A stretch of DNA of 64,000 nt from Gemmatimonadota bacterium (lineage in GTDB: Bacteria > Latescibacterota > UBA2968 > UBA8231), in contig JAYOYH010000005.1 in NCBI GenBank assembly GCA_038153405.1, positions 1-64,000 on the forward strand. The letters run 5' to 3'. Position 1 is the first letter of the stretch. The number at the start of each line of letters is the position of its first letter. A program made the position numbers and the translations under genes. Below the pieces are notes generated by a model that was not told where the DNA came from, did no database searches, and worked only from the letters and a program-made list of their open reading frames with translations. Shown one piece after another: positions 1 through 64,000 of this stretch.

Positions 1-91
1 CAACTACGGTCATTTTGGCCGTGCGCTGCCCGAGTTTACCTGGGAAAAAACCGACCAAGCATCGGCGTTAAAGCGCAAAGCTAGCGCATAA
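1..91 (+). CDS. metK: S-adenosylmethionine synthetase, C-terminal fragment (gene starts before the window)
   Basis: Frame 2 reads NYGHFGRALPEFTWEKTDQASALKRKASA* (TAA 89-91); YGHFGR...FTWEKTD is the MetK C-terminal signature. Not in the ORF track. Confidence 0.9.
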   Translation, partial: NYGHFGRALPEFTWEKTDQASALKRKASA

Positions 92-136
92 CGCGCTGCA
101 ATATCGAACAGAAACCCGAAAGAATAACGCACATAT

Positions 137-982
137 ATGACAACTCAAACACTTAACACGACCCACCCCAAGCAGGATTTTGGCTCCAATCCCACTGCCA
201 AGCGCGATACCGACAACTACGTACAGGAGTACGTATGGAGTTTTGTCGATAAATGGGACGAGCTAATCGATTGGGATCGACGAGCCGAAGGCGAAGGCGA
301 TTTCTTTATTCGCCAGCTCAAGGAGCGCGGTGCCCTGCGGGTTCTCGACGTAGCAACTGGTACGGGGTTTCACTCCGTTCGCCTACTGCAAGCCGGATTC
401 GAAGTCGTCAGCGCCGATGGCAGTCCGCAGATGCTCTACAAGGCGTTTGAAAATGCGCGCAAACGCGGCTTTGTCATGCGCACGGTACAAGCGGATTGGC
501 GCTATCTAAACCGCGATATTCACGGCGAGTTCGACGCTATTATATGCCTAGGCAACTCGTTTACCCACATGTTTAAGGAGCATGACCGCCGCAAAGCACT
601 GGCTGAGTTTTACGCTATGCTGAGCCACGATGGCATTCTCATCCTCGACCAGCGCAACTACGATCGCATCCTCGATGAGGGCTTTTCCAGCAAGCACACT
701 TACTACTACTGCGGCGACGATATCAGCGCAGAACCCGAGTTCGTCGACGAAGGGTTGGCTCGCTTCCGCTACCAGTTTCCCGACCAGTCCGTTTACCACC
801 TCAATATGTTTCCCCTACGCAAGGAATACACGCGACGCCTAATGCGCGAGGTCGGATTTCAGCGCATCGGCACGTATGGCGACTTTCAGGAGACCCATAA
901 AGAAAAAGAGCCCGACTTCTTTGTTCATATAGCAGAAAAATCCTACGTAGAAGAGATCATCGAAGAGATGGAGGAGCTATAG
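137..982 (+). CDS. gsmt: Glycine/sarcosine N-methyltransferase
   Basis: FVDKWDELIDW, VLDVATGTGFHS (SAM motif I), ICLGNSFTH, LDQRNYD, YYYCG; adjacent to sdmt and BCCT. Confidence 0.92.
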   Translation: MTTQTLNTTHPKQDFGSNPTAKRDTDNYVQEYVWSFVDKWDELIDWDRRAEGEGDFFIRQLKERGALRVLDVATGTGFHSVRLLQAGFEVVSADGSPQMLYKAFENARKRGFVMRTVQADWRYLNRDIHGEFDAIICLGNSFTHMFKEHDRRKALAEFYAMLSHDGILILDQRNYDRILDEGFSSKHTYYYCGDDISAEPEFVDEGLARFRYQFPDQSVYHLNMFPLRKEYTRRLMREVGFQRIGTYGDFQETHKEKEPDFFVHIAEKSYVEEIIEEMEEL

Positions 983-985
983 GCC

Positions 986-1816
986 ATGGTGCATCCATCG
1001 GCAGCCGTTGAAACGGCTCGCACCTACTACGACAGCGCGGATGCCGACACCTTTTATGCACTCATTTGGGGGGGCGAAGATATTCATATAGGGCTGTACG
1101 ATGGGCACGACGATGAAATAGCTGCAGCCAGCCGCCGCACGGTCGAACACATGGCCCGACAGGTAAAACTGAATCCACAGACGCGCCTGCTCGACTTGGG
1201 GTCGGGCTTCGGCGGCGCCGCGCGCTTCCTGGCCGCTACACACGGCATCCACGTGACGGCACTCAATCTGAGCAGCGTCGAAAACGAGCGCCATCGCAGC
1301 CTCAATGAATCGGCGGGGTTAAGCCATTCGATCGAGGTCGTGGACGGCAATTTTGAAGCCATTCCCTGCGAGGCAAATAGTTTTGATGTGGTCTGGTCAC
1401 AGGACGCACTGCTGCACAGCGGCGCACGCGCTAAGGTGATGAGCGAAGTCGACCGCGTACTACGACCCAGAGGCCAGTTTATTTTTACCGATCCCATGCA
1501 GTCGGACGACTGCCCCGATGGCGTGTTGCAGCCCATTCTCGACCGCATACACCTCGACTCACTCGGTTCGCCGAATTTTTACCGCTCCTGTGCGCACAGC
1601 CTAGGATGGAACGAACGCCGTTTTGAAGATCAGACAGTGCAGCTATCCAATCACTACCAGCGCGTGCTTGAAGAGACCATCAGGCTGGAGAGCGTCCTGC
1701 AGCAGCGCGTAAGCTCGGCCTATATAGAGCGCATGAAAAAGGGATTGCAACACTGGGTTGAGGGAGGCCGCGAGCGCTACCTAAGTTGGGGCATATTTCA
1801 CTTCGAGAAAACGTAG
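986..1816 (+). CDS. sdmt: Sarcosine/dimethylglycine N-methyltransferase
   Basis: YYDSADADTFY..IWGGEDIHIG, LDLGSGFGG, VWSQDALLH, FTDPM, LSWGIFHF; SD GGAGGAG at 970-976. Confidence 0.92.
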   Translation: MVHPSAAVETARTYYDSADADTFYALIWGGEDIHIGLYDGHDDEIAAASRRTVEHMARQVKLNPQTRLLDLGSGFGGAARFLAATHGIHVTALNLSSVENERHRSLNESAGLSHSIEVVDGNFEAIPCEANSFDVVWSQDALLHSGARAKVMSEVDRVLRPRGQFIFTDPMQSDDCPDGVLQPILDRIHLDSLGSPNFYRSCAHSLGWNERRFEDQTVQLSNHYQRVLEETIRLESVLQQRVSSAYIERMKKGLQHWVEGGRERYLSWGIFHFEKT

Positions 1817-1842
1817 TGCTACACCAAGACGAGGAATCTCAC

Positions 1843-3360
1843 TTGACCGATCCCGCAAGCAGAGGAAAAAACCTGCACATACACCCCACCGTATTTTGGT
1901 CTTCTGCAGGTATCGTCGCCTTTTTCGTCGCCTTTAGCCTGTTCTACTTAGCCCGAATAACAGAGGTATTCGATGCCGTACAACTGGCGATTACCAGCAG
2001 TATGGGCTGGCTCTTTGTGCTATCGGTTAACATCTACCTAGGCATCGTAGTCTATCTGTTACTGAGTCGCTATGGGCACATCCGGCTGGGCGGAGCCGAT
2101 GCGCGGCCAGAGTTCACCACGTGGGGTTGGTTTTCCATGCTCTTCAGCGCCGGAATGGGCATAGGGCTGATATTCTGGAGCGTTGCCGAACCCATCTACC
2201 ATTTCGCCGCACCGCCGTGGGGAGAAGCAAAAACCGCCGAAGCGGCCGAACTGGCCATGGGCATTACATTTTTCCACTGGGGTCTGCACGCCTGGGCCCT
2301 CTATGCGCTCATGGCGTTGGGCCTGGCCTACTTCTCATACAACCGCGCTTTACCCATGACGATTCGCTCGGTTTTCTACCCCCTATTTGGCGAGCGAATT
2401 CACGGTTCGATTGGTAATATAATCGACATATTGGCCGCCGTAGCTACGCTATTTGGCCTGGCGACCTCGCTTGGTTTGGGTGCCCAGCAAATCAATGCCG
2501 GACTCGATTACCTGCTTTCCATTGGCCAGGGCAACAGCCAACAAATCACACTCATCGCCTTCATCACGCTGATGGCAACAATATCGGTCGTATTGGGCAT
2601 AGACAAAGGTATTAGGCGCCTATCACAGCTCAACGTGATTTTTGCCGTGGCGCTGCTCCTCTTCGTATTTCTTGCCGGCCCGTCACTGCACCTCCTCGAC
2701 GCCTTAGTGCAGAATATTGGTGCCTACCTGTCTAACATAGTCAAACTGGGGCTACAGACAGAGGCCTACGACCAACAGAGCACCTGGCAGCACGGATGGA
2801 CCATCTTCTACTGGGCTTGGTGGATTGCCTGGTCCCCCTTCGTAGGCATTTTTATCGCCCGCATTTCGCGCGGACGCACGATACGGGAGTTCCTGCTCGG
2901 CGTGCTCTTTGTTCCGACCTCCATCACCTTTTTATGGCTTACGGTCTTCGGCAATAGCGCCCTTTTTACCGAGCTGTATGGCGGCGGCGGCCTCGTTGAA
3001 GCCGTAAACGACAACGTGTCCACTGCGCTCTTTGTCCTGTTAGATCGCCTACCATTTGCAGCATTTACCTCGGCACTCAGCGTCGTAGTCATCGCCATTT
3101 TCTTCGTCACCTCGTCCGATTCGGCTTCGCTCGTCGTCGATATCATTACGGCCGGAGGCCACCCAAACCCACCGGTAGTCCAACGCGTTTTTTGGGCCGT
3201 TAGCGAAGGCATAGTAGCCGCCGTGCTGCTTGTTGGTGGTGGTCTTGGAGCCTTGCAGACCGGAGTGATAACTACGGGACTTCCCTTTGCCGTAGTTGTT
3301 TTGTTGGCTGGCTATAGCCTCTTGCGCGGCTTGCGACAAGACGATCAGCATCAGTCCTGA
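1843..3360 (+). CDS. BCCT family transporter, probably glycine betaine
   Basis: SAGMGIG, FFHWGLHAW, Trp box WTIFYWAWWIAWSPFVG, FVTSSDS; likely TTG start at 1843 after GAGGA. Confidence 0.92.
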   Translation: MTDPASRGKNLHIHPTVFWSSAGIVAFFVAFSLFYLARITEVFDAVQLAITSSMGWLFVLSVNIYLGIVVYLLLSRYGHIRLGGADARPEFTTWGWFSMLFSAGMGIGLIFWSVAEPIYHFAAPPWGEAKTAEAAELAMGITFFHWGLHAWALYALMALGLAYFSYNRALPMTIRSVFYPLFGERIHGSIGNIIDILAAVATLFGLATSLGLGAQQINAGLDYLLSIGQGNSQQITLIAFITLMATISVVLGIDKGIRRLSQLNVIFAVALLLFVFLAGPSLHLLDALVQNIGAYLSNIVKLGLQTEAYDQQSTWQHGWTIFYWAWWIAWSPFVGIFIARISRGRTIREFLLGVLFVPTSITFLWLTVFGNSALFTELYGGGGLVEAVNDNVSTALFVLLDRLPFAAFTSALSVVVIAIFFVTSSDSASLVVDIITAGGHPNPPVVQRVFWAVSEGIVAAVLLVGGGLGALQTGVITTGLPFAVVVLLAGYSLLRGLRQDDQHQS

Positions 3361-3459
3361 GCTCCGGCAAATCGCCTCCAGATAGAGCGAGAGGGTCTCG
3401 ACGCCACAGCAGCGAGACCCTCTTTTGCCCGTTCTCCAACCAACAGCTACTGCCAGGTG

Positions 3460-4356
3460 TTATTCGACCACCGCCCAGCGATGTACGCCGCGCGAGGGCG
3501 GTGCAGACAGCGCCGCTTCCCAGCGCCGACACCACTCGTCGTAGTCGCGCAGCACCGAGTCCGGATCTTCCGCGCTGCGCACCGGAAAGTCTGGCTGAAA
3601 AGGACGACCGGTTGGCGTGCCGGTCTTCTGGTAGCGCAGGTCCATGCTCCAGCGAATGGAATTCGAAAAATTGGCCTTTGAGCGATGGGGAATTTCCTTG
3701 TGCATCAGCAGCACATCGCCCTTTTCCATTGGCAAAATAATCCCTTCTTCCTCCGGCATGGCCTCATCGACGATGGTCGTGCCAACCCCTCGCTTGCTCT
3801 GGTGCTGCCACAGGCCGCGACCGTGCGTGCGCGGGATGATCTCCAAACAGCCCTTCTCCACCGTCGCAGAAACCAGCGGCAGCCAAACCGTCAGAATAAA
3901 GTACGGGTCGGCCTCTTCCCAAGTAACGCCGGCGTCCTGATGCCAAGGCACCTCATGGGCATCGCTGCCGCCCGGCGTCAAGCCCACGGGAAGTTTAGGC
4001 CGCACGTGCTGGATTGGGCTGCAGGTGATTTCCGGTCCGATCAACCCTTCGATCAGGTCGAGCAGATTGTCGTTGCCGAGAAATTCAAAGCAGGCGCGCC
4101 CGCGCAGTTGCATGATGTCTAACTCGGGATAGATCTCGCTATTCTCGCTGCAGATACTGGCCAGGCGCCGATCAAAGGGTTGGTCGGCATAGGTATGAGA
4201 AATCTTGCTCTCTGCCAAGAGCTGTTCTGCGCGATGATCTATATAAGCTTCATACTCGGCAATCACCGGATCGAGATCACGATCTCCTAACGCACCTCGG
4301 ACCAGCAAATAGCCTTCTTCGTTAAACTGGGCGATATCTCGATCATTTAATCGCAA
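3460..4356 (-). CDS. Phytanoyl-CoA dioxygenase (PhyH) family Fe(II)/2-OG dioxygenase
   Basis: PWHQD, TVWLPL, GCLEIIP, GDVLLMH..PHRS..R.SMDLRY. Confidence 0.85.
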   Translation of the reverse strand: MRLNDRDIAQFNEEGYLLVRGALGDRDLDPVIAEYEAYIDHRAEQLLAESKISHTYADQPFDRRLASICSENSEIYPELDIMQLRGRACFEFLGNDNLLDLIEGLIGPEITCSPIQHVRPKLPVGLTPGGSDAHEVPWHQDAGVTWEEADPYFILTVWLPLVSATVEKGCLEIIPRTHGRGLWQHQSKRGVGTTIVDEAMPEEEGIILPMEKGDVLLMHKEIPHRSKANFSNSIRWSMDLRYQKTGTPTGRPFQPDFPVRSAEDPDSVLRDYDEWCRRWEAALSAPPSRGVHRWAVVE

Positions 4357-4479
4357 TGTGGCCCCTCCTTTTTGTTAGCAAAAATATGTCGACACCCACG
4401 ACCTGTCCACCTTGCGTGCGCATAATGGGCGAACTACTTTGTCCCCTCAGTTCATCTTTCTATCGCGAGCAAATGGGTC

Positions 4480-5658
4480 ATGAAATTAGGCATCGTTGGC
4501 ACCGGTTCCTTCGCCCAGGGCTTTATTCCCCTGTTTAAAGCTCACCCGTTGGTTGACTGCGTAGTTCTGTGCGACCTCGACGATGAAAAGTTGGCGCAAA
4601 ATGCAGAGCGACATGCCGTTATTGAGACGAGTCCTTCGCTCGAGGACCTCTGCAACACCGACGTTGATGCCGTCGCGCTCTTCACGCAAAACTGGCTGCA
4701 CGCCCCACAGGCCATCGCCGCCCTCGACGCCGGCAAGCACGTTTACTCGGCTGTTCCATCTAGCATATCAATAGAAGAAACGCGCGACCTAGTCGCCGCC
4801 GTTGAGCGCAGCGGGCGCATTTATATGCTCGGTGAAACGAGCTACTACTATCCCGGCGTTATCTACTGTCGCCAGCGTTTCCAAAACGGCGATTTTGGTC
4901 GAATTGTCTACGGCGAAGCCGAATACTTTCACGACTGGGATCACGGTCTCTACGACGTAGCGCGCTGGCGCGGCGGGGCGCAGTGGAAGGATACGGCTGG
5001 GATACCTCCCATGTACTATCCCACCCATTCTACCAGCCAAATCATCTCGGTAACGGGCGCACACATGCTTGGCGTATCGTGTCAGGGATTCAAAGACGAG
5101 CACGAGGACGGCATCTATAGGGCAAATCAGTGGCAGAACCCCTTTAGCAACCAGAGTGCCCTCTTTTCCATGTCGGACGGGTCTTCTTGCCGCATTAGCG
5201 AATTTCGCCGCATAGGCCACCCCGGCTGCGTGCGCTTTTCCCTGTGGGGCACGCAGGGCAGCTTTGAGGACAATGCCGGCGCGAAAGTCTGGCTGACAAA
5301 AGACCGTCAGGCCACGCAGTCTCTCGACGAGAGGCTAGATACCGACCGTCAACCATCGCCGGCACAGGGCAGCATGGGAAAAGTCAACAGCGAAGACGGT
5401 ACCCACCGCGGTGTTTCCAGCGTCCACTCGACCGAGCGACTGCCGGCTTCTTTTATCGGCTTGCCCAACGGCCACGCCGGATCGCACCAATTTCTCGTCG
5501 ACGACTTCGCACGCGCCTGTACCAGCGGGCAGACACCGCCCAACAGCGTTTGGGATGCTGCTCGCTATGTGCTGCCTGGCTTGGTGGCCCATCAATCGGC
5601 CATGCAGGGGGGCGCATTACTCGATATACCCGACCTCGGCTACCCCACCGACCTGTGA
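4480..5658 (+). CDS. Gfo/Idh/MocA family oxidoreductase
   Basis: GIVGTGSFA Rossmann fold, H.PQAIAALDAGKHVYSAVP, YPTHS. Confidence 0.85.
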   Translation: MKLGIVGTGSFAQGFIPLFKAHPLVDCVVLCDLDDEKLAQNAERHAVIETSPSLEDLCNTDVDAVALFTQNWLHAPQAIAALDAGKHVYSAVPSSISIEETRDLVAAVERSGRIYMLGETSYYYPGVIYCRQRFQNGDFGRIVYGEAEYFHDWDHGLYDVARWRGGAQWKDTAGIPPMYYPTHSTSQIISVTGAHMLGVSCQGFKDEHEDGIYRANQWQNPFSNQSALFSMSDGSSCRISEFRRIGHPGCVRFSLWGTQGSFEDNAGAKVWLTKDRQATQSLDERLDTDRQPSPAQGSMGKVNSEDGTHRGVSSVHSTERLPASFIGLPNGHAGSHQFLVDDFARACTSGQTPPNSVWDAARYVLPGLVAHQSAMQGGALLDIPDLGYPTDL

Positions 5659-5666
5659 GAATAGCA

Positions 5667-6902
5667 ATGACAGACCAGCACAATCCCAAAGACAACCGTT
5701 CGCGCACGCATTTGCGGCATATGGAACTGCGCGTCGGTCCCGGCGGCGACATCCAAGGCACCGATGACAAGGCCCTACAGGCCGGCGTCGACTATTTGCA
5801 CCGCCTAGGCGGCGGCAGGCTCCATATTCAACCCGGCCTTTACCGAATGCACAACGCGCTCTACCTGCGGCCGGGCGTGCATATCGTCGGCAGCGGCGCA
5901 GAGACCGTCTTGCAAAAAGAGCCCAGTATATGCAGCACACTAATCTGCGATTCCGACTGGTACGAGTGCCAGATTCGCGTCGCCAATCCCACCGGCTTCA
6001 GCGCAGGATGCGGCATTGCGCTGCGCAGCCAGCACGCCGGCGCCCTGCAGGTCATCAAGGATACGGTCACCGCCGTAGAAGGCGATGTGCTGCACTTGAG
6101 CAGGCGCTTGGAAAAAAACACCTGGCTCTCGGAAGGCGCGACGGCCGCAACCCTCTTCCCCATTTTAACGGCCGAATGGGTCGACGGCATAGTAGTGGAA
6201 AACCTCGTGTTGGACGGCCAGCGCGATGCCAATGAGGAACTCAACGGCAACTACGTCGGCGGCGTCTTTCTCCAGCACTGCGACCGCTACCAGTTCCGCG
6301 ACGTCGTATCGCGCAACTTCAACGGCGACGGCTTCAGCTTTCAGGTCTGCGACGACATACACTTTGAACGCTGCCGCGCTGAGAACAATGCCAACCTTGG
6401 CTTTCATCCCGGCAGCGGCTCACAGCGACCGCGCTTTATCGACTGCCAGGCCACCGGCAACAGCCAGGGCATCTTTTTTTGTTGGGGCGTAACCGACGGC
6501 AGAGCAGAGCGCTGTCTATTGAGCCAGAACAGCGCCTATGGCTGCTCGATCGGCCATCGCGATACCGACAATCTCCTCGTCGACTGCACGTTGGCCAATA
6601 ACGGCCTGCACGGCCTGCTGTTCCGCCAGCCCCTGAGTGAATTTCGCGGCGCCCACCGCAATGCCGCCGAACGCTGCCTGTTTCGCGACAACGGCGCAGC
6701 GGCCGAAGGCATCGCCATCGAGTTTCAAGGCGCTGCCCACGATGTAGTCCTGCGGCACAATCGCTTTGAGGATTCGGGCCGCGGCATCCAGAAAGTCGCC
6801 ATTCGCCTCAGCGGCGAAGCGACCGGCACTTGCATAGAGGGCAACACCTATCTCGACATGGCCAACGAAATCATCCACAAACAGCCCGATGGTGCCCATT
6901 GA
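5667..6902 (+). CDS. Right-handed parallel beta-helix (pectin lyase-like) protein
   Basis: ALQAGVDYL...GGGRL.IQPGLY N-cap and repeated N/G-rich rungs; ATG at 5667; no evident signal peptide. Confidence 0.75.
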   Translation: MTDQHNPKDNRSRTHLRHMELRVGPGGDIQGTDDKALQAGVDYLHRLGGGRLHIQPGLYRMHNALYLRPGVHIVGSGAETVLQKEPSICSTLICDSDWYECQIRVANPTGFSAGCGIALRSQHAGALQVIKDTVTAVEGDVLHLSRRLEKNTWLSEGATAATLFPILTAEWVDGIVVENLVLDGQRDANEELNGNYVGGVFLQHCDRYQFRDVVSRNFNGDGFSFQVCDDIHFERCRAENNANLGFHPGSGSQRPRFIDCQATGNSQGIFFCWGVTDGRAERCLLSQNSAYGCSIGHRDTDNLLVDCTLANNGLHGLLFRQPLSEFRGAHRNAAERCLFRDNGAAAEGIAIEFQGAAHDVVLRHNRFEDSGRGIQKVAIRLSGEATGTCIEGNTYLDMANEIIHKQPDGAH

Positions 6903-8278
6903 CCCACTTTCTACTGCTCGATTTTGGCACCACGTCGACCAAATCGACGCTAGTCGATTTGGACAGCGGAGAATTTACTCGGCCGGAAAGCCATAGCGCA
7001 TTAGAAAACCGCGCAACGCAACCGGGGCGCAGCGAATTCGATCTGAGCGAAGTGCACCAGCGCTTTGAAGCGATTTGCGCGCACTACTACGCTCAGCAGC
7101 CCTTTGTCGGCATTGCCCTGTGCAGCGAGATGCACGGCTTTGCCGTGCTCGATGAGAGCGATCAGCCGCTAACCCACTACATTAGTTGGAAGGACGAGCG
7201 CTCGTTAGAGACGGCAAACGGACCATCGGCTTTTGACGCCGTGCTAGAGGTCATCGGCGATCGCTTCACCGAGCTCACCGGTATGAAGGCACGCCCCGGG
7301 TTTGCGCCGATGAACTTCCTGCATTTGGCGCGCGAAACCGCCCTGCCGCCGACCGTGCGCATCGTCGACCTACCCGGCTGGCTGTGTCGGGCCAGCGGTC
7401 ATCCCACCGGCTATGCCCATCCCACCATGCTGGCTGGTCTGGCTCTTTACGACGTGCAGCGCGGCACCGTCGCCGAAGAGCTAGTCGAGGCGGTACGGCG
7501 ACTCAGCGGTTTGCGCGTGCTGCTCGATGCCCCTGCAGCCACTGGTCAAATCGCCGGCTATTGGGATGCCGGCGCAGGGCGCGTGCCGATATACGTCGGC
7601 ATTGGTGACCACCAGTGTTCGCTGCTGGGTGCGGGGTTGGTCTCTGACGATAGCCTCTCCATCAATTTGGGCACCGGCGCACAGGTATCGACCCTCTACT
7701 GTCCCTCGCCACCCGCCGAAGCGGAGACCCGGCCCTATTTCTCCGATCGCACGCTCACAACCATCACCCATATTCCCGGTGGCCGTGCCCTGGCCGAATA
7801 CATCGGTTTTCTCGGCGAGGTCGGCGGTGCGACAACCGATTTCTGGCAACTACTCGCCGAGTGCCGCGTCCAACAGGTTCGGGCGAGTACGCTGCAGTTT
7901 GGCCTGGGACTGTTTACCAGCGCACGCGCCTACGACGGCGGTGGCTACATACGCGGTATTGGCGAAGGCGAGCTTACTCTACACAACTACCTCTGCTCGC
8001 TGCTCAAGGCATTTGTCGAACAATACGTCGATGTGCTTCGCCTCTTTGACCCGTCTCGACAGATGCAACACGTCCTGCTCAGCGGTGGCATTGCGCGCCG
8101 TCTTCCCGCCGTTCAGGCGCTCGTGCAGACCGAGTCGGGCTATCCGACGCAAGGTGCGACCCCACTCGACGAGTCGCTACTCGGCCTGCGCGCCGTCGCC
8201 CTTTCAGCGCACCAGCAGACCGATGTGTTTAAAGCACAGTCGATCTGGGGGCGAACCTACCGTGCGCCAGATCAATAG
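6899..8278 (+). CDS. FGGY family carbohydrate kinase (sedoheptulokinase-like)
   Basis: LLLDFGTTSTK, SEMHG, ISWKDER, GDHQCS, INLGTGAQ, LSGG; TTG start overlaps upstream TGA. Confidence 0.82.
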   Translation: MTHFLLLDFGTTSTKSTLVDLDSGEFTRPESHSALENRATQPGRSEFDLSEVHQRFEAICAHYYAQQPFVGIALCSEMHGFAVLDESDQPLTHYISWKDERSLETANGPSAFDAVLEVIGDRFTELTGMKARPGFAPMNFLHLARETALPPTVRIVDLPGWLCRASGHPTGYAHPTMLAGLALYDVQRGTVAEELVEAVRRLSGLRVLLDAPAATGQIAGYWDAGAGRVPIYVGIGDHQCSLLGAGLVSDDSLSINLGTGAQVSTLYCPSPPAEAETRPYFSDRTLTTITHIPGGRALAEYIGFLGEVGGATTDFWQLLAECRVQQVRASTLQFGLGLFTSARAYDGGGYIRGIGEGELTLHNYLCSLLKAFVEQYVDVLRLFDPSRQMQHVLLSGGIARRLPAVQALVQTESGYPTQGATPLDESLLGLRAVALSAHQQTDVFKAQSIWGRTYRAPDQ

Positions 8279-8371
8279 GCGCATGCCCCGCGGCACAGTG
8301 CGTCGATCCACCCAGTGCGCGGGACCACACTGAGAGAAGCGTGCGCAGATAAGGGAACGAAGCCCTGCGGA

Positions 8372-9721
8372 ATGGAACGAGTTGAAGAATCGGCATTAGG
8401 CCATCAAATAGAGCAGCAGTGCGACGATCCACTCGCACTAGAAGTGCTCTATCGTCACGCGAGAGAGAGCGGCGCCGAGGCGCTGTTCCGGGAGCGCATT
8501 GCCGAATGCGCCCGGCTCAAACCCGACAGCGTTCTTCTGAGAGCCTGGGCTTATCGCTTATACATAGCGCTCGACGGCACTTCGCAAAATGCCGACCAGG
8601 GACGCAGGCGGCGCTGGCCGACCGCCCTTGCGCTGAGCGCACTGCAGGGCGCGTGCTTTATAGGGCTGGCCGATGGGCGACCGCCCGTGCCCGTACCCGG
8701 CACTTCGACAGCGGCCTTTTGGTTGGGCTGGGCGCCGCTGACGGCGATGAGCGTACTCGTCTATTTGGCGCTCTTCGACGCGCGCGCCGCTGGTCGGACG
8801 ATCTACGCATTCGCCCTCTTCTCTCTGCTCGCACTAACGGCGACCATGGCCTTGCTTTGCGCAGCCCGCCTGGACGACGTCGCGGCGCTGGTCGCCATCC
8901 ACTTGCCCTTTGTCTGCTGGTGCCTCGTCGGCGGCGTGCTCATCTGGCGCACCGATGGCCCGGCCGAACGAGGCTACGCCTTTGTCCTCAAGTCGCTATC
9001 GACGGTGCTATCTGCCGGCATTTACCTGGCTGCGGGCCTCGTCTTCAGCGGGCTGAGCTATGGCATCTTTGCCGCCCTCGGCATCGACTTGCCCGAAGCG
9101 CTTATGGTGCGACTCGCCGCATGGGGACTGGGCGCCGTTCCCCTAATCGCCCTTGCCAGCACCTGCGATCCGGCCCGCCCTCTTGCCCTCGAAGATGAGC
9201 GCGCGAGTTTTGCCCACCTGCTGCACACACTCGGCATACTGCTCATGCCGCTATCGCTCGCCGTTCTCGCCATTTACCTCATCGGCTTCGTACCGCAGCA
9301 CTTCCGCCAGCCGTTTTACGCGCGCGAAGTGCTAGCGGTCTTCAACGGTGCACTATTTGCCCTGCTGCTGCTGCTCGCCCTCGTCGCGTCGCGCCCCATG
9401 TCGACGCACTGGGACAGCGCCGCGCGCTACGCTTCGGTCAGCCTGATGGTCCTCGCCCTTGCCCTTAACACCTACGCCCTAATGGCCATTGGCTATCGAA
9501 TAGTTGAATGGGGGCTGACGCCGAACAGACTAGCCGTGATTGGTTGGAATGGGATCACGCTGGCAATCGTCGCAAGCGCACTGTGGAACCAGTGGAAAAC
9601 GCGCGCAACCTGGTGGATACCCCCGCTGCGGCGCTCCCTGGCACAAGGCCTACTGTGGGCTGGACCATGGGCAATAGGCCTGTGCTATATCCTATCGCTC
9701 CGCTTTATAGAAGGACATTAG
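8372..9721 (+). CDS. Polytopic membrane protein (DUF4153-like)
   Basis: About 11-12 hydrophobic segments; DPLALEVLYR N-terminal and GLTPNRLAVIGWN C-terminal motifs. Confidence 0.6.
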   Translation: MERVEESALGHQIEQQCDDPLALEVLYRHARESGAEALFRERIAECARLKPDSVLLRAWAYRLYIALDGTSQNADQGRRRRWPTALALSALQGACFIGLADGRPPVPVPGTSTAAFWLGWAPLTAMSVLVYLALFDARAAGRTIYAFALFSLLALTATMALLCAARLDDVAALVAIHLPFVCWCLVGGVLIWRTDGPAERGYAFVLKSLSTVLSAGIYLAAGLVFSGLSYGIFAALGIDLPEALMVRLAAWGLGAVPLIALASTCDPARPLALEDERASFAHLLHTLGILLMPLSLAVLAIYLIGFVPQHFRQPFYAREVLAVFNGALFALLLLLALVASRPMSTHWDSAARYASVSLMVLALALNTYALMAIGYRIVEWGLTPNRLAVIGWNGITLAIVASALWNQWKTRATWWIPPLRRSLAQGLLWAGPWAIGLCYILSLRFIEGH

Positions 9722-9753
9722 TCAACGTAGAATCTACCCGTGCAGGCGCGCGA

Positions 9754-12700
9754 TCAGCCGGCCTGCGTCTCGCGCAGGCGACGCGAGAGAATGCGCATCA
9801 TATTGAAGGCGATAGACGAATAGCGCCGCAGTATACGCTCTAAATTAGCGCGCTGTAAAGAGAGCAAATGCACGTCGCCGATTGCCTGCACCGAAGCCGA
9901 GCGCGGCTCGTCGTCGAGTAGGGCCATATCGCCAAAGACCTGCTTTTCACCGAGTACGGCCAGGCGCGGCCCGCCTTCTTTTTTGACTTCGAGTTGTCCG
10001 CGCACGACGATGTACATCTTGTCACCCATCGTCCCTTCATTGATAATTTTCTCCCCAGCTCTCACGCTCTCCTCTTGGATCGAAAGCGCAACCTGATAGA
10101 GCTCTTCCAGCGGCAGCGCAGCAAAGAACGAAGACCCCCGGAGAAAGGTGATCTTCTCCATTGTGGTAAGCGGCTGCACTTGTTCACTCATTGTACTATC
10201 TCCTCGATGTTGACCCATTTCGTCCATGATATGTCGAGCAGGCTCTGCCAGTTCGACATCGGCCCGCTCGCAGAGCGAGCGGTAGCCCCACTGAGCGGCA
10301 CACCAAACGGCGGCAACCTGCGTCCAAGCCCCACCCGTTTCCAGCAGGTAGCTCAACACGCGCTCTAAATCGATTTCTTCCCAGCCGGCAATTTCTCGAG
10401 CCGCCAGCACTTGCTGATCATCGCCGCCGGACAATAGGGGCAGCAGCCTCGACAGCAGTTCGCTCTCGGCCACGTTTTCCAGCAGTTCAATGGCGTTGTC
10501 GCGCGCCGCCTCATCGTCGCCACCGAGCCGTTCGATCAGATCTCCCACTACGCTCATATCGGCCAAGTGCCCCAGCGTCCGCACGGTGCCATTGAGAACG
10601 ACGTTGGCCTCCGCGCGCAATTGGTCGACGAGCAACTCTGTCGCCGCATCGTCGATTTGCCTGATGGCGTCAACGGCTACGAGGTAGCGATTGGCCTCGA
10701 TGAGTCGATGGCGACACGACGCGAGTAGCGCATCGTCCAACGCGTCGTCTTCCATTGCCATAAGCACAGCCGATATACCCTCCCACTCGCGCAGCGACGC
10801 CGTCCCCAAATCGACGAGTAAACGACGGCGCACATCTTCAGTTTCAATATTTTTTAATACTTGAATAGCGGCGGCAACGACGTCGGGGTCGGGATCGGCC
10901 AGCATGCTTCGCAAAGGGGTATATGCATCTTCGTCGCCCATTTTTCCCAAGCCGTGCACCGCCGCTTCACGCACGGAAGGATGCTCGCTCTCGATCAAGT
11001 GCTGTAGCTGTGAGTAAATGTGCTCGTCTCGTGCGCTACCCGCCGCTTCAATTCCGGCAATGAGCTCTTCTGGTTCGGCGCTATCCAACAGGGCGGCGAG
11101 GATATGGCCGCGCTCAGCAGCAGACTCCTCATGTCCCAAGCGCTCCAACCCCATTAGACATTCGCTTTGCATGGCAGCGCGCTCCTGCCCCGAGCGCAGA
11201 CGCAGCGCCAGCGCAGCACTTGCCGCGGTGCGCTGTTGGGCATCGACGACGTCGTCGAGCAGCGCGGCCACACAGCGCGCCGCGGCTAGACGCACCTCGT
11301 CGTCATCGTCGTCTAAACAGCGCAGTACAGAAGGAAAAATGCCGCTAACCGACCCGCGGCGCGGCCGTAGTGCAGCGAGCGCGGCGCTGCGCAGACGCGG
11401 ATTGTCGTGGCCCAACAGTTCCACACAGACCTGTTCGCCAGCCGGCCCTGGATTGTCCCGCAGCATCTCGATGCCAAGCTGGCGCACGCCGTCTTCGCGA
11501 TGCAGCAATAGGCTGCGCGAAAAGTCGGCAGAGTGGGCAATCAAGCGGCGCGTCGCCTGCATGGCTTGGTCGTCTTGCGGATCGAAATTCTGCTCGCGCA
11601 CAGCCTGCACCAGAACGGCCGTATAGCTGCGCCGCAGCAGCACTCCGCAGATAACCATGCCCACAGACAGGACAATCAGCGCGGCGAATAGCTCGCCCAA
11701 GGTCAGGATGTGGCGCGCGTGCAAGGATGTGATGCCGGCCCCGGCAAGTCCACCCAAGAGCATAAAGCCGCCTTCCATGACCATGCGCGTACCGTCGCTA
11801 TTGCGCGGCGGCACCAGCTTTATCAATACCTGATAAGCCGGGGCAATCACGCTGTCCAACAGCAGATAGTTGAGCAGATTGCCGGCAAATATCGCCGCGA
11901 TGATGGGCAATGGAGCAATGCCCTCAACGGCGCATAGGAGCACGCCGGCGATGCCCACATAGAGGACACCGACCCAAAAATAGACGTTGCCCGTGCCCAT
12001 CCAGCGCAGCAAGCGCTGCAGCAGAAATGTCGTAACAAAGAGCGTCGCCACGCCGGTTAGGCCAAAAAACAGGCCGAAGAACTCGGTCATCTCGGCTTCG
12101 GACGCAAAGTATTGCCGACCGATTACATTGAATGCATAGTGGATAGCGGTGTAGAGCGCAAATACGGCGATGGAAAGCACGAAGAGCAGAAGCAAATACG
12201 ACGAGCGCGCAAAGTAGTGTAGGTTTTCCTTGAGGCTAGCACCGACTTCGTCTGCATCGCCCTCCTGCACGATAAAGTAGCGCCGCAGCAGCATACGCAG
12301 CAGGACGAGCACGACGACTATATTAGCGACGGCAAGCGCATAGAGCATGTGCGAGGCGAGCATCGCGCTCAAGAAGCGCACGACGAAGCCGCCGGCAATA
12401 TCGCCGAGCACGGCGCTCGAAGCCAAGAGCGGAAAGAGCACTTTGGCGCGCGAGGTATAGCAAATGCCGCCGGCCACAATCCAGATTTGGAAATTCATCA
12501 GCGTGCGCGCAAGTTCGGAAGAGACAAAGAGAAAGGAATAGGCATCCTCTCCCAAATTCGCCGGCGTCCTGTCATCATACAGCAGCAACAGGGCGTTTGC
12601 CGCCAGCAATGCCGCGACAAAGAGCATAAGTCCCATCAGCATGCGCTGGCGCGCTACCTTGGACGTGAGCCAGGAGAGCAACCCCATGCTGAGGGAGAAC

Positions 12701-12885
12701 ACCACCGCAATCCAGGTATACATCAGCGGCAGTTTATCGACCCCAGCGCGCACGTTAAATACGGCGGAAGCGACGCTCTTGACGATGCCATCGTCGACTT
12801 GGGCAAGAAAGAAAATGGCGGAGGCCAAGAGCAACCGCTCGACCTCGCCACGCCGCACGTTGAGCAAGCGAAGTAGGTAGTTCAT
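9754..12885 (-). CDS. Npt1/TLC-like MFS membrane domain + HEAT repeats + cyclic-nucleotide-binding domain
   Basis: NVRRGE start and about 12 TM helices; HEAT repeats (DDDDEVRLAAA, SEHPSVREAAV, DPDPDVV); C-terminal FGDMALLDDEPRSASV. Confidence 0.8.
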   Translation of the reverse strand: MNYLLRLLNVRRGEVERLLLASAIFFLAQVDDGIVKSVASAVFNVRAGVDKLPLMYTWIAVVFSLSMGLLSWLTSKVARQRMLMGLMLFVAALLAANALLLLYDDRTPANLGEDAYSFLFVSSELARTLMNFQIWIVAGGICYTSRAKVLFPLLASSAVLGDIAGGFVVRFLSAMLASHMLYALAVANIVVVLVLLRMLLRRYFIVQEGDADEVGASLKENLHYFARSSYLLLLFVLSIAVFALYTAIHYAFNVIGRQYFASEAEMTEFFGLFFGLTGVATLFVTTFLLQRLLRWMGTGNVYFWVGVLYVGIAGVLLCAVEGIAPLPIIAAIFAGNLLNYLLLDSVIAPAYQVLIKLVPPRNSDGTRMVMEGGFMLLGGLAGAGITSLHARHILTLGELFAALIVLSVGMVICGVLLRRSYTAVLVQAVREQNFDPQDDQAMQATRRLIAHSADFSRSLLLHREDGVRQLGIEMLRDNPGPAGEQVCVELLGHDNPRLRSAALAALRPRRGSVSGIFPSVLRCLDDDDDEVRLAAARCVAALLDDVVDAQQRTAASAALALRLRSGQERAAMQSECLMGLERLGHEESAAERGHILAALLDSAEPEELIAGIEAAGSARDEHIYSQLQHLIESEHPSVREAAVHGLGKMGDEDAYTPLRSMLADPDPDVVAAAIQVLKNIETEDVRRRLLVDLGTASLREWEGISAVLMAMEDDALDDALLASCRHRLIEANRYLVAVDAIRQIDDAATELLVDQLRAEANVVLNGTVRTLGHLADMSVVGDLIERLGGDDEAARDNAIELLENVAESELLSRLLPLLSGGDDQQVLAAREIAGWEEIDLERVLSYLLETGGAWTQVAAVWCAAQWGYRSLCERADVELAEPARHIMDEMGQHRGDSTMSEQVQPLTTMEKITFLRGSSFFAALPLEELYQVALSIQEESVRAGEKIINEGTMGDKMYIVVRGQLEVKKEGGPRLAVLGEKQVFGDMALLDDEPRSASVQAIGDVHLLSLQRANLERILRRYSSIAFNMMRILSRRLRETQAG

Positions 12886-12890
12886 GTATA

Positions 12891-14042
12891 TTATAGACGT
12901 CTCAAACGCCTGTCTTCGTCCTCCAGCCAGTCGCCGTAGGCGCGCCGACCCGCTTCGGGGGGAGCCAAGTCGGCTTCGGCGCGCCAGCGCAGCAGCGGAT
13001 GCTGCCGATCGACCTGTGGCAACTGCACGCGGCGTTGGCGCGCTGCGGCTTCAAAAATACCCAGCAGGATTTCCAACACATGAACCCCCTGGGCGCCGCT
13101 GCTTTCGTGTTCGCCCCCCGCGTCGAGCGCGCGCACGTAGTCGTCGACGTAGGAAACATCCGGCTCGCTGGCCGCACCGTCTGCGTCAAAACCTTCGGGC
13201 AGCACAAGCGGCAGCTTTTGCCATTCGCATTCACCGGGTAGATAGTGGGGATCCGGCAGCCACCAGGCCGCGTCCGTGCGCCACAGTAGGCGTCCTTCAC
13301 TCCCGGCGAACTCGACTTTGTAGGCCCGCGAGTCAACCGTTTGAAAGCGGTGCTGCAAATGCACGCCCTGCACCCCGTTTGCAAACTCCAGTGCAGCGGT
13401 TATGTCCTCGCCCAGCACATAGCCCATACCGCCGGCGGCGACCAGCACGTCGTCCGGCCTAGCCGGTCGGCCCGCAACCTGCGCCACGGCCGTTAGCGCG
13501 CGTACGGGACCGGCCACGCCGAGCATGGCGTTAAGCGCGTGCGTTCCTATGTTCATCAAACCGTACCCGGCGTAATACCCCTTACCGCTGCCCTGCACAA
13601 AGCGCAGCTGACCTATCTTGCCCTCTTCTACGGCCGCGCGGACGGCCTTCATCGCCGCGCCGCTGCGCCCCTGGTGGTGCACAGCTACCTGCACGCCAGT
13701 CGCCGCCGCCTTGGCCAGAAGCCGATCGGCTTCGACCAAATCGGTGCACAGCGGTTTCTCAACGTCGATGTGCACGCCATATTCCAACACGGCCATAGAG
13801 AGTTCGTAGTGAAGTTCGGTAGCCGTGGGAATGGCGACGATATCGGGCTTCTCGGCTGTTATCATCTGGTGAAAATCACCGTAAAAAGCCTTTACACCGA
13901 GCTCATTTCCCAGCGCCTGCATGCGCTCGGGCAGCAAGTCGCATAGGGCTATAACCTGCGTTCGCGGGTGCGCTGCATAGGCACGGGCAGCGGCCGTACC
14001 GCGTCCACGGCATCCCAGAATGGCAACGCGATAGGTTTTCAT
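12891..14042 (-). CDS. Gfo/Idh/MocA family oxidoreductase
   Basis: VAILGCRGRG, GVHIDVEKP, NIGTH. Confidence 0.85.
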   Translation of the reverse strand: MKTYRVAILGCRGRGTAAARAYAAHPRTQVIALCDLLPERMQALGNELGVKAFYGDFHQMITAEKPDIVAIPTATELHYELSMAVLEYGVHIDVEKPLCTDLVEADRLLAKAAATGVQVAVHHQGRSGAAMKAVRAAVEEGKIGQLRFVQGSGKGYYAGYGLMNIGTHALNAMLGVAGPVRALTAVAQVAGRPARPDDVLVAAGGMGYVLGEDITAALEFANGVQGVHLQHRFQTVDSRAYKVEFAGSEGRLLWRTDAAWWLPDPHYLPGECEWQKLPLVLPEGFDADGAASEPDVSYVDDYVRALDAGGEHESSGAQGVHVLEILLGIFEAAARQRRVQLPQVDRQHPLLRWRAEADLAPPEAGRRAYGDWLEDEDRRLRRL

Positions 14043-15070
14043 TCGCTCTCTCCCGACGGCGCATTATGCCATGCGTCGATCATCTGCTCGCCCCCGCGGA
14101 TGTACTGCTCGGTGGCAATTTCGTCCATTTGGCGCAGTCGCTCGGTCACCTCGGCAATGCGCTTTACCTGTTCCTCAATCTTCAGCAACTTGTCCTTTGC
14201 TTTTGCGCTGAGACGCTCTTCTAACATCCTCAGCGTCTGCGCATTGGTGGAGATAATGCTCAGGGGATTGTTAATTTCGTGATTGATCGTAACGACCATC
14301 TGCCCCACCGTAACCAGCTTTTCAGCGGCGACGAGTTGCGCTTCCAATCGCGCCTTTTCCGTCGCGTCTTCGGCGACGAACATGACCCCTGCCGATCGCC
14401 CCTGCGGGTCGGGCAGCGGCGTGGCCATTGTAGAGAGCACGAGCGTCCCGCCCGAGCCCTGGAAGATTTGCCGGGGCGCTTGGCAGCGCGCATCGGCTGC
14501 TAAGGCACGCGCGCACAGCGCCTGCCAGCGCGCACCCGTTTCACCGGGTACGAGGTCTTCTAGCGTAGCGCCAATAGCATCAATCAGCGCGCACTCAACG
14601 CCGAGCCGGCGCAAAAAATCGAGCGCTTGCCCATTGCTAGAAGAAATGCGCAATTCGCTGTTGAGCACGACTACGCCGAGGGGAATATTTCCCAGGATAT
14701 GCTCCAAGTAGCGCCGCGCGTTTATCAGAATTTCCTCGGATATCGCGTAATCCGTTGCATCTTCGAAAAGCACCAGAAATGTCTCCCCTAGCTGCGCGTG
14801 CACCGAGACATCGTAGGTGCGCTTGCGATGGGTCCAGGCGAATACCTCTTCGTCGCCGGGACGCAGCAAGCGCGCAGTGGCTAGCGCCAGTTCGTCCACC
14901 AGGCTCGGCTCATGCTCGACGGCACTGGCCAGTGCATCTTCCGACTCGGACCCCTGGCCGCGCGCGCGCAGACCAAAGACGGACAACACCTTGTGGCTGT
15001 AGGAAACAATGCGCAATGCGCTGTCGACTACGAGCAACGGACGCGGAAAATCTCGCACAAGTTCCTGCAT
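14039..15070 (-). CDS. PAS-domain protein with HisKA dimerisation domain, no HATPase domain
   Basis: Two PAS-like segments, then AAEKLVTVGQMVVTINHEINNPLSII; the ORF ends about 75 aa after the His. Confidence 0.8.
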   Translation of the reverse strand: MQELVRDFPRPLLVVDSALRIVSYSHKVLSVFGLRARGQGSESEDALASAVEHEPSLVDELALATARLLRPGDEEVFAWTHRKRTYDVSVHAQLGETFLVLFEDATDYAISEEILINARRYLEHILGNIPLGVVVLNSELRISSSNGQALDFLRRLGVECALIDAIGATLEDLVPGETGARWQALCARALAADARCQAPRQIFQGSGGTLVLSTMATPLPDPQGRSAGVMFVAEDATEKARLEAQLVAAEKLVTVGQMVVTINHEINNPLSIISTNAQTLRMLEERLSAKAKDKLLKIEEQVKRIAEVTERLRQMDEIATEQYIRGGEQMIDAWHNAPSGESE

Positions 15071-15071
15071 A

Positions 15072-15905
15072 TCACATCCGCGCGATATCGCGCAGCTCCT
15101 CGCTCATCTGTTGCATGATGTCGACGACGTCATCGCCCGTCATCTCGAGCAAAGCCAGCGCGTCGGGCAGCAACCGCGGAATCTTGCGATCGCCACCGCT
15201 GCCAAAAGCCTCGGCCCGACAGAGAATATCGGCCAGATGCAGCACGGCCGTACTCCGGGCATGATCGCGCTGGGGATCGAAGTCGTGGTGAGCGACAATG
15301 GGCTGCACTAGGCGCTCCGGTAGCGCCCACTTCTCGAGCAGCCAGCCAGCCAACTCGCCGTGGTGAACACCCACTATCGCTCTTTCTGCCTCAACAAACA
15401 GCACGTCTTTTTCTTCTATCCACTGCACGACTTGGTGGAATTCGCGCTCCATAGATTGGCGCAGCACGACCTTACCCAAGTCGTGCAACAGACCGGCCGT
15501 GCTGATCTCTTCGGGATCATCTATCTGCAAATGGCCGGCGATGAGCGAGCACGTTCGCGCACAAGCCATCGAGTGCTCCCACAGTCCAGGCAACGAGTCC
15601 TTCATCATGTCGAGCACAGTAGAGCTCAGCACTAGACTCTTCACCGTGTTAAAACCCAAGAGCGTGACGGCGTGGGAAATAGTCGTTATAGGCTGCGAAA
15701 AGCCGTAAAAACCCGAATTGACGAGCTTGAGCACTTTGGCCGATATGACCTGGTCTCGGGCAATCTCCATGCCGAGCTGGCGGCCCGTCGTCTCTGTGCA
15801 GTCGACCATCTCGGCAATGCGCGTCACAGTGCCGGGCAGCGTCGGCAGGTTGCCAACCTGCTCTACGCGCAGCCGCAATTGGTCTCTATCCGCGCTCATC
15901 GGCAC
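15072..15905 (-). CDS. HDOD domain signalling protein
   Basis: LPTLP, DQVISAKVLKLVNSGFYG, AVTLLG, LWEHS, GLLHDLGK, WALP, HH. Confidence 0.9.
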   Translation of the reverse strand: MPMSADRDQLRLRVEQVGNLPTLPGTVTRIAEMVDCTETTGRQLGMEIARDQVISAKVLKLVNSGFYGFSQPITTISHAVTLLGFNTVKSLVLSSTVLDMMKDSLPGLWEHSMACARTCSLIAGHLQIDDPEEISTAGLLHDLGKVVLRQSMEREFHQVVQWIEEKDVLFVEAERAIVGVHHGELAGWLLEKWALPERLVQPIVAHHDFDPQRDHARSTAVLHLADILCRAEAFGSGGDRKIPRLLPDALALLEMTGDDVVDIMQQMSEELRDIARM

Positions 15906-16192
15906 TGTTGCAGATGCTTGTGCGCCGCCGCCTTGATGCGCATCATCAGCGCGTCGGCCTCGTGGTTGGCAAAGCGGTGGTCCAATTCGCCGATAAAATC
16001 CTCTACGCTCTTGCCGCCGGCACCACCCTCCCTGTCCACCGAAATTTCCCTTACCCCCCAGCCGCTCAGGCGCGATAGAACGGCTGGAGATAGGCGGGCA
16101 CCCACGGGCAGCAATACGCGTCCGTTCTCGTCTCGCACAGGCGCGGCGACGCGGTCGCCGACCTGCGCCTCTTCAGCAGGTATTTGCAGCAC
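15896..16192 (-). CDS. Small hypothetical protein resembling the N-terminal module of HD-GYP proteins
   Basis: VGDRVAAPVRDENGRVLLPVGARLS...GV.EISV; GTG start after GAGGTGG. Confidence 0.6.
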   Translation of the reverse strand: MLQIPAEEAQVGDRVAAPVRDENGRVLLPVGARLSPAVLSRLSGWGVREISVDREGGAGGKSVEDFIGELDHRFANHEADALMMRIKAAAHKHLQQCR

Positions 16193-16203
16193 GTCTTTCC
16201 ACC

Positions 16204-16893
16204 TCAGCCCGCATCGGCTAGCACGGCGCGCTTCCAATAGGCGGCAAATTGCTCGCGCAGCCACGCCAGCGGCGCAAAGCGAATGCTGTTATAGCCACCC
16301 CAGCTCCAGCGCAGCGGCCAATTGCGACGACCGCTAACGCGGCGAAAGATATCGCGGCGTTCGCCTGCGGCCACTTCGACCTGCGCGCTGAGCCGCGTCA
16401 ATTCGCGCTCGTAGGTTCCATCCATGATGTTGTGCGCATGGCGCTCCACTTTCTCGGGTTCGAGCACGGCGACGCGCGGACAAACCATCGCGCTTTCGCG
16501 CCGCTGAAAATCGCGAATCCATTGATCGGGAAGCTGTCCGCTAACGCGCTGTGCCTCCCGATCTATGGAGCGCGGATTCATCGCCCCATAGGTGCGGCAG
16601 ATCAGCGGTCGAACCGGATAGATCGAGCAACCCTGGTCTGCGCTGAGAAAGGGGCAGCGCCGAGGGCGTTCTTCCGTGTGAGCCAGCAAGTGCTTGCGGC
16701 GCTCTGCCGGCATTTCCCTCTCGACGTAATCGACGATGTGCAGGTATTCCACCCTATAGAGCGGAAACATCGTAGCATAGTGGTTGTCAAACTCATCCTG
16801 AGTCAGCTCGCAGCACTCACCCGAGCCAGCACAGCGCGTAGCGGGCACCTGATCGTAGAGCGCCTGCAAATCCCGTTTAATTGATTTCATCAT
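16204..16893 (-). CDS. YkgJ/FliB-like cysteine cluster protein
   Basis: CAGSGECC ... CPFL...CSIYPVRPLICRTY. Confidence 0.8.
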   Translation of the reverse strand: MMKSIKRDLQALYDQVPATRCAGSGECCELTQDEFDNHYATMFPLYRVEYLHIVDYVEREMPAERRKHLLAHTEERPRRCPFLSADQGCSIYPVRPLICRTYGAMNPRSIDREAQRVSGQLPDQWIRDFQRRESAMVCPRVAVLEPEKVERHAHNIMDGTYERELTRLSAQVEVAAGERRDIFRRVSGRRNWPLRWSWGGYNSIRFAPLAWLREQFAAYWKRAVLADAG

Positions 16894-16954
16894 GGCTTTT
16901 ATAGATAAGTTATCACAAAAAAATGCACAACGCCACCGGTGGACACAACATTGC

Positions 16955-16984
16955 TTGACAGTCCTCAACAGGCCTTTCTATATT
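16955..16984 (+). promoter_or_regulatory. Sigma70-type promoter
   Basis: TTGACA 16955-60, 18 nt spacer, TATATT 16979-84, 12 nt before ATG 16997. Confidence 0.6.
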
Positions 16985-16996
16985 GGTCGAAAAACG

Positions 16997-17179
16997 ATGA
17001 ACCAAGCAGAAAAACGCAAATTTCTCGGCGTGCACTTCACGTGCTGCAACGTGTATTCGCGGGTCTACATAAATCAGGCTAAGACCGCCTATCAGGGCGG
17101 CTGTCCGCGCTGCGGCAAACGCGTGTCTCTCCGCATTGGCGAGGGCGGCACGGATGCGCGCTTTTTTTCGACCCATTAG
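16997..17179 (+). CDS. Small Cys-rich, putative Zn-ribbon hypothetical protein (60 aa)
   Basis: FLGVHFTCCNVYSRVY...CPRCG...GTDARFF; own promoter. Confidence 0.75.
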   Translation: MNQAEKRKFLGVHFTCCNVYSRVYINQAKTAYQGGCPRCGKRVSLRIGEGGTDARFFSTH

Positions 17180-18445
17180 CTAATCGGCGCACAGTTCGGC
17201 CAACAGGTGTCCGATCGCGCTGCGAATGCGTTCTTCGCTTTCCGGCGCAACGCAGCACGTGCCGGGGTACACCTTGTGGGCCTCTTCGATCTCGTAGCCG
17301 CCGCGCGCGTATTCGTCTGCCGTCGGCACATAGCCAATGCAGCCGTTGGCCAACCCGCACAACACGACGCGCCGTTGGCTGACCTCTTCTACTTCCAGCT
17401 GATAGCGCGCAAAGAGTTCCCCTTCACAACCCAACAGCACCAATTCGCCCAGCGCCATGCCGTGAATGGAGAACGCTTGCGTGACGCGGTCTTGTTCCCG
17501 CGCTGCGTCGGCCGCCCACTGCAGGCGCGCACGCGCAGCATTAAACAGCCCACTATTTGCACCGCTGATCACTCGGCGCAGCCCGTATTTCATCGCCAGC
17601 ACGGCCAATAAACGGGACGTGGGTGGACGGATGCTCAGCGGTAAATCGACGGTGCGCCCTGCGCTGCGGATAGAGTCCACCGAAAGCCGTTCGGCGCAGG
17701 AGCGAGTGGCCAATGCGGCAGTGGCCAATTCCCTCCCCAACGCCACCGCATCGTTGACGGTGCCGTTGGTCGTCCTCGGATTTATATCGCCGCAGGCCCC
17801 ATTTATGAAAAGGGCTATTCCCGCGCTCTGCTCCTCGATAAGACGCGCGGCTTCTCCGACAAAATCGCCGCTTATATGCCGGTTCTGAGCCCCCAAAACG
17901 ACCGGATGGCACGCGTATTGAAAAATGGTCAACGGCGCTCCGCTCCGTCCCTCACACCAGACGAGGTGCGCGTGTGAAATCTCAGAGCGGAGAGAGCGAC
18001 GGCGGTTAATGCCAATTTTGACCGGCACGCGCGCATAGTAGACTTGCACGGGCTCTGTGTGCACAAGCGCCTCTCCGACGGCGGCGGCAACCGCCTCCTC
18101 GACGCGGGCCAAATAGTCGACGTCGACAGTACCCATGCCGCGGTAGGGCAGCGTCAGGGGACCGGAGTGCGTATGCGAAGCGCAGATCATGAGCGATGCT
18201 GCTGGCAGTCCGAACCGCTCTTCCACGCGAGCGCGTATCCGGCTTGCGCTCTCGGCTGCAATAGCCACTAGGTCCAAGCTGACTAGAGCACAGCGCTGCT
18301 CGCCGCACTGGAAAGCCGCGGCGCGCGCATAGAGAGGGCTGGCCACGCCAACCGCCGCGCCGCTGCGCTCCCAATAGCCGCCCATGGCAATGCCGACGCT
18401 GGGCGTTATATCAATGCGCGCACGACCAGCGCACAGCTCAGTCAT
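17180..18445 (-). CDS. Neutral/alkaline ceramidase N-terminal domain protein
   Basis: DITP..G..MGGY..R, ASHTHSGP, YACHP, GACGDINP, GYVPT...GGYE. Confidence 0.8.
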   Translation of the reverse strand: MTELCAGRARIDITPSVGIAMGGYWERSGAAVGVASPLYARAAAFQCGEQRCALVSLDLVAIAAESASRIRARVEERFGLPAASLMICASHTHSGPLTLPYRGMGTVDVDYLARVEEAVAAAVGEALVHTEPVQVYYARVPVKIGINRRRSLRSEISHAHLVWCEGRSGAPLTIFQYACHPVVLGAQNRHISGDFVGEAARLIEEQSAGIALFINGACGDINPRTTNGTVNDAVALGRELATAALATRSCAERLSVDSIRSAGRTVDLPLSIRPPTSRLLAVLAMKYGLRRVISGANSGLFNAARARLQWAADAAREQDRVTQAFSIHGMALGELVLLGCEGELFARYQLEVEEVSQRRVVLCGLANGCIGYVPTADEYARGGYEIEEAHKVYPGTCCVAPESEERIRSAIGHLLAELCAD

Positions 18446-18962
18446 CGCGCTGCCAGCCTGCGGGCAGAAAGACGAGCGGCATGCCGTCGGCGCCAGCGTT
18501 GTACAAGGCGCGCAAGTCGCGTTCGTCGACCAGTAGGACTAGCGCCCGTTCCCGCTGCCATACACCGTCGGCAGCGAGCAGTGCACCGCTGGCAAAGTAG
18601 AGTGCTCCGTCGTCTGGCGCCTCGCGCACGAGGCGGTCTTCCCAATCAAACGTTCCAGGTTCTAGGGACGCCAGCGGCACCAGTGGACGGTAGCGGCGCA
18701 GATGCGCAACCAGCGTATCGCGAGCGGCGGGCAGATCAATCGGCCGCTCTCCACGCAGCGCACAAACGCGCAGTACCGCGCCTGCGTGCATCAGCGATAC
18801 CGTTTGTGCGGAGCCATCGACCAGTAAATAGGGCGCATCGGCAGACAGCTGTTCGAGCCAGGCGCGCAGCGATTCGTCGACGCCAACCGGCTCTGGACGG
18901 GCGTATAGCAAATTCGCATAAACCAAACACACTACGAGCAAAAGCGCGCCGGTAAACCTCAT
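18438..18962 (-). CDS. Exported protein, degenerate L,D-transpeptidase-like
   Basis: Signal peptide; YLLVD, ALYF and DLRALYN..G.PLVF align with the neighbouring YkuD protein, but catalytic His/Cys are absent. Confidence 0.5.
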   Translation of the reverse strand: MRFTGALLLVVCLVYANLLYARPEPVGVDESLRAWLEQLSADAPYLLVDGSAQTVSLMHAGAVLRVCALRGERPIDLPAARDTLVAHLRRYRPLVPLASLEPGTFDWEDRLVREAPDDGALYFASGALLAADGVWQRERALVLLVDERDLRALYNAGADGMPLVFLPAGWQRDD

Positions 18963-19922
18963 TTATTCTCCGCCGATATCGATCAATATTTTCATCGCGC
19001 CGCGCGCGCCAGCGCGCGCAAATGCCTCGGCGCCGCGCGCTAAATCGACGTGCGCCTCCACCAGACAATCGACGTCGACATCGCCGCGCGCCAGCAGGCA
19101 CAGCGCCGGATGGAACGGACCACAGCGAGAGCCGACGAGCGTAATTTCATCTACGACGACGGCGGAGGCATCGATATGCAAGGCGCCGGCATAGGTACTC
19201 TTCATGACGAGCGTACCGCGCGCCCTCAATGCCTGACGCGCCGTTGCAAAACCACCCGCATTGCCGGTGCACTCCACGGCCAGGTCGAAAGCGCCCGTCT
19301 CCACTTCACCTTCGCGCGCCGTTGCAATCCCCCGCGCCGACAGCATCGCCAGCTTGCGGTCGTGTCGCCCGACGACAACGAGATGGCACCCGGTCAACGC
19401 CAGCGTTTGCGCTACGAGTTGGCCCAGTTTGCCATCGCCGACCACAAGCACGCGCGCATCCGGCACAATGTGGACCTGCTGCTGAATCTGCAGCGCTGCG
19501 GCCAGCGGCTCGACAAAAGTGGCCCGATCCGTTGTTATCGCATCGGGCACAGCATGCAAATTCTCCTGCGGCAGGGTCAAATATTCGGCAAAGGCCCCAT
19601 CGCGCCCGACAATGCCCAGCACCGTGCGCTGCAGACAGTGCGAACGACGTCCGACGCGACATGCAGCACACTGTCCGCACACCGCATTGATCTCGCCGAC
19701 GACGCGCCGACCAAGCCATGCAGCATCGCCGCGCTCTACGACGCCGACAAATTCGTGGCCCAGCACGCCGTTAAAGGGATAGTAGCCCTTGCACAATTCC
19801 AAATCCGTATTGCAAATTCCAGCGCGCAGCACGCGCACCAACACTTCGCCGCGAACCGGATCGGGGACGGGCAGATCCGAACGCAGTTCCAAGATGCCCT
19901 CGTTTAGTACGAGTCCCTTCAT
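18963..19922 (-). CDS. Zinc-dependent alcohol dehydrogenase (MDR family)
   Basis: GICNTD, GHEFVG, CGQCAAC...HC, VVGDGKLG, GSRCG. Confidence 0.9.
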   Translation of the reverse strand: MKGLVLNEGILELRSDLPVPDPVRGEVLVRVLRAGICNTDLELCKGYYPFNGVLGHEFVGVVERGDAAWLGRRVVGEINAVCGQCAACRVGRRSHCLQRTVLGIVGRDGAFAEYLTLPQENLHAVPDAITTDRATFVEPLAAALQIQQQVHIVPDARVLVVGDGKLGQLVAQTLALTGCHLVVVGRHDRKLAMLSARGIATAREGEVETGAFDLAVECTGNAGGFATARQALRARGTLVMKSTYAGALHIDASAVVVDEITLVGSRCGPFHPALCLLARGDVDVDCLVEAHVDLARGAEAFARAGARGAMKILIDIGGE

Positions 19923-19939
19923 ACGCGTTGTCTTGCTCG

Positions 19940-20521
19940 CTAGTAGATGAAGACCGGACACCCCACGTCTGCGTTTTCGTATAGATAGCGCAGGTCGTCG
20001 GCACCCAAGCGAACGCAGCCATGCGTAATGCTCTTGCCCAAGTTGACCTCAAATAGGGTGCCGTGAATCATGTAGTCCGGTGCAAAATACAGCGCGTATT
20101 CGCCCAACACGCCGCGCTGAAAGCGACGGCTATCTTCGGCAAATATCGGAATCGCTTCATTGTTTTCGATAAAGTCCCACACCGGGCGAATCCACAGGGG
20201 ATCCTGCGCTTTGCGCTCGATCGCAAAGCGGCCCTTTGGCGTGTTAAACTGCCACTTGTGCCACTTCTTTTCTCCCTCCAGCTTGCGCCCACTGCCCGTG
20301 GCACAGATGGCCTCGCGCTCGACCTGACCGTCCCTGCGGAGCTGTAGGCGATTGTCCTGCGTATCGATGACGATGTAGGTATCGGAAAACAGTCGTGCGC
20401 GCACAGCAGCGCGCAGCTGATGGCGGGTTTCTACCCGCTCAGAGGGAGACGAGCCGTCGTCGGCATTAACCACCGCCACGAGGCACGGAAGGAAGAGAAA
20501 GAGGAAATATACGCGCAGCAT
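19940..20521 (-). CDS. L,D-transpeptidase (YkuD family)
   Basis: Signal peptide; TPKG, IHGT...THGCVRL. Confidence 0.9.
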   Translation of the reverse strand: MLRVYFLFLFLPCLVAVVNADDGSSPSERVETRHQLRAAVRARLFSDTYIVIDTQDNRLQLRRDGQVEREAICATGSGRKLEGEKKWHKWQFNTPKGRFAIERKAQDPLWIRPVWDFIENNEAIPIFAEDSRRFQRGVLGEYALYFAPDYMIHGTLFEVNLGKSITHGCVRLGADDLRYLYENADVGCPVFIY

Positions 20522-20526
20522 ATACG

Positions 20527-20563
20527 AAAAAGCGGTCGGGAGGAACCTACCTCCCGACCGCTT
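20527..20563 (-). terminator. Rho-independent terminator after the lipoprotein gene
   Basis: 14-bp stem AAGCGGTCGGGAGG/CCTCCCGACCGCTT, 6-nt loop, T-run on the minus strand. Confidence 0.75.
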
Positions 20564-20586
20564 CTCAATAGGTGAAAGATAGTCTA

Positions 20587-21222
20587 TTATATGCGATCGT
20601 ACCAGGGACGCATTTTCTCGACCAACTCTTCGTATTTCTGCGTCGCGGCCTGCACGCCACTGGCCACCTGCGCGGCCCTGTCCTGCGCGCTTTTGGCACT
20701 GGCCTGAGCTTGGTCAAAATCCTCGCTCGAAACGGCTGAGCGCGCGGCGTTTATATCGGCGTCGGCGCTGCCTAAATCGGCGCGTAGCTGCTCGATATCA
20801 CCCTCTGTCCCCTTGCCCGCGGGCGCGCCGTCAACGCCGACGCGCGCCTGCTGCACGGCCGAAGAAGCGGCTGAAATGGCTCCTTCAGCTGCGCTGCGCT
20901 GGCGGCCCTTCTCCGCGTCGGCAGCGGCCTTGGCGCGATCGGCCTTGGTCTTGGCATCAGCGATCATTTGCTTTGCTTGATCGAAGTTCTTAAACAGCTT
21001 CTCCGCTTCGGTGTTGACCGCCTGTTCGGCACCGCCGTAGGCACCCTGCGCGGCCGAATAGTCGGATGAAGCAAACCGTTCTGCACCGGCGGCGCGCGCC
21101 GCATCCAACGCTTGCTTTGCCGCGGCCAGATCAGATGTGGGGGGCTCGCCGCCACAGCCGACAATCAGCGCCAGACTAGCCAGGGCCCAAAAGAGCGAAA
21201 CAACCCGCATTTTCATGATCAC
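20587..21222 (-). CDS. Alanine-rich helical lipoprotein (DUF4398-like)
   Basis: Lipobox IVGC; PP...AAKQALDAARAAGAERFA; Ala-rich coiled coil. Confidence 0.75.
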   Translation of the reverse strand: MIMKMRVVSLFWALASLALIVGCGGEPPTSDLAAAKQALDAARAAGAERFASSDYSAAQGAYGGAEQAVNTEAEKLFKNFDQAKQMIADAKTKADRAKAAADAEKGRQRSAAEGAISAASSAVQQARVGVDGAPAGKGTEGDIEQLRADLGSADADINAARSAVSSEDFDQAQASAKSAQDRAAQVASGVQAATQKYEELVEKMRPWYDRI

Positions 21223-21281
21223 CTTCCCGTCGTAATAACGGCGTTTTCAATCGTTTAAAACGCACCAGATAGAGCAAAAAC

Positions 21282-21311
21282 AATCTAAAAATAAGCATGT
21301 AGGCTTGTCAA
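21282..21311 (-). promoter_or_regulatory. Sigma70-type promoter
   Basis: Minus strand TTGACA-N18-TAGATT upstream of the lipoprotein gene. Confidence 0.55.
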
Positions 21312-21326
21312 GCACAAAACGCCCAT

Positions 21327-21638
21327 TTAGTCGCTCTCTTCGCCTTCCACCACGGGCGAGCGACGGCGCGTCTTCGTGCGCTCCTCGCGAATCTGTTCCT
21401 GCAGGGCCAGATACTCGCGTTCGAGCGCTTCGACTTCTTCCTTGGTGGGTTCCAGTTCGCTCTGGGCCTTTTCCAACCCACTGCGCGCTTCGACTATGCG
21501 GCGTTCCAATTCGACCCGCGCCGACTCAAGGCGCTGGATGCGCGGTTCGACAACCCCCTTGTATTTGATGAAATCCATGGCGATCTGAAAGGCAAAAAAC
21601 AGACAGCCAATAGCCAGAATTGCAATAACCCATTCCAT
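21327..21638 (-). CDS. Membrane-anchored coiled-coil hypothetical protein
   Basis: N-terminal TM helix followed by an E/R/L heptad region. Confidence 0.7.
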   Translation of the reverse strand: MEWVIAILAIGCLFFAFQIAMDFIKYKGVVEPRIQRLESARVELERRIVEARSGLEKAQSELEPTKEEVEALEREYLALQEQIREERTKTRRRSPVVEGEESD

Positions 21639-21838
21639 CAGTAACCTGAATCCTCGTCGCTCCCGACGTAATCATCGTCTTCGCCCTGCGCTTCGTAAAT
21701 CCACCCGCAGTGGGGGCACAGCGGCGCCTCGGCGTCCTCGCGGCGCTCATTGCACTGCGGACAGCGCGCGGCAAAAGGCTTCAAATACCGCAGCGCAATT
21801 ACGACCAGCAGCAGGCAGGCAAACGCAGTAGCAAGCAC
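21638..21838 (-). CDS. Small membrane-anchored Zn-ribbon protein
   Basis: TM helix, CPQC...CPHCG, acidic tail; stop overlaps next start. Confidence 0.6.
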   Translation of the reverse strand: MLATAFACLLLVVIALRYLKPFAARCPQCNERREDAEAPLCPHCGWIYEAQGEDDDYVGSDEDSGY

Positions 21839-21850
21839 CTTAGTGGGCGC

Positions 21851-22321
21851 TTAAGACGAAGATAGTGATGAAACGAGGGCGTTGGAGTCGCGCAGGCGCC
21901 GGGCGAGAACGCGGGCAATATTGCGCAAAATTACGACCTGTGCATTGGCGAATTGGGCAAAAAAATCGTTGAGCGCCGCCAGGGGGAGTTTCAGCAACAA
22001 GGCACTGCCGGATGCACAGACTGTCGCCGAACGCGGACCTGGATCGGCTATGGATATTTCGCCGAAAAACGCACCGCGCCGATCCAACTGCGCCAGTTCG
22101 ATCTCGCGCCCTTGGGCATCGCACGTCGATATCGACAATTTGCCGTCGCAAAGAAGAAAGATCGCGTCGCCCAACGAGCCTTCTTTCACAACGATTTGTC
22201 CATCGGCAAAATCATCCACCTCGGCGTATGCTAACAGGCCGTTAATCTCGACCTCACTCAGGCCTTCAAACAGAGGCGAGCCCTCTAGTAAAGAAAACAT
22301 AAAATCCAATTTATCAACCAC
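21851..22321 (-). CDS. Stand-alone cyclic-nucleotide-binding domain protein
   Basis: PLFEGLS, FFGEISIADPGPRSATV, LARRLR; no HTH. Confidence 0.85.
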   Translation of the reverse strand: MVDKLDFMFSLLEGSPLFEGLSEVEINGLLAYAEVDDFADGQIVVKEGSLGDAIFLLCDGKLSISTCDAQGREIELAQLDRRGAFFGEISIADPGPRSATVCASGSALLLKLPLAALNDFFAQFANAQVVILRNIARVLARRLRDSNALVSSLSSS

Positions 22322-22807
22322 TTATATGAGTCCTCTACTGCTTGTCCCGTTCTCCAATGCGAGTTTGGCAATCAACTCATCGGCATCGCGCAGACGCAGC
22401 GAGAGATTGCGGGCGATATTGAGTATGAGCGTCATCTGCACGCGCGGCACTTTTGTGAACAGGGTCGTGAGAACCCGTTTGGGAAAGGCCAAAATGCGCG
22501 TCTGCTCGCCGGCAACTACGCTGGCCGAGCGCGGCAGAATATCGATGAGTGACATCTCGCCAAAGAACTCGCCGCTATCTTCGAGAACGCATAGCTCGAC
22601 AACGGCATCGCCGGCGACCTTTGTCACGCGCACAGATCCACCGGCCAGAATAAACAAACAATCGCTCGGCGTGCCCTCTTCGACAATTCGATCGCCAGCC
22701 TCGTAGAGACGGCGCTCAGCCGTACTCAGCAGGGACTCTAAATCGTCTTCACCCATTCCATGCAAGAGCGGCGAGGACCGCAATACCCCAAGTTCGGGCG
22801 CTGACAT
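22322..22807 (-). CDS. Stand-alone cyclic-nucleotide-binding domain protein
   Basis: FFGEMSLIDILPRSASV, LSLRLR; no HTH. Confidence 0.85.
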   Translation of the reverse strand: MSAPELGVLRSSPLLHGMGEDDLESLLSTAERRLYEAGDRIVEEGTPSDCLFILAGGSVRVTKVAGDAVVELCVLEDSGEFFGEMSLIDILPRSASVVAGEQTRILAFPKRVLTTLFTKVPRVQMTLILNIARNLSLRLRDADELIAKLALENGTSSRGLI

Positions 22808-22852
22808 ATAGCTAACCTATCTGAAGTTAACGGGATTCACACATACGACTTC

Positions 22853-22882
22853 AATATAGATTTGCTGCCTGCAACGCGTCAA
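22853..22882 (-). promoter_or_regulatory. Sigma70-type promoter
   Basis: Minus strand TTGACG-N18-TATATT upstream of the cNMP genes. Confidence 0.55.
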
Positions 22883-22963
22883 GCGATTTTTCTTTGATCA
22901 CCTATATTACTGTGCGGCAACAGAATAGCCACTCCGTCTATGCGCTCGTGCAAACAGTCAACG

Positions 22964-23797
22964 CTAGTAGCGACGGCGCATGGCCTGCATCTTGCGCAGC
23001 TGCCGACGACGGCCCCAACGACTGCGCTTTTGGCGCTGGCGCCGCCCCAACGGCGGTTGTACCTGCCCGCTCTCAATAAGGTCGTCGAGGACCTGGTTGA
23101 GCAGATCGGGATAGTTTGTAATCAGACCCTGTACGCCCATCATCGCCAAATCGCGCATGGCGATCTCATCGTCGACGGTCCAGCCCCAAACGGCAATGCC
23201 CCGCCGACGCATTTCCTCGATTAACGGCGGCGTGAGCGTCGCATGCCAAACGGACAGCGCGTTGGCGCCAACTTCCAGCACCTGCGTCACCAGGCGACGA
23301 GCGCGCACGCGCGACGGCGTGGTCGGCAGCTGCCCCACCAGCAGGGCAGCCGGCAGTTGGGGAGCCAACAGCTTGGCGCGCTGCACCGTTTGCGGATTAA
23401 ACGACTGCAAGATGACTTGCTCTTCGGCCCTCGACTCAAAAACGGCCTGCAGCACGCGTTCAGCAATAAAGTCCGATTTGATCTCCAACAGCACCTGCGC
23501 TCGGTGCCGCGCCAGATCGAGCACTTCGACCAGAAGCGGCACGCGCTCGCCGTTGCCGGCATCGGCCTGGCGCACTTGCTCCAGCGTCAGATCGCGCACC
23601 AGCCCCTGGCGATCGGTCGTGCGATCGAGGCTGGGATCGTGCAGAACGATCAGGTGGCCATCGCCGGTAATGCGCACGTCGATCTCCAGCATATCGACGC
23701 CAATAGCAATGGCCTTTTCAAAGGCCGCCAGCGTGTTTTCAGGCGCCAAGCCGCGGCCGGAAGCACCGCGGTGGGCAATGCGCAGGGGAGGTATCAC
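22964..23797 (-). CDS. Glycerophosphodiester phosphodiesterase
   Basis: IAHRGAS, PENT, EIDV, HD...RTT, EIK, WTVD, ITNYP. Confidence 0.9.
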   Translation of the reverse strand: MIPPLRIAHRGASGRGLAPENTLAAFEKAIAIGVDMLEIDVRITGDGHLIVLHDPSLDRTTDRQGLVRDLTLEQVRQADAGNGERVPLLVEVLDLARHRAQVLLEIKSDFIAERVLQAVFESRAEEQVILQSFNPQTVQRAKLLAPQLPAALLVGQLPTTPSRVRARRLVTQVLEVGANALSVWHATLTPPLIEEMRRRGIAVWGWTVDDEIAMRDLAMMGVQGLITNYPDLLNQVLDDLIESGQVQPPLGRRQRQKRSRWGRRRQLRKMQAMRRRY

Positions 23798-23799
23798 GG

Positions 23800-25008
23800 C
23801 TAGGCACCAAACTTGTCCAGGCGCTGGGCGTGTGCCAGCGCCAGCGACATCAGCGTCGATGAAGGCATGACTCCAAGGCTACCCTGCTGGCAGCCGCGCT
23901 CGGAGAATGTCTCCGCCGCATCGGCCAGCGCGAAATCGCTGTGTATGAGCGTGGGAACCGGGTGCCAGCTGTGGCTGCGCATGATCGACGGCGTCGAGTG
24001 ATCGCCGGTTACCACGACCACGTCCGGCTTTTGTGCCAGCAGGCGCGGCACGTGCGAATCCACGTCTTCAAGCAAGGCCACTTTGCGATCAAAATCCCCG
24101 TCTTCGCCAGCGCTGTCGGTTTTTTTGACGTGCATATAAACGTAGTCATACTCGGCAAAGCGCTCCTCGTATACTCGGCACTCCGACTCGAGGTCCCACC
24201 CTACCTCTACCGTATCCATCCCCACGGCACCGGCGACTCCTCGGTACATCGGGTAGCCGGCAATGCCCAAGGCGCGCAGTCCGTACACCTCATCGAACTG
24301 TGCCAGTTCTGGGTAGCGGCCAAATCCGCGCATCAACACCATGTTAGCCGGACTCTGGTCGGCCAGGATCTGCCGGGCTTGGTCGAGGAACGCATTGGCT
24401 ACTTCGACCATGCGCTCGGAAGACGCATCGTGTGCGGCCAGCGGCCGCGGCGGCACGCCCGTGACCTGCGGGTCGGAGTCACCCACCGCGTCGCGGAGGC
24501 CATCACCGCGAAACACCACGCCGGCGCGGTACTCCATTTCCGCCGCCACGGTCACCTGCACGCCGGGAATGTCGATCGCCCCGAGCAGTTGGCACAGTTC
24601 GCGGCCCTTTTCGGTGGAAATGCGCCCGGCGCGTCTATCCGTCACGTTGCCGTCGGCATCCACCGTGCAAAAGTTGAGGCGCGAGGCCACATCGCCGGGG
24701 CGAAAGTCAACGCCTAGGCCCAACGCCGAAAGCGCGCCGCGACCGATTTCGCTCTTCCACGGATCATAGCCAAAGAGCGCCAGATGAGCCGGTCCGCTGC
24801 CCGGCGTGAAACCGCCGCCCAGTGGCGAAATAAGCCCACAGCTACCGGCGGCGGCCAGCGCATCGAGGTTGGGCAGTTGAGCCGTTTCCAATTCGGACAG
24901 CCCTGTTGCCGGATGGGGCAATCCGCCAAGTCCATCAATGACCAGCATGAGAATTTTGCTCTTGGCTCCGCGGATGCACAGATCGCGCGTGTATTCGCTG
25001 CTAATCAT
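23800..25008 (-). CDS. apgM: 2,3-BPG-independent phosphoglycerate mutase, ApgM type
   Basis: IDGLG, PGSGPAHLALFGYDP, DRRAGRI, HVKKTDSAGEDG, TGDHSTP, HSWHPVP. Confidence 0.9.
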   Translation of the reverse strand: MISSEYTRDLCIRGAKSKILMLVIDGLGGLPHPATGLSELETAQLPNLDALAAAGSCGLISPLGGGFTPGSGPAHLALFGYDPWKSEIGRGALSALGLGVDFRPGDVASRLNFCTVDADGNVTDRRAGRISTEKGRELCQLLGAIDIPGVQVTVAAEMEYRAGVVFRGDGLRDAVGDSDPQVTGVPPRPLAAHDASSERMVEVANAFLDQARQILADQSPANMVLMRGFGRYPELAQFDEVYGLRALGIAGYPMYRGVAGAVGMDTVEVGWDLESECRVYEERFAEYDYVYMHVKKTDSAGEDGDFDRKVALLEDVDSHVPRLLAQKPDVVVVTGDHSTPSIMRSHSWHPVPTLIHSDFALADAAETFSERGCQQGSLGVMPSSTLMSLALAHAQRLDKFGA

Positions 25009-25015
25009 CCCCCAA

Positions 25016-26686
25016 TCACCTTTCTATATACATGTCTCGTACAACCATTTGCACAGCGCCACCGCCGGCAAAAGAATCCTCTTCGAGTTCGAAGGCCGCG
25101 CTCACGCGCTGGCCGGGATGCATTCTATCAGCCACGTCGCCGCGGTTCCACCACAGGGCATTGCAGTGTCTACCATCCGCTTCAATCTCTACCTTGAGAT
25201 GGCTGCCCCCCTTGCCGATCTGTCGTCGCGAAAGCACCTTGCACCCACGCATGGCAAAGAGCGGCGCCTCATTGCCATTGCCAAAGGGCTCCAACGAGGC
25301 GAGTGCTTCAATCGTGCTGATGTGCAAATCGCGCGCGGCCAGTTCGATGTCGACATTGAGCTCAGCCTGCATCTGTTCGGCGCCGATATGGGCGTTGGCG
25401 TGTTCGATTAGCCGCATGCGAAATGCCTCAAATGCGTCCGCGCGCAGGGAGAATCCGGCGGCCGCCGGATGCCCCCCATAGGCGACCAAGTGATCGGCAC
25501 AGGCACTTATGCCCTGGCTGATGTCATAACCGGGAATGCTGCGGGCCGAACCCACGTACAGTCCATCTCCGGCGTCTTCGCTGCACACGACGGCGGGACG
25601 CATGTGTTTTTCGCACAGCTTTCCCGCCAACAGTCCGACGATGCCGAGCTTCCAATCGCCGAGCACGACGACGATGCGGTCGCGCTGCAAATCCTCATCG
25701 CTCACGAGGCTTTCGGCCTCTTCTATACCCTCTCGCTGCAGGGCCTGACGCCGCGCATTTAGCTTGTTTAACTCGTCGGCCAACTGAGCGGCCTGCGCAT
25801 CGCTGCGCGCCCGCAGCAGATCCAGGGCGATATCCGGTTTTTCCAGCCGCCCGGCCACGTTAATGCGCGGCCCCAAATGAAATCCGACCCCCGTCGTCTT
25901 TACCGGCTTTTCGGCATACCCGGCCACGGCCTTGAGCTGGCGCAGTCCAGGCCGCGTCGTGCTGTTGAGAATCTGCAATCCGCGCTGAACGAAGACCCTG
26001 TTCTCTCCCAGCACCGGCATAACGTCGGCCACGGTGCCCAAGACGACCAAATCCAGCAGACTATTCAAATAGCGGCGGCGCTCATCGCCCGCAAAGAACG
26101 ACTCACTGAGCGCCTGCACGAGCTTGAAGGTAACGCCAACCCCCGCGAGTTCCTTAAAGGGATACGAACAGTCGCGGCGGTTGGGGTTGACGATGGCCAG
26201 CGCATCGGGCAGGTTGTCTAGCTGCTGGTGATGATCTACGACGATCACGTCGACGCTGCGCTGCCGCGCTAGGGCGAGGGCCTCAAAAGCCGAGATGCCG
26301 TTGTCCACCGTCACAATGAGCTTGGCGCCCAACGCTAGCGCGCGCTCGACGCCCGGTGGCTTTAGGCCATAGCCATCTACGTGGCGGTCGGGCAGCAGAT
26401 AGGCGCAGTCCGCTCCTACGGCCTCGAGAAAGTCCAGCATGACGGCTGTGCTCGATACGCCGTCCACATCATAGTCTCCAAATACGACGATCTTCTCGCG
26501 CTGGGCGATGGCCCGTACGATGCGCTCGACCGCTCGGTCCATATCGCGCAGCAGCGAGGGATCGTGCATGACTTCTGGACCGACGTCCAAATCCGCTCGA
26601 CAGAGCGAACGCACGCCCAGTATGGCATCCACGAGCGAATCGTAGGACGCAGTGTGGCGAATGTTCCAGACGGGATAAAGGCGCAT
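25016..26686 (-). CDS. recJ: Single-stranded DNA exonuclease RecJ
   Basis: GDYDVDG, TVDNG, DHH, GTVADV, PRINVAGRL, GSARS, GGHPAAAG, EPFGNGN. Confidence 0.95.
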   Translation of the reverse strand: MRLYPVWNIRHTASYDSLVDAILGVRSLCRADLDVGPEVMHDPSLLRDMDRAVERIVRAIAQREKIVVFGDYDVDGVSSTAVMLDFLEAVGADCAYLLPDRHVDGYGLKPPGVERALALGAKLIVTVDNGISAFEALALARQRSVDVIVVDHHQQLDNLPDALAIVNPNRRDCSYPFKELAGVGVTFKLVQALSESFFAGDERRRYLNSLLDLVVLGTVADVMPVLGENRVFVQRGLQILNSTTRPGLRQLKAVAGYAEKPVKTTGVGFHLGPRINVAGRLEKPDIALDLLRARSDAQAAQLADELNKLNARRQALQREGIEEAESLVSDEDLQRDRIVVVLGDWKLGIVGLLAGKLCEKHMRPAVVCSEDAGDGLYVGSARSIPGYDISQGISACADHLVAYGGHPAAAGFSLRADAFEAFRMRLIEHANAHIGAEQMQAELNVDIELAARDLHISTIEALASLEPFGNGNEAPLFAMRGCKVLSRRQIGKGGSHLKVEIEADGRHCNALWWNRGDVADRMHPGQRVSAAFELEEDSFAGGGAVQMVVRDMYIER

Positions 26687-26735
26687 GGGTAAACAGCGGT
26701 TCTTGTGAACTAAGTACACAACTGTACGACCGAGC

Positions 26736-26765
26736 AATATAGACTCCTGAGGAAAATCTCGTCAA
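26736..26765 (-). promoter_or_regulatory. Sigma70-type promoter of recJ
   Basis: Minus strand TTGACG-N18-TATATT. Confidence 0.5.
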
Positions 26766-26846
26766 GAGCGGCCGTCTCGCGCTTGCCCCTCTCTGGGGGT
26801 TGCTTAGATTTACCGACAAAGAACGCCTGCACCCCAGGAGCTGATC

Positions 26847-28085
26847 TTGCTTTTTCTGCGCCCCCTTTACACTGCGCTTTTTGCCCTTACCGCGACCACC
26901 GTACATGCCGGCCCCAACGCCGGCGTGGAAATTGAGCTCACCCGTCTTTCACCGGCCTGCGGTCTCGGTGCGGGCCAGCGCATCGAGTTTCTCGTCCACG
27001 CGCGACAAATGGAGGGGGTGCGCCAGATAAAGTTCGACTTTCATTGGACGCCATCGGGTGCCGTAACGTCAGCCGTCGGCGGCACGGGTGCCGCGACGGA
27101 ATCCAAGTCGTTTATCGCACCCGGTCCTCCGCAAATCGAAGGCGACACCGCCGGCTATGGCATGGCCGTTTTCGGCGGCAACGGGCTCAGCGGCGACGGC
27201 GAGTTGGCCCTTTTGGGCTTTGAAATCGCCCCGGACATCCCCCCGGATACTCCGCTTGCACTCTACCTCGATTTGGTATCGTTGGGCCCCTCATCCACCG
27301 AGCGCGACACAGTCTATCCAATAGGAGCCATGGCGTTGGCCAACTATTGCGATGCGGCAGGTCAGCCGTTGGACGGCGGCGTTTTCATCGAATCCTCGGC
27401 GTCTACGCGCCTCTACTCTAGCGCAGAGCAGGCGGTGCTCAGCGATGCCAGCCAGGGAGAGATAGACCTTGTTGCACGCCTCTTGGAAGGGCCGGTCTTT
27501 GGCGCGGGGCGCGACGTGACGTGGCAGGTGGACAACCCCGGCCCCGGCACCCTATACGCGCTGGCAGACGACCGCACGCTGTCTATAGACCCAGGCGAAA
27601 TAGCCGAGGTGCAAGGCGTAAGCGACCGCCAGGGCAGCGCTCAGCTCCGCTTAGATGCCAGCGGACAAACAGGAGAAACTGCAGCGCGCGTCAGGGCCTG
27701 TGCCGCGCCGCCGGAACCGCTGCTGTGCGACGAGCAACTGCTCGTATGGCGAGCGCCGATCACCGCCGTCACCGAAACAGCAGGGCCGGCGCAACCCGGC
27801 GAGAGCCACCTGCAGTTGAACTACCCCAATCCATTCAATGCCGGCACGGAGTTGGCGTTCGACATTGGCACAGACGACGCCAACGCTCCTGTTTCGGTGG
27901 TCATCTACAGCACACTCGGCCAGCGCGTAGCGACGCTGTTTGACGCGGTACCCACGGCAGGGCGCCACCGCGCATACTGGGACGGGCGCCACGAGGGCGG
28001 CCAAGCGGCGGCCAGTGGAATCTACTTCGCGCGATTCACATCCACTAGCGTCACTCAGGTGCGGCGCATGCTGCTCCTGCGCTAA
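26847..28085 (+). CDS. Secreted protein with C-terminal Por/T9SS-like (FlgD-Ig) tail
   Basis: Signal peptide ending VHA; NYPNPFN...GQRVATL...WDG...ASGIYF...RMLLLR. Confidence 0.75.
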   Translation: MLFLRPLYTALFALTATTVHAGPNAGVEIELTRLSPACGLGAGQRIEFLVHARQMEGVRQIKFDFHWTPSGAVTSAVGGTGAATESKSFIAPGPPQIEGDTAGYGMAVFGGNGLSGDGELALLGFEIAPDIPPDTPLALYLDLVSLGPSSTERDTVYPIGAMALANYCDAAGQPLDGGVFIESSASTRLYSSAEQAVLSDASQGEIDLVARLLEGPVFGAGRDVTWQVDNPGPGTLYALADDRTLSIDPGEIAEVQGVSDRQGSAQLRLDASGQTGETAARVRACAAPPEPLLCDEQLLVWRAPITAVTETAGPAQPGESHLQLNYPNPFNAGTELAFDIGTDDANAPVSVVIYSTLGQRVATLFDAVPTAGRHRAYWDGRHEGGQAAASGIYFARFTSTSVTQVRRMLLLR

Positions 28086-29398
28086 TGAGACACGGCGACC
28101 CTGCGCGCGCTGCTGCGCTGATGCTGTTGGAACGCTGGGAGCAGCGCCACATCCCGATCGACGAGCTGCTGCCCGAGCTGGATGCCGCCCTGCCCGATGG
28201 ACGCGACCAGCGTTTTGCCCGCCAACTGGTGCTCGGCGTCCTGCGCTGGCGGTTGCGTCTAGACTGGATTATCGGGCACTTCTGCCGCCGCCCGGTCGAT
28301 GAGTTAGAAGCGCGGGTGCTGACGATCCTACGCCTCGGCGTACTGCAAGTTGGCTTTATGGACCGCGTGCCCGAACGCGCTGCGGTACACTCCTCTGTCG
28401 AGCTGGCCAAGCGCCACGGCGCCCGTTCGGCCAGCGGCCTGATCAATGCCATCTTGCGCGCCTTTATTCGACAGCCCAACCGAGTCCGCTACCCCGATCC
28501 CAATGGCGAAGCGGCGCGCTACCTATCGCTCTACAATTCGCATCCACAGTGGCTTGTTGAACGCTGGTTAGAGCGCATGGGACGAGAACAGACGCATCGA
28601 CTCATCGAAGCCAACAACCTGCCAGCGCCCGTCTGGCTGCGCCCCAATCCGCTGCGCAGCACGGCAGAGGCCCTCTCCAGCGAACTCGAGCTAGAGCATG
28701 GCCCCCATGGCTATCTGCGCGCGCTGGAACCGCGAGCGGTCTTTCGCTCTGCAGTCTATGCCGACGGCGGCTTTCAGGTACAGGATCCCAGCGCCGGAAT
28801 GGCCGTGGCCCTGCTCGACCCCCAACCCGGCGAGCGCATATTGGATGCGTGCAGTGCACCCGGCGGCAAGTCCACGCAAATAGCCGAGCGGATGAACGAT
28901 CGCGGATGCGTGGTAGCGGCCGACCTTTCTCTGCGGCGCCTGCAGCGGCTGCGCGAAAACGCCCAGCGCCTTCACCTGCACTGCATACACCCAGTGACCT
29001 GGGATGCCTGCACGGCAGGGAGAGCGCACTTCGATCGCATTCTGGTCGATGCCCCGTGCAGCGGCACCGGCATTATGGGACGACATCCCGATGCGCGCTG
29101 GACCAAGGACATCGACCAACTGCCCGCTCTAGTCGCGCGCCAGAACGCTATACTCGCTGCTGCATTTACCCACCTGCGCCCCGGCGGCGTGCTGGTCTAC
29201 AGCACCTGCAGTTTGGAAAGAGAGGAAAACGAAGAAGTCGTCGAAGCGCTCCTCAACGTAACGCCGACGGCGCGCGTGGAAGAAGCGCGAGACTACCTGC
29301 GCGACGACGAACGCGCGGCGCGCTATGCGCAGGCTCTTCCGGGCCAACACCCCGGCGACGGCGCCTTTGCCGCGCGCATACGCAAGGTCGCCACGTGA
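28085..29398 (+). CDS. rsmB: 16S rRNA m5C967 methyltransferase
   Basis: NusB-like N-terminus; SHPQWL, QD, LDACSAPGGKS, DAPCSGTG, YSTCS. Confidence 0.93.
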   Translation: MRHGDPARAAALMLLERWEQRHIPIDELLPELDAALPDGRDQRFARQLVLGVLRWRLRLDWIIGHFCRRPVDELEARVLTILRLGVLQVGFMDRVPERAAVHSSVELAKRHGARSASGLINAILRAFIRQPNRVRYPDPNGEAARYLSLYNSHPQWLVERWLERMGREQTHRLIEANNLPAPVWLRPNPLRSTAEALSSELELEHGPHGYLRALEPRAVFRSAVYADGGFQVQDPSAGMAVALLDPQPGERILDACSAPGGKSTQIAERMNDRGCVVAADLSLRRLQRLRENAQRLHLHCIHPVTWDACTAGRAHFDRILVDAPCSGTGIMGRHPDARWTKDIDQLPALVARQNAILAAAFTHLRPGGVLVYSTCSLEREENEEVVEALLNVTPTARVEEARDYLRDDERAARYAQALPGQHPGDGAFAARIRKVAT

Positions 29399-30144
29399 AG
29401 AAACTCATCGTCCACCTCGGACTGGCGGCCGTATCGGCCTGCATCGCAGGCGTGCTCATGCTCGCACTGGCCGATGCCGTTATCATGCCCTATATCGTCG
29501 ATGTGCCCAGCGTAAAAATACCGCGTCTCGAAACCCTGACATCCGCGCAGGCTGCCAAGCGCCTGCAGCAGTGGGGGCTGAAGGTAGCGCACGGCGACAG
29601 CATGTATCACGAGCGGATACCCATGGGCTCCGTTATCGACCACGTGCCCGAGGCCGGCCAGCGCGTCAAGAAGGGACGCGCCGTCACCGTTCTACTGAGC
29701 CGGGGACAGCGCTACTACGCAACACCCGACCTGCGCCGGGTAAGCCAGCGCGAAGCGCGCCTGCAGCTCGAATCCCAACATCTCGGCGTCGGCTCGATCC
29801 TCTTCGTCTCTTCCAACGAAGTGTCCGAGGGCGCCGTCATCGACCAGACTCCGGCCGCCGGCACGGCGTTGGTGCGCGGCGGCCGCGTCGACTTGCGCAT
29901 CAGCAGCGGCTCTCCCTCTTCCCTCAAATCGACCCCCAACCTGCTCAATGTATCCATCGAAGCAGTAGAAGACACCCTGCGCAAGTACGAGATGCAACTC
30001 GGGCGCGTAGAAAACAAAATTGACAACAGCACCGCGCCGGGTACGATTCTAAGCCAAGTGCCCGCACCGGGCACTCCCACGCCGCGCAACACGCGCATCA
30101 ATTTGCGCGTCAGTGCCAAACGCAGAGACGGCGGAGGCCGCTAA
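29395..30144 (+). CDS. PASTA-domain membrane protein (3 repeats)
   Basis: N-terminal TM; three VI.Q.P..G repeats; GTG overlaps rsmB TGA. Confidence 0.85.
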   Translation: MKKLIVHLGLAAVSACIAGVLMLALADAVIMPYIVDVPSVKIPRLETLTSAQAAKRLQQWGLKVAHGDSMYHERIPMGSVIDHVPEAGQRVKKGRAVTVLLSRGQRYYATPDLRRVSQREARLQLESQHLGVGSILFVSSNEVSEGAVIDQTPAAGTALVRGGRVDLRISSGSPSSLKSTPNLLNVSIEAVEDTLRKYEMQLGRVENKIDNSTAPGTILSQVPAPGTPTPRNTRINLRVSAKRRDGGGR

Positions 30145-30146
30145 TC

Positions 30147-30806
30147 ATGTCCACGACCCTGCCAACCCGCATTGCTCCCTCTCTGCTCGCCGCCGATTTT
30201 GCCCACCTAGCCGATCAAATCCGCCGGGTGGAAGAGGCGGGCGCCGACTGGCTCCACTTAGACGTGATGGACGGGCGTTTCGTGCCCAATATCAGCTTTG
30301 GCATGCCCGTCCTCGAATCAATTCGTCCAACGACGCAGCTCTTTTTTGACACCCACCTAATGATGGTTGACCCCCGACCCTATATCGAACCCTTCAAGGC
30401 GGCGGGAGCCGACTCGCTGACGATTCACATCGAGACCTGTCCCGACCCCTTGCCCATCTTGGCCGAAATGCGCGCAATCGACCTGCAGTGCGGTCTGGTG
30501 CTCAATCCTGCGACCCCCGTCGAAGCGCTATTTCCCTTTCTCAACGAGCTCGACCTGGTCCTCGTCATGTCCGTCGAACCCGGCTTTGGCGGCCAGGCAT
30601 TTCAACCTCAGGCGCTGCGCAAGGTAGAAGCCCTACGCGACGAGATCGAACGGTGTGCGCTCCAGCTTCCCATCCAGATCGATGGCGGCGTAAACCCAGA
30701 CAACGCCGCCGCATGCCGCAGTGCCGGCGCCAGCATTCTGGTGGCCGGCTCGGCCGTTTTTCGCGCCGCAGATCCGGGCCGGGCCATCGCCGATTTGCGC
30801 GGCTGA
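30147..30806 (+). CDS. rpe: Ribulose-phosphate 3-epimerase
   Basis: IAPSLLAADF, HLDVMDG.FVPN, MSVEPGFGGQ, IDGG, VAGS. Confidence 0.96.
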   Translation: MSTTLPTRIAPSLLAADFAHLADQIRRVEEAGADWLHLDVMDGRFVPNISFGMPVLESIRPTTQLFFDTHLMMVDPRPYIEPFKAAGADSLTIHIETCPDPLPILAEMRAIDLQCGLVLNPATPVEALFPFLNELDLVLVMSVEPGFGGQAFQPQALRKVEALRDEIERCALQLPIQIDGGVNPDNAAACRSAGASILVAGSAVFRAADPGRAIADLRG

Positions 30807-30824
30807 GATAGCGCGCCATTTCTA

Positions 30825-30860
30825 TTGCTCGATTGAAATAGCGGCTCTATATTATATGAT
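30825..30860 (+). promoter_or_regulatory. Overlapping sigma70-type promoters of the ffh operon
   Basis: TTGCTC-N17-TATATT (30825-53) and TTGAAA-N16-TATGAT (30833-60). Confidence 0.55.
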
Positions 30861-30927
30861 TAACTGATTTTGTAGCTCTTTAACGCCGCAGATGGGCGAC
30901 GGTGAAGGGCGGCGAGGCCCGAACTCG

Positions 30928-32262
30928 ATGTTTGACCGACTCAGCGAACGCTTTGATGATATTTTCCGCCAACTGCGCGGTCAGGGGCGCATCACCGAGC
31001 GCAACATAGACGAGTCGCTGCGCGAAATTCGCCGTTCGCTGCTCGAGGCAGACGTCAACTTCACCGTAGCGCGCACTTTTATTCAGCGCGTCAAGGAACA
31101 GGCGCTCGGCCAGCAGGTCATCAAGAGCCTGACGGCTGGCCAACAGTTGGTCAAGATCGTGCACGATGAGCTCGTCGTGCTGCTGGGCGGGAACAGTGCG
31201 CCGATCAAGCTGGCCGACCACCCGCCGACCATTATCATGATGGTCGGTCTACAGGGCGGCGGTAAGACGACGATGGCCGCCAAGCTGGCGCGCTATTTCA
31301 AAGCGCAAGGTCGTCCGACACAGCTGGTCGCAGCCGATATCTACCGCCCTGCGGCCATCGACCAGTTGCAAACGCTGGGCGCCTCAATTGACGTGCCCGT
31401 CTTTAGCGCTCCGCCGGGCACCGATCCGGTCGACATCTGCCGCCAGGGCGTGACCCAGGGTAGGGCGACCAATCGCAGCGTCGTCATCGTCGATACGGCG
31501 GGTCGCCTGAGTATCGACGAGCAGATGATGGACGAGTTGGTGCGCATAAAGGCTTCGATTGAGCCGCACGAAATACTGTTTACGGCCGACAGCATGATCG
31601 GCCAGGATGCCGTCGAAACAGCCGAGCGCTTCTACGAAAAACTCGCCTTTAGCGGCGTCGTCTTGACCAAAATGGACAGCGATGCCCGCGGCGGAGCAGC
31701 GCTCTCCATCCGCGAGGTGACGGGTCAGGCGATTAAATTCATCGGCACGGGTGAGAAGGTGGAAGACCTTGAGGCCTTTCACCCCGACCGCATGGCCTCG
31801 CGCATTCTCGGCATGGGCGATGTGCTGTCGCTGGTCGAGCGCGCCGAAGCGGCGATCGAGCGCGACCAAGCGGTAAAAATGGAAGAGCGCCTGCGCAAGG
31901 CGACGTTCACATTTGAGGATTTTCTCGAGCAGTTGCAGGCCGTAAAAAAGATGGGGCCCCTAGACCAGTTGGTCGGCATGATACCGGGCGCTGGTAAGGC
32001 GATGAAAGGCATGCAGGTCGACGACGGTGCCTTTGGCCAAGTCGAAGCCATCATTCGCTCCATGACCTTGGAGGAACGCCGACGGCCCCAAGTGCTCAAT
32101 GGCAGCCGCCGCAAGCGCATTGCGCGCGGCAGCGGCACGACCATTCAAGACGTCAACCGGCTGGTCAAGCAGTTTCAGCAGATGCAGAAAATGATGAAGC
32201 AGATGAGCCGGAGCAAAATGGGTAAGATGGGTAAGAAATTTAGAATGCCCTTTGCGGGCTGA
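30928..32262 (+). CDS. ffh: Signal recognition particle protein
   Basis: MFDRLSERF, GLQGGGKTT, DIYRPAA, DTAGR, TKMD, RILGMGD, Met-rich M domain. Confidence 0.97.
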   Translation: MFDRLSERFDDIFRQLRGQGRITERNIDESLREIRRSLLEADVNFTVARTFIQRVKEQALGQQVIKSLTAGQQLVKIVHDELVVLLGGNSAPIKLADHPPTIIMMVGLQGGGKTTMAAKLARYFKAQGRPTQLVAADIYRPAAIDQLQTLGASIDVPVFSAPPGTDPVDICRQGVTQGRATNRSVVIVDTAGRLSIDEQMMDELVRIKASIEPHEILFTADSMIGQDAVETAERFYEKLAFSGVVLTKMDSDARGGAALSIREVTGQAIKFIGTGEKVEDLEAFHPDRMASRILGMGDVLSLVERAEAAIERDQAVKMEERLRKATFTFEDFLEQLQAVKKMGPLDQLVGMIPGAGKAMKGMQVDDGAFGQVEAIIRSMTLEERRRPQVLNGSRRKRIARGSGTTIQDVNRLVKQFQQMQKMMKQMSRSKMGKMGKKFRMPFAG

Positions 32263-32285
32263 ACACTAAAAAGGAGAAAACTCCG

Positions 32286-32702
32286 TTGGTTAAACTTCGC
32301 CTCACGAGAATGGGAAAGAAAAAGCAGCCCTTCTACCGCATCGTCGCCATGCACAGCACGACGGGACGCCAGGGCCAGGCGCTGGGACTGGTCGGCACCT
32401 ACGATCCGCTCCACTCTATCGTCAAGATAAACGAGGAGAACGCGCTGCTCTGGCTCAACCGCGGTGCCGAAATGACCGAGACAGTCGAGGCGCTCTTGCG
32501 CAGCCAGGGCATTTTGGCCCGCTGGCGCGGCTTTGAGGGCTCCGTTAATGAAGGTGCGCTGAGCACCGATAAGCCAAAGCGCCGGCGCAAACTGGCCAGC
32601 GCCACAGCAGCACCTGCCGCCGAAGAGACGGTAGCTGAAGCTCCGGCAGTTGCTGCAGCGCCCGCTGCCGAAGAAGCAGCTGAGGAAGCCAGCGGGGAAT
32701 AA
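32286..32702 (+). CDS. rpsP: 30S ribosomal protein S16 with Ala/Glu-rich tail
   Basis: VKLRLTRMGKKKQPFYRIV, GTYDP; SD AAGGAG, TTG start. Confidence 0.96.
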   Translation: MVKLRLTRMGKKKQPFYRIVAMHSTTGRQGQALGLVGTYDPLHSIVKINEENALLWLNRGAEMTETVEALLRSQGILARWRGFEGSVNEGALSTDKPKRRRKLASATAAPAAEETVAEAPAVAAAPAAEEAAEEASGE

Positions 32703-32720
32703 GCGCTGAGTGCGCGCGCC

Positions 32721-33233
32721 TTGGATCAACGCATCGCCGTCGCCTATATAAGCCGCAGCAAGGGCGTGCGCGGTCACGTAATGGCCGAGCCGCTCACAGA
32801 CGACCTGCAGCGGTACGATGCACTCGGCACCGTCCTCGTACAAAAGGAAGGACGGCCGGACCGGCTCTTCCAGTTGGAGCAATGGCACGCCGAAAAGCCC
32901 GGCGTATTGCTCAAATTTGCTGGCATCGACACACCCGAAGCGGCGCGTGAACTGCTCGTCAAGGGCTATGTCACGGTAGAGCGCGACCAGGTGCCTACGC
33001 TGCCGCACGGATCGTATTACATCTTCGATCTGGTCGGATGCGCAGTCGAAGACGAGAAGGGCCAGGCTATCGGCACGGTTGACGAAGTGCTGGAGATGCC
33101 GTCGACCGACGTGTATGTCGTGCGAGGACCGCACGGCGAGGTGCTCATACCCGCCGTCAAGGACTACATAAAGGACGTTCATATCGACCAGCGACGCATC
33201 GTCGTCGCCGGTATTGAAGAGCTGTTGTCGTAA
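32721..33233 (+). CDS. rimM: 16S rRNA processing protein RimM
   Basis: KGVRG, YYIFDLVG, LIPAV; operon position. Confidence 0.93.
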   Translation: MDQRIAVAYISRSKGVRGHVMAEPLTDDLQRYDALGTVLVQKEGRPDRLFQLEQWHAEKPGVLLKFAGIDTPEAARELLVKGYVTVERDQVPTLPHGSYYIFDLVGCAVEDEKGQAIGTVDEVLEMPSTDVYVVRGPHGEVLIPAVKDYIKDVHIDQRRIVVAGIEELLS

Positions 33234-33234
33234 C

Positions 33235-33966
33235 GTGAAAATCGATGTCGTAACGCTCTTCCCCGATTTTTTCACGACGCCGCTGCAGACCAGCATATTG
33301 GCGCGGGCTGTGCGCGACGGACTGCTTTCAGTGGTAGCGCATAACCCGCGCGATTTTGCCACCGACAAGCACAAGAGCGTTGATGACGAGCCCTACGGCG
33401 GTGGCGGCGGCATGGTCATGAAGCCAGAGCCCCTGTTCGCCTTGTGGCAGGCGTGCCACTTTGAGCGCGCCCACTGCATCTACCTGACGGCCGACGGCCA
33501 GACGCTCGACCACGACCTGAGCGTCGAACTTTCGCTGTGCGAACATTTGGTGCTGCTCTGCGGTCATTACAAGGGGATCGACGAGCGCGTTCGCACGCAC
33601 CTGATAGACCGCGAAGTTTCCATTGGAGACTTCGTGCTGACCGGCGGCGAACCAGCAGCACTCGTGATGATGGACGCGGTGGTTCGCCTTGTGCCAGGCG
33701 TATTGGGCAATTTCAGTTCCGCCCTGGAAGACTCCTTTCAGGACGCCGTGCTCGACTGCCCCTGGTATACGCGACCAGCAGAGTTTAACGGCGAAGGCGT
33801 TCCGCCCATCTTGCAAAGCGGCGACCACGAAAACGTGCGCCGATGGAGGCGTCAACAGGCACTGCGCAGAACATTTGAGCGCCGTCCGGACTTGTTAAAG
33901 CGAGCGCACCTCGACGAAGAGGAAATGCGACTGATAAACCAATGGAAACGAGAAGGGCTGGAATAA
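33235..33966 (+). CDS. trmD: tRNA (guanine37-N1)-methyltransferase
   Basis: VTLFP, VDDEPYGGGGGM, CGHYKGIDER, SIGDFVLTGGE, YTRP. Confidence 0.97.
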   Translation: MKIDVVTLFPDFFTTPLQTSILARAVRDGLLSVVAHNPRDFATDKHKSVDDEPYGGGGGMVMKPEPLFALWQACHFERAHCIYLTADGQTLDHDLSVELSLCEHLVLLCGHYKGIDERVRTHLIDREVSIGDFVLTGGEPAALVMMDAVVRLVPGVLGNFSSALEDSFQDAVLDCPWYTRPAEFNGEGVPPILQSGDHENVRRWRRQQALRRTFERRPDLLKRAHLDEEEMRLINQWKREGLE

Positions 33967-33990
33967 GCCCCTTAAATTAGAAGGCATACA

Positions 33991-34338
33991 ATGGACGCAA
34001 GCATTATGCGCGAGCTGACATCCGATCAGCTCAAGACCGATTTACCCGCCTTTTCTGCCGGCGATACGCTGCGCGTGCACGTGCGCGTAATCGAGGGCGA
34101 CAAGGAGCGCATTCAGGTTTTCGAAGGCACTGTGATCCAGCGCAAGGGCAGTGGCATACAGGAGACCGTTACGGTTCGCAAGATCACCCAAGGCGTTGCA
34201 ATCGAGCGCATCTTCCCCGTGCACTCGCCGCGCGTCGCGCAGATCGAGTGCACGCGCAAGGGTCGCGTTCGCCGCGCCCGCCTATTTTACCTGCGCAGCC
34301 GCAAGGGGCGCTCCGCTCGCATCCGCGAGAAGCGCTAA
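33991..34338 (+). CDS. rplS: 50S ribosomal protein L19
   Basis: [30 protein letters not shown]. Confidence 0.97.
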
Positions 34339-34353
34339 ACGGGGTATCGGGCC

Positions 34354-34557
34354 ATGGCCGAACCGACCGCTCCTCCTTTTACGCGCAAAAATTGGCTTCT
34401 CCTGGCCGCAGGGTTGGCGAGTATAGCGCTGGGATATATCTTCTTGCGCATACCGCCAGCCGATGGCTTCTTTTCGCTTACACTGGCCCCTCTCTTGCTC
34501 GTGGCGGGCTATTGTGCGTTATTACCGATGGCCATTTTGTATAAAAACAGTGAATAA
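34354..34557 (+). CDS. Small 2-TM membrane protein (DUF3098-like)
   Basis: FTRKNW..., SLTLAPLLLVAGY..LP.AI. Confidence 0.7.
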   Translation: MAEPTAPPFTRKNWLLLAAGLASIALGYIFLRIPPADGFFSLTLAPLLLVAGYCALLPMAILYKNSE

Positions 34558-34608
34558 AATAAGGCGGGGACTCCTAAATTCTCTTGTCTGTGCAGGAAAA
34601 CTTACGTT

Positions 34609-35256
34609 ATGCGAATTCTAATAGCCGAAGATGACGCCACATCGCGTCTGCTCCTCGAAGTTACGCTCAAACAGTGGGATCACGAGGTAATCACGGCGAA
34701 AAACGGCAGCGAGGCATGGGATATCCTTCAGGGAGAAAACCCTCCCAACTTGGCTATATTCGATTGGATGATGCCCGTTTTGGACGGCGTGGAAGTCGCT
34801 CGCCGAGCGCGCACGCTCGACGCCCTCTCCCACCTCTATATCATCATGCTCACGACGCGCGACACCAAGGACGATATAGCAGAAGCCCTTGGCGCCGGCG
34901 CCGATGACTATGTCAACAAGCCCTTCAACCGCAAAGAGCTCCAGGCGCGCATCAACGTCGGCCTGCGCGTGCTCGACCTGCAGATGACTTTGACCCGTCG
35001 CGTAAAGGAACTGGAAGATTCCATCCAGCGCGAAAAACAGCTGCAAGGCCTGTTGCCCATCTGTTCGTACTGCAAGAAAATTCGCGACGACAACAACTAC
35101 TGGTCTCAGGTTGAGCGCTATATTGAGCATCACGCAAACGTAGCGTTCAGCCACAGCATCTGCCCGGACTGCTACGACACGGTGGTTAAACCAGAAATAC
35201 AAGCCCTACAAGACTCGGTCGCCGAACAGAAAAACTCGAACAAACAGCCCGAATAA
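34609..35256 (+). CDS. Response regulator with C-terminal Cys-motif domain
   Basis: IAEDD, DWMMP..DG, GADDY..KPF; tail LPICSYCKKIRD...SHSICPDC. Confidence 0.88.
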   Translation: MRILIAEDDATSRLLLEVTLKQWDHEVITAKNGSEAWDILQGENPPNLAIFDWMMPVLDGVEVARRARTLDALSHLYIIMLTTRDTKDDIAEALGAGADDYVNKPFNRKELQARINVGLRVLDLQMTLTRRVKELEDSIQREKQLQGLLPICSYCKKIRDDNNYWSQVERYIEHHANVAFSHSICPDCYDTVVKPEIQALQDSVAEQKNSNKQPE

Positions 35257-35277
35257 ACCCCGTATCTACCACAGTAT

Positions 35278-36114
35278 ATGCGTACTGTCAGCGCAGGACC
35301 CATCGTGTCCGAAACGCGCATCCCCGATCACGCTCCCGACCTATACGGCCAGCGCTTGCTATCCGATTACGCGGCCGACCTGCACTCCATCGACGACGCG
35401 GCGATCGACGCGTTTCACGCTCTGGGCTACCTGGCCGTGCAGCGCGTTTTTTCCGATGCTGAAGTCGCTTCGGCGCGCGCGGCCATCGACGATCTTATCG
35501 CCGGCGCGGTGCCCGCTTTCCGCGGCGTACAGCGCGAGTCCGGTCGCGGCTCCGAGGCGGCTCGTCCCGTGCGCAAACTAATGCACTTCGTCGATCACGA
35601 GGCGCGCCTAGCCGCCCTTGCCCACCACACCGGGCTGAGTGCGCTCATGCAGCGCCTGATCGGCGACGTGCCTGAACTGTTTCAGGATATGGCCTTGCTA
35701 AAAGGTCCTGGAGGCAGGGAAAAACCCTGGCATCAGGACAGCGCCTATTTCGACCTGGCTCTCGGCACCGCCGTTATTGGCATCTGGATCGCCCTCGACG
35801 AAGCCGACCTCGACAACGGCTGCATGCACATTCTACCCGGCACGCATCGCATGGGCCCAGCCGAGCACTTCAAAGTGCGCGACTGGCAAATTTGCGATAG
35901 CGCAGTGCAGACGCAGCTCGATGTCGCCGTGCCCCTGCCACCCGGGGGCTGTCTCATCTGGCACGGCATGCTCCACCACGGCAGTCCGACCAACCACTCC
36001 AGCAAAATGCGCCGCGCCCTGCAGTTTCACTACAGGCCCGCATCGAGCACGCGCGTCAGCACCGAAGAGCGCATGCAGCACTTCGGCGGTGCCGTGCGCG
36101 GCGCTACCTGCTAA
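35278..36114 (+). CDS. PhyH family Fe(II)/2-OG dioxygenase
   Basis: KPWHQD, WIALD, NGCM, HHGS..N.S...RRALQ. Confidence 0.85.
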   Translation: MRTVSAGPIVSETRIPDHAPDLYGQRLLSDYAADLHSIDDAAIDAFHALGYLAVQRVFSDAEVASARAAIDDLIAGAVPAFRGVQRESGRGSEAARPVRKLMHFVDHEARLAALAHHTGLSALMQRLIGDVPELFQDMALLKGPGGREKPWHQDSAYFDLALGTAVIGIWIALDEADLDNGCMHILPGTHRMGPAEHFKVRDWQICDSAVQTQLDVAVPLPPGGCLIWHGMLHHGSPTNHSSKMRRALQFHYRPASSTRVSTEERMQHFGGAVRGATC

Positions 36115-37004
36115 GCGATTCCACAGCGCTCCAACAACAGCACATCCTCCCCCAGAAACTCACCGGACACCTGTTGGGCCGCCAGGTCAGCTGCGCGCGC
36201 AGCCGCTGCGTCTACAGACTGGCCGCGGGCTAAACGTTCACTCATATAGGTCGCAAAGAACACGTCGCCCGCTCCCGTGGGATCGCGTGCTTCGACCACG
36301 GCAACGGCGCCGAAGGGATGGATCCGTCGGCCATCCTGCTGGACATAGCCGCCGCGCGAACCGTCCGTCACCACGACCTCGCGCAGCGCATAGCGTCGCA
36401 TCAGACCATCTAGGTCGCACGATGCCCATTGCAGCAGCAGGTGCAACTCATCCTGCGCGACTTTGATCCACGAAGCAGCGCGCAGCAGCGCGTCCATCGA
36501 TGCATCTACCCTAGGATGCACGACGCCATCAACCACGCTCCGCACCATGCCCTGCACGTCGGCGCATATCGCCTTGTCTCCCTCCTTTTCCAACCACATC
36601 AGCGCAGCGCACCCTATGTCGAGCGGGTGCAGCGGTCCCAAGAGCACGCACTCAGCTCCTTGCGCAGCAGACACCAGCGCCTTGCGGCCGATCGGTGCAG
36701 CCGCCCTTGGCATCTGTTGCTGACGCTGATCGCCCAGTACGCAATTGACAAAATGCGTCGTCTCCGCACTCTCTCCCAAATACAGATCGGCACCTGCTCG
36801 GCTCAGTGCGGCCACTACGTCGGCATCGCCCGTTGCGAGATTGGTGCACACGGCGACATCATGGCCTAAGTACAGCAGCGTCAGACCGCCGTAGACCGCT
36901 ACACCACCGCGCTTATAGCCCCTCTCATCGCCCTGCACAACGCAGTCGATCGTCGCCGACCCCACCACCAACCAGCGCCGGCTATGCGCGCGTTTTTGTT
37001 TCAT
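36111..37004 (-). CDS. PfkB family carbohydrate kinase
   Basis: GG..VY N-terminal motif; VTDGSRG, DPTGAGDVF; start uncertain. Confidence 0.8.
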   Translation of the reverse strand: MKQKRAHSRRWLVVGSATIDCVVQGDERGYKRGGVAVYGGLTLLYLGHDVAVCTNLATGDADVVAALSRAGADLYLGESAETTHFVNCVLGDQRQQQMPRAAAPIGRKALVSAAQGAECVLLGPLHPLDIGCAALMWLEKEGDKAICADVQGMVRSVVDGVVHPRVDASMDALLRAASWIKVAQDELHLLLQWASCDLDGLMRRYALREVVVTDGSRGGYVQQDGRRIHPFGAVAVVEARDPTGAGDVFFATYMSERLARGQSVDAAAARAADLAAQQVSGEFLGEDVLLLERCGIA

Positions 37005-37163
37005 CGCAGCCATTCCATTTGCAGCGCAGAGGCCGACGATTGGACGCGAACGCACCTCGGCTTATTTTCACGGCAGAATGCACCCGACGGCGACTTTCAG
37101 CAGAGAATTCCATGTCTCGCCCACGCAGCCCTCAGCATCGCCTGCGCGCGTGCGCTGGCCTTT

Positions 37164-37985
37164 TTAAGCACCCCAAAATAGGCGTTCGGCTACGCGGCCG
37201 AGCACCTGATCCTTCTCGTCCTCGTTCAGTCCCAACTCGTCGGTAAACACGGCGAGGTGCTGGGCGTACGACGCCTTCTTTAGCCAGTGCTCGCAGGGGA
37301 AATCCGAACCCCACATACAGCGCTGTGGACCGAATGCGTCGATCGCGTAGCGCAGCATATCGTGCGTGTCGGCAAAGGGATAGGACTGCCGCGAAGACGT
37401 GACGCCAAAGGTCAGCTTGGCGTATAGATGCTCACAGTGGGCAAGCGCTCGGACCTGGCGCAGCACATCGCCATCTACCCCCTCATCTACCTGGGGATAG
37501 GCGCAGTGATCGAGCACGACAGGTACGTTGGGGAAGCGCGCCAGCAACTCGCCTAATTCGCACAGATGGTCCCTTTGAACGTGCGCACAGACCACGGCCT
37601 GCAGTGCACCAGCAGCGGCCCACAGCCGCTCGGACGCGGCGTGGCGAAAGCTCTCTCCCGCCGCTTCGATCCGCACGCCCTTGACGTTGTACTGGCCGAC
37701 CAATCGCTCCAGTTGGGCCACACTCTCCCCCGCGGTCGGATCCAATGTGCACACGCCCTTGGTCCAATCGGCATGCGCTCGCGCCGTGTCGGCCAGCAGG
37801 CGATTGTCCCAGCGATAGGCCGATCCGGTTTGCACCAACACGACGCGATCGATGCCGTTAGACGCCACTTCGCGGCGCAGGTGCTCGATATCTCCCACGC
37901 CTTTGGCAGGGCGAAATGGGGCCTCTTTCATCGGATAAGCGTCTTCGTCACCTGCGTATATATGGGCATGCGTATCTATGCGCAT
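37164..37985 (-). CDS. Amidohydrolase-2 family protein (possible sugar lactonase)
   Basis: IDTHAH, VLDH, MWGSDFP; SD AAGGAGG before ATG 37985. Confidence 0.85.
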   Translation of the reverse strand: MRIDTHAHIYAGDEDAYPMKEAPFRPAKGVGDIEHLRREVASNGIDRVVLVQTGSAYRWDNRLLADTARAHADWTKGVCTLDPTAGESVAQLERLVGQYNVKGVRIEAAGESFRHAASERLWAAAGALQAVVCAHVQRDHLCELGELLARFPNVPVVLDHCAYPQVDEGVDGDVLRQVRALAHCEHLYAKLTFGVTSSRQSYPFADTHDMLRYAIDAFGPQRCMWGSDFPCEHWLKKASYAQHLAVFTDELGLNEDEKDQVLGRVAERLFWGA

Positions 37986-38025
37986 AGGTCCTCCTTTTAC
38001 AGGGCAATATACGCCGCGCAGCCGC

Positions 38026-38054
38026 TTGACACACCCCCATCTCCGTGCCATGAT
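38026..38054 (+). promoter_or_regulatory. Sigma70-type promoter with extended -10
   Basis: TTGACA-N17-CATGAT with TG at 38046-47, upstream of the 38090 operon. Confidence 0.6.
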
Positions 38055-38089
38055 TACGCGCATACACAGCAAGGCAAAGAGGAACGTCC

Positions 38090-39871
38090 ATGTCATCATC
38101 TATCCGCGAAATTGGCATCCCCGTGCGCTCGGTCAACTGGGTGCATCTACACCCCGGTATCACCGGCACCGGCCAGCCCTGTATCTACGCCGTTATGGGC
38201 CAACAGGCCGCCGGCCTTTTCGTCTTGCAAATCGATATAGACAGCGGCCAGTGCCGCCAATTCACCTGCGATCTAGCCGATGCCAACTATCCGACGGCTA
38301 CCTATATGAGCCGCTCCAACCGCCTCTACATCGGCTCGTCCTACGCCGGCCATCTGCTGTGCTTTGATCCGCAGCAGGACGCCCTAATCGACCTAGGCGC
38401 CATTCATCCCGAGGCGGCGACCTTTCCCTGCCGTATCGACGAGGGAGAAGACGGTCGCCTGTGGATCGGCAGCTACCCAACCGCCGATCTAACGGCCTAC
38501 GATCCAACGACCCACACATTCCAACGCTGCGGCCGCATGGACGACGTGGATATGTATAACTATCCGCTCGTAGCCGGCGATGGACGCATCGCCAATCTAG
38601 TGCGCATGACGCAGCCGCACGTGGTACTCTATGACCCCCAAACGGACCAGAGGCAAGTCGTCGGGCCCGTGTCGGTAAAGGGCGAAAGCGAATTGGATCT
38701 CGTGCGCGGCGACGACGGCCAACTCTACATCGCCTCGTCGCTAGGCCATTTTCGCATAGAAGGCAGCGAGGCCGTCCCCGTCGACGCACTGCCTCCGCCG
38801 CGCCCGGCGCCCACACTGCCCGACGGCCGCCGGGCGGTCTTTGCCGACGCCGGCCAACAGCGCTACAAGACACTCGTGCTCAGCGCTCCCGACGGCGGCG
38901 AGCGCGCCTTTGAGCTAGACTACGAGGCCAGCGGCAGCCGCCTGTTCTACGTTCATCTGGGCCCCGACGGATGCATTTACGGCTCGAGCATCCTGCCCCT
39001 ACATCTGTTTCGGCACAACCCCCACAGCGGCGAATTGGCCGATCTCGGCGTCTGCTCGTCGGCAACGGGCGAGGCCTACTCGATGGCCAACCTCGATGGC
39101 AAGATGTATATCGCGTCCTATCCGCAGGCCAAGCTGTCCGTCTACGACCCTGCGCAAACCTACCGCTTTGGCGAGGACGCAGCGGCCAACCCGCGCGACC
39201 TGGGCCGCATGGACGAGCTTTCGTATCGCCCGCGCAGCACGCTCACCGGGCCGCTGGGCCGGGTGTGGACTGCATCGATACCCGACTACGGCCGCTGGGG
39301 TGGGCCGCTGTCCTACTACGATCCGCAGAGCGATGCGATGGCGTCGTACCAGCGCATCTGCGGCGACGCCTCGTGCTATACGCTGGCCTGGCTGCAGCGC
39401 CAAGAGCGCATCGCCGTCGGCACGACGATTGATGCCGGCTCGGGCACCCAGCCGCGCGTCGAGCGGGCCGAGCTGTTTTTGTGGGACTACCGCGCAGAAG
39501 AGAAAACTTGGGAGCACACGCTCGATTGCAAAGCGATAAACGCCCTGCTAGTCGGCCCCGATGGGCGGCTCTACGGCACATTGGTAGGCGGCTCCAATCC
39601 CGCTCTCTTCGCATTTGACCCGCAGGCACTGGCATTTACCCACTTCCTCGACCTGCCCGGCGGGGCACCCCTCGATCTCGGTCTGCAAACCGGACCCGAT
39701 GCAAGCATATACGGATTTACCCGCTCCTGCATCTATCGCCTCGACCCGACTTCGCTACAGATAGAACCCATCGTAGAGCGAAACAACGCCTTTTCCGTCG
39801 CCGGTCCCATCGTCGGCGACAGCATCTTTTTTGCCGACCTGCACCGCCTGTGCGCAGCGAGAATCTTTTAG
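38090..39871 (+). CDS. Beta-propeller repeat hypothetical protein
   Basis: Repeated G.DG.(L/I)Y.G...L..YDP....DLG blades; no signal peptide. Confidence 0.7.
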   Translation: MSSSIREIGIPVRSVNWVHLHPGITGTGQPCIYAVMGQQAAGLFVLQIDIDSGQCRQFTCDLADANYPTATYMSRSNRLYIGSSYAGHLLCFDPQQDALIDLGAIHPEAATFPCRIDEGEDGRLWIGSYPTADLTAYDPTTHTFQRCGRMDDVDMYNYPLVAGDGRIANLVRMTQPHVVLYDPQTDQRQVVGPVSVKGESELDLVRGDDGQLYIASSLGHFRIEGSEAVPVDALPPPRPAPTLPDGRRAVFADAGQQRYKTLVLSAPDGGERAFELDYEASGSRLFYVHLGPDGCIYGSSILPLHLFRHNPHSGELADLGVCSSATGEAYSMANLDGKMYIASYPQAKLSVYDPAQTYRFGEDAAANPRDLGRMDELSYRPRSTLTGPLGRVWTASIPDYGRWGGPLSYYDPQSDAMASYQRICGDASCYTLAWLQRQERIAVGTTIDAGSGTQPRVERAELFLWDYRAEEKTWEHTLDCKAINALLVGPDGRLYGTLVGGSNPALFAFDPQALAFTHFLDLPGGAPLDLGLQTGPDASIYGFTRSCIYRLDPTSLQIEPIVERNNAFSVAGPIVGDSIFFADLHRLCAARIF

Positions 39872-39879
39872 GAGACCAT

Positions 39880-40632
39880 ATGTCCGAGTGGAAAAATTAC
39901 GAGGAGCTACGCCCCGACCAGTTAGAAGCGCTCTTTGCCAAATCGCCTGTCGCCTACTGGCCGCTGGGCCTTCTCGAGCACCATGGCTGGCACCTGCCCG
40001 TCGGTTTTGACGGCATCAAGGCACGCCGCACCTGCGAGCGCATCGCCGCGCGCACCGGCGGCGTACTGCTGCCGACTATGTGGTGGGGCGGCGGCGGCGG
40101 CCACGACGTCTTCAAATGGAGCCACTACCAGCCACCAGAGGCCATCTCCGCTATACTCGACACCACGGCGCGCCAATTACTCGACTTTGGCGTGCGCGCG
40201 CTGGTGCTGCTGGCCGGCCACTATCCCTGGCAGTCGTTCTTAGATGCCACCGCACCTGCGCTGCGCGCCGATTACCCCGATGCGCTCGTGTTAGCCGGTA
40301 CCGAAGTCAGCATCTGCGGCGATGCGCTCCAGCTCAAAGGCGACCACGCCGCCAAGGAAGAGACGTCGTTGGGGCTGGCGCTCTTCCCCGAGTTGGTCGA
40401 TCTCGGTGCCCTGCAAGAGGGCCACCACGCCGATGTCTGGCCACCGGCCGGGCCACCGCCAGCCGACAAGCGCCACCCGCGCGTAAACTTTGACCCTGCC
40501 CACCCGCTCTTTGCGCAAATGGGCGATGACGCGCGCGAGGCAACTGCTGCCCACGGCGAGCAGGGGCTGGCCCAGATCGTCGACCACTTAGCCAAGGCCA
40601 TCGACGACTTTCTTCAAGAGGAACGGCCATGA
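39880..40632 (+). CDS. Creatininase family amidohydrolase
   Basis: PLG.LEHHG.HLP.GFD, GH, DHAA.EETS. Confidence 0.87.
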   Translation: MSEWKNYEELRPDQLEALFAKSPVAYWPLGLLEHHGWHLPVGFDGIKARRTCERIAARTGGVLLPTMWWGGGGGHDVFKWSHYQPPEAISAILDTTARQLLDFGVRALVLLAGHYPWQSFLDATAPALRADYPDALVLAGTEVSICGDALQLKGDHAAKEETSLGLALFPELVDLGALQEGHHADVWPPAGPPPADKRHPRVNFDPAHPLFAQMGDDAREATAAHGEQGLAQIVDHLAKAIDDFLQEERP

Positions 40633-42404
40633 TCGATCCACGCCCCGAACATCCGCGTCCGCAGTTCCAGCGCCAGCAGTGGATCAACCTCAACGGCGAG
40701 TGGAATTTTCGCATCGACCACGGCGATTCGGGACGCCATGCCCTGTGGCACGAACATCCGTCCGCGCTTACGGGTAAGATCAACGTCCCGTTCTGTCCGG
40801 AGAGCCGCCTTTCGGGTATCGGCCACACCGACTTTATGCCCGCCGTATGGTACCATCGCGCCATCGAAGTGCCCGCCGAGTGGTCCGATCAGCGCGTGCG
40901 CCTGCACTTTGGCGCCGTAGACTACGAGTGCCGCGCCTGGCTCAACGGCGTCGAAGTGGGCGTTCACTACGGCACGTCTTCGTCATTTCACTTCGATATC
41001 ACCGACGCGCTGTGCCCGGATGGTCCCAACGATCTTGTTGTGCAGGCTCGCGACGACGTGCGCTCGGGACTGCAGCCGGCCGGCAAGCAGAGTGCGCAGC
41101 TCCATTCGCACGGCTGTCACTACACGCGCACGACGGGCATCTGGCAAACGGTGTGGTTAGAAGCCGTTCCCGCGGCGCACATCGAGTCGGTGCGCATCGT
41201 CCCCGACCTAGATGGGCAGCGCTTCGTGCTCACGCCCACGCTCAACTGCACCGCGCGCGGCCAGCGTTTTTGCGCGGTGCTGCTCGATGGCGACAGCCCT
41301 CTACACAGCGCCTCCATGCCGGCGCTCAGCGGCGCATCACTGGTACTCGATGTGCCGCAGGTGCGTCCGTGGAGCCCCGCCAATCCCCACCTATACACTC
41401 TTCGCTTTGAGCTCGTCGACGGCGATACCGTACTCGATTCAGTGCAGTCCTATGCCGGCCTGCGCAAGTTTCACATCGAAGGCAATGCCTTTTACCTAAA
41501 CAACCAGCCCATTTTCCTGCGCTTTGTGCTCGATCAAGGCTTCTATCCAGACGGGCTGTGGACCGCGCCCTCGGACGGCGAACTCAAGGCCGATATCGAA
41601 CGCGCTATGGCCGTCGGCTTTAACGGCGCACGCCTGCATCAGAAGGTCTTTGAAGAGCGCTTCCACTACTGGGCAGACCGCCTCGGCTACCTGACCTGGG
41701 GCGAGTTTTCCGACTGGGGCCTCGACGTTGGCCAGCCACAGGCGCTGGCCAACCAGCAGCGCGAATGGCGCGAAATCGTCCTGCGCGACCTCAACCACCC
41801 ATCGATCGTCGCCTGGACCCCTTTCAACGAGACCATTGGCCCCGCCCGCAGCCATCGCGAAGCCCACCGCCGCGCCCTCGAAAGCACCTACGACTTAACG
41901 CGTGCGCTCGATCCGAGCCGCCCCGTGCACGACGCCAGCGGCTACGTGCATGTCAAGACCGATATATTCACCGTGCACGATTACGAGCAGGATCCGGATA
42001 CATTCCGCCAAACCTATCGCTCAGTGCATCCGGACAGACCGGCAGAAGCGCGCGTCTGCTTCCCCGAGCTCTCCATAGCCTACCAAGGTCAGCCCTATAT
42101 GGTCGACGAGTACGGCGGCACCTGGTGGGTCGAATCCAGCGCGCGTGACGGAGCCAATAGCGATGCCGGCTGGGGCTATGGCAACCGACCGCAGAGCATC
42201 GAAGAGGTTTACGATCGCATTGAAAAACTAACCCGTGCGCTGACCTCTCACCCTCACATAGCCGGGTTTACCTATACGCAATTGACGGATATCGAGCAGG
42301 AGCAAAACGGGATCTACACATATGAGCGAACGCTGAAGTTTGACGCCGAGCGCCTGCGCGGCGCCTTTGGCGCTCCGTCAGCCATCGAAGGGGGAACGAA
42401 ATGA
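40629..42404 (+). CDS. Glycoside hydrolase family 2
   Basis: PRPQFQR..W.NLNG.W, LHFGAVDY, GIWQTVWLE, LDQGFYPDG, HPSIVAW..FNE, DEYGG, YTQLTD.EQE.NG. Confidence 0.92.
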   Translation: MIDPRPEHPRPQFQRQQWINLNGEWNFRIDHGDSGRHALWHEHPSALTGKINVPFCPESRLSGIGHTDFMPAVWYHRAIEVPAEWSDQRVRLHFGAVDYECRAWLNGVEVGVHYGTSSSFHFDITDALCPDGPNDLVVQARDDVRSGLQPAGKQSAQLHSHGCHYTRTTGIWQTVWLEAVPAAHIESVRIVPDLDGQRFVLTPTLNCTARGQRFCAVLLDGDSPLHSASMPALSGASLVLDVPQVRPWSPANPHLYTLRFELVDGDTVLDSVQSYAGLRKFHIEGNAFYLNNQPIFLRFVLDQGFYPDGLWTAPSDGELKADIERAMAVGFNGARLHQKVFEERFHYWADRLGYLTWGEFSDWGLDVGQPQALANQQREWREIVLRDLNHPSIVAWTPFNETIGPARSHREAHRRALESTYDLTRALDPSRPVHDASGYVHVKTDIFTVHDYEQDPDTFRQTYRSVHPDRPAEARVCFPELSIAYQGQPYMVDEYGGTWWVESSARDGANSDAGWGYGNRPQSIEEVYDRIEKLTRALTSHPHIAGFTYTQLTDIEQEQNGIYTYERTLKFDAERLRGAFGAPSAIEGGTK

Positions 42405-43303
42405 GCGATTTCCAATCGATCTGCGTGGTTGGAGCCGGCTTTCTCGGCACGCAAATTGGCCTTCAGTGCGCCGCACACGGATACCAGACGCGGCTCGTCG
42501 AGCCATCTCCCCAAGCGCGCATCCAGTCGCAGCAGGTGGTGGCAACAGAGCTGAAGCGGCGCATTGACAGCGGCCAGCACGATACCGCTGAAGGCGACGC
42601 CGTGCTGGCGCGCATGACCTATTCCGAGGAACTGGAGCAGGGCGTGGCCGGCGCCGGCCTAATCATCGAAGCCATTCCCGAACGCCTCGAACTCAAGCGC
42701 CAGCTCTTTGCCCAACTCGACGCACTAACGCCCCCCGAAACCATCTTGGCCACCAACAGCTCGTCAATTAAGATATCGGCCATCGAAAGCGCTACCCAGC
42801 GCCTCGACAAAGTGCTAAACATGCACTTTTACGGCCTTATTTGGCAGCGCCCTATGGTCGAGTTAATGCGCGGCAGTGCCACCTCCGAAGAGACAATCGA
42901 GGCGGTCTATCGCTGTGCTCAGCGCATCGGCGTAACGCCCCTGGTCGTCGACAGAGAAAGCACCGGCTTTATCTTTAACCGCGTCTGGCGCGCCATCAAA
43001 CGCGAAACCTTGCACCTTGTAAACGAAGGCGTGACCTCGCACGAAAACGTCGACCGCGCCTGGATGATCTTCACGGGCATGAAGATGGGCCCTTTTGCCC
43101 TGATGGATCGCGTGGGGCTGGACGTCATATGCGACATCGAAAACGTCTACTACCGCGAATCGGGACTGGAGCGAGACGCCCCGCCACCCATCCTGACCGA
43201 CCGCGTTGCGCGCGGCGAGTTGGGCTGCAAGACGGGCAAGGGATTTTACACCTATCCCAATCCAGCTTTTGAGGATCCCCAGTGGCTCAGGGGAGACGCG
43301 TAA
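42401..43303 (+). CDS. 3-hydroxyacyl-CoA dehydrogenase family protein
   Basis: VVGAGFLG, EAIPE, TNSSS, MHF, GFIFNR, GPF..MD.VGLD, LG.KTGKGFY. Confidence 0.88.
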   Translation: MSDFQSICVVGAGFLGTQIGLQCAAHGYQTRLVEPSPQARIQSQQVVATELKRRIDSGQHDTAEGDAVLARMTYSEELEQGVAGAGLIIEAIPERLELKRQLFAQLDALTPPETILATNSSSIKISAIESATQRLDKVLNMHFYGLIWQRPMVELMRGSATSEETIEAVYRCAQRIGVTPLVVDRESTGFIFNRVWRAIKRETLHLVNEGVTSHENVDRAWMIFTGMKMGPFALMDRVGLDVICDIENVYYRESGLERDAPPPILTDRVARGELGCKTGKGFYTYPNPAFEDPQWLRGDA

Positions 43304-43457
43304 ACGGTACAGGCCCTCACCGCCCTATCTATCGCTCCTGAAAAGCCTACGGGGCGATATGGCGTCAGAAGCACTTCGAACAAAGAGCAAAAAATAATTT
43401 AACCGTGGAAAAATATGCCCTTGATTTTTTTTCGCATATTACTCACATTTCCACTCA

Positions 43458-43560
43458 GTCTTCGTTTCGAAAAGGCAAACTACGCGAAATCGTAGGACGC
43501 GAAGGAACGGGTCCTCATCTGGCCTCTGAGCCACCTAAGGACAGCCGCACTGTCGAAGGC
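43458..43560 (+). ncRNA. c-di-GMP-I (GEMM-I)-fold riboswitch aptamer, variant
   Basis: TTCG-AAAAGGCAAAC-TACGC-GAAA-TCGTAG-GACGC-GAAG...CGG-GTCCT...AGGAC-AG-CCG...TGTCGAA: P1, P2 with GAAA loop, P3 with AG bulge; upstream of fliG. Confidence 0.85.
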
Positions 43561-43609
43561 CCTAGTTCAGTGCGGTCTATTTAGATCACTCCTTCGCGCG
43601 AGCAGCAAA

Positions 43610-43645
43610 GGCCGCACTGGTATATTTTACTCGTGCGGTTTTTTT
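43610..43645 (+). terminator. Intrinsic terminator of the riboswitch expression platform
   Basis: GGCCGCAC (43610-17) / GTGCGGTT (43633-40) followed by TTTTT, just before the fliG ATG. Confidence 0.7.
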
Positions 43646-43652
43646 GTTGCCG

Positions 43653-44678
43653 ATGGCCTCCGATACAGCAGAAGTTAGCGAAGAACCCGAGATTCCCCTG
43701 CGCCAGCGCGTAGCCATTGTCATGGTTGCACTCGGCTCTGACGTGGCCGGGGAGGTAATGAAACACCTCTCCGATTACGAAGTCGAGGAAATAACCCAGT
43801 CTATAGCGGCTCTCAAGAGCGTTTCCGTCGAGGTGATGGACCGCGTTCTCGAGGATTTTGAACAGCACCTGCTGGCCGGCGAGTGGATCAGCCAAGGCGG
43901 TATCGACTTTGCGCGCAGCGCCCTCGAGCGCGCGATTGGCCCGCGCAAGGCCCAGGAAATAATCGACCGCATCAGCAGCCGCGTGTCCTCTGGGTTCTAC
44001 ATGCTGCGCAACGTCTCGGCCGAACAAATTGCCCCTTTTATAAGCCACGAACACCCGCAGACCATCGCCCTCATTCTGTCGCAGTTGGACTCTGCTCAAG
44101 CTTCGGGCATCCTCTCTCAGCTTCCCGAGCGCCTGCAGGCCGGCGTGGCCTACCGCATAGCCACGATGGAAAACATTACGCCCGCCGTCCTTAAGCAGAT
44201 CGAAGAAAGCTTGGAGACATCGCTGCGCGACGTGCTGGGCGGCAATCAGGACGTCGGCGGTCCCCGCGTCATAGCCGATATACTCAACCTGACTGGTTCC
44301 TCTGTCGAAAAAAACGTCCTCGATCAGATGGACGCCATGGACCCCGAAGTGGCAGAATCGGTGCGCAACTTGATGTTCGTCTTCGCCGACATCGTAAAGT
44401 TGACCGATCGAGAAATCCAGACGCTAATGCGCGAAGTAGATCAAAAGGACCTAGTTGTCGCGCTCAAGACGGCCAGCGAAGAGCTCAAGACCAAGATCCT
44501 CGGCAATATGTCCGAGCGCGTGCGAACCTATATCACCGAGGAGATGGATTTCCTCGGACCCATGCGCGTATCCGAAGTAGAAGAAGTCCAGCTGCGCATC
44601 GTGCAGCAGGTCCGCCAGTTGGAGGAGCAGGGACAAATTACCGTTGTCCGCGGCGACTCCGACGATCAATTCGTTTAA
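43653..44678 (+). CDS. fliG: Flagellar motor switch protein FliG homologue (solitary)
   Basis: GGIDFAR..L..A.G, EHPQTIALILS, VGG, MFVF.D, NMSER, GP.R.SEVE.VQ..IV..VR.LEE.G.I. Confidence 0.93.
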   Translation: MASDTAEVSEEPEIPLRQRVAIVMVALGSDVAGEVMKHLSDYEVEEITQSIAALKSVSVEVMDRVLEDFEQHLLAGEWISQGGIDFARSALERAIGPRKAQEIIDRISSRVSSGFYMLRNVSAEQIAPFISHEHPQTIALILSQLDSAQASGILSQLPERLQAGVAYRIATMENITPAVLKQIEESLETSLRDVLGGNQDVGGPRVIADILNLTGSSVEKNVLDQMDAMDPEVAESVRNLMFVFADIVKLTDREIQTLMREVDQKDLVVALKTASEELKTKILGNMSERVRTYITEEMDFLGPMRVSEVEEVQLRIVQQVRQLEEQGQITVVRGDSDDQFV

Positions 44679-44773
44679 CCCCAGCAAAGGACGTCCTATG
44701 TATAGTCATGGCGCAAACCAATGCAAATCCACACTTCAACTTTTCTACCTTGCCTACGGAGGTCGTTAGCTAG

Positions 44774-46048
44774 ATGATCGAACCCCGCTCGCCCAAGCTG
44801 CTCTTCGTCCATAGCGGTTCCCCGAAGAAGCGCCTGACCTTTGTCGCCGCCAACCAACTCGGTGCCCAGGTCCACTTATTGAACCCAGAAACCAACTGGG
44901 CCTCTTCTCTCGTCCAACAAACGCACTCCACAGCCGGACTCAGCATTCCCGAAGTCGTCGCGCTCGCCGAAGACGTCCACCGTCGCGAACAGTTCGACGG
45001 CGTCGTGACCTTCTGGGAAGAAGACGTGCCGACCTGTGCGCTGATTAGCGCCCGTCTCGGCCTCCCCGGCAATGCACCGCAGGCCGCTCTGGCCGCGCGC
45101 AGCAAGTACCGCATGCGGAAAGCCTTTCAGTTGGCCGGTTTGCCGGTGCCCAAATTCCGCCGTTTTTTCGATCGCACCTCGCTGCTCGAAGCCTGCGCCG
45201 CCGTCGGCACTCCAGCCGTACTCAAACCGGAATGGGGTTCCGATAGCGAATGGGTGCTGCGCGTCGAAACGCCACAGCAAGCCCTCGAGACCTTTGAATC
45301 CATTCGCAATGAAGTGCGCATTCAAGACTGCATTTACCGCTACCGGAGCGGAACCTACGTGCTCGAAAGTCTGCTGGTCGGACCGGAAGTCAGCGTCGAA
45401 GGCGTCGTGCAAAACGGACGGGTAACCATCTATGCCATCATCGATAAGGCCAAGATGGACGATGACAGCTTTGTCGAGCGCGGCGAAACCACCCCATCGC
45501 TCTTTCCCGAAGACGTGCAGGAGCGGATTCGCACCATGGTCTGCAACGGCGTTGCCGCGCTTGAATTGGACAATTGTGGCATCCACGCGGAGATAAAAAT
45601 CACCGCCGACGGACCGCGCATTATCGAAATTGGTGCGCGCATGGGCGGCGACTGCATTCACGCGCTCGTGCTGCGCGTCTACGGCATTGATCTGGCGGTG
45701 GAAAATATACGCGCCGCACTCGGACAGCCGGTCAGTCCGGCTACGCCCGCACTCGGCTACGGCATCTCGCGCACGCTCGTTCCGGAAAAACCGGGGCTCG
45801 TGCGCCTCGAGCACAGAGGCAAACCGCGCGCCAGTCGCAATCTGATCGAAGTGGTGCTCACCAAGGGGCCCGGCGACTGCGTGGCCGTGCCGCCGCACGG
45901 CTACGACAATCTAGCTTGGATCAGCGTATGGGGGCGCAGTTACCGCGAGGCTAGTCGCCGCATAGACGCGCAAGCTGCTCGTCTGCAAAGCGCGTTTACC
46001 ATTGAGGACCAGAAGCAGACGCTCTACCACACCGAGGCCGCCGGATGA
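44774..46048 (+). CDS. ATP-grasp ligase 1 (L-amino acid ligase-like)
   Basis: LGLPGN, RSKY.MR, VLKPEWGSDSEWV, GPEVSVEG, IHAEIK, IEIGARMGGD. Confidence 0.85.
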   Translation: MIEPRSPKLLFVHSGSPKKRLTFVAANQLGAQVHLLNPETNWASSLVQQTHSTAGLSIPEVVALAEDVHRREQFDGVVTFWEEDVPTCALISARLGLPGNAPQAALAARSKYRMRKAFQLAGLPVPKFRRFFDRTSLLEACAAVGTPAVLKPEWGSDSEWVLRVETPQQALETFESIRNEVRIQDCIYRYRSGTYVLESLLVGPEVSVEGVVQNGRVTIYAIIDKAKMDDDSFVERGETTPSLFPEDVQERIRTMVCNGVAALELDNCGIHAEIKITADGPRIIEIGARMGGDCIHALVLRVYGIDLAVENIRAALGQPVSPATPALGYGISRTLVPEKPGLVRLEHRGKPRASRNLIEVVLTKGPGDCVAVPPHGYDNLAWISVWGRSYREASRRIDAQAARLQSAFTIEDQKQTLYHTEAAG

Positions 46049-47364
46049 AGCACCTACTCTTCGTGCACACGGCGGGTGATGCGCAGCCCTATGTAGAGCG
46101 CCTGCGCGCATTGGGCTTTCGCGCCAGTCTCATAAAGCGGTGCCCAAGTGCGGGTGATAGAGCCTGTTTCGATGCGACATTTGACATCGACTACCAAGAA
46201 GATATGGGGGCAGCGCTGGCCTGTGCAGTGGACCTGCACCAGCGCGACCCCATTGACGGCGTGCTCAGCTTTTCGGAAAGCGGCGTGCTCGGAGCCAGCT
46301 TTATCGCCGAACACCTCGGCCTGCCAGCCAATGCTCCGAAAGCCGCGCTGCGCGCGCGCAACAAATACCTCATGCGCAAAGCGCTGCGCGACGCCGGGCT
46401 GCCAACGCCTGAGTTCCATCTGGTCGACAGCGCGCAGCAGGCTCTCTCCATACTGCAAGAGCGCGACCGCCCGATGGTGCTCAAGCCCATCAGCGGCTCA
46501 TCCAGCTACGGCGTCGTACGCCTGATGCCGGAGGACGCGTTGGAAACCATCGCCGCCCACTTTGACTCGGTGCGCACCTATATTGGCACCTACCGCGAGG
46601 AAAATCCCCAGTATCCGTTCGAGTTTTGGCTGCCCGAAGCTGGGCGCGGCATTGACCAGGCCGACGTATTCGACCCGCGAGTGCACCTGCTGCTGGAGGG
46701 TTTTATTCCCGGGCAGCAGGTGAGCGTAGACGGCATTGTCAGCGAGGGGGAAGTGAGCTGCTTTGGCGTTATCGAAATCGAGCGCATCAAAGACGAGGAC
46801 TACTTTCTCGAATACGAAGAATGGATGCCGACGCACCTCGGCACGGCGCGCGAAGAGGCCATCCAAGATGCCACCGCCAGCGCCGTGCGAGCACTGGGTC
46901 TGCGCAACAGTTGTTTTCACTGCGAACTAAAAATCGACGGCGACGACATCTGCGTGCTCGAAATTGCGGCGCGGCGCGGCGCCGACAATATTGCCGATTT
47001 CCTGCACTCGCTGCACGGCATTGATATCTACGCAGAAGGGGCGCACATTGCCAGTGGACAGCATAGGCACTACCCGCGTCGGCATCCGCACGGAGCGATG
47101 AAAATGCGCTACTTTCTACCGGATAAGTCGGGCGTCATTGCCCGCATCGATGGGATCGAGGACGTCCAAAGTGACCCGCGCCTGAGCGAGTTGTGCCTCG
47201 ATTTCTCTGTCGGTGAACGCGTATTAACTCCTCCTGACGGCTTTGAGTTCTTAGGCTATATGAGCGTGTGCGCCACCGACCTTTCCGGTGCAGACGCCGC
47301 GTTAGAGTCGCTGTACCCGCGCGTCGTATTTCATATCGACACCGATTCAATCCTATCATCCTAA
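46045..47364 (+). CDS. ATP-grasp ligase 2 (L-amino acid ligase-like)
   Basis: LGLPAN, RNKYLMR, VLKPISGSSSYGV, EGFIPG, FHCELK, LEIAARRGAD. Confidence 0.85.
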   Translation: MKHLLFVHTAGDAQPYVERLRALGFRASLIKRCPSAGDRACFDATFDIDYQEDMGAALACAVDLHQRDPIDGVLSFSESGVLGASFIAEHLGLPANAPKAALRARNKYLMRKALRDAGLPTPEFHLVDSAQQALSILQERDRPMVLKPISGSSSYGVVRLMPEDALETIAAHFDSVRTYIGTYREENPQYPFEFWLPEAGRGIDQADVFDPRVHLLLEGFIPGQQVSVDGIVSEGEVSCFGVIEIERIKDEDYFLEYEEWMPTHLGTAREEAIQDATASAVRALGLRNSCFHCELKIDGDDICVLEIAARRGADNIADFLHSLHGIDIYAEGAHIASGQHRHYPRRHPHGAMKMRYFLPDKSGVIARIDGIEDVQSDPRLSELCLDFSVGERVLTPPDGFEFLGYMSVCATDLSGADAALESLYPRVVFHIDTDSILSS

Positions 47365-47365
47365 A

Positions 47366-48628
47366 ATGGCCCATTTAAACGATCCATTGCTGGTGGTACA
47401 CCCAAGTCTGGACTATGCCAGAAGAGTGTGTAGCCACTTTCCCAACACCGTATTCATCGCGTTGCCCGCCCGTGCCAAAGAGCTGCGCATGGCGGGTTTC
47501 CGCGCGCTGGCCGCCGATCTGAACAACGGGCGTGCGGCACTGCGCAGCGCCGCCGACTACGCTCTGGCACAGCGCTTTCGCTACGCGGGTATCGCCTGCT
47601 TTGTCTGCGAATACCTGCCGCTAACCGCATTCGTCGCAGCCGGATTGGGCCTGCCACACGTCGAGGTGCAGACGGCCACACTCCTGCGCGACAAAGCGCG
47701 AAGCGGCGCGCGTTGGGCCCGTGCCGGCATACCCGTGCCCAACGCCCAACTCATCGACGACCTGAGCGAGTTAGAGGCCTTTGCATCGACCTGTCCGCCG
47801 CCTTGGATAGTAAAGCCTATAGACGCGACGGGCAGCGAATGGGTCTTGCGCATAGACGACCCGAGTCAGCTAGCCGAGGCCCACACGCGCCTTCAGCACG
47901 GCCTGCAGGGGTTACACCCTAGCGATCCGGCACCAGCCTATATAGCCCAGCGATTTATTCAGGGCCGCGAATTTGGCGTCGACTTTTTTATCGAAGGACA
48001 GCGCTTGCGCATTTTGCGCCTGTGCGAAAAGTTTCTCGTCGAAACGCCCGCACAGGCAGGCGTCGTTGGCGGCTATTACTTTCCACACCTACCACAGCGC
48101 CTGCGCCGTCAGTTGCAGGATACCCTGCGCCAGGCCGCGCGCGCGGTGGGGATGGCGCGCGGCATCGGCATGGCTGATCTCATCCTCTCTAACGATGTAT
48201 TTTACCTGCTGGAGATGGCGCCCCGTCCGGGCGGGGACTGCCTGCCCGACCTGTGCCGCGCCACCCTCAACTACGACCCCATACGCGCCGCCTGTGAAGC
48301 GGCTATCGGCGAGACTCCGCGCGCCGTTCACTGGCCTCATCCACTGCGCCCGCTGTGTGCGCTCCACCTGATGAGCGATCGCGAGGGGACCATACAGCAG
48401 ATCGACTTTTCTGCCCTGCGCGCCCACAGCAGCTTCTACAAATTCATCGAGGCCTACTGCGAACCAGGCGACGCCCTGCGCCAATGGGCTGGCAGCTACG
48501 AAGACCGCATTGTCGCTTCCTGCCTAGCCGATTGCCCCGATCCGAGCAGCCTGGCATCGCTGTGGAAAGAGCTGTCAGATGCCGTCCATATCACTTTTGC
48601 TAACAAACTGGAAACGGACCCATTATGA
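47366..48628 (+). CDS. ATP-grasp ligase 3 (divergent)
   Basis: LGLP, LRDK, IVKPIDATGSEWV, QRFIQGREF, LEMAPRPGGD. Confidence 0.8.
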   Translation: MAHLNDPLLVVHPSLDYARRVCSHFPNTVFIALPARAKELRMAGFRALAADLNNGRAALRSAADYALAQRFRYAGIACFVCEYLPLTAFVAAGLGLPHVEVQTATLLRDKARSGARWARAGIPVPNAQLIDDLSELEAFASTCPPPWIVKPIDATGSEWVLRIDDPSQLAEAHTRLQHGLQGLHPSDPAPAYIAQRFIQGREFGVDFFIEGQRLRILRLCEKFLVETPAQAGVVGGYYFPHLPQRLRRQLQDTLRQAARAVGMARGIGMADLILSNDVFYLLEMAPRPGGDCLPDLCRATLNYDPIRAACEAAIGETPRAVHWPHPLRPLCALHLMSDREGTIQQIDFSALRAHSSFYKFIEAYCEPGDALRQWAGSYEDRIVASCLADCPDPSSLASLWKELSDAVHITFANKLETDPL

Positions 48629-49989
48629 CTTCTTCTTCGCCCCCTCTCCGCGCCGGCCAGCTGCGCGCACTGGTCGACGAATGCCTCGAGCAGCGCGCGC
48701 AGTTTCTCGCCGCTAGCGAGGCATTCGGCACGCCGCAGTACTTAGTCGACCAGATGCGCATCGACGCGCAGGCCGCGCGCTTTCTACGCGCGTTTAGCCA
48801 CCCGCAGCAGCCCACGCGCACGCACTATGCGCTCAAATCCAACCCGTCTCTACCTGTCGTTCAGACGATTTGTCGAGCCGGACTGTGCGCCGACGCATCA
48901 TCCGGTCTCGAACTCGAGCTAGCGCTGCGCTGTGATTTCCCCCACATCGTTCTATCAGGTCCGGCCAAGAGCGACGGTGAACTCGGGCTAGCGCTCGACC
49001 ACGCGGATAGAGTCACGGTGCACTTGGACAGCTTTGCCGAGTTGAAGCGACTAGAGGCACTGGCCGCTCGGCGCCAAACCCCTATTCGCACCGGCATCCG
49101 AATCAATACGGAAGCGCACGGCAACTGGACAAAGTTCGGCATTCCCGCCGCCTCCCTAGGCGAGTTCACGGCGGCCGCCCGACAAATGGACTGGGTGCAG
49201 CTGCAGGGCATACAGTTTCATCTCAGCTGGAATCGCCAGGCCCGCGGCTACATCGAAACGCTGCGCGCGCTGGGTCCGCTGCTAGTTGCCCATCCGCCGA
49301 CAGACGGGTGGAAATTTGTCGATATAGGCGGCGGATTTTATCCCGAAGATGACGAGGCGGCCTATCCATGGCTAACCGATGACCAGCGCCTGCGCGCGCT
49401 CAGCGGTCAAGCAAACGCCGATGCACCGGCTGCCGATTGGGACTTGAGCTACTTGCTACACGCCGTGCAACCGATAGAGGACATGGCCAGCGAAGTATTT
49501 GCCGCCTTTGCCCAATTCGTCAGCTCGTCCATCGGTCCACTCGAGCTATGGCTGGAACCCGGTCGCTATATAGCGAACAAGGGCGTGCATATCCTGCTGC
49601 GGGTAGCCGATGTTAAAAGCGACGATATCGCCATCGCCGATGGGGGCACCAATTTGCTGGGCTGGGAGCGCTTGGAAAGCGAGCACTGCCCGCTGATTAA
49701 CCTTACCCACCCATCGACCCAGCAGCGGCGCTGCCGAGTCTACGGTTCGCTCTGCACGCCACACGATTTGTGGGGATATGCCTATTACGGGACGCACCTG
49801 GAGGTAGGCGATATCCTGCTATTACCGGCCCAGGGTTCCTATGTGCAAACGCTGGCACAGCGCTTTATAAAACCTGTCTGCCAAACCGTCTACTGGAGCA
49901 CTGATGGTCAATTGGAGCAGGTCGAAGCGGCCGAGAGATTAGAGGATCGCTATCCGGCTCTGCGCGACAGCGCACTGCACCCGGCCTAG
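48625..49989 (+). CDS. Fold-type III PLP-dependent decarboxylase (Orn/DAP/Arg family, CTPxD subtype)
   Basis: HYALKSN (PLP Lys), KFG, DIGGGF, EPGRY, DGG, YGSLCTPHD, GSY. Confidence 0.85.
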   Translation: MTSSSPPLRAGQLRALVDECLEQRAQFLAASEAFGTPQYLVDQMRIDAQAARFLRAFSHPQQPTRTHYALKSNPSLPVVQTICRAGLCADASSGLELELALRCDFPHIVLSGPAKSDGELGLALDHADRVTVHLDSFAELKRLEALAARRQTPIRTGIRINTEAHGNWTKFGIPAASLGEFTAAARQMDWVQLQGIQFHLSWNRQARGYIETLRALGPLLVAHPPTDGWKFVDIGGGFYPEDDEAAYPWLTDDQRLRALSGQANADAPAADWDLSYLLHAVQPIEDMASEVFAAFAQFVSSSIGPLELWLEPGRYIANKGVHILLRVADVKSDDIAIADGGTNLLGWERLESEHCPLINLTHPSTQQRRCRVYGSLCTPHDLWGYAYYGTHLEVGDILLLPAQGSYVQTLAQRFIKPVCQTVYWSTDGQLEQVEAAERLEDRYPALRDSALHPA

Positions 49990-50007
49990 CCGACCTACGC
50001 CCGCGCC

Positions 50008-51468
50008 GTGCAGATCGAACCACTGGACCAATTTATCGTAGCGCTCTACGCGCTGGCCATGCTCGGGGTCGGCTTTTATCTGCGCGGTAGGATATCGACC
50101 TTTGACCAGTTTAGCATGGCCGACCGCCAGCTGTCGGCACCGCTGCTCTTGTGCACGCTGGTATCTACCTACTATGGCCTCGGCGTCCTGCTGGCTGGCT
50201 CGGAAATCAGCTATGAAAGCGGCGTGGTCAACTTCTTTTTCGATACGGGACCGGCCTATATCGCCCTGATCGTAGCGGCGCTACTTTTGGCCCCGCGCCT
50301 GCAGGGCCGCTCCTTTCGCTCCATACCGGATATCGTGGGAGCGCGCTTTGGCCTCGGCGCCCAAATATGCGCCGCGCTCTCCTGCTTTATTTATGCGCTG
50401 CCCGCCTTTTCCATCATGGGCTTGGGCGGTCTGCTGCACCTGCTCTTCGGCTTGCCTTTTTACTGGGGTTTAGTGCTGGGCAGCGCCTTTGCTCTCACTT
50501 ATACGGCACTGGGCGGCCTGCTAGCCGTCGCGCTGACCGATGCTGCCCAGTTCGCCCTCATGGCGACGACGCTGGCCCTAGTCGCCTTTCTCGGGCTACC
50601 CGACCTAGGCGGAGTGGCAGCGCTCGAACAGGCGCTGCCAACGCACTTTGAACCATCTGGCGGACGTCCCATCGCCCTGCTCTTCGTCTACGGTCTCACC
50701 TCGCTGAGCATTCTCGTCGAGCCGGCCTTTTACCAGCGCATCTTCGCCGCGCGCGACCAGCGCACAATCGTCATGGCCATGCTCGTCGGCGTGGTATTTT
50801 GGATGTCGTACGACTGGATCGTCACCGTGCTGGGCATCGCCGCACGCGCGGCCGTGCTGGGTGGCTATATGCCCGAACCGCCGACGCCCGATCAGGCTGT
50901 TATACACTTTGCCATACGCGTATTGCCCAGCGGCCTCATAGGCATATTTGCCGCCGGCGTCGTCGCTGCCGCCATGTCGACCGTCGACAGCTATCTCCTC
51001 GTTTCTGCCAGCACGTTGGTCTACGACATCTGGCATCCGCTCGGCGGCAGGCACATGGACGATGCGCAACTCGTGCGGCGCACCCGCTGGACGATGTTAT
51101 TGACCACCGCTGCAACGATCCTGCTCTGCCTCTACTTCAGCAATGTCGAACGCCTGTGGATCTTTATCACCGCCGTGCTGATATGCACCAGTATGATTCC
51201 CGTGCTGAGCGCCCTGTTCTGGCCGAGCGTGCAGCGCCGCGCTGGATGCCTGGCAACCTATGTCGGCTTTTCTTCGGTGCTTGCATTCTACACCTGGATC
51301 GATCTATGCGGCCAATGGGTCGAAGAAGAAGCGACCTACATTTGGACGGGCGCAATTTTCGACCATTCGTGGACAATTAACCAAGACTACGGCATACTCT
51401 ATATCCTGCCGCTGGTCATTGTCGTCTTTGCCGTCTCCCACCTATTTCCCGAGCGCAGCGCATCGTGA
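50008..51468 (+). CDS. Sodium:solute symporter (SSS) family transporter
   Basis: About 13 TM helices; YTALGGLLAVALTD..QF, YQRIFAA, AAAMSTVDS. Confidence 0.9.
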   Translation: MQIEPLDQFIVALYALAMLGVGFYLRGRISTFDQFSMADRQLSAPLLLCTLVSTYYGLGVLLAGSEISYESGVVNFFFDTGPAYIALIVAALLLAPRLQGRSFRSIPDIVGARFGLGAQICAALSCFIYALPAFSIMGLGGLLHLLFGLPFYWGLVLGSAFALTYTALGGLLAVALTDAAQFALMATTLALVAFLGLPDLGGVAALEQALPTHFEPSGGRPIALLFVYGLTSLSILVEPAFYQRIFAARDQRTIVMAMLVGVVFWMSYDWIVTVLGIAARAAVLGGYMPEPPTPDQAVIHFAIRVLPSGLIGIFAAGVVAAAMSTVDSYLLVSASTLVYDIWHPLGGRHMDDAQLVRRTRWTMLLTTAATILLCLYFSNVERLWIFITAVLICTSMIPVLSALFWPSVQRRAGCLATYVGFSSVLAFYTWIDLCGQWVEEEATYIWTGAIFDHSWTINQDYGILYILPLVIVVFAVSHLFPERSAS

Positions 51469-51600
51469 CGATATACGCTCTCGCTACCTGGGTCGCGCAG
51501 TCGGTGCTGGCTATTGGCAGTCTACTAGCCCTCTACCTGCTCGTGCGCTCACGTCGCTAGCCCACTCGCCCACCGGCACGAATGCCCCTATATTTCAGCC

Positions 51601-52155
51601 ATGTTTAGGCTGACAACGGCACCCGCGCTCTGCCTGCGCCTGCTCGATGGCCACGAGGCGCGGGCACTCTTTGCCCTCACGGAGAAAAACCGCTCCTACC
51701 TGCGGCGCTGGCTGCCCTGGCTCGACGCCAATACCAGCGCCGACGATACCCGGCGTTTTGTCGAGGGCACGCGCGAGCGCTACGCTAACCGCGAAGCGTT
51801 AGAAGCAGGTCTTTTTCACGCAGACATGCTCGTCGGCATGGTGGGATTTAACACGATCGATTGGTCGGCGCGCCGCGCAGAAATAGGCTATTGGCTCGAT
51901 GCCAACAGCCAGGGCCAAGGCCTGATTACGCGGGCCTGCAGCGCGCTGATTGAGCACGGCTTTGTCGCATATGATTTAAATCGCGTGGAGATACGATGTG
52001 CCACCGGCAACGCGCGCAGTCGCGCCGTGCCCGAGCGCTTGGGCTTTGTCTGCGAAGGCGTCATGCGCCAAGTCGAATGGCTGTACGACCACTTCGAGGA
52101 CCACGCCCTCTACGCGCTGCTGCGCCCCGACTGGCAAGTTCGGCAACCGACTTAG
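51601..52155 (+). CDS. GNAT N-acetyltransferase, RimJ/RimL type
   Basis: LRRWLPW, AEIGYWL...QGQGL.T, LNRVEIRC...N.RSRAVPERLGF..EG. Confidence 0.88.
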   Translation: MFRLTTAPALCLRLLDGHEARALFALTEKNRSYLRRWLPWLDANTSADDTRRFVEGTRERYANREALEAGLFHADMLVGMVGFNTIDWSARRAEIGYWLDANSQGQGLITRACSALIEHGFVAYDLNRVEIRCATGNARSRAVPERLGFVCEGVMRQVEWLYDHFEDHALYALLRPDWQVRQPT

Positions 52156-52171
52156 CGGCGCCCCGATTGCG

Positions 52172-53122
52172 CTAGGCGGTCTCGATAAAGCGCAGCGCCC
52201 GCTCTTCCATCCAACACCTGCCGCCCGCCTGGGGAAAGCCGACGTGGCCGCCGCACTCAGGCATTTCCAGCAGCACTTGTTTTAGCGGTCGCACCGCGTC
52301 GCGCGGATAACACTTCTCCCCCAAAAACGTATCGTTGCGGGCATTGGCGATGAGCGCAGGCAAGCGAATAGCGCTCAAATAGCTCAAACAACTCGTAGCG
52401 CGCCAGTACTCTTCGGGCGATGCATAACCGTGAATTGGCGCCGTGTAGCGACCGTCAAATGCGTAGAGGTCGCGTAGCTGTTCAACACCCTCTGCATCGA
52501 TAAGCCCTGGTCGCACCGCGGCCTTATCGCGCACTTTGGCGTGTAGGCGGCGCATAAAGCGCTGCAGGTAGAGCCTGTTGCGCCAGCGATGAATGGCGCG
52601 TGCGCCGTCGACTAAGTCGCAGGGAACGGAAAAGGTCGCCGCCGCGCAGAGTTCGCTCGGCGCACCTGCACCGCACTCGCCCAAATACTTAAGAATCAGG
52701 TTGCCGCCGAGGCTGAAGCCAACTAGCGCGATGCGCTCGTAGCGCCCCGACGCACGCACATGCGCTATCACCGCTGCTATATCCTGCGTCAACCCGGCGT
52801 GATAGAAGCCGGCGGTGCGATTGGGTTCCCCGCTGCACGCGCGCATATTCCACGCCACCGCATCCCATCCAGCCGCATTGAACGCGCGCACCATCGCCAG
52901 CATATAGGGCCGGCGCGAGTGACCCTCCATTCCGTGCGCAACGACTACCAGTCGCCCACGGTCTACCGGCGACCAGTCGATATCGACAAAATCACCATCG
53001 TCTAACTCGACGCGCTCGCGCCTGTAGATGACCCCGTCAATGCGGCGCAGGTGCGGCGCAACAGTCTGCAGGTCTGCGCCGAGCAAATACCAGGGCGGTC
53101 GATAGGATGAGTTCATTATCAT
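52172..53122 (-). CDS. YheT-like alpha/beta hydrolase
   Basis: DGDFVDIDW, HGMEG, GFSLGGN, NARND, GGHVGF. Confidence 0.87.
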   Translation of the reverse strand: MIMNSSYRPPWYLLGADLQTVAPHLRRIDGVIYRRERVELDDGDFVDIDWSPVDRGRLVVVAHGMEGHSRRPYMLAMVRAFNAAGWDAVAWNMRACSGEPNRTAGFYHAGLTQDIAAVIAHVRASGRYERIALVGFSLGGNLILKYLGECGAGAPSELCAAATFSVPCDLVDGARAIHRWRNRLYLQRFMRRLHAKVRDKAAVRPGLIDAEGVEQLRDLYAFDGRYTAPIHGYASPEEYWRATSCLSYLSAIRLPALIANARNDTFLGEKCYPRDAVRPLKQVLLEMPECGGHVGFPQAGGRCWMEERALRFIETA

Positions 53123-53258
53123 CTGAACGCTAAAACCGTTTGCGATACGAGCATGATCCCCACGCCGGCAGGCAGTATACAGGGGGGACCACCTCTACCT
53201 AGTAAAAGGCGCCCTGCGCGCCGATCATATCCAGCCGTTTGATAGAATGGCCACGGGC

Positions 53259-53286
53259 TTGCCACCGCGCGCCATATAGATATATT
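53259..53286 (+). promoter_or_regulatory. Sigma70-type promoter
   Basis: TTGCCA-N16-TATATT upstream of 53322. Confidence 0.4.
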
Positions 53287-53321
53287 CGCCCGAAAGTTCA
53301 AAGTAAAAAAATAACGAAAAT

Positions 53322-54221
53322 ATGATGCTCCGACTGCGCCGTATCTCAGCCTATTTATTGGCTACCCTAGTCGCCCTATTGCTCGTCTGTATGGCGATGG
53401 CCAGACCCGTCGATCCGCACCCATACTTCGCCGATGAACGCTTTCAAGTCATTGCTCATCGCGGCGGACGCGGCTTGATGCCGGAGAACACGCTGGAAGC
53501 CTTTCACCACGCCGACTCGCTCGGCGTCGACGTGCTGGAGATGGACATTCACGCCAGCGCCGACGGCCATCTCGTCGTCATACACGACGATTCCGTCGGC
53601 CGCACGACCAATGGGAGCGGCAAAGTAGACTCGCTGACGCTAGATCAACTGCAGGCGCTGGACGCAGCCTACAATTGGCAAAGCCCCGATGGCAGTTTTC
53701 CACATAGGGGAGGCCACGTGCGCATTCCACACCTCGAGGACGTCTTACGGCACTTTAGCCACAAACGCATGCTCATTGAAATAAAGCCCAATTCAGCCCA
53801 GGTTGCCCAGAAGCTATGCGCCACGCTAGCGCGCTTTTCCATGGATGAAAAGACCATCGTAGCCTCTTTCCATAGCGATGCACTCGACGCGTTTAGCCGC
53901 GCCTGTCCGCAGACCCCCGTATCGGCTACGAGTAGTCAAGTTGGCCTCTATGCCCTACTGCACCTGCTGCACCTAGACGGAGCCTATGTCAATCCACCCA
54001 TCGCCTTCCAGGTTCCCGAACGCATCGGCGCCCTGCGCCTAGTCGACGAGCGCTTTGTCGCCAGCGTGCACGAACGCGCGGCCCAGGTTCACGTGTGGAC
54101 CGTAAACAAACCCGACGCTATGCAACGCCTAATCGACCTCGGCGTAGACGGCATTATAACCGACTACCCAGACCGCCTCCTATCTCTCTTGAACCGAGCG
54201 CCCGAACACAGCACACCATGA
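53322..54221 (+). CDS. Exported glycerophosphodiester phosphodiesterase
   Basis: N-terminal hydrophobic helix; AHRGG, PENT, EMD, HD...RTT, WTVN, ITDYP. Confidence 0.9.
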   Translation: MMLRLRRISAYLLATLVALLLVCMAMARPVDPHPYFADERFQVIAHRGGRGLMPENTLEAFHHADSLGVDVLEMDIHASADGHLVVIHDDSVGRTTNGSGKVDSLTLDQLQALDAAYNWQSPDGSFPHRGGHVRIPHLEDVLRHFSHKRMLIEIKPNSAQVAQKLCATLARFSMDEKTIVASFHSDALDAFSRACPQTPVSATSSQVGLYALLHLLHLDGAYVNPPIAFQVPERIGALRLVDERFVASVHERAAQVHVWTVNKPDAMQRLIDLGVDGIITDYPDRLLSLLNRAPEHSTP

Positions 54222-54922
54222 GCGAACCTATCGCATTAGAAGCCGAGCACCTGACCAAGACCTACGCCAGCGGCGAGCGCATCCTGACCGTGCTCGACGA
54301 CGTTAGCTTTGCCATACAGCACGGCACCACCAGTGCAATTGTAGGTCCTTCGGGCAGCGGTAAGACCACTCTACTCGGTCTGTGTGCCGGCCTCGACCGC
54401 GCTTCATCTGGCAGCGTGCGGCTCGACGGCGTCGCGTTGGAAGACCTCGACGAGGATCAGCGCGCGCGTCTGCGCAACGAACGCGTCGGCTTTGTCTTTC
54501 AAAATTTCCAGCTCGTGCCCACCCTCAGCGCACTTGAAAATGCCATGGTGCCGCTGGAACTACGCGGTCGCAAGGACGCCCGCGAACGGGCGGCACACTG
54601 GCTCGAACGCGTCGGCTTAGGCGACCGCTTAGATCACTATCCGACACAGCTATCGGGCGGCGAGCAGCAGCGCGTCGCCCTGGCGCGCGCATTTATCAAC
54701 TCGCCGCGCGTGCTCTTTGCCGACGAGCCCACCGGCAACCTCGACGGCGATACCAGCGACCAGGTGCAGGAGTTGCTGTTTGCGCTCAACCGCGAAGAGG
54801 ACACGACGCTGGTATTGGTAACCCACGATCTCGAACTAGCCCAGCGCACCCAGCGCATTATCCGCCTCCGCAGCGGTGCTATCTTTTCCGATTCAAACCG
54901 CGAAGACGGGGCCGACGCATAG
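54218..54922 (+). CDS. ybbA: ABC transporter ATP-binding protein (YbbA/LolD-like)
   Basis: GPSGSGKT, LSGGEQQRV, FADEPTGNLD, VTHD; next to YbbP and TesA homologues. Confidence 0.85.
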   Translation: MSEPIALEAEHLTKTYASGERILTVLDDVSFAIQHGTTSAIVGPSGSGKTTLLGLCAGLDRASSGSVRLDGVALEDLDEDQRARLRNERVGFVFQNFQLVPTLSALENAMVPLELRGRKDARERAAHWLERVGLGDRLDHYPTQLSGGEQQRVALARAFINSPRVLFADEPTGNLDGDTSDQVQELLFALNREEDTTLVLVTHDLELAQRTQRIIRLRSGAIFSDSNREDGADA

Positions 54923-57444
54923 TGAACTGGGTTATGCGCATGGCCTGGCGCGACAGCCGCCGTCACCGACGCCGCCTCGCGCTCTACACAGCCGCCATAG
55001 CCGTCGGCATAGCCGCGCTGGTTTCGCTGCGCAGTCTGGCCAGTAGCCTACAGGGCGAGGTCGACCTACAGGCCAGCGCCCTGCTGGGCGCCGATATGGA
55101 AATTGAGAGCAACCAGCCCTTTTCCGACGCACTGCAGGCCAGCATCGACTCGCTCGGCGGCCAACGCGCCAACCAGGTGCAGTTTACTTCGATGATTTTC
55201 CTGCCGCGCGGCGACCACGCCCGCCTGGCCCAAATCCGCGCGTTGGAGGGGATGTTCCCGTTTTACGGACAGCTGCAAACCGATCCGCCCGAAGCGGCCG
55301 AGCGGTTTCGCCAACCGGGCGCACGCGCATTGGTCGATGACAATATCATGCTGCAATTCGACGCGCAGATTGGCGATTCCATCAAAGTCGGCAACGCTCT
55401 CTTTCGCATTGAGGGTCGTCTGCTCAAAATTCCCGGCGAAACCTCGCTGCGCAGCGACATTCAGCCGCGCGTCTACCTGCCGATGGACCACCTTGATCGC
55501 ACCCACCTCATTCAGCGCGGCAGCCGCGTCGAGTATGCTACCTTTCTCCAATTTCCCGATGGAAGCGATCCAGAGGCGCTTAAAAAACAGCTGCGCGATG
55601 CCTATGACCAAGGGCGCGACGACATCGACATCGACACCGTCGAAGATCGCAAGCGCCAGATCGGCCGCTCGCTGGGCAATCTCTATCGCTTTCTCAACTT
55701 AGGCGCTTTTATCGCTCTGATACTCGGCGCCGTCGGCGTGGCCAGCGCCGTGCACGCCTATGCCTCGCAAAAACTCGATACGGTTGCCATTTTGCGCAGT
55801 CTTGGTGCATCGGCCAACCAGACCTTCGCCATTTACCTGCTGCAGACCGGTGCCATGGGCTTGTTGGGTTCGCTCGGCGGAGCGCTGCTGGGCGCGGCGG
55901 CCTTGCAGTTACTGCCCGTGCTCTTGCGCGATGTGCTGCCGCTCGAGGTGCACCCAACCCCTGCCCTATTGCCCGTGCTGCAGGGCACGCTCGTCGGCCT
56001 AGGGCTGGCACTGCTATTTGGCGCGCGCCCGCTTCTTGCCGTGCGCCAAACGCCGCCGCTGCGCGCGCTGCGCGCTGCCTATGAAGAGAGCGCCGATGGC
56101 GATGGCCGTCTGTTTCGCATCGCCGCCAATATCCTGCTCGTCGGTGGGGCATTGCTCTTTGCCCTGCATCTGACCGGACGCACCGATTACGCCCTCGGCT
56201 TTACCGCAGGCACTGCCCTAGCTTTTGTACTGCTGGCGGCCGTTGCTCGCCTACTAACCTGGGGAGCTCGGCGCTTTTTCCCAACGAGTTGGAGCTACGA
56301 GTGGCGCCAGGGTATGGCCAACCTCTTTCGTCCACACAATCAAACGCTCATGCTGCTGCTGGGACTGGGACTGGGCACCTTTCTCATGTCGACGCTCTAT
56401 CTGGCGCAGAGCGCGTTGGTAGCGCAAATCGAAGGCGTCGGCGGCGGCGACCGCCCCAACGCCGTGCTCTTCGACGTGCAAACGGATCAAGTCGATGGAT
56501 TGAAGTCAATTTTTGACGAGCTGGAACTCCCCGTTATTCAGCACGTGCCGATCGTTACCATGCGCATGTACAGCGTTAAAGGCGTTCCGGTCGATGAACT
56601 GCGCCAAGAGAGCCGGCGCGGCTCATGGGCTCTCACGCGCGAGTACCGATGCACCTACCGCGACACGCTCAACACCAGCGAAACGCTGGTCGATGGCCAG
56701 TGGCGCGGCAGCGTTGTGGGCGATACGACCTTTATCTCGCTTGAGCGCGGCATCGCCGACAATCTCGGTGTTACAATCGGCGACTCACTCGTATTCGACG
56801 TGCAGGGCGTCCTAATGCCCGTCGTCGTTGGCAGTCTGCGCGAAGTCGATTGGCAGCGCGTCATGCCCAACTTTCTCGCACTCTTTCCCACCGGCGCGCT
56901 CGAAATGGCCCCGCAGTTTCACGTGCTGGTCACGCGTTTTGCAACGCCTCAACAGCTAGCTCAACTGCAGCGCAGGAGTATCGCGCGCTTTCCCAATGTT
57001 TCCATCATCGATCTCGACTTAATTCTATCCACGGTCGATACCATTCTCGGTAAAGTATCCTTTGTCGTGCAGTTCCTCGCCCTCTTCAGCATTGCTACGG
57101 GTCTGCTCGTGCTGGTCGGAATCGTCGCCGGCAGCCGCTACCAGCGCGTCCGCGAAAGCGTCTTGCTGCGCACGCTGGGTGCTAGCCGCAAGCAGGTTGG
57201 ACGCATTATGGCCATGGAGTACGTGTTCTTGGGGGGATTTGCTGCGCTGACCGGGCTGACGCTGTCCATCGGTTCGTCGTGGGCCCTGACCTTCTTTGTC
57301 TTTGAAGTGCCCTTCCAACCCTCGATTGCACCGCTCTTTATCGCCCTGCCAGCCATCTGCCTGCTGACGGTTGCCGTCGGTCAACTATCCGGCCGCGGCA
57401 TCAGCGATAGTCCGCCGCTGGAAGTGCTGCGCACCATCGGCTAA
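54922..57444 (+). CDS. ybbP: FtsX-like ABC permease (YbbP-type)
   Basis: MAWRDSR, LLGAD, FPFYG; two FtsX halves with LR.LGAS motifs. Confidence 0.82.
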   Translation: MNWVMRMAWRDSRRHRRRLALYTAAIAVGIAALVSLRSLASSLQGEVDLQASALLGADMEIESNQPFSDALQASIDSLGGQRANQVQFTSMIFLPRGDHARLAQIRALEGMFPFYGQLQTDPPEAAERFRQPGARALVDDNIMLQFDAQIGDSIKVGNALFRIEGRLLKIPGETSLRSDIQPRVYLPMDHLDRTHLIQRGSRVEYATFLQFPDGSDPEALKKQLRDAYDQGRDDIDIDTVEDRKRQIGRSLGNLYRFLNLGAFIALILGAVGVASAVHAYASQKLDTVAILRSLGASANQTFAIYLLQTGAMGLLGSLGGALLGAAALQLLPVLLRDVLPLEVHPTPALLPVLQGTLVGLGLALLFGARPLLAVRQTPPLRALRAAYEESADGDGRLFRIAANILLVGGALLFALHLTGRTDYALGFTAGTALAFVLLAAVARLLTWGARRFFPTSWSYEWRQGMANLFRPHNQTLMLLLGLGLGTFLMSTLYLAQSALVAQIEGVGGGDRPNAVLFDVQTDQVDGLKSIFDELELPVIQHVPIVTMRMYSVKGVPVDELRQESRRGSWALTREYRCTYRDTLNTSETLVDGQWRGSVVGDTTFISLERGIADNLGVTIGDSLVFDVQGVLMPVVVGSLREVDWQRVMPNFLALFPTGALEMAPQFHVLVTRFATPQQLAQLQRRSIARFPNVSIIDLDLILSTVDTILGKVSFVVQFLALFSIATGLLVLVGIVAGSRYQRVRESVLLRTLGASRKQVGRIMAMEYVFLGGFAALTGLTLSIGSSWALTFFVFEVPFQPSIAPLFIALPAICLLTVAVGQLSGRGISDSPPLEVLRTIG

Positions 57445-57450
57445 CGCCGC

Positions 57451-58188
57451 TTACTGCGGTGCCGTCTCCGCCGGCTTAGCATCTTCGGCATGACCCAAGC
57501 GCGCAGCCGCCAGCGGCCCGACGATGTTCCACACCGTTTCGGCGACCACTTCATGGCCTGCCGCCGTTGGATGGTTGCCGCGAAACAGGCGTTCCTCATC
57601 GGGCACTAGCACCACGCCTTCGAGCAGAAAAGGCACCAGCGCCGCGTTGTTTTTCTCCGCCAGTTGTGGAAAGAGCGCACGAAACTGCGCCGTGTAGTCC
57701 GTGCCCATATTGGGCGGCATCTGCATGCCAACGACGACCAGCGCCGCGTCCGGATACTTGGTTTTGACCTTGTCTATAATGCCCTGCAAATTCGCGTGCG
57801 TCGTCGCCAACTCAATGCCGCGCAGCGCGTCGTTTGAGCCCAATTCGAGAACAAACACATCGACCGGTCGCTGCAGCACCCAGTCGATGCGGCGCAGTCC
57901 ACCGGCGGAAGTCTCGCCGCTCAATCCCGCATTCACCGCCTCATAGGGCCAGCCGAGCGAGTCAAAGCGCGTCTGAATTAGCGCCGGGAAAGCCTGGTCG
58001 CGATCGACGCCGTAGCCGGCTGTCAGACTATCCCCATAAAACATAATCACCCGGCGCGCGCTGTCGGCGCGCGCGTCCTCTTCTGCGTAGACCTGCATTG
58101 CAACACCAATTAACAGCGCAATCGACGACATCAGATGCACAACTCTTCTCCCGTTTTGTTCATACGACGACGGCCAACCGGCCGTCAC
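57451..58188 (-). CDS. tesA: SGNH/GDSL arylesterase (TesA-like)
   Basis: GDSLTAGYG, NAGLSGETS, ELGSND, PPNMG..Y, PFLL, HP; true start may be further downstream. Confidence 0.8.
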   Translation of the reverse strand: MTAGWPSSYEQNGRRVVHLMSSIALLIGVAMQVYAEEDARADSARRVIMFYGDSLTAGYGVDRDQAFPALIQTRFDSLGWPYEAVNAGLSGETSAGGLRRIDWVLQRPVDVFVLELGSNDALRGIELATTHANLQGIIDKVKTKYPDAALVVVGMQMPPNMGTDYTAQFRALFPQLAEKNNAALVPFLLEGVVLVPDEERLFRGNHPTAAGHEVVAETVWNIVGPLAAARLGHAEDAKPAETAPQ

Positions 58189-58189
58189 T

Positions 58190-59059
58190 TCACCCTTTCA
58201 GGGCACCTACCGTGATGCCCTTAGTCAAATATTGCTGCAGAAAGGCGTAGACCATCATCGTCGGTGCCATAATCAATACCAAGCCGGCAAAAGCCATGCC
58301 CCAATCGCTGCGATACTGACTGACAATGGTGATATTGGCCAACCCAAGCGGTAGCGTGCGCAGGTGCTGGGCGCCTTCACCCGAGAGAAACATAAACGCC
58401 ATAAAAAACTCGTTCCACGTGCTCAGAAACGAGAAGATGCCAACCGTTATCAAACCCGGACGAGCCAGTGGCAACATAATCTGCCAAAAGGCGCCAAACT
58501 CTCCAGCGCCGTCGATAAGCGCCGATTCGTGCAGACTAGAAGGCAGCGATTTGAAAAAACCGGTGAGTATAAATATGGCAAAGGGCATGCCGAAAGCTAC
58601 GTATACGACGAGCATACCCCAGCGCGAGTTAAGTAAACCGTAGTCTTTCATCTGAAAGAATAGCGGCACGATGGCAAGCTGCAGGGGCACCATCAATCCA
58701 GCTAGGAAGTAGAAGAAAAGCGGACGCACGCCGGGAAAAGTAAAACGCGCCAGCGCATAGGCGGCCATCGCCGCGAGCAGCAGAGAACACAGCACGGTAG
58801 CTACAGTCAGCAGCACGCTATTAAAGAAGTAATCCCCGAAAAATCCCTTGGTCCAGGCGTTGCTGAAATTGATCCACTGCAGATTGTCCAACGCCGGCAG
58901 GCTAAACGGATCGAGAAAAATCTCGCGATCCGTCTTTAACGAAGTATAGAGCAGCCACAGCATTGGATAGAGAACGATCACCAAGTACGTGCACAATGCC
59001 AGATATACAAAGGGTTTGAGCACCGATTCTAAGCGGCCTTCGCGCAGCGTTTCGCTCAT
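58190..59059 (-). CDS. Carbohydrate ABC transporter permease (MalG-like)
   Basis: TSLKT, FFNS, ESALIDGA EAA loop, WNEF, GALKG. Confidence 0.92.
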   Translation of the reverse strand: MSETLREGRLESVLKPFVYLALCTYLVIVLYPMLWLLYTSLKTDREIFLDPFSLPALDNLQWINFSNAWTKGFFGDYFFNSVLLTVATVLCSLLLAAMAAYALARFTFPGVRPLFFYFLAGLMVPLQLAIVPLFFQMKDYGLLNSRWGMLVVYVAFGMPFAIFILTGFFKSLPSSLHESALIDGAGEFGAFWQIMLPLARPGLITVGIFSFLSTWNEFFMAFMFLSGEGAQHLRTLPLGLANITIVSQYRSDWGMAFAGLVLIMAPTMMVYAFLQQYLTKGITVGALKG

Positions 59060-59066
59060 AGCGCCC

Positions 59067-61364
59067 TCAGAACTCCACCGTTTCTCGCTTCATCGCACGC
59101 AGCGTCGCCGTCGTGCCAAAGAAGACCATTAGAAAGAGCAGCACGGCAATCGCCGTAGCCTCGCCAACCTTGAATTCGCCAAACATCGCCTGCACCATGC
59201 GCGTGCCGATAACGTGGTTGTCCGTCGTCGGCGCCTGATTGGTCAGCAACCATATCACCTCAAATGCTTTCATGCCGCCAATGATCATAAAGACGATAGA
59301 GATCGACAACACTTCCCAAATCAGCGGCAGTGTAATCGACCAAAACTGGCGCCATGCCGATGCGCCATCGATATCGGCGGCCTCGTAGAGGCTCTGCGGA
59401 ATGCTCTCCATAGCAGCTAAAAATAGAATCATATTAAAGCCGGCTGCGCCCCAGATGGCCATCGGCACCAGCGCCCAGTAGAGGTTGTCCTGCGCTAGCC
59501 AGGCATAGCCTTCAAAGCCGCCAAGCCCCAAAGCGACCAGCACCGTATTAATCGGTCCGCCCTGCGGGTTGTAGAGGTGCATCCACAGCAGCGTCGCCGC
59601 CACGCCGCCGAGAATATTGGGAAAAAAGAACGCGATGCGAAACAGCTGCGCCCCCCGCACCTGGCGGCTGATGCACACGGCGAGAAACAGAGCCAGCGGC
59701 AGCACGCAGGCCGGTATCACAAACATGATAAACAGGTTGTTGCTCAGCGCGATCCAAAACTCGTCGCTTTCCAAGAGCAGGCGCTCAAAGTGCAGCAGGC
59801 CGACAAAAGTCATCTCCGTCAGGCCATCCCATCGCACGGTGCTCCAGGCAAAGGACTTTATGCTCGGCACAATGACGAAGAGAGTGTAAAATGCAGCGGC
59901 CGGACCGACGAAGAACAGCACCCACAGCCAAGATAAGCGCACGCGGCCGCTGGGATGGGTCACCATTCCGCCGCGGCGCTGCCGCCACTGGCGCGCGGTA
60001 GTATACAGCCAATAGCTCATCGCCAGTGCCAACAGGCCCAGCAGGAGCATCGGCTTCCACACGTGGCGCACAGTAATGCGGTCCGGATCGGCGGCCCGGT
60101 TGCGCACAACGGCGGCGGACGACTCCAACTCGGCAGCACCCTCCTGCGGCGTCATCTGCCCATTGATAATCTTGAAGCGCACGTCGTTGAGAAACTGGTC
60201 CATCTCGGGGAAGCCCTCGCCTGGCGCCGACCCGTAGGTGGTCGTTGCGCGCTGCGCCAGCGACACCAAGTCGCTCAGGTCCTCGCTCAAACGCCCTTGC
60301 ATGGATCCGTCAACGGCGACCAGCACATCGCGCATTTCGGCAAAGGTGCCGGCCATTTCGCGCGATGTCATAAAGCGCATAAAGTCGACGCCCACCTCGG
60401 GATGGGCACTGTTCTTCAAGATGAAAAAATAACCCGACGACGTGTAGATGGCGTCGGCGCTGGCATCGGCCGCTCTGTTTTCCACCGTGGGCAAGTTAAA
60501 GGCGCCGAGGCGAAAGCCGTCAGGGACCTTGCCCATCATTTCACTTTTTAGCCAGGAACCGCAAAACACCATAGCGGCGCGGCCTAAGAAAAACTCCAGC
60601 TGGGCCTCGGTGTGGCTCATGCCCAAGGCACCGGGCTGGAAATAGTCGCGCGCCGTGTGCTGCACCAACCCCAGCGCCTCGACAAACTCGGCGTTGTCAA
60701 AGCTGCCCGGCACCAAATCTTTCTGCTCGTAGTAGCGCTGGCGACCGGCCAGATGGTAGTAGGCGTCGTCTAGTACACCGGCGATATAGCCGGGATAGCG
60801 CCCTTGAAAAGCCAGCGGCCAAATACCGGCATCTTTGATCTGCTGACACAGGGCGTGGAACTCGGCCCAGGTGCGCGGAATATCCCAGCCGTGCTCCTCG
60901 AACAAATTCTTATTATACCAAACGGCGTAAAGCGAGTAGAGCAGCGGGATACCGTAGACCTTGCCATCCTGTGTATAGCGATCGAGGCTCCCCGGCAAAA
61001 ACGATTCGCGCCAGCTGCGATCGCCCTCCCAGTTGGGCCCATCCAGATAGGCGTCCAGCGGCAACACTTCGCCGTTGCGAATGAGCGCCCACCAGTTGAG
61101 GCCAGCATTGCTCACTTCGGGGAACGTGCCCTCGAGAATGCGCACCCGCACTTTGTCGACGATGCGCGGATCGCCGTACAGGTCAACGGCCACATCGGGG
61201 CGCACTGCTTCGTACTGGCGCGCCGTAAGAAAGAAAAAATCGAGACCGGCTCCTCCTTCAAAAAGCGGAACCTCTATGCGCGTGGGGCGAGTTTCCCGTG
61301 TATCTGCAGCGGTGGAATGTACTCCCAATAAGGCCACCCAAAAGCACAGGACTACAAACTTCAC
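59067..61364 (-). CDS. Fused extracellular solute-binding protein + MalF-like carbohydrate ABC permease
   Basis: Signal peptide; SBP motifs DGKVYGIP, YNK.LF...G...P.TW.EF; then TM helices with EAADIDGA; GTG after AAAGGAA. Confidence 0.85.
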   Translation of the reverse strand: MKFVVLCFWVALLGVHSTAADTRETRPTRIEVPLFEGGAGLDFFFLTARQYEAVRPDVAVDLYGDPRIVDKVRVRILEGTFPEVSNAGLNWWALIRNGEVLPLDAYLDGPNWEGDRSWRESFLPGSLDRYTQDGKVYGIPLLYSLYAVWYNKNLFEEHGWDIPRTWAEFHALCQQIKDAGIWPLAFQGRYPGYIAGVLDDAYYHLAGRQRYYEQKDLVPGSFDNAEFVEALGLVQHTARDYFQPGALGMSHTEAQLEFFLGRAAMVFCGSWLKSEMMGKVPDGFRLGAFNLPTVENRAADASADAIYTSSGYFFILKNSAHPEVGVDFMRFMTSREMAGTFAEMRDVLVAVDGSMQGRLSEDLSDLVSLAQRATTTYGSAPGEGFPEMDQFLNDVRFKIINGQMTPQEGAAELESSAAVVRNRAADPDRITVRHVWKPMLLLGLLALAMSYWLYTTARQWRQRRGGMVTHPSGRVRLSWLWVLFFVGPAAAFYTLFVIVPSIKSFAWSTVRWDGLTEMTFVGLLHFERLLLESDEFWIALSNNLFIMFVIPACVLPLALFLAVCISRQVRGAQLFRIAFFFPNILGGVAATLLWMHLYNPQGGPINTVLVALGLGGFEGYAWLAQDNLYWALVPMAIWGAAGFNMILFLAAMESIPQSLYEAADIDGASAWRQFWSITLPLIWEVLSISIVFMIIGGMKAFEVIWLLTNQAPTTDNHVIGTRMVQAMFGEFKVGEATAIAVLLFLMVFFGTTATLRAMKRETVEF

Positions 61365-61424
61365 ACATATTCCTTTCGCCAACGAATAACGATCGACAAC
61401 CAAAACATACCGCGATGAGCACTC

Positions 61425-61483
61425 CACCGCCAATAGAATGGGGAGAAAACCCAATGTATTTTCTCCCCATTCTATTGGCGGTG
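61425..61483. repeat. Perfect 25-bp inverted repeat with 9-nt loop
   Basis: CACCGCCAATAGAATGGGGAGAAAA-CCCAATGTA-TTTTCTCCCCATTCTATTGGCGGTG. Confidence 0.95.
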
Positions 61484-61542
61484 AATAAAGCGCGACCTAC
61501 ACCGATAGAAACCAGTAGACTAGACCGATGCGGCAACCTGTA

Positions 61543-63051
61543 TTACAAGTCGACAGGCCGATCGACCGCGCAGGCAGCCGTTAGGTAGGGATCTTCACCG
61601 CGCGGCCAGCACATAGCGTAGCGGCGCGTGCGACCGCGCTTGTAGCCGGCGTTGTAATAGGTGCTGGTCGCCAGCCACTCCAACAATCGGCGCAGCATAT
61701 CCCCCTGGCACTGGGCGTGTGAGTCGCGATCCCACAGATTGTCTTGCTCGTTGGGATCGGTTTCCAAATCGTAGAGTTCGCCTTGTTCCTGACCGATATA
61801 ATAGACCATCTTGTAGCGCTCTTCGCGCATCATAATCTCGTAATTGTCCTCGCAGAATACGCGCGCGCGCGGGGCAAAGGCATCGCCCTTGCCGGCCAAG
61901 TAGGGAGTTAGCGAGCGCCCCTCCATATAGCTGGGCACGTCCACGCCCGCCGCCTCGAGCAGCGTCGGGCCCAGATCCATCAGCGAGACGAGGTCGCGCG
62001 TCTGCTGTCCACTCAAATCGGGCCGACGGCTGTCGCGCACAATAAGCGGAATATTGGTCACCTGCTCATACATCAGCCACTTATAAGCCAGGGCGTGATC
62101 GCCGAGTAATTCTCCGTGGTCCGAGCAAAAAACCAGCAGGCTGTTGTCCAAATAGCCTTTTTGCGCGAGGGCGTCGAGCACCTTGCCGACCTGTTCGTCG
62201 ACGGTCGTCACCTTGGCGTAGTAGTGCCGGCGCATGCGCTCAATGGCTGCGGTAGATGCAGCGTAGAGGTCGATACCCGACTCGTGGAAGGCCAACGCAT
62301 CGCGCAGGCGCTTTCTATGCGCTTGGTGCTGCGGCGGCTTGCTCATCAACTCGCCTTCATCGCCTATCGGCAGGGGCATCTGGCGCCCGGCGTAGAGATC
62401 GAGGTGGCGCTGCAGCGGGTCCCACGGCTCGTGCGGACCGGTAAAACCCACCTGCAGGAAGAGCGGCCCGTCACCGCGGTGTGCGCCGATCCAACTGGCG
62501 GCCATATCGCCGATATAGACATCGCTGTGCAAGCGCTCTTCCAGCTCCCAAACCGCCCCCTGCAGCTTCTGCCGCCAAGCGGGATCCTTCAGATGGCGGT
62601 CGTAGGGCCGCTCGGCGCCGTTAAGCGTCAAAAAGCGCCCCCAATCGTCGTCATCGCGACCGCTGGCCAGAGAGCCATTGTTGGGATTTTCAACGACGAC
62701 GCGCTCGTGAAAGCCGCCCGCCGCCCGCACCGGGCCGAAGTGCATCTTGCCTATATTGACGCACCAATACCCCGCTTCGGCTAAATCTTCAACCCAGTTG
62801 CGGTGGTGCGCCCACTCGTCAAAGGCGTAGACGCCGGTGTTGTGCGGATACATGCCAGTAAATATGGCCGCACGCGACGCCATGCAGGTGGCACCGGGAC
62901 AGTACGCATTGCGAAAAGACAGCCCCTCTGCCGCGAGGCGATCCATATGCGGCGTCGTCATGTGCTGATATCCCCAGGCGCCAATGGTATCGACGCGCTG
63001 CTGATCGGTCATGATCAAAACGATGTGGGGGCGTTCGTTGCGCATGTCCAT
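61543..63051 (-). CDS. Formylglycine-type (S1) sulfatase
   Basis: IMTDQQR, TP.MD.LA.EG, CMASRAAIFTG, GKMH, PHEP, SDHG, ELYDLETDP.E..NL. Confidence 0.92.
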   Translation of the reverse strand: MDMRNERPHIVLIMTDQQRVDTIGAWGYQHMTTPHMDRLAAEGLSFRNAYCPGATCMASRAAIFTGMYPHNTGVYAFDEWAHHRNWVEDLAEAGYWCVNIGKMHFGPVRAAGGFHERVVVENPNNGSLASGRDDDDWGRFLTLNGAERPYDRHLKDPAWRQKLQGAVWELEERLHSDVYIGDMAASWIGAHRGDGPLFLQVGFTGPHEPWDPLQRHLDLYAGRQMPLPIGDEGELMSKPPQHQAHRKRLRDALAFHESGIDLYAASTAAIERMRRHYYAKVTTVDEQVGKVLDALAQKGYLDNSLLVFCSDHGELLGDHALAYKWLMYEQVTNIPLIVRDSRRPDLSGQQTRDLVSLMDLGPTLLEAAGVDVPSYMEGRSLTPYLAGKGDAFAPRARVFCEDNYEIMMREERYKMVYYIGQEQGELYDLETDPNEQDNLWDRDSHAQCQGDMLRRLLEWLATSTYYNAGYKRGRTRRYAMCWPRGEDPYLTAACAVDRPVDL

Positions 63052-63073
63052 GTCCTCTCTTTTTACCGCAATC

Positions 63074-63808
63074 TCAGCCGAGCAGATCGGCGCTGTCGAC
63101 GCTAGGACACCAGAACTTTTCGATAAATTCGACCACCAGTCGCGTGCCCTCTTCGTGACTGACGTAGGGCGGCATCGCCGGATTGTACATGGTGTCCGTC
63201 AGGTCGCGCACCAGTGCCACATCGACGCCCCAGCGCACCATTTGCTTGATGGCAAAGCTCCGGTGCAAAACGCACATATTGGTATGCACGCCCATGATGA
63301 GCAGGTGTTTGATGCCCCGATGCCGTAGAACACTATACACTTCGACGCCGCGATCGCTGACGATATCGCGCCCCTCGTCGATTTCAATGGCCGGGTGCTG
63401 GCGCGTCCAGGCCCTTTGGGGCACGTCGTCCGGCGTGTCGGAGCCGTCGTCCGACGCGTCGATCGGCAGCGCTGGATCGGGGCGATCGGCATCCGCGGGC
63501 GGCTCTAGCAGCGGCGCCTCTCCCACGCGCCGACGGGCAGTAGAATCCGCGTAAAAATCCATCGTATCGGACGGAGCGTGCACGATCTGCACGCCTTTGG
63601 CACGCGCAGCGGCCACGACCTGCTGCATGCGCGGCAGCAGCTCATCTAGACGCTCCACCGCCCCGCGGCACCAGTGTCCGTCCCACACATCGCACAGCAG
63701 CAGCGCCGTCTCCTCGGCCGGCCAGTCGCGCACGTCCTCGCGCATCGCCCAGATGGCGCGCTGGTTGGCATCCCGTTCTAACGCACGCCGGCGCAGGGTA
63801 AGCTCCAT
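63074..63808 (-). CDS. Isochorismatase/cysteine hydrolase family protein
   Basis: TALLLCDVW, IVHAPS, MGVHTNMCV, VRDLTD. Confidence 0.8.
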   Translation of the reverse strand: MELTLRRRALERDANQRAIWAMREDVRDWPAEETALLLCDVWDGHWCRGAVERLDELLPRMQQVVAAARAKGVQIVHAPSDTMDFYADSTARRRVGEAPLLEPPADADRPDPALPIDASDDGSDTPDDVPQRAWTRQHPAIEIDEGRDIVSDRGVEVYSVLRHRGIKHLLIMGVHTNMCVLHRSFAIKQMVRWGVDVALVRDLTDTMYNPAMPPYVSHEEGTRLVVEFIEKFWCPSVDSADLLG

Positions 63809-63820
63809 TTTCCCCTCCCC

Positions 63821-64000
63821 CTAGTGCATGGCCGCGCGCACAATATCGCGCGCGCGCAGCAAGTCGTCGCGCGAGCGGTAGTACTCGAGCACGAAGTAGG
63901 GCACCGGCGCGTGCTGCTGCAGCGCCGCAATATAGGCCCCGTAGTCGAGCCTGCCCGAGCCTATCGGCCCGTAATCAGCCACTTCGCCGCTGTCGTTAAA
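63821..64000 (-). CDS. C-terminal fragment, probable sugar phosphate isomerase/epimerase (TIM barrel)
   Basis: Reads FNDSGEVADYGPIGSGRLDYGAYIAALQQHAPVPYFVLEYY...AAMH*; P.G.G.LD(Y)...LE pattern; gene starts beyond the window. Confidence 0.55.
   Translation of the reverse strand, partial: FNDSGEVADYGPIGSGRLDYGAYIAALQQHAPVPYFVLEYYRSRDDLLRARDIVRAAMH

Follow-up and report, generated by a model that had tools for sequence, protein, structure and literature searches.

A c-di-GMP-I-fold riboswitch variant with G47, U92 and a relocated P1 helix ahead of fliG and an ATP-grasp ligase operon in Latescibacterota, with a possible change of ligand

The stretch of DNA analysed here (64,000 nucleotides, referred to below as the window) carries an aptamer with the c-di-GMP-I fold that is followed by a fliG gene, a small open reading frame (ORF), three ATP-grasp ligase genes, a decarboxylase gene and a symporter gene (Table 1). 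The fliG gene was recognised with 343.5 bits by TIGR00207 (cut-off 226.7) and is one of three close paralogues outside flagellar clusters, with singletons of 83% and 70% identity elsewhere in the genome. Its likely start (within 43644-43655) lies 7 nt past the U-tail of a predicted terminator, with no clear ribosome-binding site. FliG_C was matched eight times in the genome of the window (G000), on contigs C5, C69, C29, C43, C45, C3 and C59. At least four full-length fliG genes stand alone there, away from flagellar clusters, and the genome also has nine genes with a flagellin domain. The small ORF was present in the same frame in 15 of the 15 loci with upstream sequence (the window, L124-L131 and L133-L138), where it has 22-25 codons and its own ribosome-binding site, and ends in Tyr/Phe-Gly-Gly-X-stop with synonymous changes and all three stop codons in use. 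Its end overlaps the ribosome-binding site of the next gene, and it could be a leader for translational coupling or arrest, or a peptide substrate of the ligases. The NCBIfam matches of the ATP-grasp ligases were all under cut-off, the nearest named families being of the BacD and DdaF types, and close homologues of the operon proteins are nearly confined to this lineage.

Table 1. Features of the riboswitch locus in the window
Feature	Position	Strand	Basis and remarks
Probable sigma-70-type promoter	43421..43449	+	Inferred by eye; -35 at 43421-43426, 17-nt spacer, weak -10 at 43444-43449
c-di-GMP-I-fold aptamer, G20/G47/U92 variant	43458..43560	+	Covariance models RF01051 and RF03167; covariation over nine copies
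Relocated P1, 5' strand	43458..43464	+	Pairs with 43554-43560; 9-nt junction before G20
G20 equivalent, kept as G	43474	+	Covariance-model column and sequence letter
A47 equivalent, here G	43501	+	Covariance models; invariant in 9/9 G/G/U copies
C92 equivalent, here U (T in DNA)	43553	+	Covariance models; invariant in 9/9 copies
Relay helix 1 (predicted OFF)	43544..43577	+	ViennaRNA; 43544-43552 pairs with 43568-43577, destroying P3
Antiterminator (predicted)	43568..43619	+	43568-43577 pairs with 43610-43619, aptamer folded
Anti-aptamer segment (predicted OFF)	43590..43598	+	9 bp with the G47 junction
Intrinsic terminator hairpin with 7-U tail (predicted)	43608..43646	+	Folding
Full-length fliG paralogue outside flagellar cluster	43644..44678	+	TIGR00207; Pfam FliG_N/M/C; likely start ATG 43653
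Conserved 23-codon small ORF, end Tyr-Gly-Gly-X-stop	44698..44769	+	Directly before first ATP-grasp gene
Three ATP-grasp ligase genes, L-amino-acid-ligase type	44774-46048, 46045-47364, 47366-48628	+	Pfam
PLP-dependent decarboxylase, LysA/ornithine decarboxylase family	48625..49989	+	Profile matches
Sodium:solute symporter	50008..51468	+	Pfam SSF

The sole Rfam match above gathering score that cmscan returned for the window was RF01051 (c-di-GMP-I; 43464-43557, forward strand), with 45.7 bits against a gathering score of 35. The three-way junction, the GNRA-capped P2 and the two pairs above the pocket that characterise this class are all present, and the pocket columns aligned without gaps and with full posterior probability. 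A sequence-only reading of this DNA had placed the pocket by manual alignment to the Vibrio cholerae Vc2 aptamer, and the covariance model upheld its register: the G20 column holds a G, and alignments to both RF01051 and RF03167 give G at position 47 and U at position 92. Where a c-di-GMP-I aptamer has G20/A47/C92, the window aptamer therefore reads G/G/U, the shorthand used from here on for these three bases. RF03167 (c-di-GMP-I-GGC) was the better fit, with 53.7 bits under a gathering score of 59, and all nine G/G/U copies described below fell under this score (47.9-58.7 bits). As the RF03167 consensus already has G47, with C at 92, the A47G change alone is already catalogued. We know of no established ligand for c-di-GMP-I-GGC variants. 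The family is presumably that of Weinberg et al. (2017, PNAS), where such variants are said to be ones that might sense other signals. In the literature searched, G47 together with U92 is not described; Weinberg et al. may already list G/G/U. Rfam lists GGC and UAU variants of c-di-GMP-I (PMC12452182).

Sequencing error as the source of the variant bases was rejected, because the contigs of other runs carry the same letters and nine copies exist. Contigs of all four other runs covered 43501 and the C43485-U43490 mismatch with no differing letter, and those of three of the four covered 43553 unchanged; two of these four runs, whose tables were the same, may represent a single data set. The C-U mismatch, which the sequence-only reading had noted at the pair closing the GAAA loop, is real but confined to this species. 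Seven of the nine copies have a standard or wobble pair there, and the mismatch was dropped as a family feature.

Our searches covered 61, 168, 76 and 150 related genomes, together with a GTDB-wide exact scan and one metagenome scan, and yielded nine distinct G/G/U aptamers, seven of them in six genomes and two on metagenome contigs (L079 and L081); a third metagenome match was the same as the G002 copy. The six genomes (G000, which has two copies, and G001, G002, G027, G117 and G118) are among the 168 of the phylum that were searched and span three genera and two families, whose ATP-grasp proteins are just 56% identical. Named records with G/G/U aptamers or linked proteins were Candidatus Latescibacterota or Gemmatimonadota, and the runs holding the window were mostly marine or estuarine. 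Of the 56 matches from the GTDB-wide exact scan, made with an 18-nt sequence, 5 were aptamers and 51 were due to chance. A looser pattern for the phylum gave many non-aptamer matches in one genus and was dropped after inspection. All nine matches of a viral scan were chance matches, and blastn against plasmids gave three partial ones. A G47 pattern found one real aptamer in 401 genomes of a firmicute phylum, and none among its four matches in 251 Myxococcota genomes. The firmicute aptamer (L233:1457-1540, reverse strand) is G20/G47/A92, scored 64.5 bits, above the RF03167 cut-off, and is followed by two genes, one cheW-like (identified by eye) and one chemoreceptor-like.

The pocket is labile in the phylum, since several base combinations occurred among 44 matches to a model of the nine copies: 20 were G/A/C, 4 A/A/C, 1 A/A/U, 10 G/G/U and 2 G/G/C, while the other 7 were degenerate or misaligned. 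The 10 and the 2 each include one weak, poorly aligned match (L225, which reads G/G/U at 24.9 bits, and L227, G/G/C) that was not accepted as an aptamer of its kind, and one further G/G/C aptamer was confirmed outside this tally. G47 and U92 were both invariant in the nine copies, and other combinations were rare, with G47 beside C92 in two loci and beside A92 in one, and U92 beside A47 in one. Because the nine copies share derived features, one origin is indicated, and G47 with U92 counts once; judged from the sequences, their co-occurrence probably reflects one inherited lineage and no repeated covariation. The same phylum holds a natural A20/A47/U92 aptamer (L011:1496-1605, forward strand), with the bases that were engineered into Vc2 for c-di-AMP binding, before a long secreted-looking protein, in a host genome (86% complete) in which no diadenylate cyclase was found, and A20/A47/C92 (cGAMP-type) aptamers at L010, L019 and L082.

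In addition to the two pocket bases, the nine copies share a third change next to the pocket that was absent from the sequence-only reading, namely a relocated P1. This helix was found in all nine (6-9 bp, its 5' strand 9-14 nt upstream of G20), whereas none of the 16 A47 relatives examined had a helix of at least 6 bp at this spacing. Across the nine copies the distal register was 96.8% paired with two compensatory pairs, as opposed to 75% paired with no compensatory pair for the proximal P1 as aligned by Rfam (strand adjoining G20), which we set aside as the poorer register in both respects. At the end of the long junction between P1 and G20 stand an invariant G and then four A. Over the whole structure, 98.2% of 225 cells were paired and five pairs showed compensatory change, three of them in P2. 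In a shuffling control, which takes no account of relatedness, pairing and covariation scored above 500 of 500 shuffles. The junction and P3 bases next to G47 and U92 were invariant, as were these two.

We compared these data with the view that the RNA is a c-di-GMP-I riboswitch in decay that binds nothing. The private C-U mismatch in P2 and two mismatched pairs in lower P3 would fit such decay. So would the 8 of 16 genomes in which the operon is preceded by a decayed switch or by none that was detected. All nine copies have the same P3 mismatches, however, and decay is hard to reconcile with nine copies that keep the fold with compensation and with true remnants that look different: remnants before the same operon scored 23-32 bits as opposed to 104-119 for the nine copies, which built the model. 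We therefore regard decay as very unlikely. The earlier judgement that the RNA is not decaying is well supported by the compensatory pairs, by the working-looking terminators in all nine copies and by the different appearance of decayed ones.

Upstream of the window aptamer, a consensus promoter scan of the window did not call the candidate promoter of Table 1; a perfect -35 hexamer stands about as far upstream in several of the other G/G/U loci. Downstream, the complement of the aptamer 3' strand follows closely in all nine leaders, and in all nine a terminator that competes with the aptamer was predicted by folding, as expected of a transcriptional riboswitch. A consensus terminator scan, which allows only short loops, missed the window hairpin. 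From these folds we infer an ON-type terminator relay. Without ligand, the aptamer 3' strand would pair with 43568-43577 and the terminator would form (OFF); with ligand, the aptamer would keep its 3' strand, leaving 43568-43577 to capture the left arm of the terminator and permit read-through (ON). When the aptamer was constrained, the antiterminator formed in the minimum free energy structure of the transcript ending at 43622. With the aptamer folded, the terminator led the antiterminator by 3 kcal/mol at 43638 and by 8.5 at 43646 (-58.4 against -49.9 kcal/mol at equilibrium), and the predicted ON logic therefore needs kinetic trapping, since the terminator wins once its right arm has been made. 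In the leaders of G117 and G118 (L060 and L063), three terminator-like hairpins follow one another; those of G118 are built on repeats of the aptamer 3' strand. The folds suggest a domino relay that a single binding event might open. Contigs of RNA runs, which could stem from DNA, covered pieces of fliG and the operon and left the aptamer uncovered.

The platform pairings also bear on whether the old fold is kept as a scaffold for the terminator relay, in an attenuator that is ligand-independent or controlled by a protein. G47 lies in a 9-bp OFF-state helix in three same-genus copies (-16.8 kcal/mol for the duplex with the G47 junction), and U92 is paired in the first hairpin in four of the nine, so that platform pairing could constrain both bases. 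Yet in the other five copies the first hairpin leaves U92 unpaired, and six copies have a weaker G47 helix; both bases, and the unpaired pocket nucleotides too, are invariant although this pairing is not general. An attenuator of this kind is in our opinion very improbable.

A listing of downstream genes showed that the G/G/U copies share a small, distinct regulon. The first gene after the switch was fliG in four of the nine loci and a SAM-dependent methyltransferase in two, one of the latter being the second copy in the window's genome, which lies on another contig. Counted by member of the regulon, the loci are fliG 4, ATP-grasp operon 6 and methyltransferase 2. The switch stands directly before the operon in G117 and G118, and in G027 by a contig overlap read by eye. 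Orthologues of the first ATP-grasp ligase occurred in 16 of the 168 phylum genomes, and upstream of these 16 operon loci (44774-51468 in the window) we found an intact G/G/U switch in six, a decayed remnant in two, none detected in six and a contig end in two. Close orthologues of the methyltransferase were found in 4 of the 168 genomes, each of which belongs to the 16 operon-bearing ones, and two methyltransferase loci have just a 3' remnant of the switch, seen by eye and undetected by the covariance model. The genes behind canonical A47/C92 relatives are unrelated to this regulon and encode sensor propellers, a response regulator, an efflux pump and surface or secreted proteins; many of these genes have no Pfam match.

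We then considered which signal the hosts could provide. Published work indicates that G20 reads one guanine of c-di-GMP via its Hoogsteen face and C92 the other via Watson-Crick pairing (PMC5888326), that G20A gives cGAMP binding (PMC6140456), that an engineered Vc2 with G20A/C92U binds c-di-AMP (PMC7288161), and that Hypr enzymes carry a characteristic Ser (PMC6456294). At the corresponding site, nine residues after a conserved Asn, Asp was found in all nine intact GG(D/E)EF domains of the six host genomes, with four weak or fragmentary matches left out. SMODS was found in none of the six genomes and NF041117 in none of five; with these two cyclase profiles and genomes that are 84-98% complete, no cGAMP synthase of the Hypr GGDEF or DncV type was detected. 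Canonical diguanylate cyclases were present in all six; in G000 we counted a single intact one, along with three proteins of the HD-GYP type and two diadenylate cyclase domains. The suggestion of cGAMP as the ligand is weakened, because its synthase was not found in these incomplete genomes while c-di-GMP enzymes are present, and c-di-GMP is the signal more likely to be available. The usual diadenylate cyclase motif is Asp-Gly-Ala. A membrane diadenylate cyclase with Asp-Gln-Ala, and a second paralogue with Arg-His-Ala for Arg-His-Arg, were seen at L121, L239 and L241-L248; the Asp-Gln-Ala motif is family-wide and was rejected as a trait linked to G/G/U.

These enzymes are in line with a detuned c-di-GMP sensor, in which U92 would wobble with the second guanine, G47 would stack and the relocated P1 would offset the loss of affinity, with the operon on only at high c-di-GMP. 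The fliG target fits this as well, and so does the finding of a canonical switch in only one of the six G/G/U genomes (G027, where both kinds occur together). According to 10.1101/617340, C92U weakens the c-di-GMP response of Vc2 and does not abolish it, with partial rescue by high c-di-GMP in vivo. On the other hand, two damaging changes are combined in one pocket, and mutation of the conserved A47 is said to abolish c-di-GMP binding (PMC9049102, a simulation paper citing earlier work). Neither base has reverted in any of the nine intact orthologues before the same genes, and the regulon is unlike that of canonical relatives. Detuning is a possibility to be taken seriously, and one that we hold to be the less probable account.

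The reading that we prefer, with modest confidence, is that the conserved G/G/U variant is a ligand-activated antiterminator for fliG and the ATP-grasp operon that reads a purine nucleotide other than c-di-GMP. The different ligand proposed in the sequence-only reading is thus favoured over weakened c-di-GMP sensing, short of proof, and its A47G part is one that RF03167 had already catalogued. A changed ligand is supported by pocket bases that are invariant in all nine copies across two families while P1 and P2 pairs vary compensatorily, by the relocated P1 in nine of nine copies against none of the 16 A47 relatives, by the distinct regulon, by the presence of both G/G/U and canonical switches in G027, and by the terminator relay predicted for all nine leaders. 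Against it stand fliG as a typical c-di-GMP target, the genes for c-di-GMP synthesis and HD-GYP proteins, and the chemotaxis-like genes (cheW-like and chemoreceptor-like) behind the firmicute G47 variant. Under a changed ligand, G20 would go on recognising the Hoogsteen face of a guanine, and the second site would be rebuilt. By base-pair logic U92 would pair with adenine, which leads to a mixed G-A dinucleotide, for example 3',3'-cGAMP, oriented opposite to that in the Geobacter switches; we consider this doubtful. Somewhat less doubtful, but still tentative, is a new riboswitch class in which either the junction G or G47 would pair with U92 instead of the ligand's second base, so that G20 alone reads the signal. 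The relocated P1 would free the invariant junction guanine for such a self-filled second site, and the signal might be a nucleotide with a single guanine or else a second messenger not yet described. The firmicute switch, with its A92, shows that G47 variants do not all need a 47-92 pair. The ykkC PRPP/ppGpp switches, of unrelated fold, may offer a mechanistic precedent: in the PRPP switch an RNA guanine, G96, takes the place of the ligand base and switches specificity (PMC6031431).

Compared with known members of the class, the window aptamer has G20, G47 and the three-helix fold in common with c-di-GMP-I-GGC, but differs in having U92 instead of C, a lineage-specific P3 and a junction of 9-14 nt with relocated P1 in its family where c-di-GMP-I-GGC has about 5. 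With Vc2 it shares G20, the G21-C46 and C22-G45 pairs, the GAAA-capped P2 and a motility-gene target, whereas two of three ligand-contacting bases (contacts as given in PMC5888326) are changed and P1 is relocated. GEMM-Ib (Geobacter Gs1761) has the same fold and is a precedent for a pocket change that switches ligand (PMC6140456). GEMM-Ib has A20 and keeps A47 and C92, in contrast to the G/G/U variant, in which G20 is kept in all nine copies and the other two bases are changed; no Hypr GGDEF was found in the G/G/U hosts at the completeness given above. On sequence comparison, A47G alone is known, and the combination of G47 and U92 with a relocated P1 would be the new part. Altogether, the RNA is a real riboswitch variant under selection, probably of the ON type, with a remodelled pocket and a separate regulon.

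It was through the previous pocket change in this class, G20A, that cGAMP signalling came to light in Geobacter. In the G/G/U copies both remaining pocket bases are altered along with the P1 junction, and these changes are tied to a defined and unstudied regulon. A ligand hunt could draw on nine sequences from nature, on the ON read-out that is predicted and on decayed copies as natural controls. If c-di-GMP still binds, the variant shows how a natural aptamer tolerates the loss of A47 and bears on what the Rfam GGC variants sense. A new ligand would indicate either a novel signal or a known signal put to another use; a signal read through a self-filled site would, if true, link the supply of the flagellar switch to a peptide-ligase pathway in an uncultured marine lineage.
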